In this document: positions 1 through 8,159 of the stretch, piece by piece
How positions within the stretch are numbered: the stretch's first letter is position 1
How the letters are laid out: the number at the start of each line of letters is the position of its first letter
From: a virus
Taxonomy: Duplodnaviria; Heunggongvirae; Uroviricota; Caudoviricetes
IMG/VR virus record: IMGVR_UViG_2671180710_000005
Reading direction: 5' to 3' (one strand)
DNA: 8,159 nt
Position numbers and translations under genes: made by a program
Notes under the pieces: model-generated
Seen by the model: the letters and a program-made list of their open reading frames with translations, nothing else
Databases searched by the model: none
Told to the model about the DNA's origin: nothing

Positions 1-25
1 TCTCCAGGATTCCCGGGGCGATTCA
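1..25 (-). mobile_element. Outermost 25 bp of a probable IS3-family insertion sequence (IS629/IS1203-like end); the IS body would lie left of the window
   Basis: Positions 1-25 (TCTCCAGGATTCCCGGGGCGATTCA) are the exact reverse complement of 8135-8159. On the minus strand it reads 5'-TGAATCGCCCCGGGAATCCTGGAGA, which begins TG and, from memory, differs by one base from the IS629 terminal repeat. Family assignment is unverified. Confidence 0.55.
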
Positions 26-28
26 GTT

Positions 29-385
29 TTAATTGTGCTTTATTCCTTCAAGCGTTGCCTTCATACCAACCAAAGAAATGTTTAGCTCTCCAACTTTCTC
101 AGGGCTATATAATTCAGAATGAAGCCAATATTCTGATTTATCTAAACATCTTTTAGCCAGCTCTCGATCAAAGTCTACGACTTGGGAAGACGCTTCATAC
201 CAAAGCCTATAAAGTTTTTCTTCTTCGTTTGGGTTATTAGGCTCACCACGTTTTAATTTTTCAGTATATAAAATTGTTGAACAAATCGCAGGAGTTAATC
301 CAGTGATTGCCCTCTGCCGCAGATCGGATTTGTTTGTTATCCACCCCAACAGACGATCTCCCATCCATGTGATAATTGTATCCAT
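29..385 (-). CDS. Hypothetical protein, 118 aa, no recognisable family
   Basis: ORF with ATG at 385-383 and TAA at 31-29. Plausible SD (AAGAAGGG) 7 nt upstream of the ATG. The stop lies 3 bp from the IS-like end. No motif recognised. Confidence 0.5.
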   Translation of the reverse strand: MDTIITWMGDRLLGWITNKSDLRQRAITGLTPAICSTILYTEKLKRGEPNNPNEEEKLYRLWYEASSQVVDFDRELAKRCLDKSEYWLHSELYSPEKVGELNISLVGMKATLEGIKHN

Positions 386-846
386 GCTTTAGCCCTTCTT
401 AGTAAATAGTGTGTAGGGCGACTGAAGGACCGAGTTTATGCTTTTTCGCATTGCTTTCAGTTAGTACACCGGTATCGCACCGGAAACAATCCTACGGCAA
501 ATTGGTTGTCTGACCTCTCGGTTTTTCGTGCATTAACCGATACCCACTACAGTCTCGGCGAAAGCTGCACACCCCCAGGGTGTACTGGTAGCACTCGGCA
601 CAGCCTAGCACGCCACTTTCTTCTCACTATCCAGTCTAATTTTATCCCCTAGTCAGACACTCAGATGTAGTGCTCCGCAGCGGCATGCGGGGGAATACAA
701 AAACTCGGACAAAATTGGGCCCTCCTTTTTGAATCACTCGCGGGGATGTAGTTATTAATACATGGAAAAAGATCTGTTTTCAAATCCAACATTATATGGT
801 TTCAATACCACGGGGTGGCTATGTGTTTCTCATTGTTAATTGGAAT

Positions 847-1170
847 CTACTGTAATCGATCCGAACGTAAATGCGGCAAAACTCGACTCCACTTATCATC
901 CTGCCACGGCCGGAATTTTACATGTGCCGTTTCTCTGGCAAGGATTGCCTGTGCCTTATTGAGTATCTGGGGATATTCTTGCTCGATAGAAGTGAAGCGA
1001 CCAGCTTCACGATGCTCCGCAACCTGAAGAAGAGGAGTAACGTTCTGGTAGGTAATTAACATCACATTCCCTGCTCGCCATAACCAGGCGAGTGTGCAAA
1101 GTTCGTTATCAGTGAATTGTTTTGTGATTGGGGATTGTTGAACTGCTAGAACGAGAACGCCAGCATCCAT
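847..1170 (-). CDS. Hypothetical protein, 107 aa, no recognisable family
   Basis: ORF with ATG at 1170-1168, preceded by AGGGA 6 nt upstream. Same strand as the flanking genes. The overlapping plus-strand ORF 815-1027 is Cys-rich and looks spurious. Confidence 0.45.
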   Translation of the reverse strand: MDAGVLVLAVQQSPITKQFTDNELCTLAWLWRAGNVMLITYQNVTPLLQVAEHREAGRFTSIEQEYPQILNKAQAILARETAHVKFRPWQDDKWSRVLPHLRSDRLQ

Positions 1171-1281
1171 TGGCAGTCCCTATAGTAAAACCATAGCTCA
1201 GGACGCTTCGTTCAGGATAGATAATTTTATTGTACTTACCTAACTTTCTTACTATAGCACGGTTGAAAAAGTGATTATTAC

Positions 1282-2808
1282 TCAAAAATAAACCTCACCA
1301 TCAACCATATATTTGAGAGCACTTATCGCCTGCTGGGCGGATATTACTTTCATTAAAGGATAGTGTTTAAAAACAATGCCATTCATAAAATAGATATCAC
1401 AGCTTTTATTATCCGTATTAATTATGATTTTTTCGAATGTTTTATAGGCAAGTGTACGGCATAACTCTCGTCCATTTTTACTGGTTAAGTCAATAGCATA
1501 AAAATCACTGAATGAATTTACACCTTTACTCTTCAAAGTTTTCAATGATACCGAAGCCCTTCTTAATTCCTTATCTAATAGTCTTATTTTCTCTGCTATA
1601 GCGGTAACTTCAGGCGCGACAGACAATGCAACGATTAAATTATTAATTTTCATCTGAAGCTCAATAATTTTTAACTCTAAAGTTTCATTAGCATCTTTCT
1701 TGTTTTCAACTGGTTGAATTTTGCTACAATTAAAAAGCAATTCATTAATGATATTATAATCAACCAAATCTCTTTTTATTGATGGCCTGTCACATCGATG
1801 TAATCTTCTCATCGGACAAACATAATAGCCATGCAAACTTCCAGATACCGCATGAACAATCATGGTATTACCACAAGCCTCACACTTCATAACTGTTCGA
1901 AGTAGATTTATTAGCATAGGATTCTTGCTACTATTGCTAATACCAAAAGGTGCCAACCGAATTTCCTGTACAGCGTAAAACAAATCATCTGATATGACTC
2001 TGGGATAATAGCCAGCGATTTCACTTATCCCTTTCCCTCTTGCACGATATGAAGGTACGCATATACCTATCAGAGCTTTATTCGCTAATAATTTTTCAAT
2101 TACAGAAGGTCCCCATGCACTTTCTTTTCCTGAGAAATTCTTTACAGCATGATCATTTAAATACTTGGCTATTGCATTCAATGAGCGCCTTTCCATCCTG
2201 AGTTTAAAAATTAGCTCAATAGTTTTCACCCTGTCGGGGTCTGGAACAAAAGCCGTTCTTTTGTCATCTAAGGAGAGCCATCTCGGACAAGACGCCGTCA
2301 TAATCGTACCTGATTCCAGTGCATCCTGCCGTTTTTTCTTCCATGATAATTTAACCCGACTTGACTTTATCTCGCTTTCTTCATTTGCCCTTTGTGCTAT
2401 AAGTATGGCTTTTATTAATGAATATGGCTCATTCAAAGAGTCAATATTATAGACTGTATTGTCGCAAAGAGTTATAACATCAATACCGTGATTCAAAATT
2501 AATTTCAGACGTTCAATCGCTTCACCGACTTTTTCTCTTGAAAGTCTGTCCAGACTTTCAACTAACAATGTAGTTCCTGGCAATATATAACCATGCTCTA
2601 TAGCATCTAAAAATTCCGAAAAAGCTCCTGATTGTGCATGCTTTCCTTTGAATGCACTTAATCCTAAATCTTCATATGTTATGGTATCAAGATAATAATC
2701 ACTATTTACCTTTAACCATTCAGCAATAAGTCTTCTCTGTCGGTTTAATGAGTCACCAGACATCTGACCTGGTGATGAAAATCGCATATATGCTATGGCT
2801 TTTTTCAT
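1282..2808 (-). CDS. ybcK: Large serine recombinase (resolvase/invertase catalytic domain plus zinc-ribbon and coiled-coil C-terminal region), 508 aa
   Basis: N-terminal AIAYMRFSSPGQ matches the serine-recombinase catalytic motif (resolvase-like xxGYxRVSTxxQ). The C-terminal part has a cysteine cluster (CEACGN...YYVCP...HRCD) typical of the large-serine-recombinase zinc ribbon. Length and position next to emrE match E. coli DLP12 ybcK as I recall it. AT-rich codon usage. Confidence 0.85.
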   Translation of the reverse strand: MKKAIAYMRFSSPGQMSGDSLNRQRRLIAEWLKVNSDYYLDTITYEDLGLSAFKGKHAQSGAFSEFLDAIEHGYILPGTTLLVESLDRLSREKVGEAIERLKLILNHGIDVITLCDNTVYNIDSLNEPYSLIKAILIAQRANEESEIKSSRVKLSWKKKRQDALESGTIMTASCPRWLSLDDKRTAFVPDPDRVKTIELIFKLRMERRSLNAIAKYLNDHAVKNFSGKESAWGPSVIEKLLANKALIGICVPSYRARGKGISEIAGYYPRVISDDLFYAVQEIRLAPFGISNSSKNPMLINLLRTVMKCEACGNTMIVHAVSGSLHGYYVCPMRRLHRCDRPSIKRDLVDYNIINELLFNCSKIQPVENKKDANETLELKIIELQMKINNLIVALSVAPEVTAIAEKIRLLDKELRRASVSLKTLKSKGVNSFSDFYAIDLTSKNGRELCRTLAYKTFEKIIINTDNKSCDIYFMNGIVFKHYPLMKVISAQQAISALKYMVDGEVYF

Positions 2809-2993
2809 GGTGACACCTGCTAACGTATGCTTTTATAAACCTTAGTGGTGGGATATAATTTTTGTTTAATTTTTATTTAAAAAAACAATTAAGGTCACAT
2901 TATCTTGAATATACAACAATAATCGTATTGCAATTTTCTTACGCCATAATCTTGAAAGCACAAAAGAACACATAAAAAAATAAAGACATTAAC

Positions 2994-3033
2994 AAAAAGC
3001 ATAAAACGAGGCTCATATAAATATAAGAGCCTC
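2994..3033 (-). terminator. Putative intrinsic terminator downstream of emrE
   Basis: 7-bp stem GAGGCTC/GAGCCTC (3008-3014 and 3027-3033) with a 12-nt AT loop. On the minus strand it is followed by a T-rich tract (GTTTTATGCTTTTT), about 30 nt after the emrE stop. Confidence 0.45.
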
Positions 3034-3064
3034 CATATTTTAGTCGTTTAGAAACAAATTATTT

Positions 3065-3397
3065 TTAATGTGGTGTGCTTCGTGACAATAGATTAATAAC
3101 CAACACACCGGCACAAATCAACATCATGCCTATAATGGCTGGCAGGTCCAGCCGTTGGCCGAAAAGTCCCCATGACAGTAAGCTAATCAGGACAATACCG
3201 ACTCCTGACCAGATAGCATAAGCAATCCCTGTAGGAATATAAGCCAGCGTCTGAGCTAATAACCAGAATGATGCACAATAACAAATAATTGTACCAACAG
3301 ATGGCCATAACCGTGTAAAACCTTCTGAAAACTTCATTAAGGTTGTACCAATGACCTCTGCAAGTATTGCACCACCAAGATAAATATAAGGGTTCAT
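3065..3397 (-). CDS. emrE: EmrE, small multidrug resistance (SMR) family efflux transporter, 110 aa
   Basis: Translation MNPYIYLGGAILAEVIGTTLMKFSEGFTRLWPSVGTIICYCASFWLLAQTLAYIPTGIAYAIWSGVGIVLISLLSWG... is near-identical to E. coli EmrE as recalled. The track ORF starts 18 codons earlier; I place the start at the MNPYIY methionine (ATG 3397-3395). Confidence 0.9.
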   Translation of the reverse strand: MNPYIYLGGAILAEVIGTTLMKFSEGFTRLWPSVGTIICYCASFWLLAQTLAYIPTGIAYAIWSGVGIVLISLLSWGLFGQRLDLPAIIGMMLICAGVLVINLLSRSTPH

Positions 3398-3464
3398 AGC
3401 ATATTCTTTCCTGTTCAAACTGGAGAGAATTGTACTACAGTTTGAACTCAACTCACCTGTTTCA

Positions 3465-3767
3465 TCATTGTGTACCCATTGATGTTCTTTTATATACCCT
3501 CAATACCCGTTTCATCGCGGCACTCTGGCGACACTCCTTAAAAATCAGATTCGTGCTCACCTTTCCTTCCCGTTCTTCTCTGGTAGCGAACCGGTAATAC
3601 ACCGTTCGCCAGACCTTACCATCAACGACCAGGATTCCTGCCCGCGCCATTTTAGCCGCAGCCTGATTTATGCTGGTTACGGTTGCGCCTGTTACCGCGG
3701 CAACGTCCTGTGCACAGAAGCTCTTATGCGTCCCCAGGTAATGAATAATTGCCTCTTTGCCCGTCAT
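3465..3767 (-). CDS. ren: Ren-like protein (lambda ren homolog), 100 aa
   Basis: MTGKEAIIHYLGTH..FCA.DVAA.TGATVTSINQAAAKMARAG...GKVWRTVYYRFATREEREGK closely matches lambda Ren as recalled. Its start codon overlaps the P stop (ATGA). Confidence 0.85.
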   Translation of the reverse strand: MTGKEAIIHYLGTHKSFCAQDVAAVTGATVTSINQAAAKMARAGILVVDGKVWRTVYYRFATREEREGKVSTNLIFKECRQSAAMKRVLRVYKRTSMGTQ

Positions 3768-4465
3768 ACACTTGCTCCTTTCAGTCCGAACTTAGCTTTA
3801 ATTTCTGCGATCTTCGCCAGAGCCTGTGCACGATTTAGAGGTCTACCGCCCATAACAGGAAGTTGTTTTACTGGTTCAGGTATCGTCTCACCACGGTTAA
3901 TTCGCGCTGTCATACAGGTCAGTTCATCGGCAGCCTTGCGCCGTAATTCCGCGTCAGTCAGCGCATTGGCCCGCATGTTCTGGTACAAGTTGGTAACCAA
4001 CCAGTAATGCGCGTTCGATTTCCACGGATAAGACTCTGCATCCGGATACAGGCCACGCTTCCGGCAATACTCGTAAACCATATCAACCAGCTCGCTGACG
4101 TTTGGCAGCCCGGCGTTAACAGATGCTTCTTCCCGGCACCAGGCGACAAACTGCCCGGGTGATGGCAGGAATGGTCGATTCTGCCGACGGGCTACGCGCA
4201 TTCCAGCGTTAACCTGTTCCATTGTGGTGATCCCGTTTTCCCGGAAAGCCAGAACCCACTGGCGGCGGATTTCGTTCAGTTCATTCTGGTCACGGTTAGC
4301 CAGGCTCGCCGGGAAAGTTGCCAGTAACTGGCTGAACACACCGTTGATGATCTGCGCTACCTGCTGTACCTGTGGCTTTTCGTCGTACTGTTCCGGCATG
4401 TTGTTGGCGATCCGGCGCATCTGCTCACAGTCAAAGTTAACCATCTGTGCGGCGATGTTTTTCAT
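3764..4465 (-). CDS. P: Lambda-type replication protein P (DnaB helicase loader), 233 aa
   Basis: MKNIAAQMVNFD.EQMRRIANNMPEQYDEKPQVQQVAQIINGVFSQLLATFPASLANRDQNE... is near-identical to lambda P along its length as recalled. Its start overlaps the O stop (ATGA at 4462-4465). Confidence 0.9.
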   Translation of the reverse strand: MKNIAAQMVNFDCEQMRRIANNMPEQYDEKPQVQQVAQIINGVFSQLLATFPASLANRDQNELNEIRRQWVLAFRENGITTMEQVNAGMRVARRQNRPFLPSPGQFVAWCREEASVNAGLPNVSELVDMVYEYCRKRGLYPDAESYPWKSNAHYWLVTNLYQNMRANALTDAELRRKAADELTCMTARINRGETIPEPVKQLPVMGGRPLNRAQALAKIAEIKAKFGLKGASV

Positions 4466-5391
4466 AGCTCCACCCCGTAAATCCAGTCAGTGTTCGTCAG
4501 GTCGAGTTTTGGTTTGCCGGCTGTCACGCCAGCCTGTTGCTTGTTTCGGTTGATTTCGAGCTGGGTCCACTTGTCGCGGAGTTTGGCCGGACTTAGCACG
4601 TTACCGGACCAGAAGTTGTCCTGGCATGCCCAGCGGAACAGCACGCACATGTCGCGGTGGTTACGTCCGTCACGTTCACGCATCAGGCGGATATCGTTAG
4701 CCCACCCTGCAAAATTCGGTTTTCTGGCTGATGGCGCGATGGTCTTCACCATGTCAAACATCCACTCTGCGGCGGTCAGGTCTTCTGCTGTCCCCCACTT
4801 GCTGCCGCTCTGAATTGCAGCATCCGGTTTCACCACAGGAAGATCGTTTTCTGGTTGGTCAGAGGATTCGCCAGAATTCTCGGACGAAAAAGGTTTTATA
4901 TTGTCTTTTGTTAGTTTGTCTTTTGTGTTTACCTGATTCGGGTAAACGCCTTTACCTGATTTGGGTAAACTTTTTTTACCTGATTCAGGTAAATTTACCT
5001 CTTTCAGGTAAACTTTATTTTTCTTACCTGATTCGGGTAATGTTGACCATTCACTGACCACATTATTAATGCCGGTATTCCGCCCGCTCTGAATAAAAAT
5101 CCCACGCTTTACCAGAACACTTTTTGCAGCAGAACACTTGTGCGGCAATATCCCGGTTAATTCGGAAAGTTGCTCGTTGCTAACCCAATCCAGTTTTTTA
5201 TTAAAGCCATATGTTTTGCGCATGACAGCCAGAAAGACCAGAAGCTGGTGCTGTGTTAATCCGGCCAGCATCACAGCTTCCAGCAACTCATTTGCAATGC
5301 GCGTATAACCATCATCGAGATCTGCCACGCGCGGCTCCTTTTGTGCCGCATCCGGCACTGGAAAATTGAATATCTCAGCAGTGTTTGCCAT
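4462..5391 (-). CDS. O: Lambda-type replication initiator O, about 309 aa
   Basis: The C-terminal ~120 aa (EWMFDMVKTIAPSARKPNFAGWANDIRLMRERDGRNHRDMCVLFRWACQDNFWSGNVLSPAKLRDKWTQLEINRNKQQAGVTA.KPKLDLTNTDWIYGV) matches lambda O; the N-terminal domain is O-like but diverged. Start placed at MANTAEIFNF (ATG 5391-5389), which aligns with the lambda O N-terminus and has a GGGAGG SD. The track ORF extends 30 codons further to 5481. Confidence 0.88.
   Translation of the reverse strand: MANTAEIFNFPVPDAAQKEPRVADLDDGYTRIANELLEAVMLAGLTQHQLLVFLAVMRKTYGFNKKLDWVSNEQLSELTGILPHKCSAAKSVLVKRGIFIQSGRNTGINNVVSEWSTLPESGKKNKVYLKEVNLPESGKKSLPKSGKGVYPNQVNTKDKLTKDNIKPFSSENSGESSDQPENDLPVVKPDAAIQSGSKWGTAEDLTAAEWMFDMVKTIAPSARKPNFAGWANDIRLMRERDGRNHRDMCVLFRWACQDNFWSGNVLSPAKLRDKWTQLEINRNKQQAGVTAGKPKLDLTNTDWIYGVEL
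4929..5042. repeat. Origin of replication iterons (ori-lambda type) inside the O gene, with adjacent AT-rich region
   Basis: Five roughly 19-bp palindromic iterons of the form TTACCTGATTCGGGTAAAC start at 4929, 4952, 4976, 4995 and 5024. An AT-rich stretch lies at about 4885-4928, downstream in the O reading direction, as in the lambda ori. Confidence 0.8.
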
Positions 5392-5477
5392 AATTCCTCC
5401 CGCAATGAGTGTGTTACGATTTGCACCTGAAAGTCGGTTCTGTTCCAGCAGACCGGCTTTCGCCATTTCTGAACCTG

Positions 5478-6017
5478 TCATATCGCCCCCAGCATGGTAG
5501 TAACCATCGCCATCAATGGACCAGCCAGATCTGGGTCCACACGAAACATCGACACAATACCTTCACTAATTTCCTTCAGTTTCTGGTGGCGTGGTGCGTT
5601 GAGAATGACAGCCTGTTTTGCCTCACTGAGTTCCTTTTCCATTTCAGCCAACCTAGCCATGAAGCTATCCTGCTCAACCAGGTAACCGCGATATTCCAGC
5701 GGTAGTACCGCCAGAATTGCCGGGGTCAGTTCACGCACGTTATTTCGGTATTTTTCAGAATCGAATTTGTTATCGAGGAAGCGGAACAGCTTCTGGCGTG
5801 CACGGCTGACATCATCAGGGAAATCGATGGTGCCGCCGCCCTGCTCCCGATACTCATTCACAATGAGTGTGGCAACGACATCCTGATTATCTACAGCCGA
5901 CCAGGCGCGGACGGCATCACGGATTTTTTCGTGGCCTGGCACCTGTTTTGTTTGAGAACGATTTATCACCGCAGTCGGGCTAAATCCGCTAGTCTGTTGG
6001 TATGTAAGTGGTTGCAT
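5478..6017 (-). CDS. 179-aa protein in the cII position; possibly YdaT-family (CII functional analogue of Rac/CP-933P-type prophages)
   Basis: Sits between cro and O where lambda has cII, but is about twice the size of lambda CII and unlike it. Segments EYREQGGG and LTPAILAVLPLEYR resemble what I recall of YdaT; this is unverified. Strong SD (AAAGGAG) upstream of ATG 6017-6015. Confidence 0.6.
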   Translation of the reverse strand: MQPLTYQQTSGFSPTAVINRSQTKQVPGHEKIRDAVRAWSAVDNQDVVATLIVNEYREQGGGTIDFPDDVSRARQKLFRFLDNKFDSEKYRNNVRELTPAILAVLPLEYRGYLVEQDSFMARLAEMEKELSEAKQAVILNAPRHQKLKEISEGIVSMFRVDPDLAGPLMAMVTTMLGAI

Positions 6018-6065
6018 AATTGACTCCTTTAGTTTGAATTGACTGTTAAGTTGATTGCTTATTGT

Positions 6066-6074
6066 TAAAGAGCG
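6066..6074 (-). promoter_or_regulatory. boxA-like antitermination motif (CGCTCTTTA, continuing AACAA) in the pR transcript downstream of cro
   Basis: Minus-strand CGCTCTTTAACAATAAGCAATCA matches the boxA consensus CGCTCTT(T)A and resembles rrn boxA (GCTCTTTAACAA). No clear boxB hairpin follows. Confidence 0.35.
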
Positions 6075-6086
6075 TGAAATGGAAAT

Positions 6087-6317
6087 TTAAGCTGCGTTCT
6101 TTTCGGTGTGTGGAAACAACTTCGGAAGATCCGGGCGAATCTGGTATGCCTTCACTACTCCACCAGTAGCCGTAACAATGCTGCCGACATGTTCAGGGGA
6201 TACCTTTGCTTTGTTGTGAAGCCACTTATAGACGGCCTGCTGTGAAACTTCGCAAGCAGCGCCCAGTTTCTTTTGTGAACCAACGATATTGATCGCTGTT
6301 TTGATAGCTGGGTTCAT
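6087..6317 (-). CDS. cro: Cro-like HTH repressor (P22 Cro / YdaS-like), 76 aa
   Basis: A 76-aa protein divergent from cI across the operator region. Its pattern (GSQKKLGAACEVSQQAVYKWL...VTATGG) parallels the P22 Cro HTH. GGAGG SD 5 nt upstream of ATG 6317-6315. Confidence 0.75.
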   Translation of the reverse strand: MNPAIKTAINIVGSQKKLGAACEVSQQAVYKWLHNKAKVSPEHVGSIVTATGGVVKAYQIRPDLPKLFPHTEKNAA

Positions 6318-6330
6318 AACAACCTCCGTG

Positions 6331-6421
6331 GTTAATTTGAATCAAGATTAAAACTATGGTTGTTTTTAGTTAACAACCATTTTCGTTTGATGAAATAAAA
6401 CCTTGGTTGTACATTTGGACT
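6331..6421. promoter_or_regulatory. OR region: operators with divergent pR (toward cro) and pRM (toward cI)
   Basis: 25-bp palindrome ATGGTTGTT-N7-AACAACCAT at 6356-6380 and a further GGTTGT half-site at about 6401-6413. Candidate pR on the minus strand: -35 TTGTTA, -10 TTTAAT. Candidate pRM on the plus strand: -35 TTGATG (6387-6392), -10 TACATT (6410-6415), placing the start near the cI ATG (leaderless, as in lambda). Confidence 0.6.
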
Positions 6422-7111
6422 ATGAAAACAACACTCTCAGAAAGACTTAAAGAAGCCAGATTAGCGCGAGGCCTTACACAAAAGGCGCTTGGGGATTTGG
6501 TCGGGGTTAGCCAGGCTGCTATTCAGAAAATCGAAACAGGGAAAGCTAATCAAACAACTAAAATCGTGGAGATCGCGAACGCTTTGGGTGTGCGCGCAGA
6601 ATGGTTATCTTCTGGCGTTGGAAATATGTCAGACAGTACAGTGCAACCAATACAATCAACTGTCAGCCATTCCAAATACTTCAAGATTGACGTTCTTGAT
6701 ATAGAAGTCAGTGCTGGGCCGGGAGTCATCAACCGTGAGTTTGTAGAAGTTCTACGCTCGGTTGAGTACTCGTTTGACGATGCTCGTCACATGTTCGATG
6801 GTAGGAAGGCGGAAAATATCCGCATCATTAACGTGCGTGGTGACAGCATGTCAGGAACGATCGAACCAGGTGATCTGCTGTTCGTTGATATCACAGTTAA
6901 ATCTTTCGACGGTGATGGTATCTATGCGTTTCTGTACGACGACACAGCCCATGTAAAGCGCCTGCAAATGATGAAGGATAAGCTGCTGGTCATCTCTGAT
7001 AACAAAAGCTACTCACCGTGGGACCCGATCGAGAAAGACGAGATGAACCGGGTGTTCATCTTCGGTAAGGTTATTGGGAGCATGCCGCAGACATATAGGA
7101 AGCATGGGTAG
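6422..7111 (+). CDS. cI: CI-type phage repressor (N-terminal XRE-family HTH, C-terminal S24/LexA-like autopeptidase domain), about 229 aa
   Basis: The N-terminus (LSERLKEARLARGLTQKALGDLVGVSQAAIQKIETGK) is a classic HTH. An Ala-Gly cleavage site (EVSAGPG), a Ser in RGDSMSGTI and a Lys in HVKRLQ match the LexA/CI autocleavage module. Start set at ATG 6422; the track ORF begins at an upstream TTG at 6407. Confidence 0.9.
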   Translation: MKTTLSERLKEARLARGLTQKALGDLVGVSQAAIQKIETGKANQTTKIVEIANALGVRAEWLSSGVGNMSDSTVQPIQSTVSHSKYFKIDVLDIEVSAGPGVINREFVEVLRSVEYSFDDARHMFDGRKAENIRIINVRGDSMSGTIEPGDLLFVDITVKSFDGDGIYAFLYDDTAHVKRLQMMKDKLLVISDNKSYSPWDPIEKDEMNRVFIFGKVIGSMPQTYRKHG

Positions 7112-7232
7112 TACCAATTAAAAATTATCAACTGGGCATTGTGCTCATTCAGTAAAGAACTAATTCCTATCTTTGCTCTAGGTAGTAATATTAAGCCACC
7201 GCAATAATATCTTTACCTAACGGCGTAAGAAT

Positions 7233-7259
7233 CCCGGTCACCGTGCCGGGTTTTCTTTT
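7233..7259 (+). terminator. Putative intrinsic terminator downstream of cI
   Basis: GC-rich hairpin CCCGG-tcaccgtg-CCGGG (7233-7250) followed by TTTTCTTTT. Confidence 0.6.
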
Positions 7260-7369
7260 GCCCTCCCCTCATCACACACACCGTTAAAAAAACCACCATA
7301 ACCTCGCTTCAGTTATCGCTATGCGATTCAAGTCACAAAATAAATCCATCCTAAATACAACCAGTTATA

Positions 7370-7430
7370 TCTAAAACAACCAATAAAACAACTTTTGTTG
7401 TTGACGATAAAACAACTATAGTTTTAAATA
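7370..7430 (+). promoter_or_regulatory. OL operators and pL-like promoter
   Basis: Palindromes AACAACTTTTGTTGTT (7387-7402) and AAAACAACTATAGTTTT (7409-7425) share the GTTGTT/AACAAC half-site with OR. -35 TTGACG (7401-7406), 17-bp spacer, -10 TTAAAT (7424-7429), directed toward the early-left genes. Confidence 0.5.
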
Positions 7431-7706
7431 AGTTCATCGCAACAACACAACGATACGGCAACTACCTGATTCACCGTTGCGATGACCGCTTAGATCCGCA
7501 GTTTGAATTTCAGCAGGCTTCGGGGAGTGCGAGGGGTGAAACGGACGCGTGAACGTCGGTGTGACCAGCTGAAATTAACTCAACATTTCATACCTTAGTC
7601 GCTTCAACGAGGCGGCTTAGTTATGACAACCGGCGGCCATCCACCGCCTGAATACGCGCAGAAGTCTCTATATGTTCAGCAGCCCAGCTTACGGGCAGGA
7701 GTTTTT

Positions 7707-7913
7707 ATGGTTCATCAACATTATGGAACGCAGACCGTTAATCGAGGTGCGGTCATGCCAGGAATGCTGGTCAAACACAAAGATGGTACCTGGACTGCAT
7801 CAGCTAATTTACGCGGACGGCTTTATCTGCATCGCGGCATCGAGCGCACTTATACCCGTGATTTGCTCGTGGAAGTTTTTCTCGACGGACGCGGTAACGG
7901 CCTGAATCACTAA
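7707..7913 (+). CDS. Hypothetical small protein (68 aa from ATG 7707; the track ORF extends to 7623) in the pL operon
   Basis: AGGAG SD 5 nt upstream of ATG 7707. Codon usage is ordinary. No arginine-rich motif, so it is not an N-like antiterminator; no family recognised. The overlapping alternative frame 7672-7905 lacks an SD. Confidence 0.4.
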
Positions 7914-7988
7914 TCCCCTTTCCTGTTTTCCTAATCAGCCTGGCATTTCGCGGGCGATATTTTCACAGCCATTTTCAGGAGGTCAGCC

Positions 7989-8134
7989 ATGAACGCTTAT
8001 TACATTCAGGATCGTCTTGAGGCTCAGAGCTGGGCGCGTCACTACCAGCAGATCGCCCGTGAAGAGAAAGAGGCAGAACTGGCAGACGACATGGAAAAAG
8101 GCCTGCCCCAGCACCTGTTTGAATCGCTATGCAT
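7989..8134 (+). CDS. ea10: Ea10-like protein, N-terminal fragment (about 49 codons), cut by the terminal IS-like repeat
   Basis: [48 protein letters not shown] matches the lambda Ea10 N-terminus as recalled. Strong SD (CAGGAGG). The reading frame runs into the 25-bp terminal repeat, after which similarity ends. Confidence 0.65.
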
Positions 8135-8159
8135 TGAATCGCCCCGGGAATCCTGGAGA
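8135..8159 (+). mobile_element. Outermost 25 bp of a probable IS3-family insertion sequence (IS629/IS1203-like end); the IS body would lie right of the window
   Basis: TGAATCGCCCCGGGAATCCTGGAGA is the exact reverse complement of positions 1-25. It begins with TG, as IS3-family ends do, and interrupts the ea10-like ORF. Confidence 0.55.

What the first reader, a model, noticed from the sequence alone, without database searches (positions are those of the whole stretch)
1..25. Window is bracketed by identical 25-bp inverted repeats resembling IS3-family ends
Positions 1-25 and 8135-8159 are perfect reverse complements, which is vanishingly unlikely by chance. The sequence starts with TG and ends with CA when read outward and, from memory, resembles the IS629/IS1203 terminal repeat with one mismatch. 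The right copy interrupts the ea10-like ORF, so the repeat is not native phage DNA. If two IS copies flank the segment with the same end facing inward, the whole 8.1 kb behaves like a composite-transposon-like or IS-delimited block that could be mobilised or deleted as a unit.
Basis: partly seen in the sequence, partly recalled or inferred. Interest (0 to 1): 0.55.

Follow-up and report, generated by a model that had tools for sequence, protein, structure and literature searches.

The report
Prophage contig bounded by IS ends
The 25-base inverted repeat at the two ends of the window is real. It is the tip of a known insertion sequence (ISEc25-type, a relative of IS629) sitting on both sides of an ordinary E. 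coli prophage segment, a pattern that draft genome assemblies produce routinely.

Summary
In detail: window 1-25 is the perfect reverse complement of 8135-8159.

**What the 25-mer is.** It is the left terminal repeat (IRL) of a 1,310-bp IS3-family element.
- NCBI's PGAP annotation pipeline names its close relatives "ISEc25 family".
- It is about 83% identical to canonical IS629/IS1203, whose IRL differs from the 25-mer at one base.

**What lies between the arms.** Positions 26-8134 are the native early region of a DLP12-type lambdoid prophage.

**Left arm.** Three complete E. coli genomes match window 1-8134 at 100%. They show the left arm continuing into a full IS copy with a 3-bp target duplication (GTT).

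**Right arm.** It cuts the gam gene (not ea10) after codon 48. No complete genome among 5,426 has this junction, so it is strain-specific. Nothing beyond its 25 nt can be seen.

**Orientation.** Both arms are IRL, so the two copies are inverted. Homologous recombination between them would invert the segment, not delete it.

**Why it is ordinary.** Whole draft-assembly contigs with perfect 77-, 80- and 95-nt terminal inverted repeats made of IS629 IRL exist in IMG/VR. The architecture is a routine result of assemblies breaking inside a repeated IS.

I found no evidence for a composite transposon. The finding is ordinary and of low interest.

The parts
1..25 (-). Outermost 25 nt of the IRL of an ISEc25-type IS3-family element. 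The IS body lies to the left, outside the window.
   Evidence: In H1/H2/H3 the match to the window runs 1-8134 at 100%. The 25-mer continues into a complete 1,310-bp IS (L001 2716-4025) with orfA starting 54 nt inside the IRL.
26..28 (.). GTT, the window-side copy of the 3-bp target-site duplication of the left IS.
   Evidence: The empty site in L002 reads aaagGTTttaattg. In L001 it reads ...aaagGTT|IS|GTTttaattg.
26..8134 (.). Native early/immunity/replication region of a DLP12-type lambdoid prophage: 118-aa ORF, P22AR-C protein, ybcK recombinase, ylcJ, emrE, ren, P, O-like replication protein, ydaT-like, cro-like regulator, S24 repressor, kil-like and gam 5' part.
   Evidence: 478 complete E. 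coli genomes cover at least 80% of the window in one place. Those listed and inspected show the same gene set, and most lack both arms (matches start at 26 and end at 8134/8137).
7989..8134 (+). 5' part of gam (host-nuclease inhibitor Gam), codons 1-48 plus 2 nt, truncated by the right arm.
   Evidence: The intact 98-aa homologue in H1 scores 214 bits against PF06064. The window sequence is identical to it up to 8134.
8120..8127 (+). TGAATCGC within gam, identical to the first 8 nt of the IS terminus and 15 nt upstream of it. Possible target mimic; significance unproven.
   Evidence: Read directly. The same arrangement occurs at an unrelated ISEc25-type site, L012. It is absent from 241 canonical IS629 junctions.
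8131..8134 (.). GCAT, the probable target-site duplication copy of the right IS (inferred, not shown).
   Evidence: In CEA106S a canonical IS629 sits after the same nucleotide of gam and is flanked by GCAT on both sides. The far side of the window's right IS is not available.
8135..8159 (+). Outermost 25 nt of an IS terminus identical to the ISEc25-type IRL. The IS body lies to the right, outside the window.
   Evidence: Perfect match to the left arm. Not present at this site in any of 5,426 complete genomes. The identity of the element beyond 25 nt is inferred.

Best explanation
The window is a stretch of unique prophage DNA (the early region of a DLP12-type lambdoid prophage of E. coli) lying between two copies of a multicopy IS3-family insertion sequence of the ISEc25 type, a relative of IS629 about 83% identical to it. 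The 25-bp arms are the outermost part of that element's left inverted repeat (IRL), left attached where the sequence was cut. Most probably an assembler could not resolve the repeated IS. The left copy is an old, lineage-fixed simple insertion between the ybcN side of the prophage and the 118-aa ORF, with a GTT duplication. The right copy is a later, strain-specific event that placed an IRL after codon 48 of gam. It arose by the copy-out/paste-in transposition typical of IS3-family elements, probably from the copy 8 kb away. Because both inward-facing ends are IRL, the copies are inverted. RecA-dependent recombination between them would flip the 8.1-kb segment. Loss of the segment would need transposase-mediated adjacent deletion, which did happen from the same left copy in a sister strain. 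What is shown: the repeat, the identity and completeness of the left IS, the native nature of the interior, and the truncation of gam. What is inferred: that a full IS of the same type lies right of 8159, that it is a simple insertion with a duplication, and that the 25-nt cut is an assembly break.
For: The repeat is perfect and non-random. H1-H3 match window 1-8134 at 100% and carry a full IS flush with position 25. That IS has HTH_Tnp_1, HTH_21 and rve domains and scores 315 bits against NF033516 'IS3 family transposase'. PGAP annotates a programmed frameshift and the AL1L pseudoknot. A copy annotated 'ISEc25 family' shares the first 66 nt, including the 25-mer, and is 98.6% identical over 795 nt. 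The lineage genomes have 3 places matching this IS, so it is a repeat for an assembler. gam is intact in H1, and no complete genome has the gam|IRL junction. A genuine IS629 insertion with a GCAT duplication sits at the identical gam nucleotide in CEA106S, so this is a real transposase target rather than a chimera. In a sample of 257 IS629 ends from IMG/VR, 126 (about half) lie less than 300 nt from the end of the stored stretch. Three whole contigs have perfect IRL/IRL terminal repeats of 77, 80 and 95 nt. JNEC-KY202 has lost 11,737 bp starting exactly at the IRL tip of the left copy.
Against: Nothing beyond 25 nt of either IS is in the window, and the window's own contig was not found in any collection. 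The right-hand IS is therefore inferred from 25 nt. The same 25-mer is the orfB-side end of a different IS51-group element in L011, so the 25 nt do not uniquely fix the element or the end. A retained length of 25 nt does not match the k-mer sizes seen in the comparison contigs (77, 80, 95), and I do not know how the window was cut.
Confidence: 0.85

Rival explanations
1. The right junction was not made by a simple insertion into gam. An IS copy further to the right, with its IRL facing left, underwent transposase-mediated adjacent deletion or duplicative inversion. In that case the DNA beyond the right-hand IS is not the rest of gam, and there is no target duplication.
For: The same IS copy made exactly this kind of flush deletion in sister strain JNEC-KY202, removing 11,737 bp from the IRL tip into intD. 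In PMC3271280 only 21 of 47 IS629 sites have matching duplications, so rearranged junctions are common.
Against: A plain IS629 insertion with a GCAT duplication exists at the identical gam nucleotide in CEA106S, which shows that simple insertion at this site occurs. The closest genomes have an intact gam-bet-exo-int region with no IS to the right.
Confidence: 0.15
2. The 8.1-kb segment plus its two IS copies is a functional composite transposon that moves as a unit.
For: Two copies of one IS flank a segment that includes a drug-efflux gene (emrE).
Against: The interior is collinear with the native prophage in hundreds of genomes and was clearly not brought in by the IS pair. No complete genome has the doubly flanked unit at this or any other place. 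The outer ends would both be IRR. From established knowledge of IS911, IS3-family elements transpose through an IRR-IRL circle junction that also builds the promoter for transposase, so an IRR...IRR unit of about 10.7 kb would be a poor substrate. That last step is inference.
Confidence: 0.03
3. The right arm belongs to a different IS51-group element, or is the other end of one, that happens to share the first 25 nt.
For: In L011 the identical 25-mer is the orfB-proximal end of an element whose transposase is only 57-62% identical. The canonical IS629 IRL differs at only one base.
Against: A copy with exactly this IRL lies 8 kb away in the same genome, and the lineage has 3 places matching this IS. 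The T at position 5 is rare among E. coli copies: the ISEc25-type element is found at 95% identity or better in only about 30-40 records, against thousands for IS629.
Confidence: 0.07
4. The repeat is an artefact: an adaptor or linker, or a fold-back chimera at the contig end.
For: The repeat sits at the exact ends of the sequence and contains a SmaI/XmaI site (CCCGGG), which looks linker-like.
Against: The 25-mer continues seamlessly into the IS in complete genomes and in many independent contigs. The right junction coincides to the nucleotide with a bona fide IS629 insertion elsewhere.
Confidence: 0.02

Closest known systems
ISEc25 (IS3 family; name as used by NCBI PGAP for near-identical copies)
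   Same: The first 66 nt, including the 25-mer, are identical to a PGAP-labelled ISEc25-family copy on pUMNK88_K88, with 98.6% identity over the 795 nt present there. The full copy next to the window's left arm is 1,310 bp with orfA/orfB, a programmed frameshift and TG...CA ends.
   Different: Only 25 nt of each copy lie in the window. I could not compare with the ISfinder reference sequence itself.
IS629 / IS1203 / IS3411 group (IS3 family)
   Same: Same length (1,310 bp) and same organisation. The IRL differs from the 25-mer at one base (C5T). It has a 3-4-bp duplication, and 62% of the insertion sites surveyed in E. coli O157:H7 lie in prophages.
   Different: Only about 83-84% nucleotide identity over the whole element, so this is a distinct IS and not an IS629 isoform.
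IS-bounded contigs in draft assemblies of IS-rich E. coli
   Same: Whole contigs L025, L034 and L089 have perfect terminal inverted repeats (95, 80 and 77 nt) that end exactly at the IS629 IRL terminus, as the window's do.
   Different: The window keeps only 25 nt of the IS per side and involves the ISEc25-type element.
DLP12 defective lambdoid prophage of E. coli K-12 (ybcK-emrE-ren-P-O ... intD at tRNA-Arg)
   Same: Same gene order, including the cargo genes emrE, ybcK and ylcJ, and the same position next to tRNA-Arg and intD in related genomes.
   Different: Here gam, bet and exo are still present in the closest genomes, and two IS copies have been added.

Membership tests
IS3 family insertion sequence (left-hand element) | Imperfect terminal inverted repeats ending 5'-TG...CA-3' | tested here: met
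   IRL is TGAATCGCCCCGGGAATCCTGGAGA and IRR is TGAACCGCCCCGGTTTTCCGGGAGA, identical at 20 of 25 positions, at L001 4025 and 2716.
IS3 family insertion sequence (left-hand element) | Two overlapping ORFs (orfA, orfB) joined by a programmed -1 frameshift | tested here: met
   A 108-aa orfA and a 299-aa orfB overlap. PGAP annotates a joined CDS with 'programmed frameshift' and the AL1L pseudoknot. These lie outside the window.
IS3 family insertion sequence (left-hand element) | HTH DNA-binding domain plus DDE (rve) catalytic core, and a match to the family model | tested here: met
   PF01527 at 50 bits, PF13276 at 71 bits, PF00665 at 92 bits, and NF033516 at 315 bits against a cut-off of 160.
IS3 family insertion sequence (left-hand element) | 3-4-bp target-site duplication | tested here: met
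   GTT lies on both sides, and the empty site is seen in L002.
IS3 family insertion sequence (right-hand element) | A complete IS body and a second end beyond the 25-nt arm, with a target duplication | not testable with these tools
   The window ends at 8159. The junction is absent from 5,426 complete genomes. No locus from the viral, genome or metagenome scans holds both arms. The predicted Gam'-IS fusion protein is not in the 15-billion-protein collection.
IS629 (as the same IS species) | Near-identity to IS629. The ISfinder convention, from my own knowledge, is about 95% nt identity or more for an isoform. | tested here: not met
   83.3% identity over about 1,310 bp to the canonical copy in CEA106S, and 83.8-84.6% to copies in O157, O103 and O121 strains.
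ISEc25 (as the same IS species) | Near-identity to copies named ISEc25 | tested here: met
   98.6% over 795 nt and an identical IRL compared with a PGAP 'ISEc25 family' copy. The ISfinder reference was not available, so the name rests on the PGAP label.
Composite transposon | The IS-cargo-IS unit is found at more than one location, or is foreign to its context, with a duplication flanking the whole unit | tested here: not met
   The cargo is collinear with the native prophage, and the doubly flanked unit is absent from all complete genomes. The outer duplication is not testable.

The most novel reading that the evidence does not exclude
Two different IS51-group elements (the ISEc25-type one here and canonical IS629 in CEA106S) have inserted after the very same nucleotide of gam, in two different lambdoid prophages and in opposite orientations. 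The target carries TGAATCGC, the first 8 nt of the IS terminus, 15 nt upstream, and an unrelated ISEc25-type site (L012) has the same 8-mer 14 nt upstream. This could reflect a minor insertion pathway targeted to mimics of the IS end, like the one described for IS911, making this point in gam a predictable hotspot that inactivates the phage Red/Gam system.
Probability: 0.15. Interest if true: 0.3.

Novelty: already known. Interest (0 to 1): 0.1.

Why it matters
It matters little beyond bookkeeping. It shows that this strain's DLP12-type prophage has a second copy of a known IS in gam. That inactivates gam and creates an invertible 8.1-kb segment. It also explains why the sequence ends where it does. 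The practical lesson for the scan is that perfect inverted repeats at the exact ends of a contig-sized window in an IS-rich enterobacterial genome usually mark assembly breaks inside a repeated IS. They do not mark the boundaries of a new mobile element.

Tried and rejected
1. **Adaptor or linker origin: rejected.** The 25-mer runs on into a full IS in complete genomes and in many contigs.
2. **Finding the window's own contig, or any sequence spanning the right junction: nothing found.**
   - The right-junction 39-mer gave 0 hits in viral contigs.
   - The 25-mer in genome contigs, viral contigs and metagenome contigs gave 1, 1 and 10 loci. None had two copies and none was the window.
   - A megablast of the junction against 5,426 complete genomes found only an opposite-orientation IS629 in CEA106S.
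   - An exact look-up of the two possible Gam'-IS fusion proteins found neither in the collection.
3. **IR-like target motif as a general rule: tested and not supported.** None of 241 distinct IS629 junctions from IMG/VR has TGAAYCGC within 30 nt upstream, and control windows gave 2 of 3,097. None of the 241 is in gam. The BLAST-selected sites L018-L022 look similar only because they were selected for flank similarity. PMC3271280 likewise reports no sequence-specific target for IS629.
4. **ea10 identity of the interrupted ORF: rejected.** It is gam.
5. **Correction of my own coordinates.** I first took the IS as L001 2708-4025 (1,318 bp). Re-reading the IRR showed the element is 2716-4025 (1,310 bp). 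Searches made with the longer query carried 8 nt of flank, which explains the '1-1318' matches seen only in the same lineage.
6. **PMC2546779 (IS911 targeted insertion) is not held.** That mechanism is cited only from its title in the reference list of PMC2909936 and from my own knowledge.

Full report
**Observation.** Window 1-25 (TCTCCAGGATTCCCGGGGCGATTCA) is the exact reverse complement of 8135-8159.
- The 25-mer occurs nowhere else in the window, even with 3 mismatches allowed, and no match appeared in 200 dinucleotide-preserving shuffles.
- The next-best inverted repeats are far weaker.
- The repeat is real and not a chance event. Its length of 25 is set only by the window ends.

**What lies between the arms.** Megablast against 5,426 complete E. 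coli genomes shows that 26-8134 is ordinary prophage DNA.
- 478 genomes cover at least 80% of the window in one place. Those listed and inspected show the same gene set and order.
- The annotated genes are a 118-aa ORF, a P22AR-C protein, the ybcK recombinase, ylcJ, emrE, ren, replication proteins P and O-like, a ydaT-like protein, a cro-like regulator, an S24 repressor, a kil-like inhibitor and the start of gam. This is the early region of a DLP12-type lambdoid prophage.
- Most of the genomes listed match only 26-8134 or 26-8137, with neither arm present.

**The left arm.** Three complete genomes match window 1-8134 at 100%: JNEC-KY174, CFIAFB20190167 and FHI_NMBU_11.
- In JNEC-KY174 the 25-mer continues into a complete 1,310-bp element at L001 2716-4025. 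An earlier reading of 2708 was my error, corrected.
- The element has a 108-aa orfA starting 54 nt inside the arm and an overlapping 299-aa orfB. PGAP annotates a programmed frameshift and the AL1L pseudoknot.
- The proteins carry HTH_Tnp_1, HTH_21 and rve domains. They score 315 bits on NCBIfam NF033516 'IS3 family transposase', against a cut-off of 160.
- The arm is therefore the IRL. The IRR of the same copy is TGAACCGCCCCGGTTTTCCGGGAGA, identical to the IRL at 20 of 25 positions.
- The empty site in CB7453 (aaagGTTttaattg), compared with ...GTT|IS|GTT..., shows a simple insertion with a 3-bp duplication.

**Which IS.**
- The canonical IRL read in CEA106S is TGAACCGCCCCGGGAATCCTGGAGA.
- The whole element is only about 83-84% identical to canonical IS629.
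- Copies 98.6-98.8% identical, with the same first 66 nt, are labelled 'IS3-like element ISEc25 family' by PGAP.
- The element is uncommon. About 30-40 records carry it at 95% identity or better, whereas thousands carry IS629-type copies.
- The lineage genomes have three places matching it.

**The right arm.** It follows ...ctatgcat at 8134 and truncates a reading frame that starts at 7989.
- The intact 98-aa homologue in JNEC-KY174 is lambda-type Gam (PF06064, 214 bits), so the interrupted gene is gam, not ea10. The window keeps codons 1-48.
- No complete genome has this gam|IRL junction. The three 100%-identical genomes have an intact gam-bet-exo...intD region.
- The right-hand event is therefore strain-specific. 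Everything beyond its 25 nt is inferred.
- Caveat: in a metagenome contig (L011) the identical 25-mer is the orfB-side end of a different IS51-group element, whose transposase is 57-62% identical. The 25 nt alone do not prove which element, or which end, lies to the right. A second copy of the element 8 kb away is the most parsimonious reading.

**Is the right junction a genuine transposition product?** In CEA106S a canonical IS629 sits after exactly the same nucleotide of gam.
- That copy is in a different lambdoid prophage and in the opposite orientation, and is flanked by a GCAT duplication.
- This argues strongly against a chimeric or adaptor artefact.

**Is the coincidence a target preference?** I tested whether it reflects an IS-end-like target, because TGAATCGC (the first 8 nt of the terminus) lies 15 nt upstream at 8120-8127, and the unrelated site L012 has the same 8-mer 14 nt upstream.
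- In an unbiased sample of 241 distinct IS629 junctions from IMG/VR, none has such a motif within 30 nt and none is in gam.
- PMC3271280 also reports no sequence-specific target, 3-4-bp duplications, and 62% of IS629 sites in prophages.
- The recurrence remains an unexplained coincidence with at most weak support for a local preference.

**Why the repeat sits at the exact ends.** Scanning IMG/VR for canonical IS629 ends returned 257 end occurrences.
- 126 of them, about half, lie less than 300 nt from the end of the stored stretch, so in those cases the sequence stops a short, fixed distance inside the IS.
- Three whole contigs (L025 of 4,692 bp, L034 of 5,093 bp and L089 of 10,710 bp) have perfect terminal inverted repeats of 95, 80 and 77 nt that end exactly at the IS629 IRL terminus.
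- The window has the same architecture with 25 nt retained. The equal length on both sides is what an assembler's fixed overlap gives when a unique segment is bounded by two copies of one repeat with the same end facing inward.
- I could not find the window's source contig, so this step is inference.

**Consequences and mechanism.** Both inward ends are IRL, so the two copies are inverted relative to each other.
- Homologous recombination between inverted repeats inverts the intervening segment and does not delete it. The simple-insertion structure and the inverted isomer give the same IS-bounded contig, so the window cannot distinguish them.
- Deletion in this lineage does occur, but by a different route. 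In sister strain JNEC-KY202 the same left IS keeps its IRR junction, while its IRL tip is fused to a 5'-truncated intD. Exactly L001 4026-15762 (11,737 bp) has been removed, including the whole window interior. That is an IS-adjacent deletion.
- A composite-transposon reading is not supported. The interior is native and collinear, and the doubly flanked unit is seen nowhere else. The outer ends would be IRR/IRR, a poor fit to the IRR-IRL circle-junction pathway of IS3-family elements. That pathway is described in PMC2909936; its application here is inference.

**Verdict.** The idea of a unit mobilised or deleted as a whole is not supported. This is a known IS in a known prophage, seen through a routine assembly break, and is of low interest.

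Noticed in passing
window 4924-5040: Five or so copies of a ~19-nt unit (TTTACCTGATTCGGGTAAA), spaced 19-29 nt apart, lie inside the O-like replication gene (4462-5481, - strand). This looks like the iteron array of a lambdoid ori within the O gene.
   Followed up: no
window 6348-6366 and 7383-7427: Near-palindromic repeats (TTAAAACTATGGTTGTTTT / AAAACAACTATAGTTTTAA, plus a tandem pair ATAAAACAACTTTTGTT 24 nt apart) flank the S24 repressor gene (6422-7111). They are positioned like OR and OL operator sites of the immunity region.
   Followed up: no
L005 (NZ_AP045178.1, JNEC-KY202) 11950-12040; equals L001 4026-15762: The sister strain has lost 11,737 bp, from the IRL tip of the same IS copy to inside intD next to tRNA-Arg. 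This removes the whole region that forms the window.
   Followed up: yes
L003 390-400 / L004 3150-3160 and 4460-4470 (NZ_CP166722.1, CEA106S): Canonical IS629 is inserted after the identical nucleotide of gam in another lambdoid prophage, in the opposite orientation, with a 4-bp GCAT duplication.
   Followed up: yes
L006 2017-2041 (JALOKP010000020.1, 'Acidobacteria bacterium' MAG, 70% G+C): An exact solitary copy of the 25-mer (26 nt with the next base) has no IS3-type transposase within the 8-kb locus and no second end. By my own rough estimate about 0.001 such matches are expected by chance in 596 Gb. It could be a relic IS end or contamination; it is unexplained.
   Followed up: partly
L011 8972-10282 (WNFZ01002489.1): A different IS51-group element (transposase 57-62% identical) uses the identical 25-mer as its orfB-side end, while its other end is TGAACCGCCCCGGGTTTGTCGGAGA. 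This terminal sequence is conserved across fairly distant relatives.
   Followed up: partly
L014 192-216 and L008 2815-2839: Defective copies. In L014 the IRL is joined directly to an internal orfB segment (an internal deletion). In L008 the IS sequence stops about 55 nt after the terminus.
   Followed up: no
L025, L034, L089 (IMG/VR contigs, whole length): Whole draft contigs have perfect terminal inverted repeats of 95, 80 and 77 nt made of IS629 IRL. L117 and L134 are bracketed by IRL/IRR instead. These are useful as a control class for this kind of finding.
   Followed up: yes
window 3065-3397 and 1282-2808: The multidrug efflux gene emrE and the large serine-recombinase-like gene ybcK sit between ren and the late-region side of the prophage. 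This is the known DLP12 cargo arrangement.
   Followed up: no

What the first reader, a model, noticed from the sequence alone, without database searches (positions are those of the whole stretch)
29..385. Unrecognised 118-aa protein at the IS-proximal edge
The protein (MDTIITWMGDRLLGWITNK...) matches no family I recognise. It has a credible SD, sits immediately downstream of the ORF-free stretch, and ends 3 bp from the IS-like end. Prophage accessory positions next to IS elements often hold defence or anti-defence cargo, but nothing in the sequence establishes a function.
Basis: inference. Interest (0 to 1): 0.45.

Follow-up and report, generated by a model that had tools for sequence, protein, structure and literature searches.

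The report
Accessory phage gene behind ornate RNA
The 118-aa ORF is a real prophage accessory gene of unknown function, with relatives in bacterial defence islands, and the supposedly empty DNA just upstream of it is an undescribed, highly structured ~330-nt RNA gene shared by lambda-like phages of enteric bacteria.

Summary
The ORF (29..385, minus strand) is real. RefSeq calls it a hypothetical protein. It lies in the nin region of a DLP12-type lambdoid prophage and is under purifying selection. It matches no Pfam, NCBIfam or PADLOC model, only PHROG 12412 (unknown function). A confident model (pLDDT 95) shows a generic up-down helical bundle. Distant relatives are about 120-aa proteins. In five of the six bacterial (non-phage) neighbourhoods examined they sit beside defence genes, and at least one is fused to a TIR domain. 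Close and distant phage relatives occupy other accessory slots.

The IS is incidental: it is present in only 3 carriers and lies 3 nt after the stop codon.

The main result concerns the "ORF-free stretch". Window 747->420 (minus strand) is a 328-nt conserved element. It has 82 predicted base pairs, 14 of them with compensatory changes, plus a covarying 6-bp loop-loop pseudoknot. A conserved promoter-like site precedes it. In other phages an intrinsic terminator and unrelated genes follow it. Rfam 15 has no match.

In this window there is no terminator, so the ORF is probably co-transcribed with the RNA. RNA and protein each occur without the other.

The function of both is unproven. My best guess is a lysogen-expressed conflict (exclusion or defence) cassette.

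The parts
1..25 (-). Terminal 25 nt of an IS3-family insertion sequence (IS629-like OrfA lies beyond the window edge). Incidental; not part of the cassette.
   Evidence: Only H1-H3 match bases 1-25. All other carriers align from base 26. RefSeq annotates an IS3-family transposase next to it. An IS-free relative continues directly into the spacer before ninB.
29..385 (-). 118-aa accessory protein gene (WP_000379698.1; PHROG 12412). Acidic (pI 5.7), 13.7 kDa, helical bundle.
   Evidence: third-position bias; pLDDT 95.2.
393..398 (-). Shine-Dalgarno-like GAAGGG, 7 nt upstream of the ATG.
   Evidence: Sequence read directly. Inference.
420..747 (-). Core of a conserved, structured, undescribed RNA element. 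Two domains, about 19 helices. P1 starts at 747 and the closing helix of domain 2 ends at 420.
   Evidence: Alignments A2/A4/A5. RNAalifold gives 82 pairs, 14 with compensatory changes. 99% of cells are paired versus 33-48% in slid controls. No codon periodicity. No Rfam hit at E<=10.
667..672 (-). Loop of hairpin P5 (CACUAC): 5' half of the covarying loop-loop (kissing) pseudoknot.
   Evidence: pairs A5 columns 93-98 with 215-220. 100% paired in 21/21 variants. Two positions covary (AU<->GC; UA<->AU<->CG).
545..550 (-). Hexaloop of hairpin P12 (GUAGUG): 3' half of the kissing pseudoknot.
755..783 (-). Promoter-like site: -35 TTGAAA (783-778), 17-nt spacer, -10 TATTAA (760-755). It ends 7-8 nt before the first base of helix P1.
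   Evidence: 19 of 20 distinct upstream variants have TTGnnn, then 17-18 nt, then wTwAAT at the same distance from AUCCCC, while the surrounding sequence differs. The tool's stricter consensus scan does not call it, because the -10 lacks A at position 2. Inference.

Best explanation
The finding is the protein-coding 3' half of a two-part accessory cassette (moron) in the nin region of a lambdoid prophage.

The RNA (shown by comparison). The 5' half is an independent gene for a compactly folded RNA of about 330 nt. It has two domains joined by a covarying 6-bp loop-loop interaction. It is made from its own promoter-like site on the window's minus strand. In many related phages this RNA ends at an intrinsic terminator and is followed by unrelated small genes.

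Co-transcription (inferred). In this lineage no terminator was found by scan or by eye. The 118-aa ORF starts 34 nt after the last helix. Transcripts that begin at the RNA promoter are therefore expected to run on into the ORF, so both products would be made in the lysogen.

The protein. It is a soluble, acidic helical bundle with a conserved face or core (T37, Y40, E55, W62, K83, W87). It belongs to a large unnamed family. That family travels as single-gene cargo in phage accessory slots and in bacterial defence islands, and at least one member forms the N-terminal domain of a TIR protein.

Proposed role (inferred, not shown). The protein is a binding or sensor-type module used in phage-host or phage-phage conflict. 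Most likely it is a prophage-encoded exclusion or defence factor. It acts independently of the RNA, whose own function is unknown.

My separate confidences: real selected gene 0.95; real structured RNA on this strand 0.9; co-transcription 0.6; conflict (defence-side) role of the protein 0.4.
For: Gene is real:
- RefSeq CDS.
- Full-length homologues at 51-79% identity in Enterobacter, Obesumbacterium and metagenomes.
- Third-codon-position excess.
- Confident fold.

Family and context:
- 169 clusters; 73 profile hits, all 'hypothetical'.
- One confirmed TIR_2 fusion, P0100 (E 4e-18); 2 of 67 scanned members hit TIR_2.
- Neighbours: N6_N4 MTase+HATPase_c_3 (56); Abi_C and Pepco (57); TIR_2 and DUF6864 (58); GmrSD (88); SNF2/DUF1156/DUF499 (100).
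- Phage slots: nin region; next to xis/int (68); between lysis genes and terminase (110).

RNA:
- The block is conserved while its flanks are not alignable.
- 82 pairs, 14 with double changes, against 1-6 in slid controls; covariation score 0.227 against about 0.05; 0/500 shuffles reach it.
- Kissing loop 100% paired, with 3 pair types at one position.
- Invariant G-U pairs (150/200 and 206/229 in 21/21) would be A-C mismatches on the other strand.
- Intrinsic terminators follow directly on the same strand in L075, L016 and L009, and in 10 viral-contig loci plus most metagenome variants that lack the 118-aa gene.
- The promoter-like site is conserved in position.
- No coding periodicity: 44/42/43 variable columns.
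- In the truncated-gene lineage the RNA stays 98-99% identical while the gene remnant is 92-93% identical.
- The cassette is carried by isolated phages IdasGreatGrand and Turner.
Against: - There is no experimental or expression evidence of any kind.
- PADLOC has no model for the protein.
- Fold matches are generic bundles only.
- The defence-island argument rests on six bacterial neighbourhoods and one confirmed TIR fusion.
- About 37% of E. coli carriers have lost the C-terminal half of the gene, so it is dispensable to the prophage.
- The promoter-like -10 lacks the consensus A at position 2 and fails the tool's scan.
- The single-sequence fold is no more stable than shuffles (z -0.4 and -0.6), and its minimum-energy structure differs from the comparative one.
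- The RNA family found is narrow (75-100% identity, about 8 lineages, Enterobacterales only). Covariation counts therefore rest on few independent events. The region of A5 columns 266-313 is not solved.
- Absence of a terminator between RNA and ORF was judged by scan and by eye only.
Confidence: 0.45

Rival explanations
1. Anti-defence decoy. The phage carries a free-standing copy of a helical module that bacteria use as the N-terminal (sensor or assembly) domain of TIR and other immune proteins. The free copy binds the same partner or the host protein itself and blocks activation, helping the phage or prophage escape host immunity.
For: - Same family as the N-terminal domain of a TIR protein.
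- The 51%-identity homologue lies in an early-left operon next to xis/int, overlapping its neighbours, a position typical of early host-takeover genes.
- The protein is small and acidic.
Against: - Here and in the Klebsiella phage ST101-KPC2phi6.3 the gene sits in classical lysogen-expressed moron slots.
- Most bacterial family members are free-standing genes, not fusions. 'Decoy of a fused domain' therefore rests on at most 2 of 67 scanned proteins.
- No anti-defence family match could be tested with the libraries at hand.
Confidence: 0.2
2. Cis-regulatory leader. The 330-nt RNA is not a free-standing gene product. It is a sensor-type leader that gates transcription or translation of whatever cargo gene sits in the downstream slot, including the 118-aa ORF, in the manner of a riboswitch, attenuator or processive-antitermination element.
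For: - The architecture promoter - conserved RNA - intrinsic terminator - gene recurs in many variants.
- In the window the ORF follows 34 nt after the RNA with no terminator.
- An invariant AAGGAGG and a 19-codon UUG ORF lie inside the RNA.
Against: - The downstream genes are unrelated to each other: the 118-aa bundle, a 178-aa two-TM protein, 176-aa, 93-aa and DUF1367 proteins.
- No alternative anti-terminator pairing was found.
- In the 118-aa variants there is no expression platform at all.
- Two domains locked by a kissing loop, and 328 nt, are larger and more elaborate than known leaders of this kind.
Confidence: 0.15
3. Ribonucleoprotein. The 118-aa protein is the dedicated partner (binder, chaperone or effector) of the structured RNA, and the two work as one unit.
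For: - Immediate adjacency and probable co-transcription in three diverged lineages: E. coli, Enterobacter and Obesumbacterium.
- In E. coli the RNA (159 genomes) and the gene or its remnant (160 genomes) have nearly the same carrier count. Adjacency was checked only in the loci examined.
Against: - The RNA occurs without the protein in 12 viral-contig loci, counting two without a clear terminator, and in most metagenome variants that lack the gene.
- The protein occurs without the RNA at 51%, 50% and 25% identity and throughout the wider family.
- The RNA persists nearly unchanged where the gene is truncated.
- The protein is acidic (pI 5.7).
Confidence: 0.1
4. Neutral passenger. The ORF is a once-functional accessory gene now drifting in a largely defective DLP12-type prophage, with no current role. 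Its adjacency to the RNA is a by-product of mosaic recombination at gene boundaries.
For: - About 60 of 160 E. coli carriers have a truncated allele. The remnant is more diverged (92-93%) than the adjacent RNA (98-99%).
- In this window an IS lies 3 nt downstream.
- The upstream antirepressor gene is itself a remnant.
Against: - The intact alleles show a clear third-position excess across genera.
- The intact gene is identical in two isolated, viable phages.
- 96 genomes keep it full-length at >=99% identity.
Confidence: 0.1

Closest known systems
PHROG 12412 (and PHROG 8527, its truncated form)
   Same: End-to-end profile match (E 8e-70, positions 1-118 of 118). PHROG 8527 (66 aa) matches residues 1-65 and corresponds to the truncated allele common in E. 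coli.
   Different: The PHROG carries no function, so membership names the protein but explains nothing.
N-terminal helical domain of bacterial TIR-domain defence proteins (e.g. P0100, TIR_2, beside GmrSD)
   Same: Sequence-level homology of the about 90-residue bundle (residues 24-109 of the query match 18-104 of P0100). Defence-island setting.
   Different: The window protein has no TIR or other effector domain. Most family members are free-standing. The role of the domain in the fusion has not been studied, as far as I could find.
CheA P1 / HPt four-helix-bundle phosphotransfer domains
   Different: Only 8-11% identity. No invariant histidine in the family (invariant: A33, T37, W62, K83, W87). 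De novo designed bundles score almost as well. This is fold resemblance only.
GOLLD / ROOL / OLE-type large 'ornate' bacterial and phage RNAs
   Same: A large, multi-helix, strongly covarying non-coding RNA of unknown function carried by (pro)phages. Loop-loop contacts are a hallmark of the oligomeric assemblies reported for those RNAs (PMC12286853).
   Different: No match to any Rfam model, including these. It is smaller (about 330 nt, against roughly 600-800 nt for GOLLD and ROOL from my own knowledge). It is found in Enterobacterales lambdoid phages. Oligomerisation is untested here.
Type III toxin-antitoxin / AbiF-like cassettes (promoter - RNA - terminator - protein)
   Same: In many variants the order is promoter-like site, RNA, intrinsic terminator, small protein gene.
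   Different: The RNA is not a tandem repeat array. The downstream proteins are unrelated to each other and match no PADLOC model. The same RNA precedes different proteins, which an antitoxin specific for its toxin would not do.
Prophage sRNA and moron genes of lambdoid phages (DicF, IsrK, IpeX; bor/lom-type morons)
   Same: An independent transcription unit inserted between conserved phage genes and carried mosaically.
   Different: Those sRNAs are about 50-100 nt base-pairing regulators (own knowledge) with Rfam models. This RNA is about 330 nt, has a complex tertiary fold, and matches none of them.

Membership tests
PHROG 12412 (phage protein family, function unknown) | Full-length match to the family profile | tested here: met
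   E 8.1e-70, residues 1-118 against profile positions 1-118 of 118.
Known anti-phage defence proteins (PADLOC-DB v2) | Match to any defence-system protein model | tested here: not met
   0 families at E<=1 for the 118-aa protein. Also none for the alternative downstream genes.
TIR-domain defence proteins (Thoeris-like and single-gene TIR) | Presence of a TIR domain | tested here: not met
   No Pfam domain in the window protein. TIR_2 was found in only 2 of 67 relatives scanned, one of them confirmed as P0100.
HPt / CheA-P1 phosphotransfer domain | Conserved phospho-accepting histidine on a solvent-exposed helix face | tested here: not met
Structured non-coding RNA (generic criterion) | Base pairs maintained by compensatory substitutions, above controls, on one strand | tested here: met
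   99.0% paired. 14 pairs with double changes against 1-6 in slid controls. Covariation score 0.227 against 0.035-0.058. 0/500 shuffles reach it. Kissing loop 100% paired with 2 covarying positions. Invariant G-U pairs fix the strand.
Any Rfam 15 family (including GOLLD, ROOL, OLE, HEARO, raiA, IsrK, DicF, group I/II introns, tmRNA, RNase P) | Covariance-model match | tested here: not met
   No hit overlapping the element at E<=1 on the whole window. No hit at E<=10 on 390-770 alone. No tRNA or tmRNA.
Type III toxin-antitoxin (ToxIN-like) | Antitoxin RNA made of tandem direct repeats upstream of an endoribonuclease toxin | tested here: not met
   No tandem repeats in 1-1300. The downstream protein is a helical bundle with no ToxN or AbiF match.
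Retron | Reverse transcriptase gene adjacent to the ncRNA | tested here: not met
   No RT among the annotated genes for 8 kb on either side, nor in the other contexts.
Riboswitch / cis-acting leader | Conserved aptamer plus expression platform, upstream of a functionally coherent gene set | tested here: inconclusive
   A terminator follows the RNA in many variants. The downstream genes are unrelated to each other. The window variant has no terminator.
Phage moron (independent accessory transcription unit) | Own promoter and terminator; inserted between conserved phage genes; mosaic distribution | tested here: inconclusive
   Mosaic insertion between replication genes and ninB, and terminators in relatives, are shown. 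The promoter is only a positionally conserved consensus-like site that fails the strict scan. Expression was not tested.

The most novel reading that the evidence does not exclude
The 328-nt element founds a new class of 'ornate' phage RNA in lambda-like phages of E. coli, Klebsiella, Enterobacter and Obesumbacterium.

Its covarying loop-loop contact may act between molecules rather than within one. That would build an RNA-only or RNA-protein assembly, as reported for ROOL and GOLLD, and as I recall for phi29 pRNA. The assembly would act in trans in phage-host or phage-phage conflict.

The site just downstream would then be a cargo hot spot whose genes, the 118-aa bundle protein among them, are expressed from the RNA's promoter.
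Probability: 0.2. Interest if true: 0.85.

Novelty: new variant of a known kind. Interest (0 to 1): 0.6.

Why it matters
Lambdoid phages of E. coli are among the most studied genetic systems. A 330-nt RNA with about 19 helices and a covarying tertiary contact, unannotated in all 159 complete E. coli genomes that carry it and absent from Rfam, would be a new structured-RNA class in a fully tractable host. Phage IdasGreatGrand and ordinary E. coli strains make genetics, probing and cryo-EM straightforward.

The protein adds a large, unnamed helical family to the list of defence-island and prophage cargo genes worth testing. It has occasional TIR fusions and about 170 clusters at 50% identity.

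For annotation, the lesson is practical. The 'spacer' next to a hypothetical gene carried more evidence of selection than the gene itself.

Tried and rejected
Protein family and fold searches:
- Pfam, NCBIfam and PADLOC on the protein gave nothing.
- A PDB sequence-profile search gave nothing.
- The afdb50 library was unavailable.
- hhalign of the family profile against the two commonest alternative downstream proteins showed no relation. A first impression that the 176-aa Klebsiella-phage protein is HEPN-like (RHNLLH) got no support from Pfam or PADLOC.

RNA searches:
- Rfam on the whole window and on the element alone gave no match to the element. The single hit, rliD at E 0.61 in 4926-5039, lies in a repeat-rich part of the replication gene and is chance.
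- ARAGORN found nothing.
- Two scans of genome contigs found 0 matches, so no species-level host list could be made.
- Four viral scans and one metagenome scan with different invariant motifs returned only the same 75-100% identical family. No distant RNA relatives were found.

Structure ideas tested and dropped:
- A blind all-against-all covariation screen was swamped by clade structure. Helix-based counting was used instead.
- A second pseudoknot (GUCUGAC 658-652 with GUCAGAC 514-508) is invariant, so it cannot be tested.
- An 8-bp alternative pairing, CCGAGUUU with AAACUCGG, is broken in three lineages without compensation. I rejected it.
- The search for >=10-nt complementarity between the RNA and the rest of the prophage locus gave only scattered matches of 10-13 nt.

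Coding potential of the element was rejected. There is no periodicity and no frame is open in all variants.

Literature searches found no description of either component. GiPD474 (PMC12724215) is an unrelated ATPase.

Full report
**1. The observation**

The window is the early-right region of a DLP12-type lambdoid prophage of E. coli. From right to left on the minus strand it carries cI, cro, a YdaT-type gene, O, P, ren, emrE and ybcK.

The ORF at 29..385 (minus strand) is annotated in RefSeq as WP_000379698.1, 'hypothetical protein'. A GAAGGG lies 7 nt before its ATG.

Its stop codon is 3 nt from base 25. Homology to most other carrier genomes stops at that point. Only three genomes (H1-H3) match bases 1-25, and they carry an annotated IS3-family transposase there. 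IS-free relatives continue into a conserved spacer and then ninB/ybcN.

So the description is correct, but the IS is a recent, lineage-specific insertion with no bearing on function.

**2. The gene is real and selected, but dispensable**

Full-length homologues at 69-79% identity occur in Enterobacter, Obesumbacterium and metagenomes. Others occur at 51%.

Nucleotide differences fall mostly on third codon positions: 20/15/62 and 24/17/52.

The gene or a remnant of it is present in 160 of 5426 complete E. coli genomes. In 96 it is full length. In about 60 it is a truncated allele (66 aa or shorter, matching PHROG 8527) that has lost the C-terminal half.

Two isolated phages, IdasGreatGrand and Turner, carry the intact gene unchanged.

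**3. What the protein is**

- Pfam, NCBIfam and PADLOC give nothing. PHROG 12412 (unknown function) matches end to end.
- An exhaustive phmmer search finds 169 cluster representatives at E<=1e-3. Most are 115-135 aa. A profile search returns 73 proteins, all unnamed.
- Invariant residues are A33, T37, W62, K83 and W87. Y40, E55, A65, L76 and I103 are nearly invariant.
- With the 43-sequence alignment, AlphaFold gives pLDDT 95.2 and pTM 0.82. The model is an up-down helical bundle.
- Foldseek against PDB and BFVD gives nothing significant.
- The protein is acidic (pI 5.7).

**4. Where the family lives**

In five of the six bacterial neighbourhoods I could read, the small gene lies beside defence-type genes:
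- N6_N4 methylase plus HATPase_c_3
- Abi_C and Pepco
- TIR_2 and DUF6864
- an SNF2/DUF1156-methylase/DUF499 operon
- for the fused form, its own TIR_2 domain next to GmrSD

The sixth lies near a patatin gene and a phage sheath gene.

In phages the family occupies three different accessory slots:
- the nin region (this window)
- the early-left end next to xis/int, at 51% identity
- the gap between lysis genes and terminase, at 25% identity

This is the behaviour of mobile single-gene cargo in conflict-related loci. It does not tell us the activity.

**5. The 'ORF-free stretch' is a structured RNA gene**

*Conservation.* I aligned the upstream DNA of the window with the Obesumbacterium and Enterobacter loci. 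A block of about 330 nt aligns almost without gaps, while the sequence on either side does not align.

*Distribution.* The block occurs in:
- about 64 viral contigs
- 23 metagenome contigs
- Klebsiella phage Kp4856-1
- 159 E. coli genomes, one copy each and never annotated

*Secondary structure.* On 21 distinct variants (75-100% identical, about 8 lineages) RNAalifold predicts 82 pairs in 19 helices. When counted:
- 99.0% of cells are standard pairs, against 33-48% when partners are slid by 1-3 columns.
- 14 pairs carry changes on both sides, against 1-6 in the slid controls.
- The covariation score is 0.227, against about 0.05.
- No shuffle of 500 reaches it.
- Helix P12 alone has five covarying pairs, one with five pair types.

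*Tertiary contact.* The loop of P5 (CACUAC, 672-667) is complementary to the hexaloop of P12 (GUAGUG, 550-545). All six pairs hold in all 21 variants. Two positions covary (A-U/G-C, and U-A/A-U/C-G), with no one-sided change. Slid controls give 8-55% pairing.

*It is not coding.* Variable columns show no codon periodicity (44/42/43) and no frame is open in all variants.

*It is not in Rfam.* Rfam 15 gives no hit, even at E<=10 on the element alone.

**6. Strand and ends of the RNA**

Invariant G-U pairs (for example 150/200 and 206/229) would be A-C mismatches on the other strand. The RNA therefore reads on the window's minus strand.

In 10 viral-contig loci and most metagenome variants that lack the 118-aa gene, an intrinsic terminator follows within about 10 nt of the last helix on that strand. 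The tool finds it in L075 and L016, and it is readable in L009.

Upstream, 19 of 20 distinct flanks keep TTGnnn, then 17-18 nt, then wTwAAT. This site ends 7-8 nt before the first base of helix P1, in otherwise divergent sequence.

The strict scan does not call this a promoter, because the -10 lacks A at position 2. I therefore treat it as an inference.

In window coordinates:
- -35: 783-778
- -10: 760-755
- RNA core: 747->420

**7. Relation between the RNA and the protein**

They are separable:
- Downstream of the RNA one finds the 118-aa gene with no terminator in between (E. coli, Enterobacter, Obesumbacterium). Or one finds, usually after an intrinsic terminator, an unrelated gene: a 178-aa two-TM protein, a 176-aa protein, a 93-aa protein or a DUF1367 protein. 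None of the first three has a Pfam or PADLOC match, and the first two are unrelated to the bundle family.
- The 51%, 50% and 25% homologues of the protein have no such RNA upstream.
- In the E. coli lineage with the truncated gene, the remnant is 92-93% identical to the window allele. The adjacent RNA stays 98-99% identical.

The simplest reading has two steps. The RNA is an autonomous accessory gene. The site just after it is a slot where cargo genes are exchanged.

In this window no terminator was found by scan or by eye between RNA and ORF. The ORF is therefore probably transcribed from the RNA's promoter. That step is inferred.

**8. Mechanism and its limits**

Shown by comparison:
- The gene is selected.
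- The RNA is folded and strand-specific.
- RNA and protein are separable.
- Relatives sit in defence-island and moron contexts.

Inferred:
- The promoter is active.
- The RNA and the ORF are co-transcribed.
- Both are expressed in the lysogen.
- The protein has a conflict-related role.

I commit to a prophage-encoded exclusion or defence role for the protein. I picture it as a binding or sensor module that acts on its own. My confidence in that role is about 0.4. The rivals are an anti-defence decoy, a cis-regulatory role for the RNA, an RNA-protein complex, and a neutral passenger.

I cannot assign a function to the RNA. Its size, its invariant single-stranded stretches and its loop-loop contact point to a scaffold or an assembling RNA rather than a base-pairing sRNA.

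Cautions:
- Single-sequence folding is not more stable than shuffles.
- The RNA family is narrow.
- The region of A5 columns 266-313 folds differently in different lineages.

**9. Comparison with what is known, and novelty**

The protein is a member of PHROG 12412 and of a wider unnamed family. It fails the defining tests for TIR proteins, HPt domains and every PADLOC family.

The RNA fails every Rfam family. It also fails the defining features of type III antitoxins, having no repeats, and of retrons, having no RT nearby.

In kind it is closest to the phage-borne 'ornate' RNAs (GOLLD, ROOL; PMC12286853), but no homology to them is detectable.

Literature searches found no description of either component.

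**Verdict.** The protein alone is an ordinary hypothetical accessory gene with suggestive relatives. The cassette as a whole contains an undescribed structured RNA class with strong comparative support, and that deserves follow-up.

Noticed in passing
window 847-1170 (minus strand), breakpoint near 1165-1180: The annotated 107-aa 'P22AR C-terminal domain' ORF is the 3' half of a 202-aa antirepressor-like gene. That gene is intact in phage IdasGreatGrand (86% identity over residues 100-202). Homology ends where the emrE-ybcK (serine recombinase) module begins, so that module appears to have replaced the 5' half.
   Followed up: partly
window 1-25, and L001:6758-7971: The IS3-family element (OrfA MTKNTRFSPEVRQRAV...) sits in the conserved spacer between the 118-aa gene and ninB/ybcN, 3 nt after the stop codon. 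Only 3 genomes matched bases 1-25 and so carry the IS at this site. The IS separates the gene from whatever terminator or downstream signals it normally has.
   Followed up: yes
L002:7914-8003 and the aligned regions of L005, L028, L040, L003 (just beyond the window's left edge in IS-free relatives): A spacer of about 190 nt between the 118-aa gene and ninB is conserved across genera. It includes a hairpin, CCGGAG-N9-CTCCGG, with no T-run. It could be a nin-region terminator or processing site. In L005 the ninB reading frame downstream appears to be disrupted.
   Followed up: no
window 727-653 (minus strand), inside the RNA: An invariant AAGGAGG (727-721) is followed after 8 nt by a 19-codon ORF that starts with UUG (712-653). 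It is open in every variant I translated by eye. Its substitutions follow the base-pairing pattern rather than a synonymous pattern, so I read it as non-coding. Ribosome or CsrA-type binding to the GGA motifs is not excluded.
   Followed up: partly
window 658-652 and 514-508 (minus strand): GUCUGAC and GUCAGAC are perfectly complementary 7-mers in the two RNA domains and are invariant in all 21 variants. They could form a second long-range pseudoknot, but without variation this cannot be tested.
   Followed up: partly
L073, L074, L075, L013, L016, L052 (RNA element, antisense strand): In these variants one antisense frame is open across the whole element (108 codons). In the other variants it is broken to 48-76 codons. 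I read this as a chance effect of composition, not a gene.
   Followed up: partly
L003:6795-7640: In the Obesumbacterium prophage about 850 nt between the P gene and the RNA element have no called gene. I did not examine this for further conserved non-coding elements or pseudogenes.
   Followed up: no
L002:15165-16766 (E. coli H10 prophage, next to the repressor gene): A 533-aa SIR2-family protein gene lies immediately beside the cI-like repressor in a related DLP12-type prophage. It is a likely defence gene in the immunity region. It is absent at the corresponding position in the window's source genome, which carries kil/gam/bet-type genes there.
   Followed up: no
window 4926-5039: This was the only Rfam hit in the window (rliD, 15.9 bits, E 0.61). 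It falls in a repeat-rich stretch inside the replication (O-like) gene, whose repeats look like origin iterons. It is a chance match, not an RNA gene.
   Followed up: partly
L009:4331-4356: The consensus scan missed a textbook terminator (GAAACCGCC-TACC-GGCGGTTTTTTTT) that is plain in the sequence. Negative results from that scan, including 'no terminator' in the window, should therefore be read with care.
   Followed up: yes

What the first reader, a model, noticed from the sequence alone, without database searches (positions are those of the whole stretch)
386..846. 460-bp ORF-free stretch between two orphan ORFs: candidate structured RNA or decayed gene
All six frames are full of stop codons here, yet same-strand ORFs with plausible SD sequences lie on both sides. 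Composition is patchy, with GC-rich blocks and short hairpins (for example GGTATCG at 470-476 pairing with CGATACC at 538-544, and ACACCC/GGGTGT at 576-590). That is unlike the AT-rich recombinase gene upstream, and 460 bp is long for a spacer within an apparently co-oriented gene string. It could be a non-coding RNA, a regulatory region, or the remnant of a degraded gene. I could not assign it to any RNA class by eye.
Basis: seen in the sequence. Interest (0 to 1): 0.6.

Follow-up and report, generated by a model that had tools for sequence, protein, structure and literature searches.

The report
Structured RNA gene in lambdoid prophage
The "empty" stretch is an unannotated gene for a roughly 330-nucleotide, intricately folded non-coding RNA carried by lambda-like phages of E. 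coli and its relatives. Its function is unknown, but large structured RNAs are rare and this one sits in an easy experimental system.

Summary
The ORF-free, GC-richer gap is real. It is neither a spacer nor a dead gene. Window 416-747 (minus strand) is a conserved ~332-nt module found in 159 of 5426 complete E. coli genomes, never annotated. It also occurs in four phage records, about 66 IMG/VR contigs and 28 metagenome contigs, and in Klebsiella, Enterobacter and Obesumbacterium prophages. It always lies in the nin region, co-oriented with the early-right operon, while its flanking genes change.

Across 33 distinct sequences, a model of 103 base pairs (18 helices, two long-range pseudoknots) is 96.5% paired, against 36-44% for shifted controls. 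Compensatory double changes occur at 29 pairs, against 4-8. G·U outnumbers A·C by 313 to 10, so the minus strand is the folded one.

Conserved -35/-10-like hexamers sit at fixed spacing upstream. Most relatives, but not this window, have an intrinsic terminator just downstream.

There is no Rfam, tRNA or tmRNA match, no protein remnant in any frame, no conserved ORF, no tandem repeat and no antisense target.

Best reading: a new family of large structured ncRNA, packaged as an accessory ("moron") cassette ahead of interchangeable small cargo genes. Its function is unknown. I favour a trans-acting folded RNA; a cis-acting leader or sensor for the cargo is the main rival.

The parts
416..747 (-). 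Gene for the ~332-nt structured ncRNA. RNA nt n = window 748-n; nt 1 = A of AUCCCCGCGAG; nt 332 = end of CAGUCGCCC.
   Evidence: Conserved block in all relatives. The 103-pair model is 96.5% paired, with 29 compensated pairs. RNAalifold independently finds most of the helices. G·U:A·C is 313:10 on this strand.
778..783 (-). -35-like hexamer TTGAAA of the RNA's own promoter (inferred).
   Evidence: TTGAAA, TTGTAT or TTGATA is kept at the same position in every lineage while the 17-nt spacer sequence varies. The consensus scanner does not call it.
755..760 (-). -10-like hexamer (TATTAA here, preceded by TG; TTTAAT or TTAAAT in relatives). The conserved RNA starts 6-7 nt downstream.
   Evidence: Fixed 17-nt distance from the -35 and 6-7 nt from RNA nt 1 in all lineages. 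It is weak by consensus rules because it lacks A at hexamer position 2, so this part is inferred.
742..747 (-). P1 5' strand (nt 1-6). It pairs with nt 99-104 (window 644-649) and closes the 5' domain.
   Evidence: 99% paired; mostly invariant, with one double change. Also predicted by RNAalifold.
659..681 (-). Hairpin H3 (nt 67-89). Its loop carries pseudoknot-1 arm CACUAC (nt 76-81, window 667-672).
   Evidence: Stem 98.7% paired with 2 compensated pairs.
536..559 (-). Hairpin H5 (nt 189-212). Its loop GUAGUG (nt 198-203, window 545-550) pairs with the H3 loop to form pseudoknot 1 (loop-loop kissing).
   Evidence: H5: 6 of 9 pairs show compensatory changes. PK1: 100% paired, 3 of 6 pairs compensated (CACUAC/GUAGUG, CACCAC/GUGGUG, CGCAAC/GUUGCG, CAUCAC/GUGAUG).
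651..658 (-). Pseudoknot-2 5' arm GUCUGACU (nt 90-97). It pairs with GGUCAGAC (nt 233-240, window 508-515).
   Evidence: 100% paired in 33 sequences. C96:G234 becomes U:A in the most divergent member, L110, and two pairs change on one side. Weaker support than PK1. It competes with an alternative lower stem of H3.
560..620 (-).
   Evidence: H6: 3 of 6 pairs compensated. H7/G-C clamp: 3 compensated. HA: 5 compensated, including a wholly different stem sequence in L110.
420..425 (-). H10 3' strand (nt 323-328). It pairs with nt 112-117 (window 631-636) and closes the 3' domain.
   Evidence: 98% paired, with one-sided changes only (C-G, U·G, U-A).
429..522 (-). H11 (nt 226-231/314-319) encloses the invariant AGGUCAGACAACC segment, the irregular arm ending in hairpin H8 (nt 265-279, GYGAK loop, window 469-483) and hairpin H9 (nt 298-309, GAAAAA loop, window 439-450).
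   Evidence: The 226:319 pair occurs as A-U, G-C, C-G and G·U. The 269:275 pair occurs as A-U, U-A and C-G.
386..415 (-). 30-nt spacer with a Shine-Dalgarno-like AAGAAGGG. There is no terminator here, unlike in most relatives.
   Evidence: Sequence. Comparison of downstream junctions. Terminators are called in relatives L060 and L058.
29..385 (-). Cargo ORF 'c13' (118 aa, PHROG 12412, unknown function), probably co-transcribed with the RNA.
   Evidence: In 47 of 48 IMG/VR loci this ORF follows the RNA at the same 30-nt distance. The same holds in Enterobacter and Obesumbacterium. A 51%-identical homologue sits elsewhere without the RNA. The AF2 model is a 4-helix bundle (pLDDT 74) with no significant fold match.

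Best explanation
What it is (about 0.9). Window 416-747, minus strand, is the gene for a ~330-nt, highly structured non-coding RNA that belongs to no described family. Two domains (nt 1-104 and nt 112-328) are tied together by two long-range pseudoknots.

How it is packaged (inferred from sequence, about 0.6). It is an accessory 'moron' cassette in the nin region of lambdoid (pro)phages of Enterobacterales. It has its own sigma-70-like promoter. In most relatives an intrinsic terminator follows. After that comes a small interchangeable cargo gene with no promoter of its own. In this window the terminator is missing, and the RNA would run straight into the 118-aa ORF.

How it most likely works (inferred, about 0.4). 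The RNA is made from the prophage and acts in trans through its fold. It would be a protein-binding scaffold or decoy, or possibly a catalyst, rather than a base-pairing regulator. The terminator, where present, meters read-through into the cargo.

Shown: conservation, fold, strand, terminators in relatives, changing neighbours. Inferred: promoter use, expression in lysogens, trans action.
For: Conservation and mobility.
- 159 of 5426 E. coli genomes carry it, with nothing annotated under the match.
- Klebsiella phages match at 78% identity with different neighbours.
- Other hits: 65 IMG/VR contigs with the first pattern plus two further contigs from later scans, and 28 metagenome contigs; Enterobacter and Obesumbacterium prophages.
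- It is always downstream of the replication genes, on the operon strand, with at least 3 upstream and at least 5 downstream gene contexts.

Fold, on a sequence-only MAFFT alignment.
- 103 pairs are 96.5% paired, against 36-44% when partners are slid.
- 29 pairs carry double changes, against 4-8 in slid controls.
- 0 of 500 shuffles reach the observed values.
- RNAalifold gives 81 pairs, 11 of them compensated.

Strand. There are 313 G·U cells against 10 A·C cells.

Transcription signals.
- -35 and -10-like hexamers sit at a fixed 17-nt spacing, with the RNA starting 6-7 nt downstream, in all lineages.
- A 7-bp terminator hairpin with a U-run follows directly after the RNA in relatives.
- One relative (L011) has RNA plus terminator and no cargo.

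Not something else.
- No Rfam match; no tRNA or tmRNA.
- No protein remnant; no conserved ORF; no repeats.
- No complementarity longer than 14 nt to its own phage genome, and no antisense hit in 50,697 phage records.
Against: - There is no transcript evidence of any kind.
- The promoter is not called by the consensus scanner. Its -10 lacks the usual A at position 2, so the RNA could instead be processed from the long early-right transcript.
- This window's variant has no terminator, so here the RNA may exist only as a 5' leader of the 118-aa ORF mRNA.
- Single-sequence folding energy is unremarkable.
- The family is narrow (76-100% identity, a handful of lineages). Many counted cells are therefore inherited rather than independent events.
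- The structure was derived from these same sequences.
- The RNA is almost always directly followed by a promoterless accessory ORF, which fits a cis role at least as well as a trans role.
- No partner protein or target was identified.
Confidence: 0.75

Rival explanations
1. Cis-acting leader or sensor. The folded RNA is the 5' untranslated regulatory module of the accessory gene that follows. It would control read-through of the terminator, or translation where no terminator exists, in response to a ligand, protein or infection signal.
For: - The RNA is directly followed, within 30-60 nt, by a same-strand ORF with a ribosome-binding site but no room for a promoter.
- 47 of 48 c13 loci and 8 of 9 c26 loci carry the RNA upstream at a fixed distance.
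- The terminator lies between RNA and ORF in most lineages.
- Near-identical RNAs head different cargos, i.e. a conserved front end with swapped payloads.
Against: - No conserved antiterminator alternative was found. The GUCGCC/GGCGGU idea breaks in the Klebsiella lineage (reading).
- The terminator is absent in the c13 arrangement.
- L011 has RNA plus terminator, then a core nin gene 110 nt away, with no cargo.
- Distant homologues of both cargos occur without the RNA.
- The RNA is larger and more knotted than known attenuators.
Confidence: 0.25
2. RNA antitoxin or partner of a toxic cargo protein. This would be a type III-like toxin-antitoxin or abortive-infection pair laid out as promoter, RNA, leaky terminator, toxin.
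For: - The gene order matches the ToxIN layout (established knowledge of type III systems; layout here).
- Cargos are small proteins of unknown function, some with transmembrane segments (c26, c64). One (c71) has an R-x4-H motif seen by eye.
Against: - There are no tandem repeats in the RNA.
- One RNA precedes at least five unrelated proteins, whereas type III antitoxins are toxin-specific.
- The cargos have no PADLOC or Pfam hit.
- RNA without cargo and cargo without RNA both exist.
Confidence: 0.07
3. Remnant of a degraded protein-coding gene, or a pair of real small protein genes as annotated in phage Turner.
For: The deposited annotation of phage Turner places two short hypothetical CDS here. 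The neighbouring 107-aa ORF is itself a gene fragment.
Against: - Ten six-frame pieces have no match below E about 0.08 in Pfam or PHROGs.
- No ORF is conserved in position across lineages.
- Substitutions are paired across helices, not codon-patterned.
- RefSeq annotates nothing here in 159 genomes.
Confidence: 0.02
4. A DNA-level element, such as a recombination site for the adjacent serine recombinase, an origin, or a single-strand initiation site, rather than an RNA.
For: It lies near ybcK in this window. G·T pairs would also be tolerated in folded single-stranded DNA.
Against: - ybcK is absent from most other contexts of the element.
- Promoter-like and terminator signals bracket it in the same orientation.
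- There are 18 helices with two pseudoknots and no repeats or iterons.
Confidence: 0.03

Closest known systems
Large structured bacterial/phage ncRNAs of unknown function (ROOL, GOLLD, OLE, raiA class of 'ornate' RNAs)
   Same: It is several hundred nucleotides long with a multi-helix fold that includes long-range pseudoknots. It is supported by covariation, carried by (pro)phages, has no coding capacity and no known function.
   Different: It matches none of their Rfam models. It is smaller (~330 nt) and restricted to lambdoid prophages of Enterobacterales. It is not next to tRNA genes. Whether it multimerises is untested.
Lambdoid-phage 'morons' (promoter-gene-terminator accessory cassettes such as bor, lom, rexAB)
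   Same: It is a self-contained cassette inserted between core genes. It has different neighbours in different phages, its own promoter-like signal, a terminator in most relatives, and a base composition unlike its flanks.
   Different: The product is a structured RNA, not a protein. In many phages it is coupled to a downstream promoterless ORF.
Type III toxin-antitoxin RNAs (ToxI/ToxN and relatives)
   Same: The order promoter, non-coding RNA, terminator, small protein gene, in a mobile element.
   Different: There are no tandem repeats, no conserved endoribonuclease partner, and one RNA is paired with many unrelated proteins.
Prophage RNAs that exclude other phages or tune the host (STnc6030 of BTP1, DicF, IpeX, StxS)
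   Same: Non-coding RNAs expressed from prophages as accessory functions. STnc6030 shows that a long prophage RNA can confer superinfection exclusion (bioRxiv 10.1101/787010).
   Different: Those act by base pairing or antisense. Here no antisense target exists in its own phage or in the phage database, and selection acts on a complex fold.
Riboswitch/attenuator leaders and processive-antitermination RNAs (HK022 put, EAR)
   Same: A folded RNA in an operon, upstream of a terminator and of the genes it could control, located in the early operon of a lambdoid phage.
   Different: It is far larger and appears to have its own promoter. No conserved terminator/antiterminator switch was found. No ligand-related gene set is present, and the terminator is absent in this window.

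Membership tests
Any Rfam 15 family (4227 models, including RNase P, tmRNA, 6S, group I/II introns, riboswitches, ROOL, GOLLD, OLE, known enterobacterial and phage sRNAs) | Covariance-model score at or above the family's gathering threshold | tested here: not met
   No hits in the whole window at gathering thresholds. A permissive scan of 330-900 gave only two chance-level hits (E 6.6 and 8.6, scores 13-17 bits against thresholds of 41-55).
tRNA / tmRNA | Cloverleaf or tmRNA architecture recognised by ARAGORN | tested here: not met
   No genes in the window.
Type III toxin-antitoxin antitoxin RNA | Tandem direct repeats of a ~34-36-nt unit | tested here: not met
   TRF and the direct-repeat search found nothing in 300-950.
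Type III toxin-antitoxin antitoxin RNA | A cognate, conserved toxin gene immediately downstream | tested here: not met
   The downstream gene varies: c13, c26, c71, c63/c64, a 177-aa ORF, or none. No Pfam or PADLOC hit.
Retron msr-msd / DRT-type ncRNA | An adjacent reverse-transcriptase gene | tested here: not met
   No gene is annotated as a reverse transcriptase, and no neighbour is conserved across contexts. The neighbours that were scanned have no RT domain.
Transcriptional riboswitch / attenuator | Folded domain followed by an intrinsic terminator | tested here: inconclusive
   A terminator is present directly after the RNA in most relatives. It is absent in this window and in all c13-type loci.
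Transcriptional riboswitch / attenuator | A conserved, mutually exclusive antiterminator pairing | tested here: not met
   The only candidate (GUCGCC with the terminator's 3' arm) would not sequester the 5' arm. It is broken in the Klebsiella lineage (GUCGAC) (sequences).
Prophage moron cassette | Own promoter | tested here: inconclusive
   Conserved TTGAAA/TTGTAT/TTGATA, a 17-nt spacer, TTTAAT/TTAAAT/(TG)TATTAA, and 6-7 nt to RNA nt 1 in all lineages. The consensus scanner rejects it. No 5'-end data exist.
Prophage moron cassette | Insertion between core genes, with different neighbours in different phages | tested here: met
   Context tables.
Cis-antisense / base-pairing prophage RNA (STnc6030-like) | Extended complementarity to a phage or host transcript | tested here: not met
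   The best match to its own 48-kb phage genome is 14 nt (E 0.05). No other hits in the phage or plasmid collections. The host genome was not searched for short seed matches.
Pseudogene | Detectable protein similarity in some frame | tested here: not met
   Ten stop-to-stop pieces of 30-80 aa had nothing below E about 0.08 in Pfam or PHROGs.
Self-cleaving or other ribozyme | Catalytic activity | not testable with these tools
   It matches no ribozyme model in Rfam. Activity needs an in vitro assay.

The most novel reading that the evidence does not exclude
The RNA is the conserved sensing or controlling module of an RNA-based phage-exclusion (abortive-infection) cassette. A folded RNA, made from the prophage, would gate expression or activity of interchangeable toxic effectors: two-pass membrane proteins, a protein with an R-x4-H motif, and small helical proteins. 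This is the way protein sensors are combined with swappable effectors in known defence systems. Alternatively, it is a new ribozyme class. Either way it would be a new functional class of large RNA living in E. coli phages.
Probability: 0.15. Interest if true: 0.9.

Novelty: categorically new. Interest (0 to 1): 0.72.

Why it matters
Large RNAs with many helices and long-range pseudoknots are few. Those understood so far are mostly ribozymes or the cores of ribonucleoprotein machines.

This one is carried by viable lambda-like phages (for example phage Turner) and by about 3% of sequenced E. coli. It also occurs in Klebsiella, Enterobacter and Obesumbacterium. Its function can therefore be tested directly with standard coliphage genetics.

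It is invisible to current annotation. RefSeq leaves the stretch blank, and one phage record fills it with two spurious small proteins.

If it controls or partners the variable genes behind it, it would reveal an RNA-centred accessory or defence module. Even if it is only a stable prophage RNA, it is a new family for RNA databases and for structural study.

"New" here refers to the RNA family and its fold. Its packaging as a moron is conventional. I could not check whether short fragments of it are among the unnamed candidates (29-151 nt) of an IMG/VR-wide screen (PMC10690425).

Tried and rejected
- **Rfam.** Gathering and permissive scans found nothing.
- **ARAGORN.** Nothing.
- **Pseudogene test.** Six-frame pieces against Pfam and PHROGs found nothing. 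The conserved-ORF test was negative.
- **Single-sequence folding.** z-scores were uninformative on both strands.
- **Promoter scanner.** It finds no promoter in the window or in relatives, because the -10 lacks A at position 2.
- **Species-representative genomes.** Two pattern scans gave 0 hits, so no distant relatives came from there.
- **Extra IMG/VR patterns.** They returned the same set plus L071 and L160.
- **Plasmids.** No match.
- **All-by-all covarying-column listing.** Too noisy, because there are few lineages. Replaced by helix-based models.
- **RNA-RNA duplex scan against the phage genome.** Timed out. Replaced by a short-word BLAST, which found no target.
- **Terminator/antiterminator switch and SD-sequestering idea.** Neither is conserved.
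- **boxB/nut-like reading of the GAAAAA hairpin.** The loop is a hexaloop and it varies (GAAAAC, GAAUAC), so this was dropped.
- **CsrA-sponge idea.** Five GGA motifs is about the number expected by chance; dropped.
- **Cargo proteins.** Pfam, PADLOC, PHROGs and PDB sequence searches plus an AF2 model of c13 gave no function.
- **Literature.** Keyword and exact-sequence searches found no description of this RNA.
Rejected.
- **Coordinate error.** An early error of 12 nt in my own coordinates (alignment A3) was corrected in A4, A5 and A7.

Full report
**Setting.** The window is the early-right region of a DLP12/lambda-like (pro)phage, read on the minus strand. The gene order is cI (6407-7111, +), cro-like, YdaT/cII-like, O, P, ren, emrE, the serine recombinase ybcK (1282-2808), a 107-aa ORF (847-1170), the gap (386-846), and a 118-aa ORF (29-385). 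The same DNA is 100% identical in E. coli chromosomes and in the complete genome of Escherichia phage Turner.

**Checking the observation.** The gap is real.
- Inside it are only a 48-aa TTG ORF and a 43-aa ATG ORF; two further short plus-strand ORFs (starting at 815 and 840) only overlap its right edge.
- GC is about 0.50, against 0.31-0.41 around it.
- The ACACCC/GGGTGT hairpin exists at 569-583 and turns out to be a conserved helix.
- The GGTATCG/CGATACC pairing (471-477/538-544) is a coincidence of this lineage. It is 68.8% paired across the family, and its bases belong to two better-supported helices.
- The upstream "orphan ORF" is only the C-terminal domain of a P22-type antirepressor, i.e. 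a truncated remnant.
- Length, ORF-freeness and single-sequence folding energy are not significant on their own (z = -0.79 for the minus strand, -0.19 for the plus strand).

**The gap is a conserved, movable module.**
- The stretch 400-790 is present in 159 of 5426 complete E. coli genomes, with no annotated feature under it in any listed record.
- It occurs in 4 of 50,697 phage records (two E. coli phages and two Klebsiella phages, the latter at 78% identity) and in no plasmid.
- Exact-pattern scans found it on 65 IMG/VR contigs, plus two more divergent ones, and on 28 metagenome contigs. They found none in the one-genome-per-species collection.
- Following the downstream protein located it also in Enterobacter bugandensis and Obesumbacterium proteus prophages.
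- In every locus it lies downstream of the replication genes, on the operon strand. The genes on either side differ: at least three upstream and five downstream contexts.
- The conserved block is window 416-747 plus about 40 nt upstream.

**It is a folded RNA, read from the minus strand.**
- Alignments made from sequence alone (MAFFT) show blocks of invariant sequence alternating with segments that change in pairs.
- I built a model of 103 pairs in 18 helices. RNAalifold independently recovers most of it, with 81 pairs of which 11 are compensated.
- On 33 distinct sequences the model is 96.5% paired, against 36-44% when the 3' partners are slid by 1-3 columns.
- 29 pairs show changes on both sides (4-8 in slid controls) and 217 cells do so (13-29 in slid controls).
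- None of 500 column shuffles reaches the observed values (earlier versions).
- G·U pairs outnumber A·C by 313 to 10. The opposite strand would therefore be only 85% paired.
- The best-supported elements are hairpin H5 (6 of 9 pairs compensated), H6 (3 of 6), hairpin HA (5 of 8, with an entirely different stem sequence in the divergent member L110) and H7.
- A loop-loop pseudoknot between nt 76-81 and nt 198-203 is also well supported. It occurs as CACUAC/GUAGUG, CACCAC/GUGGUG, CGCAAC/GUUGCG and CAUCAC/GUGAUG.
- A second long-range helix, nt 90-97 with nt 233-240, is 100% paired. It has one double change (C:G to U:A in L110) and competes with an alternative lower stem of H3.
- The fold has two domains (nt 1-104 and nt 112-328) stitched together by the two pseudoknots.
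- Caveats: the lineages are few and related, so many counted cells are inherited, and the model was derived from these sequences.

**Transcription signals.**
- Upstream, every lineage keeps a -35-like hexamer (TTGAAA, TTGTAT or TTGATA), a 17-nt spacer of variable sequence, an A/T-rich -10-like hexamer (TTTAAT or TTAAAT; here TG-TATTAA), and then 6-7 nt to the first conserved RNA base.
- In the window these are 783-778 and 760-755.
- The simple consensus scanner does not accept this promoter because the -10 lacks A at its second position. The promoter is therefore inferred, not shown.
- Downstream, most lineages have a hairpin plus U-run directly after the RNA. The scanner calls it in L060 and L058, with a 7-bp stem of which 5 pairs are G-C.
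- The window's lineage, and all others where the 118-aa ORF follows, have no terminator. There the ORF starts 30 nt after the RNA.

**What it is not.**
- No Rfam 15 family, at curated or permissive thresholds.
- No tRNA or tmRNA.
- No protein remnant in any frame and no ORF conserved across lineages.
- No tandem or direct repeats.
- No antisense target in its own phage genome, where the best match is 14 nt, or in the phage collection.
- Keyword and exact-sequence literature searches found no description.
- An IMG/VR-wide screen reported thousands of unnamed short candidates of 29-151 nt. Its lists were not available to me, so a fragmentary prior prediction cannot be excluded.

**Relation to the genes behind it.** The RNA is nearly always followed at once by a small same-strand ORF that has a ribosome-binding site but no room for a promoter.
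- The ORF is the 118-aa c13 here. In 47 of 48 IMG/VR loci that encode c13, the RNA sits upstream at the same distance.
- Behind a terminator it is often a 178-aa two-pass membrane protein, c26. Eight of the nine c26 loci have the RNA.
- Other cargos are a 183-aa protein with an R-x4-H motif, a 95-aa plus 162-aa pair, and a 177-aa protein.
- In L011 there is no cargo, only a terminator and then a core nin gene.
- Near-identical RNAs head different cargos. Distant homologues of c13 (51% identity) and c26 (43%) occur without the RNA.
- None of the cargos has a Pfam, PADLOC or PDB-sequence match. c13 models as a generic four-helix bundle.
- The RNA is therefore the constant front end of a cassette with a swappable payload. 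Neither part strictly needs the other.

**Mechanism.**
- Shown: a conserved, strand-specific, complex fold; terminators in relatives; changing neighbours.
- Inferred: its own promoter and expression from the prophage.
- Favoured reading (about 0.4): the RNA acts in trans through its shape as a scaffold, decoy or catalyst. The reasons are that selection acts on an elaborate tertiary architecture, it can occur alone with a terminator, and it has no base-pairing target.
- Main rival (about 0.25): it is a cis-acting leader or sensor that gates the cargo. This fits the tight adjacency, but it lacks a conserved switch and fails where there is no terminator or no cargo.
- A type III-like antitoxin role, a pseudogene and a DNA-level element are unlikely, for the reasons given under the rival explanations.

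**Novelty and verdict.** It is a new family of large, doubly pseudoknotted non-coding RNA in lambdoid phages of Enterobacterales. It is unannotated in RefSeq and mis-annotated as two small proteins in one phage record. Its packaging as a moron is ordinary. The RNA itself matches nothing known, and its function is open. Because it sits in E. coli phages, the decisive experiments are simple: transcript mapping, fold mutants, phage challenge, read-through reporters and pull-downs.

Noticed in passing
window 847-1170 (-): The 107-aa ORF is only the C-terminal domain of a P22-type antirepressor (Pfam P22_AR_C, E 1e-15). It is 86-88% identical at DNA level to the matching stretch of 'Rha protein' genes in other phages. 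It is a truncated gene remnant, not an intact orphan gene.
   Followed up: partly
window 1-28; L001 4758-5971; L005 4432-5645: Only 3 genomes match window bases 1-25. In the source-like strain an IS3-family element lies just beyond the left end of the window. In another strain (NZ_CP185789) an IS3 sits a few bases upstream of the RNA's -35 and has replaced the emrE-ybcK block. IS3 insertions seem to cluster around this cassette.
   Followed up: no
window ~2866-3016 (-): RefSeq annotates a frameshifted ylcJ pseudogene between emrE and ybcK. The emrE-ybcK block is markedly AT-rich (GC 0.31-0.39), like a separately acquired island.
   Followed up: no
L071 4024-4355 (-); L063 3066-3396: These look like decayed copies of the RNA. 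L071 carries uncompensated changes in both pseudoknots and in H11. L063 is cut off at about nt 300 by recombination. The RNA therefore appears dispensable for the phage.
   Followed up: partly
L110 2117-2140 and L071 5' end (RNA nt -2 to 17): In the most divergent lineage the 5' end forms a perfect local hairpin, AUAUCUC-UCGC-GAGAUAU. A weaker version (AUCCC...GAGAU) exists in all members. It competes with helices P1 and P2, so it may be an alternative conformer.
   Followed up: no
window 416-422 and relatives (RNA nt 326-331 plus terminator): The RNA's 3' end GUCGCC resembles the 5' arm of the downstream terminator (ACCGCC or GCCACC). Either could pair with the terminator's 3' arm. This is not conserved in the Klebsiella lineage, and its meaning is unclear.
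   Followed up: partly
L003 3400-3951 (-), 183-aa ORF; L093 5704-6237, 177-aa ORF; L060 c26: The cargo genes behind the RNA include a protein with an R-x4-H motif (IRLRHNLLH), a protein starting MKNIIIDSNAW, and a two-pass membrane protein. All lack any family or PDB-sequence match. They look like accessory or defence-type morons, but this is unproven.
   Followed up: partly
window 7112-7622: This is another stretch of about 510 bp without a convincing ORF, downstream of the cI-like repressor gene, where a leftward early leader or N-type region would be expected. Not examined.
   Followed up: no
L102 (phage Turner) 42698-42817 and 42867-42998: The deposited phage annotation places two short 'hypothetical protein' CDS inside the RNA gene and its promoter. 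These are probably annotation artefacts.
   Followed up: yes

Follow-up and report, generated by a model that had tools for sequence, protein, structure and literature searches.

The emrE-ybcK segment of DLP12-type prophages comprises two modules, one with a complete and apparently orphan large serine recombinase

The DNA examined here, an 8,159-nt stretch of a tailed-phage genome (IMG/VR record IMGVR_UViG_2671180710_000005; hereafter the window), carries the genes emrE and ybcK behind the replication module of a lambdoid phage. The reading that we favour, with a probability of roughly 60%, is that these genes make up a two-module segment of a DLP12-type prophage in which YbcK is a complete second recombinase maintained by selection, an orphan that lies inside the prophage in a fixed place and orientation, with no recognisable sites and no excision or inversion polymorphism. 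The gene pair itself is an ordinary feature, already known and already annotated. The features of the region are collected in Table 1.

Table 1. Features of the emrE-ybcK segment and its flanks (window coordinates)
Feature	Coordinates	Strand	Description
Unknown ORF	29..385	-	118 aa, 38% GC; flanking material
Truncated antirepressor (Rha/Ant-type)	847..1170	-	only the P22AR C-terminal domain remains (PF10548, 1.1e-15)
Junction stretch	1158..1242	.	separates the antirepressor remnant from the ybcK module
Post-ybcK stretch	1243..1281	-	39 nt past the stop codon; alignable to K-12 at only about 70% identity
ybcK	1282..2808	-	complete large serine recombinase (LSR), 508 aa/codons
ybcK leader	2809..3056	-	AT-rich, 27% GC; upstream edge at 3056/3057, where the 2,083-bp indel seen against emrE-ybcL genomes has its border
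ylcJ	2866..3016	-	small hydrophobic ORF; frameshifted pseudogene in the identical record, intact in K-12
GC-rich hairpin	3008..3034	-	GGAGGCTC...GAGCCTC, then a T-rich tail; inside the comparison-defined ybcK module
emrE	3065..3397	-	110 aa from the annotated ATG; SMR proton/drug antiporter; phage accessory gene (moron)
ren	3465..3767	-	closes the replication module; right-hand border of the segment; named 'protein ren' in the identical record

The window was found to be 100% identical to NZ_CP045712.1, where it is part of a DLP12-like prophage that is integrated at argU and encodes a tyrosine integrase of its own, IntD. The gene content of this chromosomal record (intD, tRNA-Arg, cI, cro, O, P, ren, emrE, ybcK, ybcN-quuD, lysis and head genes), with its lambdoid order, its integration at argU by IntD and the emrE-ybcK pair after ren, is that of a DLP12-type lambdoid E. 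coli prophage, and the emrE-ylcJ-ybcK accessory segment of this prophage spans window 1158-3491. In K-12 DLP12 the same genes follow ren in the same order and orientation, with 98.7% nucleotide identity over window 1243-3678, in agreement with the original prediction, which placed the pair after the replication module as in K-12. The two prophages differ: that of the window, with cI, cro, O, P, ren, lysis and head genes, is essentially complete, whereas in the K-12 DLP12 remnant ren is interrupted by an IS. ylcJ is frameshifted in the window but intact in K-12. The isolated phages Perceval, 4A7, PhiR70_1 and Turner have the same segment, together with tyrosine Int and Xis.

The segment differs clearly from its surroundings in composition, as had been anticipated from the AT-richness of its two genes. 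Window 1158-3491 has a GC content of 35.6%, compared to 47.7% for the rest of the window, a contrast of about 10 standard errors by a two-proportion estimate. The values are 35.4% for ybcK, 27.0% for the leader (2809-3064) and 42.0% for emrE, against 50.5% for ren, 53.3% for P and 48.5% for O, and GC3, at 0.50-0.59 in ren, P and O, is only 0.28 and 0.35 in the two segment genes. The emrE start and the ren stop are 67 nt apart, placing emrE directly after ren.

To locate the borders, the lambdoid phages SfI, PhiR5_1 and IdasGreatGrand, which lack the segment, were used for comparison. On the right, homology to all three stops at 3492-3522, in the last codons of ren; on the left, homology to IdasGreatGrand and PhiR5_1 ends at window 1157, giving a border at 1157/1158 that falls within the antirepressor gene. 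PhiR5_1 has a full-length 249-aa Rha gene at the corresponding position, and the remnant in the window is flanking material, not recombinase cargo. The 118-aa ORF beyond it gave no match in Pfam, NCBIfam or PADLOC and is also present in phages Turner and IdasGreatGrand. The interval 29-1170 consists of this ORF and the antirepressor remnant, and the Rfam scan of the window returned no match; the idea that it represents cargo with an RNA-like region was thus not supported. In K-12, ybcL and ybcM lie downstream of ybcK in place of these two features, and beyond 1243 the window lineage and the K-12 lineage are unrelated.

Could emrE and ybcK together form a single mobile island, put after ren by the serine recombinase and still able to excise or move? 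A composition shift starting exactly after ren, the lack of the segment in island-less lambdoid phages and the position of YbcK relatives on the margin of islands by which hofB is cleanly split would all fit this. However, emrE-ybcL-ybcM occurs without ybcK in about 2,627 of 5,426 genomes, and the difference between K-12 and these genomes is a 2,083-bp stretch with ylcJ and ybcK, making ybcK a separate indel. Furthermore, the left border lies in the middle of a gene rather than at a clean site, flanking repeats and a common core were not found, and no empty-site or positional polymorphism was seen in the 5,426 genomes and 80 viral contigs. A single island is thus unlikely, and the original prediction of one inserted unit did not hold: the segment is two adjacent modules, emrE being the first and the AT-rich leader plus ybcK (window about 1243-3056) the second. 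Module 2 is present in the DLP12 lineage and missing from the related remnant that carries emrE-ybcL-ybcM at the fliE locus, all fliE-type matches beginning at window 3057/3058. The flanks of the 2,083-bp indel are 8-10% diverged and its junctions show no clear core sequence. In the survey of 5,426 genomes, ybcK was never found without emrE.

We then considered whether the recombinase leaves traces of activity around it. The order and orientation of P-ren-emrE-leader-ybcK are constant in the 80 viral-contig loci and about 1,400 genomes. No inversion was detected among the 80 loci, in which every flanking gene keeps the same orientation, and no K-12-type empty site was detected at 95% identity or above in the 5,426 genomes. 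A chimeric K-12 empty-site query for excision footprints retrieved nothing but the old fliE-type arrangement, already diverged, and 12 recombinants (HH45 among them). These loci and genomes thus give no indication that the recombinase moves or inverts adjacent cargo, as had been proposed. The ybcK-ybcN interval falls into at least nine length classes, which represent two lineages, deletions and one 1.33-kb IS; this accounts for the variation downstream of ybcK, and cassette exchange was rejected. A break 59 nt upstream of ybcK in strain c1-17 was likewise attributed to an IS1-mediated deletion.

YbcK has the domain organization of an integrase-type LSR. Pfam identified Resolvase (PF00239, 5.4e-19), Recombinase (PF07508, 2.3e-14) and Zn_ribbon_recom (PF13408, 7.9e-8) domains, and the catalytic motifs YMRFSSPGQ and ESLDRLSR are present. 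R9, S11, Q15, D87, R88 and R91, as well as the zinc-ribbon residues C309, C312, C331 and C339, do not vary among 20 homologues and the 80 loci. The original prediction of an intact 508-aa recombinase with its catalytic Ser and Arg residues is thus confirmed, R9, S11, D87, R88 and R91 all being in place with no inactivating mutation. A single-sequence search of solved structures with YbcK gave no match, whereas a profile search matched the A118 integrase C-terminal domain (9e-16) and also the SPbeta integrase. The AlphaFold2 model (mean pLDDT 80) predicts a coiled coil at residues 368-427, formed by antiparallel helices 368-397 and 402-427, and the top Foldseek matches of this model were the SPbeta SprA, PhiC31, Bxb1 and A118 integrases (E 1e-18 to 1e-10; full-length for the first three). 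With SprA, PhiC31, Bxb1 and A118/LI integrases, YbcK has in common the Ser catalytic domain, the long alpha-E helix, the recombinase domain, the four-Cys zinc ribbon and the coiled coil, at a sequence identity of only 13-20%. By sequence and predicted fold, YbcK has all the features of an active LSR. NCBIfam also returned a weak match to XisF, the fdxN-element excision recombinase (1.8e-12); its 46.9 bits are far below the cut-off of 375, and membership of that family was rejected.

Where YbcK departs from phage serine integrases is in the location of its gene. Such integrase genes lie beside the attachment site, at one end of the integrated element, whereas ybcK occupies an internal position, with ren/emrE on one side and the nin genes on the other, in the window as in the 80 viral-contig loci. 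The prophage end is formed by intD beside argU, and the phage encodes a tyrosine Int and Xis in addition. Our literature search found no report of demonstrated recombination by YbcK. No site, partner site or recombination product of YbcK was found, and its catalytic role in E. coli is inferred only from sequence, fold and selection. The sole reported phenotype is sabinene tolerance upon ybcK overexpression (PMC7181518), which does not point to recombination. PADLOC gave no match for ybcK, emrE, ren or the two flanking ORFs, and a place in anti-phage defence was not indicated.

The stretch between emrE and ybcK was inspected for elements that might control the recombinase. The GC-rich hairpin at its upstream end is, judging by its sequence, probably the emrE terminator; it is the top dyad of the leader (13/18 matches), and a simple terminator scan did not flag it. 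In K-12, the untranslated ybcK leader is reported to contain a Rho/NusG-dependent terminator (PMC4150792). In a lysogen, this Rho-dependent terminator would hold ybcK largely silent. As ybcK is co-directional with the cro-O-P-ren-nin-Q unit, its orientation suggests that it would be made when N-antiterminated early transcription reads through, upon infection or induction. By analogy with the hofB-island relatives described below, YbcK may then perform conservative recombination between two specific sites of about 40-50 bp. The ylcJ product was rejected as a directionality factor, since it is a hydrophobic peptide and a difference in the length of a T-run breaks the ORF in 32 of 78 loci.

The internal position of ybcK in a prophage with another integrase, the failure to find its sites and the Rho silencing in K-12 might also be read as signs of a fossil integrase drifting towards a pseudogene. 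The selection data contradict this. A dN/dS of about 0.08 was obtained from 39 synonymous and 12 non-synonymous differences, and values of 0.08-0.2 were obtained across all allele pairs; 79 of 80 copies are intact, with the catalytic and zinc-binding residues unchanged. Moreover, the gene is kept in phages that still plate and lysogenise, and the family persists at 40-60% identity across Enterobacterales. A dead relic is consequently very improbable, and ybcK is kept by purifying selection, as these sequence comparisons indicate. Selection of this strength on a gene that never relocates implies a benefit to phage or host.

The cognate sites of LSRs are pairs of 40-50 bp with imperfect dyad symmetry and a common central dinucleotide. 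Searches for direct and inverted repeats in window 1-4000 and in the K-12 locus (L005, 1500-6500) yielded only short, chance-level matches. In the leader, the best dyad score of 13/18 was reached by 27% of shuffles, and the other dyad, at 12/18, was AT-rich. Repeat and dyad scans around the ybcK module detected neither terminal repeats nor target duplications, inspection by eye of the flanks of 21 family members revealed no conserved motif, and a displaced ren fragment, of the sort seen in some relatives, was not found at the far end of the segment. The search for att-like repeats, with nothing above chance, thus agrees with the original observation that no sites could be seen by eye.

These data also bear on the idea that YbcK is a DNA invertase that switches the expression of adjacent genes. 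Small serine invertases (Pin/Gin/Hin) are proteins of about 190 aa with a C-terminal helix-turn-helix, and they act on a segment bounded by inverted repeats. YbcK belongs to the same serine recombinase superfamily, and the K-12 cryptic prophages provide a precedent with their active invertases PinQ and PinR (PMC12529663). Yet at 508 aa, with the catalytic domain, zinc ribbon and coiled coil of an LSR, with no inverted repeats above chance and with flanking genes in the same orientation in 80 of 80 loci, YbcK falls outside the Pin/Gin/Hin group, and we consider this function extremely improbable.

We looked for relatives of YbcK in other genera. Recombinases of the same family and domain content, 36-39% identical to YbcK, were found in four genera (Mixta, Serratia, Leclercia, Rahnella; L032-L035), each at the margin of an island of 7-10 kb. 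These islands cleanly split hofB between codons 310 and 311, so that HofB residues 1-310 and 311-461 flank them, which is consistent with integration by their LSR. An imperfectly dyad-symmetric candidate attP is located about 50 nt upstream of the recombinase gene, and the arrangement of site to gene may be comparable in ybcK. The island recombinases have a C-terminal extension of about 35 aa, unlike YbcK, and the window, unlike the hofB islands, has no split target gene; the cargo of one island (L033) comprises two AbiTii proteins and a small resolvase. Other relatives, 41-61% identical, occupy prophage ends and nin regions or are plasmid-borne. When closely related recombinase genes (83-96% nucleotide identity) were compared across genera, homology ended 12-220 nt before the ORF and 0-113 nt after it, in differing surroundings. 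Four relatives have, on their flanks, incomplete and diverged second copies of the gene that they interrupt (DUF1367, P, a pilV-like gene and DUF2280).

This distribution raises the question of whether the ybcK module, leader and gene (about 1.8-2.1 kb), is itself a mobile, IS-like unit driven by its single LSR gene and hopping between phages, plasmids and islands. TnpX (Tn4451), TndX (Tn5397) and CcrAB (SCCmec) are LSRs that mobilise small elements and not entire phages. The 2,083-bp indel between emrE and ybcL, the homology ending near the ORF and the four duplicated target genes speak for such a unit. In E. coli, however, the module occupies one position only, and terminal sites, a circular form and multiple insertion sites, as expected by comparison with the TnpX, TndX and CcrAB elements, could not be demonstrated for it, nor were terminal repeats or target duplications found. 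The borders are inconsistent, varying with the comparison in Atlantibacter (-120, -209, -342), and the end of homology at the ORF may only mean that non-coding DNA decays faster. In addition, the K-12-type downstream end of the module has been replaced in the window 39 nt past the ybcK stop, so self-movement of the module is unlikely here. We regard a self-mobile module as doubtful. A tentative extension, of low probability, is that YbcK and its Enterobacterales relatives might constitute a clade of compact LSR modules whose targets are conserved phage, plasmid and chromosomal genes and which bring along small cargo and, in some cases, a substitute for the part of the gene that they interrupt; the E. 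coli copy would then be an active second recombinase of DLP12-type phages, on only in lytic transcription and acting on an unrecognised site. Candidate targets in such a clade are hofB, lambdoid P, the DUF1367 nin gene and a small-terminase-like gene.

The other module, emrE, encodes an SMR efflux pump. EmrE/SMR transporters are proteins of about 110 aa with four transmembrane helices and an essential Glu14. The emrE product matches PF00893 (SMR family, 4.8e-35) and the curated model NF042984 (SMR_efflux_EmrE; 239.6 bits, cut-off 226), and Glu is found at position 14 of MNPYIYLGGAILAEV... Compared with the fliE-locus allele, emrE has a dN/dS of 0.02. The end coordinate 3451 given earlier belongs to a longer ORF that begins at an upstream TTG, not to the annotated ATG start.

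EmrE is among the best-studied small transporters, and its gene is usually carried on a phage or phage remnant, which explains its patchy, two-locus distribution in E. coli. The second module offers a rare case, in the most-studied bacterium, of a complete and selected recombinase for which no recombination site was recognised. If the sites of YbcK are found, they could add a new Gram-negative serine integrase for genome engineering and could reveal what a lambdoid phage gains from a second recombinase.

YbcK is an intact integrase-type large serine recombinase (LSR), maintained by selection and fixed at one position in DLP12-type phages. Its gene had been described in the original prediction as part of an AT-rich island with emrE after ren, as in the cryptic K-12 prophage DLP12. 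This description was correct: K-12 DLP12 matched window 1243-3678 at 98.7% identity, and both genes showed a real shift in GC and GC3 relative to the phage core (table). The minus strand carries every window gene from cro leftwards. E. coli FHI_NMBU_11 (NZ_CP045712.1) contains window 1-3800 at 100% identity, within an almost complete lambdoid prophage whose end carries intD beside tRNA-Arg (argU) and which is annotated with ren, emrE, ylcJ (frameshifted) and ybcK. A few matches were on plasmids (12 places with window 1-3800, one with the island itself).

Features of the window and of the compared loci (L numbers)
Feature	Coordinates	Strand	GC (%)	GC3
cI	6407-7111	divergent from minus-strand genes		
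cro	6087-6317	-		
YdaT-domain protein gene (cII position)	5478-6017	-		
O	4462-5481	-	48.5	0.50
P	3764-4465	-	53.3	0.59
ren	3465-3767	-	50.5	0.53
emrE	3065-3397	-	42.0	0.35
ybcK leader	2809-3064		27.0	n/a
ybcK	1282-2808	-	35.4	0.28
Truncated antirepressor ORF	847-1170	-		
118-aa ORF	29-385	-		
hofB island, L033	9949-17238			
hofB islands, L032, L034, L035 (coordinates of L035)	9949 to ~20100			
Bracketing copies, L013	9623-9851 vs 12609-12831			
Bracketing copies, L041	9281-9657 vs 12216-12592			
Bracketing copies, L014	9013-9332 vs 12970-13291			
Bracketing copies, L043	9273-9519 vs 16149-16394			

The protein encoded at the cII position is not a lambda-type CII: it is 179 aa long and carries a YdaT toxin-like domain (Pfam 8.5e-30). 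Searches of Pfam, NCBIfam and PADLOC returned nothing for the 118-aa ORF, which is AT-rich (38% GC) and conserved in phages Turner and IdasGreatGrand. Most related records begin to match the window only at position 26; the source genome has an IS3-family element (L001 10758-11971) directly left of the window, separating the 118-aa ORF from the nin genes.

Comparison with the island-less lambdoid phages SfI, Stx1a phages, PhiR5_1 and IdasGreatGrand delimited an accessory segment at 1158-3491. Its right border falls within the final ren codons, with Ren C-termini remaining similar across it, and its left border interrupts a Rha/antirepressor gene of which the P22AR C-terminal domain is the sole remnant. 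Sequence comparison indicates that this segment is composite. Of 5,426 complete E. coli genomes, 2,627 have an emrE gene (~92% identical) directly beside ybcL-ybcM and no ybcK there; this locus belongs to another lambdoid remnant, in the yedK-fliE interval (L004 5290-6342). A ybcK gene without emrE was never found. The K-12 DLP12 order, emrE-ylcJ-ybcK-ybcL-ybcM, differs from this fliE-type arrangement by 2,083 bp (L005 3701-5783), comprising a 247-nt leader with ylcJ, ybcK and 309 nt downstream. The upstream edge of this stretch corresponds to window 3056/3057, which is 8 nt downstream of the emrE stop codon, and the hairpin at 3008-3034, probably the emrE terminator, falls inside it. Comparison of its junctions revealed no duplication and no convincing common core. 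Strain HH45 carries a mosaic at the fliE-type locus (L097 3787-5646), with K-12-like genes on both sides of a fliE-type junction, implying recombination between the two emrE loci. The 49-aa hydrophobic ORF ylcJ (2866-3016) starts within the emrE hairpin; a T-run that differs by one base shifts its frame in the window and likewise in 32 of 78 related loci.

Nothing in the recombinase itself suggested inactivation. Pfam identified all three LSR domains, and R9, S11, Q15, D87, R88, R91 and four zinc-ribbon cysteines were invariant across 20 aligned homologues, with identities as low as 28%. Among 80 E. coli-type loci on viral contigs, the 508-codon ORF was intact in 79 and the catalytic and zinc-ribbon residues were kept in all. 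The window and phage 4A7 alleles differ by 39 synonymous and 12 non-synonymous changes (dN/dS 0.08), and every other allele pair gave 0.08-0.2. A profile of the family gave matches to the A118 and SPbeta integrases. An AlphaFold2 model (mean pLDDT 80) contains a catalytic domain, a long alpha-E helix, a recombinase domain, a zinc ribbon and a coiled coil (368-427); its top structural matches are the full-length SPbeta SprA, PhiC31, Bxb1 and A118 integrases. The inactivating Ser/Arg mutations named in the original prediction as a refutation are therefore absent, and YbcK has the structural characters of an LSR. Its LSR domains, together with the lack of above-chance repeats, ruled out a small invertase; PADLOC did not identify it as a defence protein.

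The further proposal that the LSR could move or invert its neighbours was not borne out in E. coli. The order P-ren-emrE-leader-ybcK was invariant across the 80 viral-contig loci, with no orientation variants of the genes flanking ybcK. At least nine lengths of the ybcK-ybcN interval occur, and all trace back to two old lineages, one having ybcL-ybcM and the other an antirepressor remnant, accompanied or not by an esterase or the 118-aa ORF; internal deletions and a single 1.33-kb IS account for the remaining variation. An identical 1,333-bp IS lies 51 nt downstream of the ybcK stop in one prophage (L182) and inside the ybcL-side spacer of another prophage (L134). A synthetic K-12 "empty site" query had no match at ≥95% identity in the 5,426 genomes, and repeat and dyad searches around ybcK gave nothing above chance. 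An IS1 deletion explained the one apparent break, located 59 nt upstream of ybcK. The segment also occurs in isolated, viable phages. Phage Perceval encodes a "large serine recombinase, YbcK homolog" alongside its own tyrosine integrase with excisionase, so YbcK is not the phage's integrase. YbcK lacks the position typical of an LSR because it is not at an element end.

YbcK homologues were found across Enterobacterales. One subgroup (36-39% identical, ~541 aa; Mixta, Serratia, Leclercia, Rahnella) lies at one edge of a 7-10 kb island that interrupts hofB, a gene of the ppdD-hofB-hofC operon, after codon 310 (GHLVL|STLHTN), leaving HofB residues 1-310 and 311-461 on opposite sides. The crossover point precedes the recombinase start codon by ~52 nt, and the reconstructed attP, ATAAGAGATGTGTAGT-CCTA-ATTACAACTCTCTAAT, is imperfectly dyad-symmetric. 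Since hofB is split clean, we infer that these islands were integrated by their LSR. The island end bears a decayed copy of the hofB sequence following the crossover, and the recombinase gene is 91-96% identical between the four genera. The Serratia island carries two AbiTii proteins and a small resolvase.

Closer relatives (41-61% identical, ~508 aa) occupy several settings: prophage ends after a tail-fibre assembly gene, the nin region of Pantoea and Atlantibacter lambdoid prophages having a tyrosine integrase, and plasmids. In an Atlantibacter prophage (L006 9530-10432), the final gene is a 59% identical relative, placed after the tail-fibre assembly gene and pointing to the ssrA 3' end, 540 nt off; a tyrosine integrase usually takes this position. 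On either side of four relatives lie direct partial copies, 68-84% identical, of the interrupted gene (a DUF1367 nin gene, lambda P, a pilV-like gene and a DUF2280 gene), as if an element had inserted into a gene, bringing a replacement part. Close relatives in different surroundings share homology that begins no more than 12-220 nt before the ORF and ends 0-113 nt after it. Both this and the diverged duplicates would allow, though not prove, that the relatives are compact mobile modules, since border positions differ and decay is faster in non-coding flanks than in the ORF. Pantoea-type relatives (L016, L030, L205-L208) share 85-91% DNA identity in unrelated surroundings, with homology that extends beyond the ORF by just 12-34 nt upstream and 0-3 nt downstream. 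In the window, sequence downstream of ybcK aligned with K-12 over 39 nt only (~70% identity) and was unrelated beyond; with the K-12-type downstream end missing, self-movement of a ybcK module here is unlikely.

Expression of ybcK may be conditional. In K-12, the untranslated region upstream of ybcK contains a Rho/NusG-dependent terminator that keeps its mRNA low (PMC4150792), and ybcK overexpression raises sabinene tolerance (PMC7181518); we found no report of recombination activity in the literature on YbcK. Because ybcK runs in the same direction as cro-O-P-ren and the nin-Q genes, it should be reached during infection or induction by antiterminated early transcripts that read through the emrE hairpin and Rho terminator; the resulting YbcK might then recombine two specific sites. 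The feature itself is the known emrE-ylcJ-ybcK region of DLP12, so annotated in RefSeq and phage records. Three observations from outside the window may merit study in their own right: the history of emrE at its two loci, the hofB islands, and the recombinase modules with partial gene copies on either side.

Follow-up and report, generated by a model that had tools for sequence, protein, structure and literature searches.

The window, by which we mean the whole stretch of 8,159 nt analysed here from the Caudoviricetes record IMGVR_UViG_2671180710_000005, carries an immunity region with the gene order cI (S24 repressor), OR, cro-like (YdaS family), cII, M3/oop-like RNA, O and P (Table 1). The cro-like gene and the gene of 179 aa that follows it lie on the minus strand, opposite to the S24 repressor and ahead of lambda-type O and P genes. 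The region corresponds to the rightward early arm of an immunity switch, that of a lambdoid prophage of the DLP12 family at argU, and the prophage surroundings include a tRNA-Arg site with intD, bet/exo, ren, emrE and ybcK. An earlier note on this DNA, made from the sequence alone, had read a lysis-lysogeny switch here, and the lambdoid layout bears this out; the two ORFs that it described, a cro-like gene and then a 179-aa gene, are real genes according to Pfam, PHROG and RefSeq, which annotates both CDSs with equal coordinates in a 99.9% identical prophage (WP_001182903.1 and WP_001067458.1). A cIII gene is not apparent anywhere in the window.

Table 1. Features of the immunity region, with positions numbered from the first nucleotide of the window
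Feature	Position	Strand	Basis
Lambda-type replication initiator O (from its more likely start)	4462-5391	-	Pfam, PHROG, NCBIfam
Promoter-like site of the M3/oop-like RNA	5366-5394	+	Sigma-70-like scan, conservation
oop/M3-like antisense small RNA	5402-5470	+	Alignment, hairpin, compensatory changes
cII, phi80-type long-form YdaT-family regulator, 179 aa	5478-6017	-	Pfam, PHROG, AF2, Foldseek
YdaT-box-like imperfect palindrome, predicted CII binding site	5952-5969		Conservation, core spacing
Predicted -10 (TAGTCT) of a CII-dependent pRE-like promoter	5990-5995	+	Spacing conservation
cro-cII spacer, 69 nt, AT-rich	6018-6086		Sequence
cro-like gene, YdaS family, 76 aa, ATG start	6087-6317	-	Pfam YdaS_toxin
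OR-like divergent control region, cI/cro	6318-6421		Repeat search
CI-like prophage repressor, HTH_3 and Peptidase_S24	6422-7111	+	Pfam, PHROG, RefSeq

The repressor matches Pfam Peptidase_S24 (1.3e-18) and HTH_3 (5.6e-13) as well as PHROG 4, a transcriptional repressor (5e-73), and RefSeq names the CDS at the equivalent position 'S24 family peptidase', starting it at ATG 6422; the program-made ORF list gives TTG 6407. In the control region between the repressor and the cro-like gene, a repeat search found the repeated operator-like motifs TAAAACAAC/GTTGTTTTA, together with a 9+9 palindrome, ATGGTTGTT-N7-AACAACCAT, at 6356-6380. The operator-like motif is found again at about 7372-7426, in an OL/pL-like region, among the k-mers common to 6310-6430 and 7320-7450.

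The 76-aa product of the cro-like gene, a small all-α HTH protein, belongs to the YdaS/Cro group, with a score above threshold for Pfam YdaS_toxin (PF15943; E 4.1e-17, 62.2 bits, cutoff 30) and an orientation divergent from the repressor. The P22_Cro profile scored 22.8 bits (8e-5), under its cutoff of 30.2 bits, and membership of P22 Cro is therefore not claimed; the earlier description of a P22/YdaS-like Cro is supported as regards YdaS. The nearest solved relative is the 'Cro protein' of PDB 3bd1 (E 7e-4), and identity to HK639 cro reaches 63%. In the spacer that separates this gene from cII, the plus strand reads the hexamer TTGAYT three times, at 6020, 6039 and 6051. These direct repeats were the first candidate for a lambda-style CII site and were dropped as a family site because the spacer, confined to the present phage group, is absent or unrelated in phi80, mEp237, HK225, HK639 and Klebsiella phages.

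Downstream of cII, the O protein is recognized by Pfam Phage_rep_O (1.1e-33), and its gene contains five iterons of about 18 bp at 4924-5040. RefSeq and the ORF list place the start of O at 5481, where it overlaps the cII stop codon as ATGA; a start at ATG 5391, behind a GGAGG, is more likely. The 339-aa O ORF aligns with PHROG 277 from residue 31 onwards, NCBIfam phage_O_Nterm matches the 309-aa version, and phi80 and mEp237 have intergenic DNA where the extra 5′ end would lie. Between the cII stop and this probable start lies the M3/oop-like RNA, which aligns with the annotated M3 RNA of phi80 and the M3-like RNA of HK639 and ends in a terminator-type hairpin (5429-5461; dG -24.1 kcal/mol, z -2.4), with compensatory changes in 10 of its 13 stem pairs across 24 sequences. 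Such an RNA occurs just downstream of cII at 46 of 53 hit loci, a count that leaves out L001, the near-identical copy of the window. Its promoter-like site, the sole sigma-70-like return in a scan of 5300-6500, consists of TTGAAT, 17 nt and CATAAT with an upstream TG; the -10 element overlaps the complement of ATG 5391, and the CATAAT/CATACT element is kept in relatives. A search of the whole window against Rfam, with E up to 1, returned only a spurious rliD match on the O iterons (15.9 bits, gathering score 50); neither the M3/oop-like RNA nor any put-like element has a family there.

The 179-aa gene starts at ATG 6017, with the Shine-Dalgarno sequence AGGAG (complement of 6024-6028) 6 nt upstream. 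Its product is a phi80-type CII, the presumptive lysogeny regulator of a very common Escherichia coli prophage, and is already known. It matches PHROG 163, 'CII-like transcriptional activator', over residues 17-179 of the protein (E 3.9e-67, 168-position profile), and in tblastn it is 100% identical to the 'cII' of the isolated phage PhiR34_1, 66% identical to phi80 cII over the full length of 179 aa, 67% to mEp237 and 52% to HK225/HK639. It occurs in about 40% of complete E. coli genomes and is labelled 'cII' in isolated phages (PhiR34_1 and Turner are of this immunity type), and the exact sequence heads clusters with thousands of members. The earlier note's assignment to the YdaT family is confirmed because the Pfam score lies above threshold (PF06254, YdaT_toxin; E 8.5e-30, 103.5 bits, cutoff 21, residues 67-154), the fold matches 8BT1 and 3C4R, and the arginine of the recognition helix is conserved. 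This residue, R79, is invariant in alignments and pairs with Arg60 of CP-933P YdaT and R57 of Rac YdaT, both required for DNA binding (PMC9986795, PMC11879457). Alignment with the CP-933P and Rac proteins gave this pairing at identities of 26-31% overall and 34% over 83 aa, and because this similarity is low, the DNA specificity of the protein could differ. The gene position is likewise that of ydaT, right behind a cro/YdaS-type gene, with a divergent repressor and with replication genes downstream, and the same order is found in phi80, mEp237, HK225 and HK639 and at 9 short-form loci. Among the NCBIfam models there is none for the protein. Placement in the lambda CII family was considered and rejected, the Pfam scan (E up to 0.01) giving PF06254 only, and the tie to lambda CII is one of functional analogy only. 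What the earlier note had missed is that this is the long-known phi80-type CII, whose homology to YdaT has already been stated in print (PMC8630535).

The protein is also, as had been pointed out, longer than YdaT, with 179 aa against 140 aa in Rac and 141 aa in CP-933P, an excess of about 38 aa. The length is normal for the subfamily, since all 67 homologous genes in Enterobacteriaceae encode 177-187 aa, and this rules out the frameshift fusion that had been raised as the alternative. In an AF2 model with a mean pLDDT of 84, residues 1-25 fall below 50 and are predicted to be disordered, residues 29-112 form a POU-like helix-turn-helix (HTH) domain of five helices (29-43, 45-58, 70-82, 88-104 and 107-112), and the C-terminal part consists of helices 119-138, 143-159 and 162-178. 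The recognition helix is 70-82, with R79. YdaT tetramers are held together by an antiparallel four-helix bundle of α6. An α6-equivalent helix exists in the monomer model, split at APRH (139-142) into 119-138 and 143-159; the C-terminal helices presumably form an oligomerization region that would build a tetramer. The C-terminus of the terminal helix 162-178 is non-polar and, if this helix is exposed, might, as a speculation, act as a signal for FtsH or a tail-specific protease. Foldseek against the PDB gave confident matches to 8bt1 and 3c4r only, with a probability of 1.0 and a target-normalized TM of 0.67-0.69. The excess thus comprises a disordered N-terminal extension of 24 aa, a helical segment of about 16 aa that most family members keep and Rac and CP-933P lack, and a single C-terminal helix of 17 aa, and the extra domain suspected earlier did not materialize. 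The N-terminal part appears instead to reflect an ORF start shifted upstream over a promoter, with no functional domain: the DNA of the extension probably doubles as the target promoter of CII itself.

Within cII codons 17-22, the plus strand reads TTGAGA-ACGATT-TATCAC, an imperfect palindrome with a TGA-N10-TCA core at 5953-5968. The half-sites are degenerate, agreeing with the consensus TTGATT-N6-AATCAA at 8 of 12 positions, and the core spacing equals that of the footprinted CP-933P and Rac boxes (PMC9986795, PMC11879457). An in-register TGA-N10-TCA is present in 43 of 45 non-redundant long-form genes, and exactly 24 nt past the T of TCA all 45 have TAnnnT, the element proposed as the -10 of a promoter whose transcript would run against cII and cro in the direction of cI. 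The codons themselves carry the signal. Apart from the ATG start and a Trp codon, the only third positions in the whole gene that are invariant (at least 95%) are those of codons 9, 17 and 21. That of codon 9 (sense T27) corresponds to the A at -11 within the -10 element, and those of codons 17 and 21 fall on the two arms of the palindrome. The third bases of codon 17 (G) and codon 21 (T) are the same in 45/45 genes despite amino-acid variation, with seven kinds of amino acid at codon 9 and seven at codon 21. Ile18 is encoded by the rare ATA in 41/45 genes, against 12% elsewhere in the gene, and two further rare codons are fixed near the box and the -10 (CTT in 37/45 and CAA in 34/45, each about 12% elsewhere). 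Third-position entropy across codons 2-22 did not fall significantly below that of the remaining codons (Mann-Whitney p = 0.15); the constraint at the 5′ end of cII is position-specific, not global.

The box and the -10 were partly spotted through the same long-form conservation that is cited for them, and the long-form statistics are to this extent not fully independent. The independent check on the geometry is the set of 11 short-form ydaT loci, in each of which the box sits at the start codon and TAnnnT follows, 24 nt further on in 9 loci and 25 nt in 2. The predicted start of the pRE-like transcript would fall at about 6002, placing the centre of the box at -41.5, the geometry of a class-II activator. 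The hexamer at the -35 position, TCACCG (5966-5971), is poor and the -10 TAGTCT is weak. Because a consensus promoter scan of 5300-6500 called none of the proposed pRE, pR and pRM, all three are assigned only through visual inspection and comparison; the hexamers of pR and pRM in the control region were picked out by eye. A promoter using the window-specific CATAAT at 6015-6020 was rejected, its -35 spacing being unusable and the element not conserved, as were readings of the conserved string as an IHF site or a DnaA box, for which the matches were poor by eye.

In both CP-933P (PMC8630535) and Rac (PMC11879457), YdaT is known to switch on a reverse promoter that points to the repressor gene. 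The YdaT-responsive CP-933P reporter fragment begins just 5′ of the box and includes the proposed -10 at this spacing, TACAAT; in Rac, a TATGAT hexamer lies next to the box. Taken as a whole, the locus is probably explained by a phi80-type CII that establishes lysogeny by activating a leftward pRE analogue inside its own gene; the CII role itself rests on homology to phi80 CII and to the YdaT of Rac and CP-933P and on gene position. After infection, the 179-aa protein would most likely act as the activator of lysogeny establishment, binding the inverted repeat through its TGA-N10-TCA core and turning on the leftward promoter, whose transcript would pass antisense through cro into cI. In the long form, the predicted box and -10 would both lie within the first 22 codons of cII. 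The DNA-level constraint on the extension is possibly a new point, and it suggests that long-form cII genes carry a CII-activated class-II pRE within the ORF.

For the family at large, we lean slightly towards a reading in which the YdaT-box is the upstream half of a compact class-II promoter, centred at -41.5/-42.5, with the TAnnnT -10 sitting 24-25 nt past the proximal TCA, and in which the long-form promoter is overprinted by cII. The start codon of long-form cII would have moved about 50 nt upstream, and the whole promoter would therefore be overprinted by 24 codons, leaving the conserved N-terminal peptide largely a by-product of constraint on the promoter and operator sequence. The family-wide layout conflicts with the published descriptions, in which the YdaT-dependent Rac promoter, PracR4, lies about 190 bp from the box and the CP-933P box lies 'downstream' of PRE933P.

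Binding at the box might act mainly as a repressor or roadblock, shutting off rightward transcription from pR or translation of cII-O-P and favouring lysogeny through blocked replication rather than activation of cI, with a contribution from weaker flanking sites. The box does sit ahead of O and P within the unit transcribed from pR; CP-933P YdaT has been termed a 'CII repressor', with a footprint of about 95 bp that includes sites at the start codon (PMC9986795), and the ydaS promoter region is a further target of Rac YdaT. We nevertheless judge this unlikely, since the reverse promoter was activated in the reporter assays of both systems (in Rac 29-fold and box-dependent) and since a pure roadblock does not explain why the antisense TAnnnT keeps a fixed spacing in 56/56 loci. 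Roadblock and activation are not mutually exclusive. The N-terminal 24 residues could also be selected as a peptide, for instance as a protease degron or a contact for RNA polymerase, with nucleotide conservation following from protein selection and 5′ translational constraints. Synonymous change is reduced in the 5′ codons of many genes, and the protein motifs MxSLxYQQ and (M/L/V)INRxQ recur, with Ile18 invariant. A peptide module is nonetheless quite improbable: the pLDDT of the segment is low, the best-conserved nucleotides stand in columns without amino-acid conservation and in otherwise rare codons, and the short forms function without the extension and have equal DNA elements just outside their ORF.

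The names in Pfam and RefSeq ('Bacterial toxin YdaT/YdaS') and the reported toxicity of ectopically expressed Rac ydaS/ydaT (discussed in PMC5917428) suggest a toxin-antitoxin or toxin-repressor pair in which the 179-aa protein inhibits growth. Neither its sequence nor its structure, as searched with Foldseek, gave any hint of a toxin fold, and the modelled fold is a DNA-binding HTH domain with an oligomerization helix. The gene stands where cII is expected in a complete immunity region, as it does in plaque-forming phages; CP-933P YdaT is non-toxic and activates a promoter (PMC8630535), and lambda CII, which is no toxin, is likewise toxic when overexpressed (PMC5917428). A toxin is on these grounds highly improbable. 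Least probable of all is an annotation artefact, in which the true start lies downstream or the ORF arose by a frameshift. The 1988 phi80 record, X13065, does give cII as 132 aa, but that start is rejected because it would cost the DNA-binding domain, which runs from residue 29, the whole of helix 1 and some of helix 2, and the later phi80 genome record gives 180 aa. ATG 6017 is preceded by a strong Shine-Dalgarno sequence, no conserved internal start lies near residues 25-29, and the upstream frame is open in the 67 genes, with indels in frame.

The identity of the regulator, listed as phi80 cII or as 'toxin YdaT domain-containing protein', is not new, and its re-identification matters little. 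For thousands of RefSeq entries, the misleading 'toxin' label can be taken to mean 'CII-like lysogeny regulator', and the gap between 140 and 180 aa is accounted for without a new domain. The conserved geometry of box and -10 amounts to a precise prediction of where the establishment promoter lies in a large group of phages, and the predicted pRE would be a clean case of a promoter that lies within, and constrains, the gene of the activator on which it depends.

The closest relatives of the system are the CII proteins of phi80 (JX871397, 180 aa), mEp237, HK225 and HK639, which resemble the 179-aa protein in length and position and share its N-terminal extension and C-terminal PLMxMVTSMLG tail. 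The phi80 locus runs in parallel, as cro-like, cII, M3 RNA, gene 15 (O) and gene 14 (P). The immunity specificity of the window is unlike that of phi80, with unrelated CI, Cro and operators; the replication modules differ (lambda-type O/P against gene 15/14), and phi80 has a cro-cII spacer of 30 nt with a GC hairpin in place of the longer, AT-rich one.

The YdaT proteins of CP-933P (8BT1) and Rac (related structure 3C4R) share Pfam family and fold with the 179-aa protein, a five-helix POU-like HTH that leads into a long helix, and have in common with it the recognition-helix motif QK(L/I)FR(F/W)LD with its essential arginine. Their genes, like cII of the window, stand behind a YdaS-type cro and have a TGA-N10-TCA repeat at the 5′ end, with a -10-like hexamer 24-25 nt past it. 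Identity is just 26-34%, the α2-α3 loop is about 5 residues shorter in the 179-aa protein, and the helical segment of about 16 residues and the terminal helix are missing from the other two. Because of the 24 extra N-terminal residues, the box lies inside the ORF and not on the start codon as in Rac and CP-933P.

Lambda CII, of 97 aa, occupies the same map slot and has the same inferred job, without sequence or Pfam relationship; its target is the direct repeat TTGC-N6-TTGC, in contrast to the inverted repeat predicted here. Part of lambda pRE falls inside the lambda cII gene, from where transcription runs antisense across cro to cI (PMC8630535). Like lambda oop and phi80 M3, the predicted antisense RNA of the window is short, at roughly 65-70 nt, with a promoter-like site overlapping the O start codon and a hairpin just past cII; with a predicted end at about 5470, it appears to stop before reaching the cII stop codon (5478-5480), as in phi80, whereas lambda oop overlaps the 3′ end of cII.

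The 179-aa product of the gene in the cII position, which follows a 76-aa cro-like gene, is a member of the YdaT family. The earlier note had recognized these two ORFs, which RefSeq carries at identical coordinates, and its tentative YdaT assignment holds, since profile matches, fold, a key residue and gene position all point the same way. The protein matches Pfam YdaT_toxin (PF06254) with E 8.5e-30 and, over residues 17-179, PHROG 163 'CII-like transcriptional activator' with E 3.9e-67. Matches to solved YdaT structures are weak but specific at the sequence level (8bt1, E 0.002; 3c4r, E 0.004), and in a pairwise BLASTP comparison, 83 aa align with CP-933P YdaT at 34% identity. With an AlphaFold2 model built on an alignment of 33 sequences (mean pLDDT 84), the only confident Foldseek matches in the PDB are the same two structures (probability 1.0, target-normalised TM 0.67-0.69, 26-27% identity over ~120 columns), all others having E >2. 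R79, aligned to the Arg found essential in both experimental YdaT papers, is invariant. Among phage genomes, the protein is 100% identical to the annotated cII product of the isolated phage PhiR34_1, 95-99% identical to those of other isolated coliphages, 67% to that of mEp237, 66% to phi80 cII across all 179 residues, and 52% to those of HK225 and HK639. The order in the phi80 record is that of the window: cro-like gene 30, cII (180 aa), M3 RNA and genes 15/14 (O-/P-like).

Features of the immunity and replication region, with predicted regulatory sites
Feature	Position	Strand	Remarks
P	3764-4465	minus	after O; followed by ren, emrE and the serine recombinase gene ybcK
lambda-type O	down to 4462	minus	after cII
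five ~18-bp iterons (TTACCTGATTCGGGTAA)	4924-5040		inside O gene
promoter-like site TTGAAT-17-CATAAT	5366-5394	plus	overlaps O start codon
predicted oop/M3-like antisense small RNA	5402-5470	plus	between cII and O; ends in hairpin
cII ORF, 179 aa	5478-6017	minus	YdaT family
predicted YdaT-box-like element, TTGAGA-ACGATT-TATCAC	5952-5969	plus (as read)	
poor -35 position TCACCG	5966-5971	plus	
predicted -10 TAGTCT	5990-5995	plus	
inferred transcription start	~6002	plus	
cro-cII spacer, 69 nt	6018-6086		between the two minus-strand ORFs
cro-like ORF, 76 aa	6087-6317	minus	YdaS family
repressor, HTH + Peptidase_S24	6422-7111	plus	divergent from the 76-aa gene

The length of the protein is not anomalous. 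Two length classes exist among 1.84 billion cluster representatives, a long form of ~170-190 aa, aligned from residue 1, and a short form, 135-163 aa in length, in which residue 5 corresponds to residue 29 of the window protein. The protein is indeed longer than CP-933P and Rac YdaT, as the earlier note had said with ~140 aa for YdaT, but it is not unusually long: the 67 homologous genes collected from phages and from Enterobacteriaceae, the latter sampled at one genome per species, all encode 177-187 aa, a constancy that also excludes a fusion created by a frameshift. The earlier reading was thus right in substance, while its idea of an extra domain is unsupported, the excess consisting of an N-terminus predicted to be disordered, the SEAKQAVILNAPRHQKL segment and a terminal helix. 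None of the four length differences from CP-933P/Rac YdaT qualifies as a domain. The window protein has 24 additional N-terminal residues (residues 1-25 are predicted to be disordered, with pLDDT <50 in the AlphaFold2 model), an alpha2-alpha3 loop ~5 residues shorter, and a ~16-residue segment (SEAKQAVILNAPRHQKL) by which its long helix is divided into 119-138 and 143-159. Because this segment also occurs in other short-form members and lies mostly inside the Pfam model, it reflects a loss in Rac and CP-933P rather than a gain here. The fourth difference is a final 17-residue helix (162-178, PDLxGPLMxMVTSMLG), restricted to the long form. A 132-aa cII start, from the 1988 phi80 entry, would leave the DNA-binding domain without helix 1 and has been superseded by the later phi80 genome record.

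The C-terminal stretch at residues 162-179 (5478-5525), PDLxGPLMxMVTSMLG-xx, is a conserved, strongly non-polar helix that short forms lack. The C-terminus of lambda CII is protease-sensitive and, by speculative analogy, this helix could be a stability determinant of long-form CII; no cIII-like gene was seen in the window.

The first codons of cII carry a constraint at the DNA level. When 45 long-form genes, made non-redundant at <90% nucleotide identity, are aligned by codon, the identity of synonymous codons reaches 0.7-1.0 in most of codons 2-12 and at codons 16, 18 and 21, against ~0.45 over the remaining codons. If the ATG start and the single Trp codon are set aside, codons 9, 17 and 21 are the only ones in the whole gene with an invariant third base, and there the residue itself is not conserved (7, 3 and 7 amino acids, respectively). 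Ile18 is encoded by the rare ATA in 41/45 genes, Leu4 by CTT in 37/45 and Gln7 by CAA in 34/45, each of these codons making up 12% of the codons for its amino acid elsewhere in the gene. On the window's plus strand, antisense to cII, the conserved bases read TGA-N10-TCA in 43 of the 45 genes, with TAnnnT 24 nt past it in all 45. The N10 spacing within TGA-N10-TCA is exactly that of the footprinted YdaT boxes of CP-933P (TTGATT-N6-AATCAA) and Rac (ATGATT-N6-AATCAA), and in the window the box centre lies at -41.5 relative to the inferred start.

The same geometry is found in the short form, sampled as Rac, CP-933P and nine other diverse ydaT loci. In 11/11, the ydaT start codon lies at the centre of TGA-N10-TCA, antisense TAnnnT is placed 24 nt (nine loci) or 25 nt (two) past the T of TCA, and the box centre falls at -41.5/-42.5 in every locus; the sequence between box and TAnnnT shows no conservation across the 11. 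Rac has TATGAT as its -10-like hexamer and CP-933P has TACAAT; the latter lies within the published YdaT-responsive CP-933P reporter fragment, whose ends are immediately 5′ of the box and ~85 nt past it. From the box and TAnnnT spacing conserved in both forms, we infer a compact class-II promoter arrangement for the YdaT/CII family, and the sequences suggest that the YdaT-dependent promoter adjoins the box. Long-form cII would begin at a start codon ~50 nt further upstream, placing the promoter within the ORF, which would explain the 'extra' N-terminal length. The transcript of this putative pRE, the CII-activated promoter, would run antisense across the cII start and via cro into cI.

The cro-cII spacer, confined to this phage group, reads on the plus strand TTGACT at 6020 and 6039 and TTGATT at 6051, and contains two copies of AATTGACT at a distance of exactly 19 nt; at 6051-6068, TTGATT-GCTTAT-TGTTAA agrees with the YdaT-box at 9/12 positions. 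One possibility is that CII also binds here, at secondary sites lying 3′ of the predicted pRE start; the repeats may also have another role.

Between cII and O, several observations together argue for a predicted oop/M3-like antisense RNA gene in the window. The promoter-like site is the sole sigma-70-like site from a scan of 5300-6500; the hairpin at 5429-5461 (dG -24.1 kcal/mol, z -2.4) shows compensatory changes at 10/13 stem pairs among 24 sequences; the stretch aligns with the annotated M3 RNA of phi80, labelled 'homolog of lambda oop' in that record, and with the M3-like RNA of HK639; and the element lies directly 3′ of cII in 46/53 matching loci, a count that leaves out a near-identical copy of the window. 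No Rfam family matched this RNA. The only Rfam match in the window, Listeria rliD, lies on the O iterons and is spurious (15.9 bits, gathering score 50). These iterons presumably mark the replication origin. RefSeq and the ORF list start O at ATG 5481, overlapping the cII stop (5478), but the start is most likely ATG 5391 (minus), which is preceded by a GGAGG Shine-Dalgarno and is where profile alignments begin; in phi80 and mEp237, the counterpart of the 90 nt upstream is intergenic. The 339-aa O of the annotation probably has 30 residues too many.

The 76-aa protein had been read as P22/YdaS-like, of which the YdaS half stands (62 bits, cutoff 30); the score against P22_Cro is under threshold. 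Its closest solved structure is 3bd1, a Cro protein, and HK639 cro is 63% identical. The cI-cro region shares TAAAACAAC/GTTGTTTTA operator-like motifs with ~7372-7426, within a pL/OL-like region (~7372-7430, plus; TTGACG-17-TTAAAT) whose TAAAACAAC repeats also occur in OR; beyond it come ~270 nt of untranslated, GC-rich DNA. From the end of cI to kil (7111-7707, plus; the RefSeq start of kil corresponds to 7707) there is no ORF for an N-like antiterminator. Put-like RNA-mediated antitermination of the HK022/HK639 type is a possibility in 7111-7707, where Rfam gave no match.

A 99.9% identical copy is a prophage with intD beside tRNA-Arg, exo/bet/gam/kil, the immunity region and emrE-ybcK, a gene order that identifies an intact relative of DLP12. 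As in the K-12 DLP12 remnant, emrE and the large serine recombinase gene ybcK (1282-3451) come right after ren; it is precisely the immunity and replication segment that is missing from DLP12 in K-12. The mechanical ORF of emrE, an SMR multidrug efflux gene, is longer (3065-3451) than the RefSeq CDS.

The 179-aa gene is a well-known and extremely common regulator, a 1-kb query over the cII/cro locus matching 2224/5426 complete E. coli genomes at >=95% identity. For CP-933P YdaT, homology with phi80 CII and activation of a pRE-like promoter have been described (Jurenas et al. 2021, PMC8630535), its structure has been solved and its TTGATT-N6-AATCAA operator footprinted (Prolic-Kalinsek et al. 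2023, PMC9986795), structure and operator work has likewise been done on Rac YdaT (2025 NAR paper, PMC11879457), and the 'toxin' label is disputed (Jobling 2018, PMC5917428). What is added here is a testable proposal: the activator would target a promoter formed by the 5′ part of its own coding sequence, and the geometry of box and -10 would be shared by the whole family. Such a box-adjacent promoter is at odds with the published placements, in which the Rac promoter PracR4 lies ~190 bp from the YdaT-box (PMC11879457) and the CP-933P box is described as 'downstream' of PRE933P (PMC9986795).

What the first reader, a model, noticed from the sequence alone, without database searches (positions are those of the whole stretch)
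7431..7622. No N antiterminator gene; about 190-nt structured leader downstream of pL
No arginine-rich N-like ORF exists between pL and the early-left genes on either strand. The transcript start region contains a 10-bp stem (7434-7443 TCATCGCAAC pairing with 7476-7485 GTTGCGATGA) and a second imperfect stem around 7519-7575. Phages such as HK022 dispense with N and use cis-acting put RNA elements near pL and pR; this leader could be an analogous antitermination or regulatory RNA. Short stems like these can arise by chance, so this is a hypothesis only.
Basis: inference. Interest (0 to 1): 0.5.

Follow-up and report, generated by a model that had tools for sequence, protein, structure and literature searches.

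The report
Untranslated pL leader of N-less prophage
The stretch is the untranslated start of the early-left (kil-gam-bet-exo) message of a very common E. coli lambda-like prophage that really has no N gene, but it does not match the HK022 put antiterminator RNA model, and apart from a hairpin at the very 5' end it shows no sign of a conserved RNA structure.

Summary
The window is the immunity region of a lambdoid prophage, 100% identical over 7100-8130 to inducible phage PhiR34_1, an apparently intact relative of cryptic DLP12. Both stems are at or near the stated coordinates, and no N homologue was found in the window or in the 44.6-kb phage.

The put reading fails. A covariance model built from eight put sequences scores known putL and putR at 56-101 bits and finds nothing in the leader. 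There is no matching element downstream of pR and no boxB-like hairpin.

The leader is a mosaic 5' UTR:
- **5' hairpin:** a stem starting at the predicted +1 is kept in four promoter types whose loops differ.
- **Core:** it aligns weakly, in register, with the lambda N-leader just 3' of nutL.
- **3' part:** it recurs upstream of kil in phage HK225.

Diversity in 7437-7622 is close to that of third codon positions, and predicted folds change with the boundaries chosen.

The likeliest role is an ordinary leader whose 5' hairpin stabilises the mRNA. How the phage passes the terminator-like hairpins beyond exo is unknown. A perfect rrn-type boxA lies just after cro.

The parts
7401..7429 (+). Predicted pL promoter: -35 TTGACG (7401-7406), 17-bp spacer, -10 TTAAAT (7424-7429). 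Repressor operator half-sites (AAAACAAC) overlap it.
   Evidence: Read from the sequence. The same promoter type in Salmonella phage UPF_BP1 (L010) places putL at the distance seen in HK022, which points to +1 at about A7436. Homology with phages of other immunity types begins at about 7437. The start site is inferred, not measured.
7436..7483 (+). 5'-terminal hairpin (stem 1). It is 8 bp in the RNA from the predicted +1 and 10 bp at the DNA level (7434-7443 / 7476-7485), with a 32-nt C-rich loop.
   Evidence: One search shows perfect arms. One search gives p of about 0.008 in shuffles. Searches show that a closing stem from +1 is kept in four promoter/5'-end types (A, B, C, D) whose loops differ or are unrelated. 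Type D offsets an A.C mismatch with two extra G-C pairs. The homologous 5' end of put-bearing phage S9-5 forms its own 8-bp hairpin upstream of put.
7487..7495 (+). CGCTTAGAT, a possible decayed boxA relic. It is not a functional-looking boxA.
   Evidence: Read from the sequence. It fails the boxA pattern search even with 3 mismatches allowed. Only its position relative to the lambda-like segment suggests a relic.
7506..7576 (+). Stem 2 domain: arms 7506-7517 and 7565-7576 enclosing a G-rich 47 nt.
   Evidence: Folded alone (7500-7582) it gives -26.8 kcal/mol, z = -1.9. It is absent from the minimum-energy folds of longer stretches. Variants are one-sided and wobble-compatible only.
7511..7565 (+). 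Segment resembling the lambda N-leader just 3' of the nutL boxB, at the same distance from +1 (+76 onward in both).
   Evidence: There are 18 of 22 identities at offsets 75-97 in both leaders, with a weaker extension to about +129. 15 of 1000 shuffles reach the score. The in-register position adds weight. This is borderline and depends on the inferred start site.
7596..7618 (+). Hairpin 3, GUCGCUUC-AAC-GAGGCGGC (-10.6 kcal/mol). Its 3' arm holds GAGG, which lies 10 nt before the in-frame ATG at 7623.
   Evidence: z = -3.3, boundaries chosen after the fact. Variants U-G to U-A and C-G to U-G keep the pairing. The segment 7586-7650 recurs upstream of kil in HK225, where the loop is changed and the stem is kept.
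7632..7648 (+). Hairpin 4, GGCGG-CCAUCCA-CCGCC. It has no U tail and so is not terminator-like.
   Evidence: It is also present in HK225.
7623..7706 (+). The most conserved part upstream of kil (pi 0.015). It contains AGGAG at 7697-7701 and is in frame with kil from ATG 7623.
   Evidence: Third positions are no more diverse than first and second (0.017 against 0.014), so it is probably constrained as a translation-initiation or regulatory region rather than as coding sequence.
7707..7913 (+). kil, the first gene of the early-left operon (68 aa).
   Evidence: phrog_294 at E 1e-37. Third-codon-position excess of polymorphism, 8/13/37. It follows the leader in 80 of 81 distinct loci.
6062..6074 (-). 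Perfect boxA, CGCTCTTTAACAA, 13 nt after the cro stop codon on the pR transcript.
   Evidence: 0 mismatches. By my own arithmetic, about 2e-4 exact 13-mer matches are expected in 8159 bases on two strands. It sits in the same cro/YdaT-like context in 48 leader-bearing loci. It is context for the finding, not part of the leader.

Best explanation
The region is the 5' untranslated leader of the pL early-left mRNA (kil-gam-bet-exo) of an N-less lambdoid prophage family.

It is a mosaic of at least three pieces:
- a 5'-terminal stem-loop that begins at the first transcribed base;
- a core that looks like a decayed lambda-type N-leader, keeping the stretch just 3' of nutL but with no boxB and no usable boxA;
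- a kil-proximal piece that travels with kil in other phages.

The most likely working part is the 5' hairpin. By analogy with the ompA type of 5' stem-loop, it would protect the transcript from 5'-end-dependent decay by RppH and RNase E. The last 80-110 nt (hairpins 3 and 4 and the Shine-Dalgarno region) probably tune translation of the toxic Kil protein. The body of the leader is probably not a specific RNA machine and does not match the put family.

Shown: the anatomy, the absence of N, the failed put match, the retention of the 5' stem and the near-neutral diversity. Inferred: the transcription start, the stabilising role and the translational tuning.
For: - **Identity and layout:**
- **5' stem:** it is perfect over 10 bp and rare by chance. 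A stem closing from +1 is kept in four 5'-end types with different loops. The homologous 5' end in put phage S9-5 forms its own 5' hairpin ahead of put, so this element is separate from any antiterminator.
- **Weak constraint on the body:** pi for 7437-7622 is 0.037, against 0.054 for kil third positions, 0.040 for gam third positions and 0.035 for the kil-gam spacer.
- **No structural signal:** polymorphism is equal at predicted paired (21.5%) and unpaired (21.2%) positions. The fold is unstable to the choice of boundaries, and z = -0.33.
- **Stronger constraint near kil:** pi is 0.015 in 7623-7706.
- **Mosaic origin:** the in-register match to the lambda N-leader, 7586-7650 shared with the HK225 kil upstream region, and tight linkage to kil in 80 of 81 loci.
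Against: - The phage has no N, yet two terminator-like hairpins lie between exo and the distal genes up to int. One lies in sequence homologous to lambda 31184-31362, which from memory is tL3. If pL transcripts must reach int, something has to provide read-through, and the leader is the only non-coding element between pL and kil.
- The diversity comparison uses sequences chosen because they contain a 23-nt leader word, within a recombining population, so it is a rough guide only.
- All available homologues are at least 93% identical, so real structure could be hidden by lack of variation.
- The transcription start site is predicted, not measured.
Confidence: 0.5

Rival explanations
1. The leader is a cis-acting processive antiterminator RNA of a new family. 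It would do the job of put, modifying RNA polymerase as it is transcribed so that polymerase reads through the downstream terminators, without being related to put.
For: - N is absent from a phage recorded with E. coli K-12 MG1655 as host.
- Terminator-like hairpins lie downstream in the operon.
- The element starts at +1, like putL.
- The core is joined to at least four different promoter and immunity types and occurs in 2231 of 5426 complete E. coli genomes.
Against: - There is no put model hit.
- There is no second copy downstream of pR, although the right operon would need read-through as well.
- Diversity is near neutral, with no excess constraint at paired positions.
- The fold is not robust.
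- The leader is tightly linked to kil rather than to pL. Its 3' part sits after a terminator, far from pL, in HK225.
Confidence: 0.13
2. The leader is a nutL-like loading site for a trans-acting factor, either an unrecognised phage antiterminator protein or the host Nus complex alone. It would pair functionally with the boxA found after cro.
For: - A perfect rrn-type boxA lies at the nutR position.
- The leader core resembles the lambda N-leader next to nutL.
- The related N-less phage HK225 has a hairpin plus a near-consensus boxA (TGCTTTTTAACAA) in its pL leader.
- The scan finds only weak terminator-like matches (5-pair stems) on the transcribed strand between cro and Q. Rho-dependent termination, which boxA and the Nus factors counteract, could therefore be the main barrier on the right.
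Against: - No boxA occurs in the leader or anywhere in the left operon, even with 2-3 mismatches allowed.
- There is no boxB-like hairpin, and no hairpin is shared between the two transcripts.
- No candidate antiterminator protein was found.
Confidence: 0.1
3. Apart from promoter-proximal bases and the kil ribosome-binding region, the leader is functionless spacer. On this reading it is a scar left when N and its boxB were lost, and the stems are incidental.
For: Diversity is near neutral. The composition is mosaic. The fold is not robust. There are no compensatory changes within the family.
Against: The 10-bp perfect stem is unlikely by chance. A 5' closing stem persists across unrelated loops and in relatives with other leaders.
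Confidence: 0.22

Closest known systems
HK022 putL / putR (polymerase-utilisation antiterminator RNAs)
   Same: The phage lacks N. The element lies at the very start of the pL transcript. Terminator-like hairpins lie downstream. Some put-bearing relatives (S9-5, phiEt88, UPF_BP1) share promoter-proximal sequence with this phage.
   Different: There is no sequence or structure match to a put covariance model that recovers all known put sites. The conserved stem II motif GGCGGGYUCAGGAWGARCGGCAAU is absent, as is the P0/P1 pseudoknot. There is no second copy after pR.
Lambda N-leader / nutL region
   Same: It has the same position (pL to first gene) and a similar length (lambda 223 nt, here 187-270 nt). 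There is an in-register resemblance from +76 onward to the lambda sequence just 3' of boxB. A boxA sits after cro, as in nutR.
   Different: The leader has no boxB hairpin and no usable boxA, and there is no N gene. I saw no partner arm for the long lambda hairpin of which, as I read the lambda sequence, this segment forms the 5' arm (by eye only). From memory that hairpin is the RNase III site.
5'-terminal stabilising stem-loops of E. coli mRNAs (ompA 5' UTR type; established knowledge, recalled from memory)
   Same: The stem starts at or within a base or two of the predicted 5' end. The stem is conserved while the loop is free to vary.
   Different: There is no experimental half-life data. 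The loop is unusually large (32 nt) and the hairpin is only -8.6 kcal/mol.
rrn-type boxA / Nus-factor antitermination (applies to the element after cro, not to the leader)
   Same: From memory, the 12-mer GCTCTTTAACAA is identical to the rrn boxA.
   Different: No flanking boxB or boxC was recognised. It lies in a phage right operon without N. Its function is untested.

Membership tests
HK022 put RNA | Matches the put consensus in sequence and structure (P1 helix, stem II with a bulge, and the conserved internal-loop motif) | tested here: not met
   Model R1 was built from 8 put sequences. The window was searched with filters off and gave no hit in 7431-7706 at E <= 10. The best hit anywhere was 9.6 bits, inside the O gene. 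Known putL sites score 92-101 bits, PdC23 62 bits, and putR sites 56-59 bits, including untrained ones. Leader relatives L002-L004 and L014-L022 gave no hit.
HK022 put RNA | Lies just downstream of the pL start | tested here: met
   The leader begins at the predicted +1 (about 7436), which is also the homology breakpoint with phages of other immunity types. The start site is inferred.
HK022 put RNA | A related second copy downstream of pR | tested here: not met
   Local alignment of the leader against 3.3 kb of the pR transcript scores 21, against 22.1 +/- 2.8 in shuffles. There is no R1 hit on that strand.
HK022 put RNA | Promotes terminator read-through without phage proteins and is blocked by RNA polymerase beta' zinc-binding-domain mutations | not testable with these tools
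   Needs reporter assays or in-vitro transcription.
Lambda-type nut site | boxA (CGCTCTT(T)A) | tested here: not met
   There is no match in the leader or the left operon with up to 2-3 mismatches. The only boxA is on the pR transcript, at 6062-6074 on the minus strand.
Lambda-type nut site | boxB: a short stem with a purine-rich GNRA-like loop, the same at nutL and nutR | tested here: not met
   The scan covered 5-bp stems with 4-7-nt loops. The leader has three such hairpins and none has a G...A purine-rich loop. None is shared with the pR transcript.
Lambda-type nut site | A cognate N protein with an arginine-rich motif, encoded by the phage | tested here: not met
   Full annotation, PHROG scans, an arginine-rich-motif scan and tblastn with lambda N, Nun and HK225 gp041 found none. 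The 31-aa Arg-rich ORF at 7503-7598 lacks a Shine-Dalgarno sequence and a family match, and the leader shows no coding signature.
5'-terminal stabilising stem-loop | The stem begins within a few bases of the mRNA 5' end | tested here: inconclusive
   This is met if +1 is at A7436, since pairing starts at 7436. The start site is only inferred, from the promoter and from the HK022/UPF_BP1 analogy.
5'-terminal stabilising stem-loop | The stem is conserved independently of the loop sequence | tested here: met
   Types A and B pair AUCGCAAC or GUCGCAAC with GUUGCGAU. Type C pairs AUUGCA with UGCGAU around an unrelated loop. Type D has an A.C mismatch plus two extra G-C pairs. Relatives S9-5 and Silvania have their own 5' hairpins.
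5'-terminal stabilising stem-loop | Lengthens mRNA half-life | not testable with these tools
   Needs rifampicin chase experiments with stem-disrupting and compensatory mutants.
Any Rfam family | Hit to a curated covariance model | tested here: not met
   cmscan of the whole window at E <= 10 gave five weak hits, none in 7380-7720.

The most novel reading that the evidence does not exclude
The 5' hairpin plus the 7470-7585 core form a previously unrecognised, put-unrelated cis-acting antiterminator RNA. It would replace N in a lambdoid lineage present in about 41% of complete E. coli genomes, while the right operon uses a bare consensus boxA with host Nus factors. That would be a wholly protein-free early antitermination scheme.
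Probability: 0.12. Interest if true: 0.8.

Novelty: new member of a known kind. Interest (0 to 1): 0.3.

Why it matters
The leader itself looks ordinary. The case matters for two reasons.

First, it settles that the put hypothesis does not apply. A model that recovers every known put site finds nothing here.

Second, it points to a real gap. A lambdoid lineage carried by about two in five sequenced E. coli (intact relatives of cryptic DLP12, and the Bievrevirus phages) has no N, no put and no nut sites. It still keeps terminator-like hairpins in its early-left operon and a consensus rrn-type boxA after cro. How its delayed-early genes, including int, are reached is unknown and can be tested directly with simple reporter fusions.

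Tried and rejected
- **Rfam:** a scan of the whole window at E <= 10 found nothing in the leader.
- **put covariance model:** no hit in the leader.
- **Paired element after pR:** none.
- **boxA and boxB in the leader:** pattern scans found none.
- **The Arg-rich 31-aa ORF as a mini-N:** rejected. It has no Shine-Dalgarno sequence and no family match, its TAG/CAG is polymorphic, and the leader shows no codon periodicity. Such stretches are common off-frame.
- **Perceval's 139-aa 'Kil' annotation spanning the leader:** rejected as a reading-frame extension. Its PHROG match starts at residue 63 and it has a non-canonical start.
- **Covariation:** 84 distinct leader variants from IMG/VR showed only one-sided, wobble-compatible changes. 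RNAalifold and the single-sequence folds disagree.
- **More distant homologues:**
  - Kil relatives in Citrobacter, Kluyvera, Silvania and Enterobacter carry a different, non-alignable leader.
  - blastn at E <= 10 with the core found only the same E. coli phage group.
- **Known prophage sRNAs (AgvB, AsxR, Pas):** these are either in Rfam or lie elsewhere in prophages. There was no match.
- **Literature:** searches on N-less lambdoids and Bievrevirus found nothing that mentions this leader. One search failed on a term that was too short.

Full report
**What the window is.**
The 8159-base window is the immunity and early region of a lambdoid prophage.
- On the + strand lie an S24/LexA-type repressor (6422-7111), then pL, kil and the start of gam.
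- On the - strand lie a YdaS-type cro (6317-6087), a YdaT/CII-like gene, O, P, ren, an EmrE-like SMR pump and a YbcK-like serine recombinase.
- Positions 7100-8130 are 100% identical to Escherichia phage PhiR34_1, a complete 44.6-kb phage recorded with host E. coli K-12 MG1655. Its nin region (ren-emrE-ybcK-ybcL-ybcM-ybcN-ninE-ybcO-rusA-ylcG-Q) matches, from memory, that of cryptic prophage DLP12.

**Checking the observation.**
- Both stems are in the sequence. Stem 1 is 7434-7443 / 7476-7485, 10 of 10 paired. Stem 2 is 7506-7517 / 7565-7576, 11 of 12 paired.
- Stem 1 is unlikely by chance: 16 of 2000 shuffles of the leader contain a perfect stem of at least 10 bp, and the window holds 3 against 0.39 expected.
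- As a whole the leader does not fold better than shuffled sequence (z = -0.33). The minimum-energy fold changes completely with the boundaries chosen.
- The claim that no arginine-rich ORF exists is not literally true. A TTG-initiated 31-codon ORF at 7503-7598 encodes ...RLRGVRGVKRTRERR....
- I reject that ORF as an N gene for four reasons:
  - It has no Shine-Dalgarno sequence and no PHROG match.
  - Its stop codon is CAG in 58 of 84 distinct variants.
  - The leader shows no codon periodicity (17/16/19 polymorphic sites by codon position), whereas kil shows a clear one (8/13/37).
  - Comparable Arg-rich stretches occur 29 times in the six-frame translation of the phage.
- Kil matches phrog_294 over the 68 aa that start at ATG 7707, behind AGGAG at 7697-7701. 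The untranslated stretch is therefore about 270 nt, or 187 nt if the in-frame ATG at 7623 is also used.

**Is N really missing?**
Yes, as far as sequence can show.
- Nothing N-like is annotated anywhere in PhiR34_1. The only antiterminator listed is Q.
- PHROG scans of the small or unnamed early ORFs give no N family.
- tblastn with lambda N, HK022 Nun and the first pL gene of HK225 gives only noise.
- Relatives with other immunity regions (Bievrevirus 4A7, Perceval, PhiR70_1) have the same layout of pL, leader and kil with no N.

**Is it put?**
- I took putL from HK022, HK639, phiEt88, CobraSix, S9-5, UPF_BP1 and PdC23, plus HK022 putR.
- I derived the helices from their covariation and from the cryo-EM description (PMC9378689), then built a covariance model.
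- The model scores known putL sites at 92-101 bits, PdC23 at 62 bits and putR sites at 56-59 bits, including three putR sites it was not trained on.
- With filters off it finds nothing in the leader at E <= 10. The best hit in the window is 9.6 bits, inside the O gene. It also finds nothing in leader relatives.
- A weak look-alike, GAAACGGACGCGTGAACGTCGGTG (about 7538-7561), lacks the put pseudoknot pairing and the whole of stem II.
- The leader has no counterpart on the pR transcript: the alignment score of 21 compares with 22.1 +/- 2.8 in shuffles.
- No boxB-like hairpin occurs on either transcript, and Rfam gives nothing.
- Membership of the put and nut families is therefore tested and not met.

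**What the leader is made of.**
The leader occurs in 2231 of 5426 complete E. coli genomes and was not annotated in any of the 40 listed hits. In 122 IMG/VR loci and the phage records it is followed by kil in 80 of 81 distinct sequences. It is preceded by at least four different promoter and 5'-end types. It is a mosaic of three pieces.

*1. The 5' stem.*
- By analogy with HK022, and with UPF_BP1, which has the same promoter type, the -10 is TTAAAT at 7424-7429 and +1 is about A7436. Pairing therefore starts at the first transcribed base.
- The stem persists in all four types:
  - types A and B pair AUCGCAAC or GUCGCAAC with GUUGCGAU;
  - type C pairs AUUGCA with UGCGAU around an unrelated loop;
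  - type D has one A.C mismatch offset by two extra G-C pairs and an inner helix (-19.2 kcal/mol, z = -3.05).
- The homologous 5' end of put-bearing phage S9-5 (CAUCGAAACAACACAGCG... against CAUCGCAACAACACAACG... here) forms its own 8-bp hairpin ahead of put. It carries an A-U to C-G exchange relative to the window.
- The Silvania and Enterobacter kil leaders also begin with a 6-bp hairpin.
- The 5' stem is thus a recurrent feature of these pL transcripts, and it is distinct from the antiterminator where one exists.

*2. The core.*
- Positions +76 to +97 (7511-7532) match lambda +76 to +97 at 18 of 22 positions. In lambda this is the stretch immediately 3' of the nutL boxB.
- The score is reached by 15 of 1000 shuffles. 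The match lies on the main diagonal and extends weakly to about +129.
- Together with a boxA-like remnant (CGCTTAGAT, 7487-7495), this suggests a decayed N-leader that has lost boxB and N. I regard this as plausible but borderline.

*3. The kil-proximal part.*
- Positions 7586-7650, which hold hairpins 3 and 4, recur upstream of kil in phage HK225.
- There they follow three ORFs and a strong intrinsic terminator, so they are far from pL.

**Is the body of the leader constrained?**
I compared 88 distinct sequences that are homologous from the leader through gam.

| Region | Nucleotide diversity (pi) |
|---|---|
| 7437-7622 (excluding the 23-nt search word) | 0.037 |
| kil third codon positions | 0.054 |
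| gam third codon positions | 0.040 |
| kil-gam spacer | 0.035 |
| kil first and second positions | 0.005 |
| 7623-7706 | 0.015 |

- The body of the leader thus varies about as much as the neutral proxies. Only 7623-7706 is clearly more conserved, and it shows no third-position excess.
- Polymorphic sites are equally frequent at predicted paired and unpaired positions.
- All changes at paired positions are one-sided. Many are wobble-compatible, but no double compensatory change occurs within the family.
- Two caveats apply. The sample was selected on a leader word, and the population recombines. I treat the comparison as indicative only.

**Context that keeps the question open.**
- Two terminator-like hairpins follow exo in PhiR34_1, at L001 8715-8737 and 9312-9330.
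- The first lies in sequence about 95% identical to lambda 31184-31362, which from memory is the tL3 terminator carried on pKD46. Here its T-tract is two bases longer.
- The distal genes up to int lie beyond both hairpins.
- On the right side, a perfect boxA (CGCTCTTTAACAA) lies 13 nt after the cro stop, at 6074-6062 on the minus strand. From memory, its last 12 bases are identical to the rrn boxA.
- That boxA is found in the same cro/YdaT context in 48 leader-bearing loci.
- The scan finds only weak terminator-like matches (5-pair stems) on the transcribed strand between cro and Q. A Nus/boxA mechanism acting against Rho could therefore suffice there. This is inference.
- The left operon has no boxA.
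- HK225 shows the reverse arrangement: a hairpin plus near-consensus boxA in its pL leader, and none in the first 4 kb of its right operon.

**Verdict.**
- The stems and the absence of N are real. The put-like interpretation is not supported.
- The best reading is an ordinary, mosaic 5' UTR. Its conserved functional part is a 5'-terminal stem-loop, probably an mRNA stabiliser. Its last roughly 85 nt are constrained around the kil translation start.
- A new kind of cis-acting antiterminator cannot be excluded, because the phage evidently needs some way past the terminators. I put it at about 0.12, because every structural or comparative test that could have supported it came back neutral or negative.

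Noticed in passing
window 1-25 and 8135-8159: The window begins with TCTCCAGGATTCCCGGGGCGATTCA and ends with its exact reverse complement. The right-hand copy replaces phage sequence in the middle of gam: PhiR34_1 continues ...GCATCGATCATTTG. This looks like an adaptor, linker or assembly artefact rather than biology, and it truncates gam.
   Followed up: partly
window 6062-6074 (- strand): A perfect boxA, CGCTCTTTAACAA, lies 13 nt after the cro stop, at the position of lambda nutR but with no boxB and no N in the phage. It is conserved in 48 leader-bearing loci, all in the same cro/YdaT-like module. It may mark N-independent, Nus-factor antitermination of the right operon.
   Followed up: partly
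window 7431-7706; 2231 of 5426 complete E. coli genomes: The leader is present once in about 41% of complete E. coli genomes, at 93-100% identity for nearly all of them. None of the 40 listed hits has an annotated feature over it.
   Followed up: yes
window 7596: The TAG that closes the 31-codon Arg-rich ORF is CAG in 58 of 84 variants. That opens a frame running from about 7493 through kil, and Perceval annotates this frame as a 139-aa Kil.
   Followed up: yes
L144 (HK225) 2250-2320: The pL leader of N-less, phi80-like phage HK225 has a GC hairpin followed by TGCTTTTTAACAA, a boxA with one mismatch, in what I recall as the rrn order (hairpin then boxA). The first gene downstream is a 70-aa lysine/arginine-rich protein of unknown function.
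   Followed up: partly
L014, L017-L020 about 2320-2500; L015, L016 about 2420-2500: Kil genes of Citrobacter, Kluyvera, Silvania and Enterobacter prophages carry a different leader. By eye it has a conserved hairpin, CGCCAG-CC-TGGCG, and in the longer form a stem of about 17 bp (GTGAGCTTCGCGGTGGTG / CACCACCAGCGAAGTTCAC) just before the Shine-Dalgarno sequence. I did not analyse it for covariation.
   Followed up: no
L001 8715-8737 and 9312-9330: Two terminator-like hairpins lie in the early-left operon beyond exo. The first lies in sequence about 95% identical to lambda 31184-31362 and has a T-tract two bases longer than in lambda.
   Followed up: partly
window 4927-5013: A cluster of TTTACCTGATTCGGGTAAA-type inverted and direct repeats lies inside the O gene. 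This is the expected iteron-type replication origin. It also accounts for three of the five weak Rfam hits.
   Followed up: no
window 386-846: About 460 nt have no sizeable ORF. They lie between a 118-aa ORF with no Pfam match and a P22 antirepressor C-terminal-domain protein (847-1170, - strand). This left end differs from PhiR34_1 but is 100% identical to prophages in E. coli H10, EC93 and others.
   Followed up: no
window 1282-3451: An EmrE-like SMR pump and a YbcK-like serine recombinase sit in the nin region, as I recall for cryptic DLP12 of K-12. PhiR34_1 looks like an intact, inducible relative of DLP12.
   Followed up: no
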